Position numbers and translations under genes: made by a program
Notes under the pieces: model-generated
The model's database searches: none
What the model was told of the DNA's origin: nothing
The model's input: only the letters and a program-made list of their open reading frames with translations
NCBI GenBank assembly: GCA_054661495.1
Contig: BAAFSQ010000047.1
Location: forward strand, 1 to 32,000
DNA length: 32,000 bases
Reading direction: 5' to 3'
From: Zygophlyctis sp. KS116
Taxonomy: Eukaryota > Fungi > Chytridiomycota
In this document: one piece after another, positions 1 through 32,000 of the stretch
How positions within the stretch are numbered: the first letter of the stretch is position 1
How the letters are laid out: each line of letters starts with the position of its first letter

Positions 1-912
1 TTAGTGCAATTTTGGCTTCTATATTCCTGGGAGAGGTCTTAAATAGAGATGGGAAGATTGGTTGTACATTATGTATTATTGGAGCGGTGATTATTGTACT
101 GCATTCTCCTCCTGAAGAGTTAATTTCAAGTACATCACAAGTATTAAATTATGTTTTAAGGCCAGGTATATTTTATGTAATTGAATTTTAGGTTTTATGG
201 TTTATTTAGTAGTCTCTGTTGCAGCTTCAATCATTCTTATATATAAAATTGCCCCGATTTATGGTAAAACGCACATGGTTGTTTATGTTTCTATTTGTTC
301 TTTAGTAGGCTCGATTTCAGTAATGGCATGTAAAGGATTTGGTATTGCTATAAAGTTGACTTCGGAGGGGGAAAATCAGTTTAATAGTCCAGCTGCGTAT
401 ATATTTGGGGCTACAGTTATATTTTGCGCAGTGACTCAAATTAATTATTTTAATAAGGCGCTAGATTTGTTTTCTACAAATTTGTAAGTATTTTACTTTA
501 TATCACATTTTTTAAAAAGAAATTAAATTATAGAGTCACTCCAGTGTATTATGTAATGTTCACTACTGCAACAATTTTAGCTTCTATAATATTATTTGAA
601 GGGATAGATAAAGCAACTCCTGTACTATTTTTTTCTAACTTTTAGATTGAAATAATAAGCGTATTTGTTGGTTTTGTGATCATTCTTATTGGTGTTTTTA
701 TGGTTAACTCGTCAAAATCAGAAGCAACATATCAATCCACATTTAATAGTCCACTACCTACATCACAGTCAGAAATTCCATTGAAAGCTCTTGGACCCCC
801 TAGTATGATACAGGACGACTCTACTCTGCATCTCAGGTTTGCAGTGATGCCAGAACATGATAATTTTGTTATAAGTGATGAGAACGAAAATGGACAAGTC
901 ACTTTGCCTTAA
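1..912 (+). CDS. NIPA-family magnesium transporter, 5' part outside window; introns about 166-191, 484-533, 622-645
   Basis: Spliced translation SAILASIFLGEVLNRDGKIGCTLCIIGAVIIVLHSP...VYVSICSLVGSISVMACKGFGIAIKLT...[27 protein letters not shown] matches NIPA2-type motifs; stop at 910-912. Confidence 0.93.
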
Positions 913-951
913 AGACTTGATCAACTTAGTCTAGAAATAATATTCCAATCA

Positions 952-3234
952 TCAATTCAAAAAAAATCCACAGTTTCCGTTTTCTAATGCTTTGAGTAAT
1001 CTATTTTCTAGTTTTTCTTTTGAAGCATATTCACTCAAGAGCAGCACATTGTAGCATGTGTGTGAAGTTGGCAAGCGATCACTGTCGCCTCCATTTTTTG
1101 CTATTATAAATGGCAGCTTGGCTAATCCCCCAATAGGAACTTTATCTGATCCTGTAGTGAAGAAGAGTAGCTTTTTCTTTGTTTGCTCATCCATTCTATG
1201 CACAATCTCCCAAAAGTACCTAATCTATCAAAAGATATAATAAACATACTGAACGATTGTAGAACTTTTTTCGAATCCGTCATACTGCGTATTTTCCTCC
1301 AATTCTTTGAAATCAAGAGTTGGACTGCCAACAACAAGTTCAGCTAATTCTTCTGGGCGAAATATATCAATCACTGATCCTGATAATGTGCAGTCAAATC
1401 CTTCCTTGAATGCACCGAAAGCTACTTCGGACATTGAATCAAAATAGGCTTGAACATATAAGTCCACAAACTCTATATATTAATCAAGTAGTAAATTTAC
1501 CCCTCCTATTATCCTTAGATACCACTATTTGGTCTCCTCCAGGTTTCAATAAATATGATATTCTTTCACCGTAAAAAGTTTGGAATTGAACTTCAAATGA
1601 ATATCCATAGGTATCTTCAATATCACCATCGAAATCAAGCAGGCTTTCTAAGCCTTTTGCTAGCTGCTAAATTACAATTAAACGACTTAAAAATTACCGG
1701 ATCTAATTCATGTAAATCTTCAATTGATGGTGAATGATTAAGGAGCTTTTTATACAATGCCAAAGGAAATTTTATATCAAGGACAACTCCGTTATAAATA
1801 GCTAAACCAATCAGGATTCCTGTATAACATTAGGAATTCAAACATACCCAACATCCTATATTCCTCTACCGTGTTAATATCTCTCGTGTTATCTATTGTA
1901 AACCAACAAAGGCGAGAATCTATAATCATTAATAGTACTAGATACCAGGATTCATCACAAACATTCCTAGAGATGTTAATATTAATATAAATACCATATT
2001 CAGGATCAAATATAGTATCCATTGCAAGTTTAAAAAATTCTTTTTGAACACCTCCTTCATCTATACCGTCCTCTCCAACAAAAGTCACACGGAGCTGCTT
2101 CTTAAAGTCGTATGCTCTTCGAGATTCAAGCTGAAATTTTAAGATATTAAACATACTTGCACAACTGCATCTCTAATAACGTGATTTCTACGAATATCCA
2201 CTAATAATCAAAATATTAAAAATCACTTTGCAGGTAAGGACTATTAACTCCAACAAACATTGCCCTGAAAAACGCATCCTGAAGTTCATGGCGCATTCTT
2301 ACTAAGCTCTCGAGTCTCAAAACTTCATTCTTTGCACCTGTAGATAAAAGAAACGGATATGATATAAAACAGAACCTATGCTAAGTATAAAGATAAACAT
2401 ACCCTTCCTTCCCTTTAAATCTAGGATAGTCCTCCTTCATATCAAGGCAAGTCTCGACTGCTTCGTTATAGAAATCAAAGTATGGCAGAAAACTACTTGC
2501 ATCATTGATTGCGGCTAAAGTTTTAACTAAGAATTTTTACAAAGAATGGCGATTGACTGAACCGCCGAAACCAACAATTCATCTTTATAAAGTGCATCCA
2601 TATCCGCATTCAATTCAATAACTCGCTGAGTTATAAATCTATTGAAAAGTGAAACGGTATGCTTAAATATTGCCGCTGATCCTTTAGATTCAAGATCAGA
2701 TCTTAGCAGACTTTCTTGTAAAGTCCATGCAAACTCTATCCTTTGACTCTGACTCAAAGATGCCAGAGTATGAGATATTTTTGGCATAAGTAACTGATAA
2801 CTGTCATTGTCATTTAAAAGTGGATGTCTGAGTATAACGATCAATGCCGTAGTTTGATTTTTCCGAAGATCCTGAACTTCATGTTTTAGCTGATCAAATA
2901 GACAATTAAATGCATTGAGACAGACTTTATCAGCATCCAGCTCAGAATACCACTTATCTAATTCAACTAGATCAATAAAGCTAGATCCTGAACTACTCTA
3001 TTCATTTAGATCAGGCGTAAAATCCCCCATTTTTAAGATCATTTACTGCATTTTAAGCAGGATCAGAGGAATTTAAGATCATTTCAGAAATTAAATCATT
3101 ACCTCAAAGACCTGCATTAAGTTTGCCAAATTTGAAAATATTTCAAAAAGGCCATCCGATCCTTCATCTTTAATGCTTCTAGGAGCCAGGAGCTCTTCAT
3201 GCCCATAGCTAATTATTTTACCAAGATAGGCCAT
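952..3234 (-). CDS. HECT-domain E3 ubiquitin ligase (E6AP/Hul4-like), about 11 introns
   Basis: [50 protein letters not shown] (catalytic Cys) and terminal GFFLN; upstream [22 protein letters not shown]. Start at ATG 3234 assumes the 105-nt intron 2998-3102. Confidence 0.92.
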
Positions 3235-3314
3235 TTGTAAACAGTTAAACAATGCGTCGGGCGTGACCTTGCTGGCCGACGAAACCCTTTCGATCTAAAA
3301 GCCTGCGCTACAAG

Positions 3315-5276
3315 ATGGGAAGTATGTTTTACTAAACTTATGTCTAGAGAAAACTTGCAGAAATGTTCTGATCTATGGATTTTGCAAATATGAAGCTACA
3401 TGTAAATTCGATCATCCAGTAAGTATTAAATATTAACAAAAGACTCCAAAGGCCTCGCAAGATCCTTCCGCCAGTTCTGAAATTTCGGCCAATTTTAGCA
3501 CAGAAGCTTCAGAGTTTGTGCCTCAATCAGTTCGAGAGTTTGTTCCGCAGACTGATCAGGACTATGCTCCGCCGCTAGAACAAGAAATACTTGGGGAGCA
3601 GGGATATGATGAATATTATGACCAGATGGACAACTATATGATTAATATGAATTTGGCAGAACAGCCAATGACAAATGCACAACAATTAGATGCTTATTTT
3701 TATAATAGACAGCAGCAACCTTTTCCGAGACAAGTGGTATGTATTTTCTTGCTTAATTTATTCGCTTAATTTAAACTCTAATCAAAAGCCACTATATCAT
3801 CTATATAATACACCAGCTCCCCAATCTACACCAAAAGGACTAGTATCTATTCATGCATTTTCAATGTCAAATAGTTTGCGTGAAGATCTTAGCCGAAGAA
3901 ATGAAGATGTTCAAAGAGTTGGAAATCCAAATGATCCAATTTTGCAAACATTAAGCGCCAAAGTTCAGTCTTATCATTCTTTTTGCCCTGTTGAAATGGC
4001 TTCTGCGGCTCCGTCTGTGATTTTTGGGTATAGAAGTTCATTGTACAAGGCTATAAATTCTTTGAATGGTGGATATTATTTGCTTAGAAGAATAGAAGGT
4101 TTAAATGATGTAACTGATGATTAGAGTTTAGATTAGTAAATGAGCAAGCCATGCGTGCTATAGAGAGCTGGACTAAAATTCAACATGCAAATATTGTTTC
4201 AGTAAAGGAGGCATTTACAACTAAAGCATTTGGAGATAATTGTAAAATTTATTTTTCAGCTTACTGTTAGCGCTGGTTGTTGTTCATTCTTATCACCCTC
4301 TTGCCAAAACTTTGGCTGAAGTTTATCTGTCCCGTTCTTCAGGAGCATATGGCAATACTATATCGGAATCTATACTTGTGAATCTAATCATTCAAATTGC
4401 CAGTGCGATATCGAAAATCCATTCTTTATCTTTAGCTGCTCGGATTATTGATCCTACTAAAATAATTCTAACTGGAAAAAATCGGTAAGTTTAGAAAAAG
4501 TTGTTTATTGGGCAGTTTACGATTAAACGGATGCGGAATTATGGATATTCTTTCTTTTGAAAATGGAAGAAGTATAGAGCAACTACAACAAGATGATTTA
4601 TTTCATTTCGGACAGCTGATCCTTGCTTTAGCTTGTGGAACCATGCTAGCATCCCATAATATGACTAGATCTATGGAATTCGTTTCGAGTAAATTCTCTC
4701 CTGACATCAAAAACTTATTGATTTATCTTTTATACAATCCGACTCAATATAAAAATATCCAAGAATGTACTTTATTGCTAGGGAAACGGATATTTGGAGT
4801 ACTTGACGATATCCAACTGTATTTAGGTTTTTGATTTAAAATTATAGAAATAATGACAATCTGGAGAATGAAGTAACAAAAGAATTAGAAAATGGCCGAA
4901 TAGTGCGACTTTTATCAAAATTAGGCTTTATTAATGAAAGACCAGAGTAATTTATTTATAAATAATATAAGATTTGATATGAATCCAGATTGGGCTGATA
5001 CTGGAGATCGATATCTACTAAAATTGTTTCGGGATTATGTGTTTCATCAGGTGGACGAATATGGATCACCACTAATTGAAATGTCACATGTTATTCAGTG
5101 TTTAAACAAGGTATTTTTTGTTAATAATTTAAATTTAGCTTGATGTTGGCGTTGATGAACGCATCATGTTAACGTCTCGAGATGATAAGCAGTGTTTAAT
5201 TGTTAGCTATCATGATCTTAAGAATTGCATAGACGCAGCATTTAATGAACTGGCAAAGCGTAGAGCTCAAATATAA
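3315..5276 (+). CDS. PAN3: PAN2-PAN3 deadenylase subunit PAN3 (CCCH finger, PAM2-like motif, pseudokinase, knob)
   Basis: Spliced N-terminus [26 protein letters not shown] (intron 3322-3347); ASEFVP PAM2-like motif; [11 protein letters not shown]; [24 protein letters not shown]; [23 protein letters not shown]; ERIMLTSRD. Confidence 0.97.
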
Positions 5277-5299
5277 TTTTAAACGTCGACATCATTACA

Positions 5300-6281
5300 A
5301 TGAGGTCAGTCAAATAATTGAAATTTCCGACTTTTATGTTTGCAATTCCTTCTAGTGGAAAACCTTCCAAGCCAAGAGTATTGGAAGGGAATTGGCAAGA
5401 AGAGCATTTAGCTTTGGAGGTATTCATTGTCACCTTTGATCAGTAGATGAATACAAAGGAATTTGTAGAAAAGCAAGATAACATGATTAGAAATATCAGA
5501 CAAGGGAAACTACCGGTAAATAATCAGTTAAAATGGTCGAATATGTCAGATCATATTAATCATATTAATCAACCATACATATACAAGGATCAACAATCAA
5601 AGGATCGACCCATCAAGTTTGGGGATTTAGTTCAGATCAAGAGCAAAATGGGTCTCACTTTAACTTTTGATATGTGGACTACAACATTTGTACCTACCAA
5701 CTCTGGCCCAAAATTGGGAAAGAAGGAATTTATTTTATTAGCTTCGAAATTTAATGGTGAATCAGATACACCTCCAATTTCAAGAAATGTATTTCAGATA
5801 TCAAAAGTTGCTGGAGAAGATTATCCAGATGAAACTCTACTTCAAGGGATGAAATTTCAACTGATTGCTCCATCAGAACGTTTTGATAAAAAGGTACTTT
5901 TCTTATTAAATTTAATACAATAGTATGCCATCAAATCTATTCCTGCAAATATGGCGAAAATGGCATTTGAGAACAAAATAGAAGTTGTACTTTCCCAACA
6001 GCTTTCAAGTTATGATTCAGTTTGGTATCATGTTAATATTTTTAAAATTGATTAGGCAAGTCAAGAATATAGACAAAAATTCAAAATCATGGCAGCATAC
6101 ACCAGTTCATGGAAATACTAAATGTTTTCTTAATCATTGCTCTACAAATTCATTCCTCGGACTACCAACTCAACAAAATAGTCAATATATATTAGATAAT
6201 GGATGTCAAGTCTTCTCAACGACAGATATTGATAAAAGATCACTTGATTTATATCAATGGTCTATAATTCCATTAGATTAA
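5300..6281 (+). CDS. CFAP161: Cilia- and flagella-associated protein 161-like (axonemal microtubule inner protein)
   Basis: PRVLEGNWQEE, IKFGDLVQI, PISRNVFQI, LLQGMKFQL and PVHGNTKCFLNHCSTNSFL resemble CFAP161 blocks as remembered. The start is either ATG 5300 (via intron 5305-5355) or ATG 5336. Confidence 0.75.
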
Positions 6282-6283
6282 TC

Positions 6284-6549
6284 TTAATTTCTTATAGATT
6301 TTGAAATTCTTTTTGAAATTTCCTTGTGACTTTGAAAATCAGACAAGAAATCACTTTTATCATATGAACTTTTTAGTATTTTTGAGATTTTTGAATATAT
6401 TTTCTTTATTTTTAAATAATTAGAATTACATTATTTTCCTCTTCAATCTTGTTTATAGGAGATTTTCTAGATTTTGCAGGTTTAATAGATTGGATAGATT
6501 GACTAGATTTAATAGATTTAGGCAGAGGATCAAATGCAGAAGAAATCAT
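6284..6549 (-). CDS. 79-aa basic microprotein resembling the CFAP97/Hemingway (KIAA1430) domain; absent from ORF track
   Basis: Exons 6549-6430 and 6403-6284 joined over a 26-nt GT-AG intron give MISSAFDPLPKSIKSSQSIQSIKPAKSRKSPINKIEEENNKIYSKISKILKSSYDKSDFLSDFQSHKEISKRISKSIRN*, filling the gap between neighbours almost exactly. The I..EN..I...I....S.Y.......D...H....IS pattern is CFAP97-like. Confidence 0.6.
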
Positions 6550-6556
6550 AATGACA

Positions 6557-7039
6557 TCAACGCCGGGAATTATCCACTTTTAACTTGAAAGTATACGGCA
6601 TTAATCCTAATTCTCTTTAAATTTAAAAAATCCTACCCATTGATCTAGCTCTTCTGATTGCCTTTGCCACCCTTTTCTGATTTTTTGTTGAAAGTCCAGT
6701 ATCAACTCTGGGTTTTATAAATCCAATTTCCGTTACAAAATGTGACAACATGCGTACATTTTTATATTCCTTCAACGGATCAATATTTAATTCATTTAAT
6801 ACATCAGATTTTTGCATTACTTTCCTTGACAATAGACGATCTGAATTTTTTGAATTTAAATCTCTGGGAACATATTCCTGTTTTGGCTTAAACAATATTT
6901 GTCCTAAATTTTCGTCCGGATCTAAAAAAGCTGAGCTATCAGAGTATGAAGGAATTAGAGATTTATTAGATGGAATAGAGAATTTATTCATGGATGATAG
7001 ACTCCGTTGTATCAGAGGAAGAGTTCTTAATTTCAACAT
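6557..7039 (-). CDS. RSM18: Mitochondrial ribosomal protein bS18m
   Basis: Presequence-like MLKLRTLPLIQRSLSS; DPLKEYKNVRMLSHFVTEIGFIKPRVDTGLSTKNQKRVAKAIRRARSMG|LMP across an intron at about 6607-6636. Confidence 0.9.
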
Positions 7040-7154
7040 TTTTTCTCTAGCATCCCAACACTTGCCATTCAATCATTGGCAGCCCGTGGACATTGGCCTA
7101 TAACAACTCAAATACAAGTGGCACAGAAACCTTTTTCAACCTTGCCAAAAAAAA

Positions 7155-7290
7155 AGTAAATTACCTCTCATCACTAACATTCCTAGTGCGTGCAAAGTGG
7201 AGAAAGAAGAGACAAAGAAGACTCAAGAGAAAGCGACGAAAGGTCAGAGCCAGATCTAAAGTAATTTATAAAAATTTAAAAAAATAGTAA
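7155..7290 (+). CDS. RPL41: Ribosomal protein eL41 (25 aa), three exons
   Basis: A(7155) | intron 7156-7186 | TG CGT GCA... gives MRAKWRKKRQRRLKRKRRKVRARSK | intron 7261-7287 | TAA 7288-7290. Confidence 0.95.
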
Positions 7291-7446
7291 ATCTTATCAC
7301 TGGAGAATTTATAGTCTAGAAGATAATAAATGTGATCCATGCTTCCAATGCGAAGATGGACAATGATTTAGAAATTTTTATGATTTTTACCATTTGTAGT
7401 AGTATGAGACTTGAGTCTAACAACCTAGACATTAAACTGACGACAA

Positions 7447-7810
7447 ATGTTTTCAACTGGGATTTGTTTATCTGGACTGGTCACTAAAAAGAGATTTGGT
7501 TTAACTAGTACACAAAAGGCTCGTCTTAGATCAAGGTTAAAGAATGTCGATACAGTAGTTCAGACTCTGGTAGACTCTGGGGTTAGCTGTAGAGCACTGG
7601 TACTATATAATATTTAAAGTATAGGATCTGGCTAAAAAGATGCCGAAACAACATGAATTATCTCCACTAGAAAAATATTGGGTTCCGTCAAAAAGGTACA
7701 GGAATGGTTTAAAACCAATCAGTTGGGTTCCGAAATGGACAAAGGTGCCACACCCAAGGAGTTGGAAAACTTCTTATCTGCATGAACCAGACTTTGCTAG
7801 AAAGATGTGA
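7447..7810 (+). CDS. MRPL31: Mitochondrial ribosomal protein mL60 (fungal MRPL31); absent from ORF track
   Basis: Exons 7447-7599 and 7625-7810: MFSTGICLSGLVTKKRFGLTSTQKARLRSRLKNVDTVVQTL...MPKQHELSPLEKYWVPSKRYRNGLKPISWVPKWTKVPHPR. QK.R.R.RL.NVD.V, MP...E.SP..KY and VPKWTK are mL60 signatures. Confidence 0.85.
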
Positions 7811-7836
7811 AAAAACATTTATTAAATTTCATCATC

Positions 7837-10592
7837 TTATAGATCTGCATGAGAGTCTTCTTTATCGGTTGCGTCCCTTTCTTGACTTTTATCATCTGAT
7901 TCTTCTGGTAATTCCCCCTCTTCTGGAGATTCTGATTCTGCCTCTTCTGGAGATTCTGATTCTGCCTCTTCTGGAGTGACAGGTTCCGGTTTTGGAGTTT
8001 CAGTAGATGCAGAACTGGTAGACTTTTTCTTCTCTTCCTGCTTTTTACGCTTCAATTCTAGATCCTTGGCTGTCTCAAGTGCTTGTATTTGTACAAAAGT
8101 ACGCTCCAACATTTCAATACGTCCCTTTAAATCACTGCTTAATAGAACTGGGTTTTGTAGAGGAGTTAATTCTGATTGGGATTTTGATGTTGTTTTATAC
8201 CAATTTTCTGTGATTTCCAGTATTTTAGAAACCTTTTCAGACTTGGTTTTTAAAGAACTGTCTTCTTTAAGATCTTTTTCAAATTCTTCCATGATTTTCT
8301 TGCATTTATTCAGAATTGCTTCGAATTCTGTTACTGCTAGAGGTCTAAGAGCGTCTTCTTTTGTCCTAAGAAAAATAGGATCAGCCAGACTCTTCAGATT
8401 TTCAAGTTTTTTACTAAATTCCTCCTTTGTACCATCAATTTCATGATCTTCCATCCACTCAGATGCTTCACTTACTGCTTTTGAAAGGATTTCACGCTCC
8501 TCTGATGTGCTAAAGGCTTCAAATTTAGATTCATAGCCAATTTCTCTTGATGAGTAAATGAATGATTCTAACTCATTACGCGCTTCTTCTCGCAGCTGAC
8601 GAATCTTGTCTTCCTTGTCCATAACTTTTAATACATCTTTGATTTCTTCCTTTTCTTTACTAGTCAAAGGAATTTGATTTTGCCATTTAATCGAAACCTT
8701 GAGGTTGACCTGCTCCATAATTGACTTTTTGGCACTCTTTTCCGGTTTGGAATCTTTCTTTTGGGTTTTAGAAGATTCCGGCTCAGTGTCTATCTCTTGA
8801 TCCAATTTATCTTCTTCATTTTCAGAATCTTTTTTCTAAAGATGAGGACGACATGGGAAATACCTTATCTTTATCAGAAGAGAAAAAGTCCATTACACCA
8901 TCTATAATACCTTGCGATTCTTTTCCAACTTCTATAATTATATAGGCTTTAGGAACAGAAATAAGTCCAGATTCGGATAATTCAATAGTGGCTTTAACCT
9001 TTATACTTTTGATGGGTTTGTCCTTGAATTGCAATTTTGCTTCCTCGATTCCAGATATGCCTACTTCTGCCATAACTTTTTTAGTGTCTCTATTCAATTT
9101 AGAAATCAAGATATTTACGAAAAGAATAATTTGAAAGAAAAGTCACTTGAAACTGCAAAATTAACCAGCTTTTTTGAGCCAAGTCTATTCTTTTCTGTAA
9201 AAAGACTTATAGTAACAGGAGTTGAGTCTGATAATTAAAAGCCTTAAATTTTACCTAAAGATTTATATTCGATAGATATTGGACGAGATGCAATATCCTT
9301 AACCTTTATTCCTCTTCTGGTTCTAAACTGAGCACTGATAGACGCAGCATGATAAACAGCTCCAAATACGGCAGCCTCATCCCCATCAACATTACGTGCA
9401 ATTTTATCAGCTCCTACCAAATTACTTAAAACAGTTTGAATTGCAGGAATACGAATACCACCCCCAACAAGTACAAGAGATGACACTTGTTCAAGAGTCA
9501 TATTTGAATTTTTCAAAACAGAAGTCACAGGCCCTCCAACTCTATCCAAGAGATCCTTTGAATTCTCTTCAAGTTCTTGACGTGTAAACTTTGCTCTAAA
9601 ATCAATCCCATCCATAACATTTTCAATTGATGCAAAAGTTTCTGTATTTGCACTCAAAATTTGTTTTACACGATTAGCTTCCTTTAAGAATTTAGCCATT
9701 GCTTTTGAATTTTTTTCTACATCCAATCCTTTTCCAGCTCCACTTTTAAATCTCTCAATTAAAAGACCTTGAAGAATTTTATCAAATGCTCTTCCACCTA
9801 ATAAAGCATCAAATCCAAAATCAATAGTTTCTAAATCAAGAACTGGTCGAATTGTTCCATGAGATGTCACATTAACCACAGAAAATTTCACCAATGATGC
9901 AACCGTTGAACCTGCTCCCATATCATAAAACAAATGATATTGAGCCTTTTCAAAATCTGAATCTTTTTTTCCAATACCAAAACTCATTGCAACTATAATA
10001 TTTATTTTTTACAAAAATTACCTGCAGTCTCATCATTCATTAAAGATAAAACATTTATTCCACCTAATTCTGCCGCATCCAAAATAACTTGTCTTTCAAA
10101 TGGTCCATAGTAAGGAGGAACTGTTACGACTGCCCCATTTACTTTTTCACCACCATAACTTTCAGCCATTTTTTTCATATGAGCAAATTGCATACCAATC
10201 AGAGCTTCAACACTCCATGTACTTGAATTTTTATTTCCATCTTCAAACGCAACAACTCCCCTTTTAGAATCTTTTACCATTTGATTCGCCCACGTCTCTC
10301 TATATTCTATAGCTTCCGTATCATCAAACTCTTTCCCGACAACATATTTGAGAGTTGGAAAATTCAGTAAAGAATATCTAGTTCCTAGAGCAACAGCATC
10401 CGAACCAAAGTATCTTATTCCGTCTCTCAAGAGAATAACTGCAGCCGTTTTCCGCTTTGACTCTCGATTTAAAACCGTTTCAATGACTGGTCCAGGCTTT
10501 ATCAGTGACACTTTATACCAGTCAGTCCCATAGTCTATTCCAATGACAGACGCTGAAACAAGAGCAATTTGACATATCAGCAAAACCAACAT
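7837..10592 (-). CDS. LHS1: ER lumenal large Hsp70 / nucleotide exchange factor (Lhs1/Grp170/HYOU1), 4 introns
   Basis: Signal peptide then VIGIDYGT, VLNRESKRKT, FYDMGAGSTVAS, ILSANTE, DEAAVFGA, EEARNELESFIY; acidic tail ending in the ER-retrieval-like HADL. Confidence 0.95.
7917..7976. repeat. 24-bp coding tandem repeat, 2.5 copies (PEEAESES) in the LHS1 tail
   Basis: cctcttctggagattctgattctg at 7917 and 7941, half copy at 7965. Confidence 0.95.
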
Positions 10593-10610
10593 TTTCCGTA
10601 ATTTTTTTGA

Positions 10611-11527
10611 ATGATTTTGCTACAATCCAATTGTCCAAATTTACAGCTATTAGCAAGAGGAAAAGTTCGAGATTTATATAGGCTTGATGATAAAACATTG
10701 CTATTTGTTGCGACTGATCGGATCTCTGCTTATGATGTTATAATGAAATCTGGAATTCCAGGAAAAGGAAAGATTCTAACACAGATGTCTGAATTCTGGT
10801 TTTCTTATCTACAAAGTCTGATGCCAAATCATTTAATCACTTGCGATATTCTAAAAATGCCACTCTCTGTTCAAGAATATAAGGATCAGTTGACTGGTAG
10901 AGTCATGATGATTAAAGATTGTAAGATACTTCCTGTTGAGGCAATTGTAAGAGGTTATATCACTGGATCAGGCATGAAGGAATATCAAATAAAAGGAACA
11001 GTTTGTGATATTCCATTGCCAAGTGGACTAAAGGAAGCTGATCAATTGGAAAAACCTCTCTTCACTCCAAGTACAAAGGCTGAGATCGGACAGCATGATG
11101 AAAATATAAATCCAAGTAAATTACCTGAAATGATTGGTGAGAGATTTGCTCAAGAAATGGAAATAAAGGCTTTGGAATTATACTCTAAAGCTAGAGATTA
11201 CGCATTAAGTAGAGGTATAATCATTGCAGATACTAAATTTGAATTTGGAGTTGATCAAAATGGACAATTGGTTCTTGCTGATGAAGTTTTAACTCCAGGT
11301 AAATTGATTTACTAAATCTAGATTCATCACGGTTTTGGTCACTTGAGCAGTATTCTCCAGGATCTCTTCAAAAAAGTTATGATAAACAGTATTTAAGAGA
11401 TTATCTCACTTCAATATCATTTGATAAAAAGGTAGGTATTGAACTTTCTCAAGAAATAATTTCTGCAACTTTAGAAAAGTATATTGATGCATTTAAAATC
11501 TTGACAGGAAAAGATCCAATACTATAA
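10611..11527 (+). CDS. ADE1: SAICAR synthetase; intron 11299-11321
   Basis: RGKVRDLY, LLFVATDRISAYDV, FTPSTKAE, IIADTKFEFG, DEVLTP|DSSRFW, SYDKQYLRDYL. Confidence 0.98.
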
Positions 11528-12285
11528 TTCTACTTTTAAACTTGTTTTTTTCTGAACTCTTGCTTGTAGAAACACTCTTTCCATTTTAAGATCTTGTTTT
11601 CTATTAACAACATCTTTTTTAATATATTCTGCTTCCAAAATCACAAATCCAACACTCTCAAATAATTCCTTGAAATTTTCCAAAGAGAAGAAATAAGATA
11701 GAGTCCCATCATTCCTGTAATAACAACTAGTAGAAATTTCAGAGACTGGTTTAAATCTTTTTTGAGCCAAATCTCCAATTGCATAATCTCTAAAAATTAA
11801 AATTCCATTTTCTGCCATTAAATTATAGATATTTGAGACTGCAAGAGATAAATTACTAGGAGGTATTGCCGATAGAATGAATATGCAAGAAACTAAATCA
11901 ACTAGAGGAATTGAAGGAAAAGATTTTTTATCAGTTATATCCATTACATGAGCATTAATTCTCTCTTGATTATAATCTGGATGACTTTTAACCAATTCTA
12001 TAGCATTTGGAGAAAAATCCACTGCATAAATAAAAAGATTTGTTGATTCAATCAATGGAAAAGCAAAAGAACCATGACCACATCCTATTTCTAGTAAGAA
12101 TGAATGACCTTTTTCTGGACTTAGATCAGGAAATTCTCTTAGAGTCCAATGTCTATCCTATAAATTTAGTAATTGATACAAACCTTGAAAAAGTTGTTTG
12201 AATTTCTCTTGTAAAATAGATCCCAGTGTTTTGAAGGTTTTTCTAAAAACTGATTTTTCTTGTGGATTTCAAAGGAATCATTCAT
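11522..12285 (-). CDS. tRNA N3-methylcytidine methyltransferase, METTL6/Trm141-like; intron about 12158-12183
   Basis: KHWDLFYKRNSNNFFK|DRHWTLREF, LEIGCGHG, YAVDFSPNAI, IFILSAI, FRDYAIGDLAQKRF, RNDGTLSYFF, MERVFLQ. Confidence 0.9.
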
Positions 12286-12317
12286 CTCTTGTCTCTGTTG
12301 CACTGCGGATGTAGATT

Positions 12318-12492
12318 TTTACTCTAAACAAGCAGGGTTTACATTTTTCAAGAAGGGTTTACTCCCAATAAGATAAGCAGGGTTTACTCTAAACAAGCAG
12401 GGTTTACATTTTTCAACAAGGGTTTACATTTTACTCAAAGGGTTTACTCCCAAGAAGATAAGCAGGGTTTACATTTTTCAAAAAGGGTTCAT
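12318..12492. repeat. Non-coding minisatellite: eight AGGGTTTAC-type cores in a 65-bp higher-order repeat
   Basis: Cores at 12334, 12354, 12379, 12399, 12419, 12439, 12464 and 12484 (the last is AGGGTTC); aagcagggtttacatttttcaa recurs every 65 nt; all three minus-strand frames contain stops. Confidence 0.92.
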
Positions 12493-12616
12493 GTGGGAGC
12501 CCTAGACAAGAAATGTAAAATAGTAAAAATTGCCAATAGTAAAAATTGACCATAAAATAGACCTGGACAGTAAAAGTGGCAAAGTGCAAATTAGTTTTAG
12601 GAAGAATCTAAAAAAA

Positions 12617-13197
12617 ATGCCAAGACTCATTGAATATCAAGTGATTGGAAGAAGATTGCCTACTGAAAAGGAACCAACTCCAAAATTATACCGAATGAGA
12701 CTCTTTGCTCCAAATGAGGTAGTTGCAAAATCTCGTTTTTGGTATTTCTTGAAACAGGTCAACAAGGTCAAGAAAACTTCTGGAGAGATCGTTTCAATAA
12801 ACAAGGTAAAAACTATGAAATAATTCTAGATCTTTGAAAAAAAACCAAGTGCTGTCAAGAATTTCGGAATCTGGCTACGATACAATTCTAGATCTGGAAC
12901 CCATAATATGTATAAGGAATATAGAGAATTATCTCGTACTGATGCAGTCGAAGCCTGTTGTAAGATTCTAAAAAAATTTATATTATAGATCAAGATATGG
13001 CTGCTCGTCATCGTGCTAGATTTACTTCTATTCACATTATTAAAGTAGCAACTGTCAAGAATGCAGATGTTCGTCGTCCTTATATTAGACAAATCCTGGA
13101 ACCTAAATTGGCTTTCCCACTTCCTCATCGTGTGACTCGCCCAGCAAGTAAAAGAAATGCTGCTTTATTTGTTGGAAATAGACCATCTACTTTTTAA
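12617..13197 (+). CDS. RPL20: 60S ribosomal protein eL20 (L18a), 2 introns
   Basis: [90 protein letters not shown]. Confidence 0.98.
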
Positions 13198-13225
13198 GAA
13201 ATTAAAAATGTTTCTATTTCACAAT

Positions 13226-13967
13226 TCATTTTAATTTTGAGCCTGCTTCTGTATCTATAACCCAAATAATATTTGGATTTTTTATAGATCCTGCAGGATA
13301 CTGTATAGAATTTTCAATTAAGATTTCAGACAAGACTTGAGCCTTTTCTTTTCCAGTCACTACAAAAACAATATTTTTTGCAGTATTTAAAACTGGAAAA
13401 GTTAAAGTAATTCTTTCTAAAGGAGGTTTTGGAGAATCTCTAATAATCCCAATTTTTTTAGTTTCATTTAGTAATTCATGTCCAGGGAATAGTGAACATG
13501 TATGTCCTAATTTATAAAATATAGTAATTACCATCAGGACCCATTCCTAAAAATATAATATCAAATGGATTAGCCCCTAAAATTCCATCTAATTTCATTT
13601 CATAATCTTTAGCAATCTGATCTGGATCATTTAATAAATCGTAATTTATAGGAAATCCAATTGAATTTTTCCATTTAGAAAGCAAATGTTGGCCAATCAA
13701 TTTGTAATTAGAATCCTCAGACTCTAGTTTGACTAATCTTTCATCTGCTAGAAATACATTCCATTTATAGTCTGTGATTAGATCTCTTCCCAAGAGAATA
13801 GGTAATGATCCGCCTGAAACAGCCATTGTTAAGGAATCAGAGAGACTTTGCTCTTGTACTTGCTGTACGAATTTAGATAAAAATATTGGAATTTCATTCT
13901 TTTGGAGCATGATTACTCTTGATCCAGACAATGTAGACAATGTAGACAATGTAGACATATCAGACAT
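13226..13967 (-). CDS. 6-phosphogluconolactonase (SOL family), 1 intron
   Basis: [31 protein letters not shown]|[27 protein letters not shown]. Start at ATG 13967 or 13958. Confidence 0.95.
13926..13957. repeat. 9-bp tandem repeat (agacaatgt x3.5) encoding STL repeats at the lactonase N-terminus
   Basis: agacaatgt at 13926, 13935 and 13944, partial copy at 13953. Confidence 0.9.
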
Positions 13968-14048
13968 ACCAAATTGGATGGAGAATGGATGGCTCATTAT
14001 CAATGGAAAACCTGTAAAAATCTCTTTTTAAATCTCGTGAATTGTGAT

Positions 14049-15114
14049 ATGACTTTATTAGAAACAGAGCATCAGGATTTAATTCATGATGCTCAAATGG
14101 ATTATTATGGAAGGAAACTAGCAACCTGTTCCTCTGATAAAACAATAAAACTATTTTCTGTCTCTGGAAATGAACAAAAACCAATTGATACTTTAATCGG
14201 GTAAAAATACTTTTTAACTCTAGGCATGAAGGCCCAGTCTGGCAGGTCTCTTGGGCTCATCCAAAGTATGGGAATATACTTGCTTCTTGTTCTTATGATT
14301 CAAAAGTGATTATTTGGAGAGAAGGTTCGGCTGCAACAGGATCTCAAAAATGGGTTAAAATAAAGGAATATACTGGTCATTCTGCTTCTGGTATAATTAA
14401 ATATTGTATTAATAACAAGTAAATTCTGTCTCTTGGGCTCCTCATGAATATGGATTAGAATTAGCGGCAGGATCATCAGATGGGAAAATATCTATATTAA
14501 CGTGGAAGAGTATTTTACTGATTTTATTAATAAAAAAAGATGATGGTACATGGGATTTAGATGGGTTTGATGCTCATACTCTTGGTGTAAATTCTGTATC
14601 TTGGGCTCCTTCAACTGTTCCAGGTTCTTTGGTTCAATTAGGATCTCCTGTATCTCCAATTTCAAATGCTAAAAGACTTGTAACAGGTGGTTGTGATCAT
14701 TTAGTTAAAATTTGGTGGTATTTTTTAAAATGTTTTATAAATTATAGTCAGGCAGAGGCTGGGAATTGGGTAGAAGAAGCGGTTTTAGAAGGTCATACTG
14801 ACTGGGTTAGAGATGTTGCATGGGCTCCTAATATAGGTATTACAGCTTCATATATTGCTAGTGGATCTCAAGTAAGATTTTAAATTTAAAATTAGGATAA
14901 AACTGTGATTATTTGGGTACAGAATGGTCAAGGAGCGCCTTGGGTAAAGAAGACTCTTGGTGAAAATTATACGTTTCCAGATGTTGTATGGAGAGTGTCA
15001 TGGTCAGTGTCTGGAGCATTATTAGCTGTATCATCAGGAGATAATCAGATATCATTATGGAAGGAAAATCTAGATGGAGTTTTTGAACAAGTTGGAGATG
15101 TGCCGCAACAATAA
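14049..15114 (+). CDS. SEC13: COPII coat / nucleoporin WD40 protein Sec13, 5 introns
   Basis: [76 protein letters not shown]. Confidence 0.98.
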
Positions 15115-15144
15115 AAAGTAAAATTTTGTTTTTCCAATTCCAAA

Positions 15145-16838
15145 ATGTGTGGTATTAATTCTGTATTGTTGGCTGATCCTTTGGGTAATGCTGCAGTTGA
15201 GTTGGTTGACTCTTTGGGACTTTTGCAGCATCGGGGTCAAGTAAGTCTTGACAATTTATGACTATAGGATGCTGCTGGTGTTATTACTTGTGGTGAGAAG
15301 GGAAGACTTTATCAATGCAAGGGAAATGGGATGGTTCGTGATATATTCTCAAAGAATCTTGTATCCGATCTGTATGGGTCAATGGGTGTTGGGCATGTGA
15401 GATACCCAACGGTAAGTTTTTGATTTTGGTAAATAAAGGCCGGATCATCGTCGACATCTGAAGCTCAACCATTTTATGTAAACTCTCCTTATGGAATTGT
15501 TGTGGCTCATGTAATCTTTTTAAAAACTTAAAGTTTTAGAATGGGAATTTAACAAATGCAAAAGAATTAAAATCATTTTTAGATTATGAAGCTCATCGGC
15601 ATGTTAATACCGATTCAGATTCTGAATTACTGCTAAATATTTTTGCAGATTGTTTACAAAAAACCGGAAAAGTTCGGTAATTTTTTTCAATTAAAGTAAC
15701 AGTGTTAATGAAGAAGATATATTTCAAGCTTTAGTGGGTGTGTATGAAAAATGTAAAGGTGGATATGCAGTAGCAGCAATGATTGCAGGTTTTGGCTTAA
15801 TAGCATTCAGAGATCCAAATGGTATAAGACCATTAATTTATGGAACTCGTAAAAATGAGAAAGGAATAGATTATATGGTCTCTTCTGAATCGGTTGCCAT
15901 TGAAGTGCTTGGATATTCAAATTTTATAGATATTAATCCTGGAGAAGCAATAATAATTACAAGGAATAATGTAACCAAGAGGCAGTGTGTAGCACCAAGA
16001 GAATTTACTCCATGCATTTTTGAATATGTCTATTTTGCTCGTCCAGACTCAATCATGGACGGTATATCAGTTTACAAATCCAGATTAGCTATGGGAGATG
16101 CATTGGCTAATGCAGTAGTTCGCAAGCTTGGAAAAGAAGTTGATGAAATTGATGTAGTAATTCCAGTTCCAGATACTAGTCGAACATCTGCTCTTCAAGT
16201 ATCTTATAAGCTGAATAAGCTCTACCGTGAAGGATTTATTAAAAATAGATATATAGCAAGAACGTTTATTATGCCTGGTCAACAACAACGTATAAGATCA
16301 GTTCGAAGGAAATTAAATCCTATGGCCATGGAATTTTCAGGCAAAAATGTACTCATTGTTGATGACTCTATTGTTCGTGGAACTACTTCTAAAGAAATTG
16401 TTCAAATGGCTAGAGATTGTGGTGCTAAAAAAGTGTATTTTGCAAGTTGCGCTCCACCTATAAGGTAGATTATATTTCTGATTATATTAGATTTCCAAAT
16501 GTCTATGGTATCGATATGCCAACCCGAAAGGAACTTGTAGCCCATAACCGTTCTGATGATGAAGTATCTACTGCTATAGGTGCAGATATAGTAATATATC
16601 AGGTATTTTTATTCACTAAATTGAATAGAATCTTGATGATCTTGTAACTTCTGTTGCTAAATTCAATCGGTCAATAAAGACCTTTGATGTCTCTGTATTT
16701 AACGGATGTTATGTCACTGGGGATGTATCAAATGAATATCTACTAGAATTAGAAAACACAAGATCAGACGAAGCAAAGAAAAACCTAGCATTACCAAAAG
16801 CAGAAGTCATTGGATTGCACAATTCAAAAATCTATTAA
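15145..16838 (+). CDS. ADE4: Amidophosphoribosyltransferase (PurF), about 6 introns
   Basis: MCGI Ntn start, LQHRGQ|[55 protein letters not shown]. Confidence 0.98.
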
Positions 16839-17208
16839 ACATCATTCAATTTAGATATGTCATGTTGGGCTGTGAGCCTTGCTCCTAACATTTTAAATTT
16901 TGCAACTTACTGATTAGTTCCCTTATTGCGGCCGTCGTAGCCACCTCCAACTCTACATATTTTTCCTCTAAATCTCTCTTCAAGTCCCAATTTGGCTTCT
17001 TTGGAGCTAGATCAGCCAAATCCACTGCATCCTCTTGTACTTGTGGCTCTTGCTCTTTTTGTTCTTGAATTTCCTGTTCAATTTCCATAGTTTCCCTTTC
17101 AATCCCTTTGGGTACTAGCAGTTCCTGAACATTTACAGATGGGGTGGATTCATCAATGACTGGCTCTTCCTTTGTTTGACGATAATTTCGAAACTTTACT
17201 CGAGACAT
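16835..17208 (-). CDS. CWC18: Splicing factor Cwf18/CCDC12, 1 intron
   Basis: KFRNY and DLADLAPKKPNWDLKRDL...T..AIRELI|RARL. Confidence 0.92.
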
Positions 17209-17246
17209 AATCACCAGGGCCTAACCAGCTGAAAAGTATTTTCTAA

Positions 17247-18511
17247 ATGTCGGTTTATATTGTTGCTGCTAAAAGAACTCCTATTGGAACGTTTGGGGGC
17301 AAATTGGCTTCGATATCTGCGACCGAACTTGGGTCAATTGCATCTGTTGCTGCTGTCAAATCTATTGGAAAACCAGTCAAGATTGATTCGTGTATTTACG
17401 GAAACGTACTACAAACTTCATCCGGTAAACATAATTAATATAATGTGTTTAGATGCTGCTTATTTGAGTAGACATGTTGGTCTAAAGGCTGGTTTATCCA
17501 TTGATACACCTGCGCTTACTATTAATAGATTATGCGGCTCTGGATTCCAATCTGTGATTTCTGGTGCTCAGGAAATTTTATTGAATGAAGCTCAGGTTGT
17601 ATTAGCTGGTGGTACAGAAAATATGTCACAGGCTCCTTATGCTTTAAGAAATGTACGAACTGGGACACGATATGGCGTTGAGTAAGTACCTTCAACTTGA
17701 AAAAATAGTTTGCAATTGGAGGATACTCTTGCTCATGGATTGGTAGATTCCTGGCCAAAGAAAACTCCAATGGCTATTACTGCTGAAAATTTGGCAAAAA
17801 AATATAACATTTCACGAAAAGAATGTGATGATTTTGCTCTATTGTCTCAAACAAGATGGGGAAATGCAAGTAAAGCTGGAGTTTTTAATGCGGAAATTAC
17901 TCCAGTTGAAATTAAAGGAAGAAAAGGAATTGAAATTTTTAATACAGATGAACATCCAAGACCTTCTACAACTATAGAGCAATTGGCAAAATTGAAACCA
18001 ATTTTTGTTAAAGATGTTGGAGTAGTTACAGCTGGAAATGCATCTGGTAATTATCAAAATTATAAATTTAATAGGAATCAATGATGGGGCTGCGTCTATT
18101 GTATTGGCATCAGAAAAAGCAGTGTCTTCACAAGGATTAAAGCCTTTAGCTAGATTAGTCTCTTGGCATTATGCTGGTGTTGATCCTTCAATTATGGGTA
18201 TTGGTCCTGTTCCTGCTATTAAAGGTGCGTTACAAAAAGCAGGCCTTTCGTTAAAGGATATGTCAATAATTGAAGTTAATGAAGCTTTTGCAGTTCAATA
18301 TTTAGCAGTTGAAAAAGAGTTGAATTTGGATCGATCTATTACTAATACTAATGGTGGTGCTATTGCAATTGGTCACCCTCTGGGAGCATCAGGTGCTAGA
18401 ATAACTGCGCATTTGGTCCACGAACTTATTCGAACTGGAGGAAAGTATGGAATTGGGTCTGCATGTATTGGAGGCGGACAAGGAATCGCTTTGATTATTG
18501 AAAGATGTTGA
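17247..18511 (+). CDS. 3-ketoacyl-CoA thiolase, ACAA2 (mitochondrial T1)-type, 3 introns
   Basis: [45 protein letters not shown]|[32 protein letters not shown]. Confidence 0.95.
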
Positions 18512-18550
18512 TTAGTCTTTTACCATGGCAATTGTGTCAAGGTGATTTAA

Positions 18551-20017
18551 ATGAATATCAAAGATATCTTTCTGTTTTCAACGGTTTTAACTCTTCTTTT
18601 GATCACCAGAAAGTCATGGTTACCATCTACTCCCTTGGAAGATGTACCATTGTACTTAAATGATATTGATTATTGGTTGTTGAATATCACAATTTTGCCT
18701 AAATTGTTGTCCAATATTTCTCCACCTGATGCTCTAAAAGGAACAGTTATTGCAAGTCCTTCTAGAGAATCTCCAAATTATTATTATCATTGGATCAGGG
18801 AGTAAGATCGGTAGAAAATGACATATAGCGCTGGCGTGGTTCTTGGTGAGATCAATCATCTGTTCAAAATTCAAAATAACTCAAAGTTTGAAGATATTTT
18901 ATGGAATTATGCTGCTTTATCGAGAAAGCTTCAAATGCTACCTTCCATTGGTGGGATCGGCGAACCAAAGTTCAATGTTGATGGTTCTCTTTTTAATGGT
19001 CCATGGTGTAGACCTCAATCAGATGGACCTGCACTGGAAGCCTCTTTACTGATTGAATTTGCATTCAATTATTTGAAATTGGGAGGGTCTATTGAAGAAG
19101 TCTCGAAGTTGTATGATTCCAAACTCCCTACTGATTCAGTTGTCAAAATATGTCTTGAATACGTCTCCCATAATTGGTCCGAAAATACCTGTGATTTGTG
19201 GGAAGAAGTTATTGGTGATTTTTTCTATACTAGAATGGTTCAAAGATCTGCTTTAATTAGAGGGCAAGCTATTGCAAGAAAAATGAAGGATCCTTTAGCA
19301 GCAGACTGGTACACTCTGCAAGCTTCACAAATATCTCTTGCTTTAGAACATCATTGGTCAGAAGCAAAAGGATACATTGTATCTGGCTTAAAGAATTCAC
19401 AGGATATTAGATCTGGATTGGACATTTCTATTATTTTGGGAGTGCTTCATAGTCCAGAAACGCCTTCATTTTCTCCAACGGATGACCGTATTCTTTCCAC
19501 TTTTGTTCAATTGGTGAATAGCTTTTCCAAATCTTACGATATAAATAAGATAACTCATGATCAGTACAATCAAAGATTGGGAATAGCAATAGGTCGTTAT
19601 CCAGAAGACTTGTATAATGGTGCAGGAAAATCAATTGGAAATCCATGGTATCTTGCAACTTCTTCTTTGGCTGAATTCTTGTATAAATTAGCATTTTTAT
19701 ACACCAAACAAGGAATAATTACTGTAACCTACAGATCTCTACCATTCTTTCGTGATTTTCTTCAACTGAAATCTATAGCTTTGGGAGATATTAAATCTGA
19801 CTCTAAAATCTTTTCTCAAATCATTTTAAATTGCTTTATTCGTGGTGATGAATTTCTACGCCGGATAAAGTATTATTCTCCTACAGCAAATCTATCTGAA
19901 CAATTTGATGGCAAATCAGGAATAAATAAAGGCGCTCATGATTTATCTTGGAGCTATGCATCTTTATTATCTGCTATTCGGTCTAGAAATGATTTAAGAA
20001 TGATCACAAAGAAATGA
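18551..20017 (+). CDS. Glucoamylase, glycoside hydrolase family 15, with N-terminal hydrophobic segment and no obvious starch-binding domain; intron 18802-18828
   Basis: ASPSRESPNYYYHWIR|DAG, GEPKFNVDG, WCRPQSDGPA, DLWEEV (catalytic acid), GRYPEDLY, LSEQFD, DLSWSYA. Confidence 0.96.
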
Positions 20018-20047
20018 TCCAGACGTAAATTTTGTTATCGCAAGTAA

Positions 20048-20581
20048 ATGCCAATTCTCTTTTTACTATTCTCTTGTTTGATCTTGACTATACAGTCCAC
20101 TCCAGAATTAAAAAAAGAATTATCCAATCTTTCTTTCAAGGATGCTGTCAAGACTGCCTGGAATCATCAAGGTCTTCAATCTATTGTAGATACACTTGAG
20201 AAGAATGAAATGGCGATTGCATATGCTCTAAAACATCATGATTCTAACAGTAATGGAAAAGGATTTGACATCATTAGCGATGCATTTTATTCCCCTCACA
20301 AGAATAGACTTTATAGATTGGAAAAACTGTTGGAGAATCCTACATTATCTTTTCTCGACTTTAAAAATCTTGCACAACTAATGGTCAATGAAGGAGATGT
20401 ATGGGCAATAGATCTACTATTGAATAATCCAAAAATTGATCTCAGCTTTGATGACAATCATTTATTAAAGACTGCAAGATATAATAATGATTCTTTAATG
20501 GTGGAAAAATTAAAAAGTGATCAGGCTGTCAGGAACAAGGATTTATTATTACAGACTGGGGTAGAACCAACAATTTTCTAG
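20048..20581 (+). CDS. Orphan secreted protein A (177 aa) with degenerate ankyrin-like C-terminal repeats
   Basis: Intronless ORF; signal-peptide-like MPILFLLFSCLILTIQS; LLLNNPKIDLSFDDNHLLKTA...MVEKL; aligns by eye with the 21437-22321 product. Confidence 0.8.
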   Translation: MPILFLLFSCLILTIQSTPELKKELSNLSFKDAVKTAWNHQGLQSIVDTLEKNEMAIAYALKHHDSNSNGKGFDIISDAFYSPHKNRLYRLEKLLENPTLSFLDFKNLAQLMVNEGDVWAIDLLLNNPKIDLSFDDNHLLKTARYNNDSLMVEKLKSDQAVRNKDLLLQTGVEPTIF

Positions 20582-20746
20582 ATAGTGTTTACGTTATGAA
20601 TAGTCATTAATATTGTCAATCTATAAATTGAGTTTATCAGTTGATCGGCAGGGTTGAATGGCTTGCGTTGCTTTTTGCGCAGAGATTCCCAGCAAATATT
20701 CCTTATCAAATTCCAAATGTTTATCTTTTACTATTCTCAATCTTTA

Positions 20747-21298
20747 ATGGATCTTTATAAGATCGCTTGTCTAATCCTTTACTTTCAAACTCTTTCAGCA
20801 ATGCCCATCAGTGTCAATACTGGTTCTGGGGTTTCTGGCACTGGTTCATTAAGAGGTGGAAATCTAGTTGGATCAATCAATTCCAAACCTATTATTAATG
20901 CAATCGCTATACAAAATTCTAGAAAGGGTCAAAAGGCTGTAAAGCCAAAAACAAACAAGAAGATTAAAGGGAAAAAGAAGGCTGCTAAACTGATGGCTGA
21001 GCAGAATAAATTAACTAGAACAGACTCAAAGTCAACTTTATCAAGTAAAGTCATTAATGATGCTAATAATGGTCAAAATGGTATTTCCCATTTAAAACAG
21101 CAATCGGGTCTAAGTTTTGATCTTCAGGATTTGAATATTGATGGTTCAGTATCATTAACAGATGGTTTTGAAAATATAAACCACCCCTTGGATCAAAATC
21201 AGATTTCCAAGATGAAGAAGACTCCAAATTGGGTAATCATTGATGAAGATCAAGTTGATGATTGGAGTTTGATTGATGGAGAGGGATCAGTTTTCTGA
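20747..21298 (+). CDS. Orphan secreted, probably disordered protein B (183 aa) with a Lys-rich patch and C-terminal AIM/LIR-like motifs
   Basis: Intronless ORF; MDLYKIACLILYFQTLSA-MP signal-like start (alternative ATG 20717); KPKTNKKIKGKKKAAK; ends NWVIIDEDQVDDWSLIDGEGSVF. Confidence 0.75.
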   Translation: MDLYKIACLILYFQTLSAMPISVNTGSGVSGTGSLRGGNLVGSINSKPIINAIAIQNSRKGQKAVKPKTNKKIKGKKKAAKLMAEQNKLTRTDSKSTLSSKVINDANNGQNGISHLKQQSGLSFDLQDLNIDGSVSLTDGFENINHPLDQNQISKMKKTPNWVIIDEDQVDDWSLIDGEGSVF

Positions 21299-21436
21299 TT
21301 AATTTAATAAATCAGTAAAATTACATTGATGACACTGAACATGATTAGTCCTTGATGAGCTTGACAGCTTTGGTCCAAGGAGTAAAAAACGTGACTAGAT
21401 TTGAGGCTTATCAGCGATCAATTAATTCCCAATTGT

Positions 21437-22321
21437 ATGTTGCCCTGCATTATTGTTTTCTTGTTATTAAATCTAGTCGCTATATTTGCAGCACCGCTGC
21501 CTTATCATATTAATCAAATGCATACTTTGCCCTTTCATGGGACGCTGGGGACTGGAATATATTTCAGGACTCCTCGTCAGTTAATCTCTGAAAAGCTGCA
21601 AAGGGAATCATGGCATCATGATGCAAAGGGAAATGGATTTCAAGCAATTAAAAACGTTCTCGATATTCCCAAGAAAGATCGATACAAGTACATGTCACAT
21701 TTGTTAAATAATCCAACTGTAGATTTATCGGCTAATGATCATCAGTTTGCAAAGACATTGGTTCAAGATGGGGATGTTCATAGTCTAAGTATAATCGCCG
21801 CAAATAATCCAAAATATGATTTGAGCTTTAATGATAATCAATTATTGAAACTTGCATCTTCTAGTCAAAAATCTGATATCGTTCAGTTATTGTTGCATGA
21901 TCAAATGGTTACAAAATTATTAAATCCGGATATCACTTCCGAAATAGATGATGAATTAGAAAGTCTTGGGTTTTCTAAAACTCTTAAATCAGACTCTGAA
22001 ATTACAGCACTCACTCAAACCACGGATAATAGTTCACTTCAGTCGGAAGTTCAAACAATAGAAGAAAATAATGACGAAAATTTAATAGATATATTATCAA
22101 GTCATGATGGTGAAACTTTAGAGGATGTCGATGATATATCAGATATTGGATCTATAAAAATATCTCTTGGTCTCTCTGAAAATGAAATCAAATCTGATCA
22201 AGATGAATATCATTTAGTCGATCATGATGAGGATTGGGAGTATCTTGGTTCAGATGATGATGATGATCAGAGTATTGGAACTAAAGAGCTCATTAGTTTA
22301 CTATCATTGATGAAGGGATAA
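21437..22321 (+). CDS. Orphan secreted protein C (294 aa): ankyrin-like domain paralogous to A plus an acidic tail with AIM/LIR-like motifs
   Basis: Intronless ORF; MLPCIIVFLLLNLVAIFA-AP signal; NPTVDLSANDHQFAK and NPKYDLSFNDNQLLKLASSSQKSDIVQLLLHD; tail DEYHLVDHDEDWEYLGSDDDD. Confidence 0.82.
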   Translation: MLPCIIVFLLLNLVAIFAAPLPYHINQMHTLPFHGTLGTGIYFRTPRQLISEKLQRESWHHDAKGNGFQAIKNVLDIPKKDRYKYMSHLLNNPTVDLSANDHQFAKTLVQDGDVHSLSIIAANNPKYDLSFNDNQLLKLASSSQKSDIVQLLLHDQMVTKLLNPDITSEIDDELESLGFSKTLKSDSEITALTQTTDNSSLQSEVQTIEENNDENLIDILSSHDGETLEDVDDISDIGSIKISLGLSENEIKSDQDEYHLVDHDEDWEYLGSDDDDDQSIGTKELISLLSLMKG

Positions 22322-22350
22322 AGAGCATGTGAATTTAATGGTAGTTCTTT

Positions 22351-22902
22351 TCAAGATTTTATAAAGTTAGATCTTCGATTGTTTAGTCTTTTTAGAAGGA
22401 TTCTGATTGAGATTTTATCCTGTTTTGTGATTGCTGAAAAATCCAAATGTTTCAATTTTGGTAAACGAGACAGGATATAAAATCTATAATTTGGTTCCTC
22501 AACTACAGGATTTCCATGAAGAGTCAGGTTCCTTAATTCCTTCAGGTTTGATAATTTGTCTAATTCGGACAAATTATCGATCTTGTTACCATGAAGATAT
22601 AAGACTCTTAGATTTGGATAAGATTGGATTATTTCATCTAGAGATTTCAACTTATTGAAACTTAGATCAATCCAAAGTACTTGATCTGAAGGGACAAGTA
22701 TCCTGCTAAACGTATCTGTTAGTCCTTTTAGATTTGTTAAATGATTGTTTGATAATCGGACGGATGAAGCTGGTAAAGAATCTTTAATGTGAAAGTTTAG
22801 TAGATCTGGGATTGTTGTAATCTCATGGAAGCTGAAATCTAATGTCGCAGATGATGCTCCTTTTGTCTGGACGCATTCATCAATCTTTGGACTATTTATC
22901 AT
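22351..22902 (-). CDS. LRRC51: Leucine-rich repeat protein, LRRC51-like
   Basis: LDFSF, VRLSNNHL, WIDLSFNKL, LRVLYLHGNKI, LRNLTLHGNPV..NYRFYIL..LPKLKHLDFSAITKQD (SDS22-like LRRs with LRR cap). Confidence 0.8.
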   Translation of the reverse strand: MINSPKIDECVQTKGASSATLDFSFHEITTIPDLLNFHIKDSLPASSVRLSNNHLTNLKGLTDTFSRILVPSDQVLWIDLSFNKLKSLDEIIQSYPNLRVLYLHGNKIDNLSELDKLSNLKELRNLTLHGNPVVEEPNYRFYILSRLPKLKHLDFSAITKQDKISIRILLKRLNNRRSNFIKS

Positions 22903-23587
22903 TCAGGAATCAGTTTACGTCAGTCACATCTTTGAACGTATTCATTCAGTTAGGTCATGTCGAAATCTAAATGCACATGATTTTTATCTATTTAGATTTA
23001 TTTTTCTATTAAAATGGCCAAAAATGACATTGCTTGGCCAAAAAAGACATTTCTGCATCCCTATTTATAAACTGGAACAATTGGAGATGTTCTGCAAGGC
23101 TTGGAAATAGTGGTGGAGCATATTTTTCAAAATAGTTGCCAACATCAAGTATTTTGGAACGAATATTAATGTTTTTATCAGTGGGATTGTTGCACTTGCC
23201 ATTGTAACCTGTATTTTACAGGGAGCGGGATAAGAGACACCTCCATATCCTGTCGCCATTGAATAATTTATAGCGTACAAAATAACTTTTGTTGGTTTCA
23301 ACTAAAATAGATTTTACAGGATCAAGATAACTCGTTAAAGGCAGGAGTCAAATGGTTAGCAGAGGAGGTGCACCATGTTTATCAGATTGTCCGAAATTCC
23401 CCCAAAGCGCAATATATTGAACTGGGAAAAAATTAGCCATACTTTAACTGTCGGTAGTAAAAACAATAGAGCCACAAGTAAAAGATTTAAATAAGTACAC
23501 ACCTGACTGATCTTGGTGACGTAATCAACGCCACGATCGATCCACCCTCATTGTTAAAAAAAAGTATCAGTTCTGTCTGATTGATTT

Positions 23588-24949
23588 ATGAAAGAGGTTT
23601 TACCATTATTCAAACCAGCAGATGAAGAATCTAAAATTCTCTTAAAGCCAATTACTCGAACTGCCTCTTTTTTTACAGAAACAGAAGCTCCAAATATTGA
23701 AATTGCTTCTCCGGTTAATGAAATTTCAGTCAAGGCAATCATAGAAAAACAAATTGCACCGGCTCTGATTGACGGGGATTTATCAGCCCAAGATGCATTC
23801 TTTGTAGCCGATTTAGGAGAAATTTCAAGACAGCACAATCAATTTAGATCTCTTTTACCTAGAGTTGAGCCATTTTATGCGGTAAAATGTAATCCTGATA
23901 AGAAAGTCATGAAGAGATTGGCTCGGCTAGGCGCAAACTTTGATTGTGCTAGTCAGGCCGAGATTCAAATGGTACTCGATCTTGGAGTTGATCCTTCCCG
24001 AATTATTTATGCTAACCCGTGTAAACAAGCATCTCATTTAAAATTTGCCTATGAAAACAGTGTCACAATGATGACATTTGATAATGTGGATGAGCTATTA
24101 AAGATTAAACAGTATGCTCCTTCTTCTCAATTGGTGATTCGTCTTCTTCCTGATGATTCAAAGTCTATCTGCAAGTTAGGAGCAAAGTTTGGAGCTTCTC
24201 AAAAGGCTGTTACTGTTCTTTTGGAATCTGCTGCAGCACTTGAAATGAATGTTATTGGTGTTAGTTTTCACGTAGGATCAGGATGTTTTGATGCCCAAGC
24301 TTATGGAGATGCAGTTGCCTTGGCTGCTAGAGTATTTGAATTAGCAAAAGGATATGGCTTTAACTTTTCATTACTAGATATCGGAGGAGGATTTCCTGGT
24401 CGGAATGCTGCTGGAATTCAATTCTCAGAGATTGCGCAAGTTTTACGGATTGCGCTTGAAAGCCACTTTCCATCATCAAAAGAAATACGAATCATTGCTG
24501 AACCTGGGCGCTACTATGTTTCTTCAGCATTTACTCTTATTACAAATGTTACTTCTAGAAGAACAGTACATTTGGAGAATGATGAATCCCTTTACATGTG
24601 TATGTTTTTTAATAATGATTTCCTAGACTACATCAATGATGGAATGTATGGATCGTTCAATTGTATAACTTTTGATCATGCCTCTGTTACACCAATTCCC
24701 TGTACTATAGGCGGTACATGGGCATATGGTCAGAACACCGAGCAAATATTGACAAAGTGTTCTATTTGGGGTCCCACTTGTGATTCAATTGATTGTATTG
24801 GAAAAGATGTTTTACTACCAACTTTATCAGTTGGTGATTTCATCTATTTCAATAACATGGGAGCCTACACATCGTGTGCAGCATCTGTTTTCAATGGTTT
24901 TAAAAAGACTCAGGTGATATATACTGACACAGAATTGAATGCAAAATAA
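23588..24949 (+). CDS. SPE1: Ornithine decarboxylase, catalytic residues intact; in-frame 27-nt intron 24600-24626
   Basis: PFYAVKCN (PLP lysine), FDCAS, IIYANPCK, FHVGSG, DIGGGF, EPGRYY, YYINDGMYGSFNC after splicing, WGPTCDS, MGAYT. Confidence 0.97.
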   Translation: MKEVLPLFKPADEESKILLKPITRTASFFTETEAPNIEIASPVNEISVKAIIEKQIAPALIDGDLSAQDAFFVADLGEISRQHNQFRSLLPRVEPFYAVKCNPDKKVMKRLARLGANFDCASQAEIQMVLDLGVDPSRIIYANPCKQASHLKFAYENSVTMMTFDNVDELLKIKQYAPSSQLVIRLLPDDSKSICKLGAKFGASQKAVTVLLESAAALEMNVIGVSFHVGSGCFDAQAYGDAVALAARVFELAKGYGFNFSLLDIGGGFPGRNAAGIQFSEIAQVLRIALESHFPSSKEIRIIAEPGRYYVSSAFTLITNVTSRRTVHLENDESLYMCMFFNNDFLDYINDGMYGSFNCITFDHASVTPIPCTIGGTWAYGQNTEQILTKCSIWGPTCDSIDCIGKDVLLPTLSVGDFIYFNNMGAYTSCAASVFNGFKKTQVIYTDTELNAK

Positions 24950-24984
24950 ACGAGTGATTGAATGCAAAATAAACGAGTGATTGA
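24934..24984. repeat. Perfect 23-bp tandem duplication spanning the ODC stop codon and AATAAA
   Basis: attgaatgcaaaataaacgagtg at 24934 and 24957, followed by attga. Confidence 0.95.
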
Positions 24985-25031
24985 TTCATTGATTAAAACT
25001 GAAACTTTGACAATTTGCGCGTATTGAGAAA

Positions 25032-28000
25032 ATGCACGAAAGTGACAATAGTTCATCTTCTGTAAGAGATTCCATCTAACCAGCCAGGAGTCCAGCTCTC
25101 AAGAAACCAAAAAGGAAAAGAATGTTAAGAGAGTAAGTAGGAGTTAGTAACCTTAGAATGCTCGTCTGACTAAAGACGCAGAGAATTTAAAATTAAAAAA
25201 AGTAATTTTTACTGCAGTAAAACTCTAGGCTCAAGATGCTCAAAAACGTTATGCTCATTTACTGGGGCAAACTGATATTTTTGGTATTGTATCAGAAATT
25301 AATCAATTAGCACATTTTATTAACATGAACAATATAAAAGGGTCAAATCTGACTGCACTTAATGCAGCTAAATTAGATCCAACCAAGGGGTAAAAATACT
25401 TTTGTAAAAGTTAGGTCTAAAAGGCGCCGAAAGACTGAAAAAGAAGAGGATGAAGAATTATTGCAAACAGAAAATGTTGAAGAGGAAGATACTCCATTGA
25501 TCACTGAAACTCCTAGCTGTACGTTTCAAGAAGCTAAAAATAGATGTTTCTAATGGGACTATGCGAGATTATCAGATTCAAGGGTTGAATTGGTTAATAA
25601 GTTTATTCGAAAATGGAATAAATGGGATTTTAGCAGATGAAATGGTATCTTTTAGGAATTGAAAAATAGGGTCTTGGGAAGACGTTACAGTCTATTTCGT
25701 TTTTAGGATATTTAAAACATTTCAAAGATATGAATGGACCTCATTTAATCATTGTGCCAAAATCTACACTCCATAATTGGTGTAATGAATTTAAGAGATG
25801 GGTTCCTTCTCTAAACACCTTTATGTTTCATGGAAATAAAGAAGCAAGGGTATTTTTGAATCTTTTAAAAGATTAGAGTGTATTGGTTCAAGAGAAGCTA
25901 TCGACTGGGGATTTTGAAGTTTGTGTTACCTCTTATGAAATGTGTTTATTGGAAAAAACAGCTTTAAAGAGAATTTCATGGCAATATATAATGATTGATG
26001 AGGCACATCGTATAAAGAATGAAAATTCTTCCTTGTCGCAGATTGTTAGGACGTTTGAATGCCGAAATAGACTTTTGATAACAGGGACGCCCTTACAGAA
26101 TAATCTTCACGAGTTATGGGCATTGCTTAATTTCCTTTTGCCTGATGTTTTTAGTTCTCATGAAGATTTTGAACGTTGGTTTAATGAAGAGCAGGATGGA
26201 GAGGAAGGAAAAGTTGTTGAACAATTACATAAAGTATGATTTTTCAGGTTAATATAATAGGTCCTTCGTCCTTTTTTGTTGCGTAGAATCAAAGCTGATG
26301 TGGAAAAATCACTTCTCCCAAAGAAAAGAATAAATCTATACGTTGGATTAAGTGCTATGCAGCGTAAATGGTACCAGAAACTGTTGGAAAAAGATATTGA
26401 TGCAGTCAATGGGGCTATTGGAGGTAAAAAGGAAAGCAAGACTAGATTGCAAAATATAGTTATGCAACTCCGAAAATGCTGCAATCATCCGTATCTCTTT
26501 GATGGAGCGGAACCAGGGCCGCCATATACGACAGATGAACATTTAGTAGATAATGCCGGAAAGATGGTCATCTTGGATAAGCTTTTGATAAGGTTAAGAG
26601 CACAAGATTCTCGTGTTCTTTTATTCAGTCAAATGTCTCGTATGTTAGATATTTTGGAAGATTATTGCGTTTTTAGGGGTTATGATTATTGCAGAATAGA
26701 TGGAAGTACAGCGCACGAAGACAGAGTTGCTAATATTGATAATTTTAATTCTCCTGACAGCAAGAAGTTTATTTTTCTTCTAACAACTCGTGCTGGTGGT
26801 TTAGGAATCAATTTAGCCACGGCCGATACTGTAGTAATGTACGATAATGACTGGAATCCACAAGTTGATCTTCAAGCTGAAGATCGAGCTCATCGAATTG
26901 GACAGAAAAAGCAAGTGGTTATTTTTCGATTTATAACAGAAAATGCGATTGAAGAAAAAGTTATTGATCGAGCATCCCAAAAGTTACAGTTGGATAAGCT
27001 TGTTATACAGCAGGGCCGCTCTAATAGCCATTCTGCGAAAGCTGCCGGTAAAGATGACCTCGTTTCTATGATTCAATACGGAGCAGAAAATATATTCAAA
27101 TCTGCTGATAGCACTATATCTAACGATGATATAGAAGAGATTTTGAGAAAATCCGAGCAAAAGACCGTAGAACTTGAAAGTAAGTATAAGTCTATGGGTT
27201 TCGAGGACCTGCAAAAATTGACGGTATCGGATGGATCAGGCTATTCTGCTTACAATTGGGAAGGGGATGATTTTAGAGTAGGTTAATATCTTTTGACATG
27301 ATTAGAAAAAATCAGGAATTGGAATGAATTGGATTGGGCCTTCGAAACGAGAGCGAAAAGGTATGATTTAAAATAAACTTAATGTAAAAGAAAATGGGTA
27401 CGGACTTCAAGGTGGCGTCTCGAGAGCGTCCAAAGAAAAAGTTCCTAGGCTACCCAAATATGTAAATACGTAAGATATAATTGTTTTGAATCTTTAGCCA
27501 AGATTTCCAATTCTGGTCTCCGAGGTTCATTGATTTGCAGGAAAGAGAAAAATATGCACATTGGGTATTTTGATTAGTATTTAACGATACAGAAAGAAGT
27601 TGGGTATCGCCCTGCAAGATTAGATGATAGTCTTGATGAGGAGGAAGAAACGGAGATCCAGGTAGAAAATGAAAAAATTGATAATGGTAAGTTTCCGACA
27701 AATTCTAAATTTAGCAATTCCATTAACTGATGCAGAAATGCAAGAGAAAGAAGTTCTTTCAAGTAGTGGCTTTTCTTCATGGACTAAGCGTGACTTTGTA
27801 TCATTCTGTAAAGCTTGTGAAAAATATGGTCGAGAAAGTATAGATTCAATAGCCTCGGAGATTGAAGGAAAAACGTTAGATGAGGTGAAAGCTTACTCTG
27901 CAGTATTTTGGGAAAGATATCGTGAAATCAATGGTAATTTTTTTTACCTGAAGTTTAGAATATGAAAAAATTATTTCCAGTATTGAAAAGGGCGAAGTCA

Positions 28001-28446
28001 AGCTGAGGCGTGTTCAAGATGTACAAGAGATTCTAACTTCAAAAATATCAAAGCTTAGGTTACCGCTACAGCAGCTAAAAATACCTTACAATCAGAGTAA
28101 AGGAAAGAATTTTACTGAGGAGGAAGATAGATTTTTGGTAATTAATCTATAAAGTAATTTTCAGCTCGTCATGCTTGAAAAGTTTGGATATGGTAGTGAA
28201 GATGTTTATGAAAAAATTCGATACGAAATCCGTCGTGCTCCACTTTTCCGCTTCGATTGGTTTATAAAATCCAGAACGACTGTGGTAATAATCTTAGACT
28301 ATTTTCTAACTAATTAGGAAATAATGCGTCGCTGTGGAACTCTTATAACCATGATCTCCAAGGAACCTATCGATGCGGATGCTGAGGACCGTAAAAGAAA
28401 AAAGGATGAGTCAGCTACCAATGGGATGAAAAAAGTAAAGAAATAA
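25032..28446 (+). CDS. ISWI-family chromatin-remodelling ATPase (Isw2/SMARCA5-like), about 17 micro-introns
   Basis: GILADEM|[82 protein letters not shown] region FTEEEDRFL and [13 protein letters not shown]. Confidence 0.97.
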
Positions 28447-28456
28447 AATATATTAT

Positions 28457-29368
28457 CTAGGAGAGATTAGAAGCTTCCATTTGAGCCTGAGCAGCAATAG
28501 ATTTCTGTATTTCTACTCTTGCTAAATCTGTCTGTTTATAATCCAGAGAGGCATCATACGCATAATTAATAATTGCCTCATCAATCAGCACAGAATTTTG
28601 GCTTAATGCATTAATGCAAACATATACTCTTGCAATTTTCTCTCTTGTCTCTTTATCAATATCTTCATTTTGATCTGAATAAAGTGTATCAGGATCATCA
28701 ATCATTTCTTGAGTCATTGATATATGTTTACTAATCCAAATATATCCATTTAGTCCAAGAATTACATCTACACCTATTGGCAAGGAAAGAAAATGTGACT
28801 TTGATCTTTTAATTAGTGAACATGGAACAATAATAAGACATCCATTTCTAAGTTTTCCATATTTAAAATTTCTTGTATGTATTGATGGAGCTCCATCAGC
28901 AAATAATGCCTGAATTTCAGCACTTACTAGATCCCCAACATCAAAAAATGATTTCATGGCAGCTTCATCCGACTCAGACTTCCTCCTTTGAATTCCACCA
29001 GGCAAATTAACAGATGATAAAAGAAGAATACCATCATTGGTCGCATGCAAATCAACTTTCCATCTTTTACTTCCCAGTTCAGTGATCCTACCGACAACAA
29101 CATCTCCGATTTCACCAGAATATCTAGCCTTTGTAGGCTTTACTGACATTAGCTTATTAACTCTAGTTAGTTTTCCAGCAACTGAAGATATCAACTGATC
29201 GCCGTCTAAAAAAGTACCATGCCCTCTTTCATCAAAAATGACTATTTACCTCATGAATGCAGTGTCCTGAGTAATGATCTGACCAGGCGTTGCAATTGAA
29301 TTATCAACCACTTGCCGGACCTCTTCTCTAGGAGCAAAAAAAGATGATTGGAAAGAGTCAAAATGCAT
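28457..29368 (-). CDS. RRP4: Exosome cap subunit Rrp4/EXOSC2; intron about 29226-29249
   Basis: TPGQIIT..FMR|GHGT, RYSGEIGDVVVGRI, LSSVNLPGGIQRRKS, KYGKLRNG, ILGLNGYIW. Confidence 0.96.
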
Positions 29369-29424
29369 TTGTGCAAGGGTCGAGAGTTGCTATCGGGAGA
29401 TTTTTAGCCGGCGGAAACTTTCAA

Positions 29425-31232
29425 ATGATGCGATTGAAGCCGATTAGACAAATTAGATGGCAAAGATTCTTTTCAGATCATAGAGTAGTCAAGAGCAGAT
29501 ATCCAAACGAATGGAAAAATCAAATGTGGATTTTAGGCTCGGCGCTTATTTGGATTCCTGTTGTATTTTAATTATTGTGCTAATTCAAGGTTTGGTCATT
29601 GACTAAAAATCGAGTGTCAGAGACAACTTCTGAACCAAGAGATACTCATTATCCTCACGCCGCTAATGCGGATAATGAGGAGCCATCAGACAAAGATCAG
29701 CAATCGCCTGCAAATGATGATCAGTCCGATGCTGTAAGTGATGGTAAATTTAAAAGCGGAATGGAAATTTCTGGAGAAATACCTTTTGTCAAGTATGTTT
29801 TAATTGGAGGAGGTATGGCTTCCTATTATGCAATGAAGACTATAAAGAAAATGGAAAATGATGCTCAGATTTTAATGATTGGGCAAGAGTCAAGTGTTCC
29901 TTATTCTAGACCTCCATTATCAAAAGAGTTGTGGGACTCTTCTTATGACGAGCTTGAAAACTGGACGTTTAAAGATTATAACGGAGATAGGAAAACTGTT
30001 TTTTATGATACAAAGACTTTTATCACTGTAAATCAAGCTCTTGAATTTCCAAATACGGATAAAGTTTACTTTTTGAATGGATCAGTGTCTTCTATTGATA
30101 CTGCAGAGGAATCAGTTATTTTAAGTAATGGTGCAAAAGTTAAGTATGGGAAATTATTGATTGCTACTGGAGGATCGCCTAAAATACTTCCGATTGTCAA
30201 AGAATTACCAAAAGAAACTCAGAGTCGTGTGATGACATTTAGAGGCGTAAATCTTGTATAATTTTAAAAATCATAGCTTGAAGATTTCAAAAAGTTGTAT
30301 CAACTGCAGGATGCAGGTAATAAGACTATTGCTATAGTCGGAGGCGGATTTTTGGGTAGTGAACTAGCTGTTGCATTGGCTAAAAAAGGTATTCAATTAG
30401 AATTAACAGCAGCAAAAACTAATGGAAATAAGATTATTCAGGTTTTTCCGGAAGATGGTAATATGGCTCTTGTATTTCCTAGTAATACCTTTTATCACTC
30501 ACTTTAGAATATTTAACCAAGTGGACCACAGAAAGGATTAGAGAGGAAGGTGTTGTTATTAAACCAGGGATCAATATAAGATCAATGGCTGGAGTAGATG
30601 ATAAAGTTGTATTGAATTTTAAGAATGGGGAAAGCTTAAAAGCTGATTATGTATTGATGGCAGTAGGATTAGCTCCAAATACAGATTTTGCTAGAAAGTC
30701 TGGGCTTGGTATTTCCTTATTTTAATTAATGATAAAAGAACTGGATGAAAAAAGAGGGGGGGTGATTGTTAATGCAGAATTAGAAGCACGTAGGAATATT
30801 TTTGGCGCTGGTGATTGTATATCATATCATGATATTGCTTTAGGCCGGCGTAGAGTAGAGCATTATGATCATGCAGCAAATAGTGGAATAATTGCTGGAC
30901 TCAATATGACTGGGGCTAGAACTCCTTATACTCATCAAAGTATGTTTTGGTCTGATTTAGGCCCATCAATTGCATTTGAGGCAGTCGGAGTAATTGATTC
31001 TCAACTACGTACTGTGGGAATATGGGACAAGGATAAAAACCACCCACGTACTCAAGAAGAAGGCGATATTTATCATAAAGGAATGGTTTATTACCTGGAC
31101 AAGGACAATAAATTAGTTGGTGTGTTACTATTCAATAATTTTGGTAAATTAGAAGAAGCAAAAGCACTCTTAAAAAGTGGGGCCACCTATTCTGTTGCAT
31201 CTAGTCTATCTTCGGTGATTTCATTAGCTTAA
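29425..31232 (+). CDS. Mitochondrial apoptosis-inducing factor, AIFM1/PDCD8-type flavoprotein, about 5 introns
   Basis: Arg-rich presequence and a TM segment; YVLIGGG, PYSRPPLSKELW, LIATGGSP, GGGFLGSELA, GRRRVEHYDHA, PYTHQSMFWSDLGP. Confidence 0.92.

Positions 31233-32000: not shown

Follow-up and report, generated by a model that had tools for sequence, protein, structure and literature searches.

The window analysed here, the 32,000 nucleotides at the start of contig BAAFSQ010000047.1 from Zygophlyctis sp. KS116, contains three genes, A, B and C, that form a tandem cluster adjoining a GH15 glucoamylase gene (Table 1). The same arrangement is found in four related metagenome lineages, with one relative's cluster carrying a fourth gene type besides A, B and C. 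RNA-library contigs from three studies span the three genes, and A is present in one metatranscriptome contig. The product of C runs from a hydrophobic leader through an ankyrin-like repeat domain into an acidic, disordered tail of ~130 residues with a tandem module at its end. That of B starts with a leader that only weakly resembles a signal peptide, continues through a basic stretch and ends in a disordered, acidic tail with three aromatic-x-x-aliphatic cores, and this tail aligns to the tail of C (E 2e-5). L047 has a homologue of 175 aa that is collinear with B and has a clear leader of 14 hydrophobic residues, to which the leader of B aligns; an alternative ATG for B lies upstream, at 20717. 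Gene A, by its sequence, carries neither an acidic tail nor a LIR-like module, and its domain is 40% identical to that of C.

Table 1. Positions in the window of genes A, B and C and of the features assigned to them.
Feature	Position	Strand	Remarks
Gene A	20048..20581	+	177 aa ORF; leader, then degenerate ankyrin-like repeats
A leader	20048-20098	+	signal-peptide-like
Gene B	20747..21298	+	183 aa ORF; "B-short" type
B leader MDLYKIACLILYFQTLSA	20747..20800	+	hydrophobic core of just 8 residues (hydropathy)
B basic region	20921..20989	+	lysine-rich, NLS-like; KKIKGK common to B and L047 homologue
B motif 0	21161..21178	+	DGFENI
B tandem module	21224..21274	+	PNWVII (21224-21241), DEDQV linker, DDWSLI (21257-21274)
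Gene C	21437..22321	+	294 aa ORF
C leader	21437..21493	+	18-21 hydrophobic residues, then PLP
C ankyrin-like repeat domain	21614..21916	+	residues ~60-160, pLDDT 75-86 (AF2)
C mid-tail motif SEIDDELESLGFSK	21938..21979	+	conserved in C-type proteins
C tandem module	22202..22246	+	DEYHLV (22202-22219), DHD linker, EDWEYL (22229-22246)
C-terminal ELISLL	22286..22303	+	fits acidic dileucine pattern [DE]xxxL[LI]; weak AF2 helix

Relatives and folded domain of the cluster

Homologues of C were recovered at 97%, 94% and 42% identity, and tail-less A-type homologues are found elsewhere (P0010 and P0057/P0274). The possibility that A and B are one split gene was considered and rejected. They are not simply a split gene because A-type, B-full and C-type sequences fall into separate clades of the ankyrin-domain tree. 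In L047 a complete B-short homologue, which has a leader of its own, adjoins an intact B-full gene, and an RNA-library contig crosses the stop of A unspliced. Between lineages, A and C are 37–43% identical, and the GH15 glucoamylase, which also has a leader exon, 66–73%. The dN/dS ratio is 0.94 for A and 0.62 for C versus 0.10–0.17 in neighboring genes. Fast evolution of the kind seen in A and C is often a trait of effectors. These comparisons place B and C in a small, fast-evolving tandem family of proteins with signal-peptide-like leaders, belonging to a clade of freshwater chytrid-like fungi.

The folded part of the family was assigned from profiles and models. Pfam gave no ankyrin match for A or C at E≤1, and the match of L041-C (E 0.055) misses the cut-off. 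The family profile reaches hundreds of repeat proteins, including the Pfam-verified ankyrin proteins P0054, P0072 and P0092 (1e-17 to 1e-23). When the P0005 model was compared by VIA-align, nearly all top matches were ankyrin domains, Legionella ankyrin effectors among them, with Z of 6.4–8.3, which is middling for helical repeats, and rmsd of 2.2–2.9. Foldseek searches with the C and P0005 models returned no significant match. Based on the VIA-align matches and the profile links, we take A and C to be divergent ankyrin-repeat proteins. Because of this, and because all three genes have metagenomic homologues, the label "orphan" that the initial annotation had attached to B and C is wrong. No F-box was found by Pfam in A, B or C, and a trace in the relative P0054 (E 0.11) is below threshold; an N-terminal L-S-F-K-D...W stretch resembles the F-box-like start of cytosolic paralogues, and the likeness goes no further.

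A tandem module in acidic, disordered tails

Short acidic motifs with an aromatic residue had been picked out by the initial annotation in both tails, and all lie where it had placed them: DGFENI, NWVII and DDWSLI in B, whose only two Trp residues are both inside motifs and 11 residues apart, and DEYHLV and EDWEYL in the acidic tail of C. Its description of two cores about 10 residues apart near the C-terminus also holds, at 11 residues in B and 9 in C, and the spacing is kept in relatives. Absence of the motifs from homologues had been named as evidence that would speak against them; among nine tails, drawn from the four syntenic lineages and two short contigs, the same pair of [W/Y]-x-x-[I/L/V] cores is present in 9/9, with aromatics 9, 11 or 12 residues apart. 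The distance from Trp to Trp is 11 in B, L041-B, P0005, P0007/P0273 and P0008 and 12 in the L047 B-short protein, and that from Tyr to Trp is 9 in C, L041-C and P0014. Throughout the nine tails W and Y replace each other at position 0, as do I, L and V at position +3, and all five cores of B and C as well as 18/18 module cores have W/F/Y at 0 and L/I/V at +3. An acidic residue, D or E, precedes the second aromatic in every tail and the first core in most; B has N before its first core, and two relatives have G. Among strains, the only change in the C module is His to Gln and that in the B module is VII to VMI, each at an x position. Tail sequence around the module is not alignable between lineages. 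The module is absent from the C-type homologue P0003 (42% identity).

The first motif of B, which lies ahead of the module, has acidic [F/Y]-x-x-[I/V] equivalents in L041-B (EEYRSI), P0005 (DDYTSI), P0007 (NDYPSI) and P0008 (DDYTSV). It is kept in four of five B-type relatives and absent from the closest B-short relative (L047).

Matches of this kind could arise by chance in acidic low-complexity tails. Background ORFs contain the bare core pattern 19 times per 1000 aa, and the excess over chance in any single sequence is modest: at least two acidic cores appear in a shuffled tail with p 0.03–0.08, a core pair 9–12 apart turns up in 2–7% of shuffled tails, and the single-tail excess spans p 0.02–0.08. 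Shuffling of the whole protein gave p 0.0007 for B and 0.01 for C. The decisive evidence is conservation. Cores and spacing survive in nine tails though the folded domains have diverged to 37–43% identity and the tails are unalignable, and strain polymorphisms avoid the core positions. Chance is effectively refuted by these conservation data and is hardly credible as an explanation. Because cores and spacing are kept in tails that are otherwise unalignable, with variants only at x, the module of ~16 residues is a genuine short linear motif that is maintained by selection and is of the LIR type. Such conservation shows that the module has a function, and it leaves the partner unspecified. Gene B, whose product has a tail and no folded domain, indicates that the module can persist by itself.

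Genome-wide enrichment of such tails, which the initial annotation had suggested looking for, is not seen, as protein searches of the genome, one using B and one the P0008 tail, brought up no tails beyond the cluster. Module tails are confined to this cluster and therefore offer no support of that kind. A scan of metagenome contigs with the family alignment gave 169 pattern matches, of which 0 were confirmed, and the tail profile had no match among PDB sequences.

The initial annotation had noted that AIM/LIR motifs lie in disordered regions, and AF2 models leave the tails disordered, with pLDDT below ~55 in C and P0005. Residues 165–285 of C are below 50 and the P0005 tail is at ~45–53, and in the single-chain models of both proteins the tail makes no contact with the folded domain. 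This bears on the idea that the module binds within its own family, either onto the ankyrin groove of the same protein as a form of autoinhibition or, for the tail of B, to A in trans. Ankyrin grooves do take extended acidic-hydrophobic peptides, and A (domain only) neighbors B (tail only), a pair that is retained in three lineages. The zero contact of these low-confidence tails, found despite a P0005 domain modeled at pLDDT 93–98, and the separation of the A-type, B-full and C-type clades argue against binding of this kind, which we regard as quite improbable.

Candidate partners and possible site of action

LIR definitions by Noda and Alemu include acidic or phosphorylatable residues just upstream (quoted in PMC5119064). 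Two patterns only, the strict cLIR and xLIR, were scanned as published in the iLIR paper (PMC5119064). The cLIR pattern matched once each in 7/8 tail-bearing members scanned, always within the module, and its rate in background ORFs is 0.26 per 1000 aa. The EDWEYL core of C matches cLIR, and the cores of B match neither pattern. The motifs had been called LIR/AIM-like, and this description stands for the cores, their acidic context, the disorder and the cLIR match of C, with B outside both patterns. Judged across the compared tails, the substitution pattern of the module is that of the LIR/AIM class.

It is possible, if somewhat unlikely, that the conserved motif is real and that its partner is not Atg8. 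Candidates would be an acidic transcription-activation surface, for which the basic stretch of B would act as an NLS, a trafficking adaptor that recognises the module and the terminal [DE]xxxL[LI] as one signal, or a luminal or extracellular receptor. B fits neither LIR pattern, and acidic aromatic motifs in disordered tails serve other partners too. Ahead of the acidic Trp-rich tail lies an NLS-like stretch, in B as well as in the homologue from L047; the basic residues of B resemble a nuclear localisation signal in sequence, and an acidic dileucine-like motif closes 6/9 tails (DNVSLL in P0005, EDVSLL in P0007, EIKNLL in L041-C and EMKKLI in P0014 are equivalents of ELISLL; B is without one). 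In addition, secretion would normally keep a protein apart from Atg8, which is cytosolic. On the other side, W/Y at position 0, strict I/L/V at +3, an acidic residue at -1 and fixed spacing together are a LIR signature, cLIR matches fall in the module only, and exact spacing is rarely retained in activation domains. Tyrosine-based adaptor signals are not known to accept Trp. The tyrosine-based sorting signal, the SUMO-interaction motif, the kinesin W-acidic motif and the delta-COP W-W motif were each rejected, as the W/Y interchange, the aliphatic +3, the spacing or the neighboring residues misfit across the family.

Secretion was assessed solely by heuristics of hydropathy, length and charge. 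Leaders in the family have 10–15 hydrophobic residues and C-terminal flanks that are mostly acidic or neutral, and those of A and most relatives are signal-peptide-like. The signal peptides claimed by the initial annotation are borne out to the extent that such leaders are common to the relatives; that of B is weak and that of C is long enough for a membrane anchor. The mean Kyte-Doolittle hydropathy of the C leader is 2.69 over 19 residues versus 1.4–2.1 in orthologues, whose cores are 10–15 residues, and this leader may serve either as a signal peptide or as a signal anchor. Taken together, B and C are probably secreted.

If the N-terminal segment were instead an uncleaved anchor, the domain and tail would lie in the chytrid's own cytosol and the protein could be an endogenous, membrane-tethered Atg8 adaptor or selective-autophagy receptor, similar in architecture to the ER-phagy receptor TEX264, and no effector. 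Ankyrin repeats and motifs of the LIR and dileucine types are all cytosolic as a rule, the wider family in the genome consists of cytosolic-looking proteins of the F-box-like plus ankyrin kind, and the hydrophobic segment of C is of the length and hydropathy just given. The genome also encodes a canonical ATG8, split by a 23-nt intron on contig C24, and one paralogue, likewise split, on C6. Most leaders, however, have their 10–15 hydrophobic residues broken by polar ones and followed by small residues and Pro, their acidic or neutral C-terminal flanks favor an N-in, C-out orientation, and high dN/dS and lineage restriction are atypical of housekeeping receptors. We consider an endogenous receptor improbable.

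The reading that we put forward, tentatively and in the awareness that it could well be wrong, is that of a secreted effector that docks on Atg8. One or both cores may bind as a beta-strand in the two hydrophobic pockets of an Atg8-family protein, which would tether the ankyrin domain of C or the basic region of B to Atg8-coated membranes; alternatively, the module may block the docking site of Atg8. Because the proteins carry secretion-type leaders, the action is placed in the cytosol of another cell, a host or prey, after delivery. We infer secretion, host entry, Atg8 binding and a parasitic lifestyle throughout this reading. A complex prediction for Obelidium ATG8 (P0161) with residues 235–294 of C scored 0.06, a value that speaks neither for nor against binding because the method is unvalidated for peptides and disordered chains. 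More specifically, this chytrid clade might secrete clustered effectors, ankyrin-bearing in C and B-full and tail-only in B, whose tandem LIR engages the Atg8 of an algal host, so that host autophagy would be blocked or redirected at the infection site; we consider this narrower version doubtful.

Relation to known Atg8-binding and ankyrin proteins

PexRD54 of Phytophthora infestans and AVH195 of P. parasitica are secreted RxLR effectors whose AIMs mediate binding to the ATG8 of the host. They share with the family described here a signal peptide or similar leader, a folded helical-repeat domain and AIM/LIR cores. The AIM core of PexRD54 is C-terminal and that peptide by itself affects autophagy, and AVH195 employs several AIMs. 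Unlike these oomycete proteins, the fungal family has no RxLR-EER and no WY/PF16810 domain, its folded part is ankyrin-like and is absent in B, its two cores stand at a fixed short spacing and its Atg8 binding is putative. Inspection of the A, B and C sequences by eye revealed no R-x-L-R, and Pfam gave no hit.

Directly adjacent tandem LIRs have been described only in Legionella RavZ, a secreted anti-autophagy effector, and metazoan EPG5 (PMC12087653). Both have two acidic W/F-x-x-[ILV] cores joined by a short linker in a flexible region, and the EPG5 tandem peptide, W-x-L-V, acidic linker and W-I-L-L (PMC12087653), is of the style seen here. The spacing is 9–12 in this family versus 17 in the EPG5 peptide and there is no sequence homology to either protein, nor is there an Atg4-like protease domain as in RavZ or a tethering scaffold as in EPG5. 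Several module cores resemble the verified LIRs DEWILV and DGWLII of TP53INP1/TP53INP2 (Table 1 of PMC5119064). The first cores of B-type proteins, G-W-I-E-I-D and N-W-V-I-I-D, are similar to that hexapeptide type and then turn acidic, although the proteins are unrelated.

The leader followed by ankyrin repeats has its own precedent. The PbANK1 family of plasmodiophorids and Legionella AnkB/AnkH likewise combine a secretion signal with few ankyrin repeats in intracellular or attached parasites, and the secreted ankyrin effectors of plasmodiophorids are an expanded, fast-evolving family. We know of no description of PbANK1-type or Legionella ankyrin effectors with a conserved C-terminal tandem LIR-type module. 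Receptors of the TEX264 type have an N-terminal hydrophobic segment, a small folded domain, long disorder and a LIR near the C-terminus. The present family differs in that its leaders are mostly cleavable-looking, it has no relation in sequence or fold, and it is limited to one lineage.

Chytrid parasites help control phytoplankton blooms, and to our knowledge almost nothing is known of their effectors. If algal Atg8 is the target, fungi, and aquatic parasites as well, would have their first described effectors directed at Atg8, and the use of secreted effectors against Atg8, known from oomycetes and bacteria, would be shared by early-diverging fungi. Besides RavZ and EPG5, the module would then also be a third case in which a tandem-LIR design evolved independently. 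With another partner, it would still be a conserved linear motif that is new and has a defined consensus. As it is short, conserved and easily mutated, the hypothesis is directly testable.

Conservation in the C-type tails extends to a second element. The mid-tail motif SEIDDELESLGFSK is identical in C and P0003, and the variants DDDDLESLN and DADLESLNF occur in L041-C and P0014.

The tandem module and its conservation

The tails of B and C carry a tandem module, two [W/Y]-x-x-[I/L/V] cores near the C-terminus that resemble the Atg8-docking LIR/AIM motifs, and this module is conserved in a clustered family that, judging from its leader sequences, is probably secreted. Every motif listed for B and C in the initial annotation lies where it had been placed. 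B has two Trp residues in the whole protein, both inside cores as claimed, and the proposed core spacing of about 10 residues agrees with aromatics 11 apart in B (Trp-Trp) and 9 apart in C (Tyr-Trp). Taken alone, B and C show a modest excess of motifs over chance: at least two acidic cores arise with p 0.03-0.08 in shuffled tails and with p 0.0007 (B) and 0.01 (C) in whole-protein shuffles, and a core pair 9-12 apart is produced by 2-7% of shuffled tails.

Table. Genes of the locus and motifs in the tails of B and C
Feature	Position	Strand	Remarks
GH15 glucoamylase	18551-20017		first ~85 residues a separate exon (18551-18805), starting with a hydrophobic leader
Gene A	20048-20581		ORF
Gene B	20747-21298		ORF; further ATG upstream at 20717
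B motif DGFENI	21161-21178
B motif PNWVII	21224-21241
B motif DDWSLI	21257-21274
Gene C	21437-22321		ORF
C motif DEYHLV	22202-22219
C motif EDWEYL	22229-22246
Small LRR protein (LRR_9/LRR_4), 183 aa	22351-22902	-	convergent with C; end 30 nt from C stop codon

Both cores are present in nine of nine tails, window B and C included. An acidic residue directly precedes the second aromatic in all nine, and G, N or D follows the second core in eight (V-D-E in the homologue on metagenome contig L047).

Table. The two cores in the nine tails
Type	Member	Cores	Spacing of aromatics
B	window	PNWVII...DDWSLI	11 (Trp-Trp)
B	relative	LDWVDL...DEWVDI	11 (Trp-Trp)
B	relative	LGWIEI...DDWITV	11 (Trp-Trp)
B	relative	LGWVDI...DDWINL	11 (Trp-Trp)
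B	relative	SEWIEI...DDWIAV	11 (Trp-Trp)
B	relative	PDWVKI...DEWSIV	12
C	window	DEYHLV...EDWEYL	9
C	relative	EDYDWI...PDWETL	9
C	relative	EDYDWI...VDWEYL	9

Between the window and metagenome contig L041, identity is 66-73% for GH15, only 37% for A and 43% for the N-terminal 180 residues of C, and the alignable part of the C tail is its last 41 residues only. Inside the modules, strains differ at x positions alone, by VII to VMI in B and by YHLV to YQLV in C, and one Asp is gained or lost among strains in the run after the second core of C. Four of the five B-type relatives have a counterpart of DGFENI, the upstream core of B (EEYRSI, DDYTSI, NDYPSI, DDYTSV); the short L047 homologue of B has none. 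A terminal [DE]xxxL[LI] motif occurs in six of the nine tails, as ELISLL in C, and is absent from B. One C-type homologue, P0003, lacks the tandem module and despite this retains a mid-tail motif, SE[IL]DDELESLGFSK. The mid-tail stretch SEIDDELESLGFSK...SDSEIT (window 21938-21979) is invariant between C and this 42%-identical homologue, a second conserved linear motif.

The gene cluster and its relatives

The window belongs to contig C47 of a 12.7 Mb, AT-rich assembly (about 34% GC, 1175 contigs), and near-identical DNA is contained in freshwater and lake metagenomes. A, B and C are co-oriented, intron-less ORFs between the GH15 glucoamylase gene and the opposite-strand LRR gene. B and C had been called orphans, a status that is not sustained, as A and C form a divergent ankyrin-repeat branch and both C and B have homologues in metagenomes. 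A and C have in common a domain of roughly 100 residues (40% identity), which is a divergent branch of the large ankyrin-repeat expansion of this genome, with units of the type D-P-R-V-D-P-S...A-I...G...I-V-x-L-L and an F-box-like N-terminus on many. An alignment of the B and C tails spans 103 residues with 28% identity (E 2e-5). In other samples, database searches returned counterparts of C with identities of 97% and 94%; they also returned P0003 at 42%, and a profile search of 1.84 billion representative proteins added more members, all metagenomic. Loci of the ankyrin expansion include C497 (L008, L012, L022, L023), C617 and C459, with one open frame of 989 aa; several paralogues have leader-like N-termini (e.g. 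C11:82427, C21:72833).

In a Pfam search neither A nor C showed an ankyrin repeat, whereas P0054, P0072 and P0092, relatives linked through the profile, did. For C, AF2 predicts residues 60-160 as a helical-repeat domain (pLDDT 75-86), with the tail below 50; for P0005, a homologue with ankyrin domain and tail (B-full), the domain scores 93-98 and the tail about 45-53. Both models leave the tail undocked from the folded domain. Matches to the P0005 domain in VIA-align were almost exclusively ankyrin-repeat domains (Z 6.4-8.3), and a designed three-repeat ankyrin protein superposed over 83 residues with an rmsd of 2.7; Foldseek gave no significant match.

The order (cwf18)-thiolase-GH15 followed by the cluster is common to four contigs or lineages (window, L040, L041 and L047). 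L040 is a strain of the window's species with A, B and C all intact; L041 has an A-type gene, an open frame of 59 codons that encodes the B tail, and a C-type gene; L047 has A-type, B-full, B-short and the start of a C-type. On L039, a short contig that lacks the flanking genes, a C-type is followed by a B-full. From this gene content, the ancestral cluster comprised all four types. The L041 frame (3560-3930) holds all three cores, and a short leader-like ATG start closely precedes it in another frame; possible accounts are gene decay, an assembly error and an unusual gene model.

By its layout of leader, basic stretch and acidic tail, window B is of the B-short type, collinear with a 175-aa L047 homologue whose hydrophobic leader is a clear 14 residues. 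That A and B are simply one split gene was ruled out, since A-type, B-full and C-type form distinct clades in the ankyrin-domain tree. The strongly basic stretch lies between leader and acidic tail in both window B (20921-20989) and the L047 homologue (L047:6821-7348); with KKIKGK common to the two and K-K-R-R-R-K-R in L047, it resembles either a nuclear localisation signal or dibasic processing sites.

Fit to Atg8-docking motifs

Interchange of W and Y at position 0, combined with I/L/V held strictly at +3, speaks against tyrosine-based sorting signals; the B types have no acidic residue after Trp, which speaks against kinesin W-acidic motifs. LIR-type identity is the best fit for the module, with roughly even chances when effector and endogenous readings are counted jointly. 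We applied the cLIR and xLIR definitions of the iLIR paper (PMC5119064) to eight of the nine members with a tail, the L047 B-short homologue being left out. The strict cLIR pattern matched exactly once in each of seven of these eight, always inside the module (EDWEYL in C), against a background rate, measured on 68 other ORFs from the same genome, of 0.26 per 1000 aa; window B fitted neither cLIR nor xLIR. DGWLII and DEWILV are among the verified LIRs of that paper to which several cores bear a close likeness.

The genome encodes a canonical ATG8 on C24 (L002, 63621-63952), split by a 23-nt GT...AG intron and nearest to the chytrid ATG8s of Terramyces, Entophlyctis and Obelidium, and a divergent paralogue on C6 (L001, 69298-69591) whose last strand lies in another exon. 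A complex prediction with Obelidium ATG8 (P0161) as stand-in, its C-terminal half nearly identical to the second exon of the genome's own ATG8, returned 'no answer'.

AIM-bearing secreted effectors have been described from oomycetes (PexRD54, AVH195) and bacteria (RavZ, Lem26), directly adjacent tandem LIRs from EPG5 and RavZ only (PMC12087653), and secreted ankyrin effectors from plasmodiophorids; a non-exhaustive literature search found no report of Atg8-targeting effectors of chytrids or other fungi. The initial reading of B and C as secreted, autophagy-hijacking orphans is partly supported: the LIR-type identity stands as best fit and the orphan status falls, family members having been found. 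That all three steps hold, secretion, entry into a host and hijack of Atg8, seems rather unlikely.

Leaders, RNA evidence and evolutionary rate

The family leaders are signal-peptide-like in sequence: 10-15 hydrophobic residues broken by polar ones, followed by small residues and Pro (A-A-P-L-P, G-A-P-L-P), with C-terminal flanks mostly acidic or neutral. The B leader has a hydrophobic core of only 8 residues, yet aligns with the good leader in L047; that of C, with a core of 18-21, could be a membrane anchor.

Three metatranscriptome studies yielded contigs covering A, B and C, with no splice joints seen over the three genes; being assembled, these contigs indicate presence in RNA libraries, not expression level. 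In two independent studies contigs start at 20691/20692, 26 nt 5' of the first ATG in the B frame (20691-20842). This may be the 5' end of B's own transcript, in which case B would start at the ATG at 20717. A has a dN/dS of 0.94 between the window and L040, C one of 0.62 and B one of 0.36, compared with 0.10 for GH15 and 0.17 for ODC, all from few substitutions. The between-strain value for the LRR gene is 0.35.
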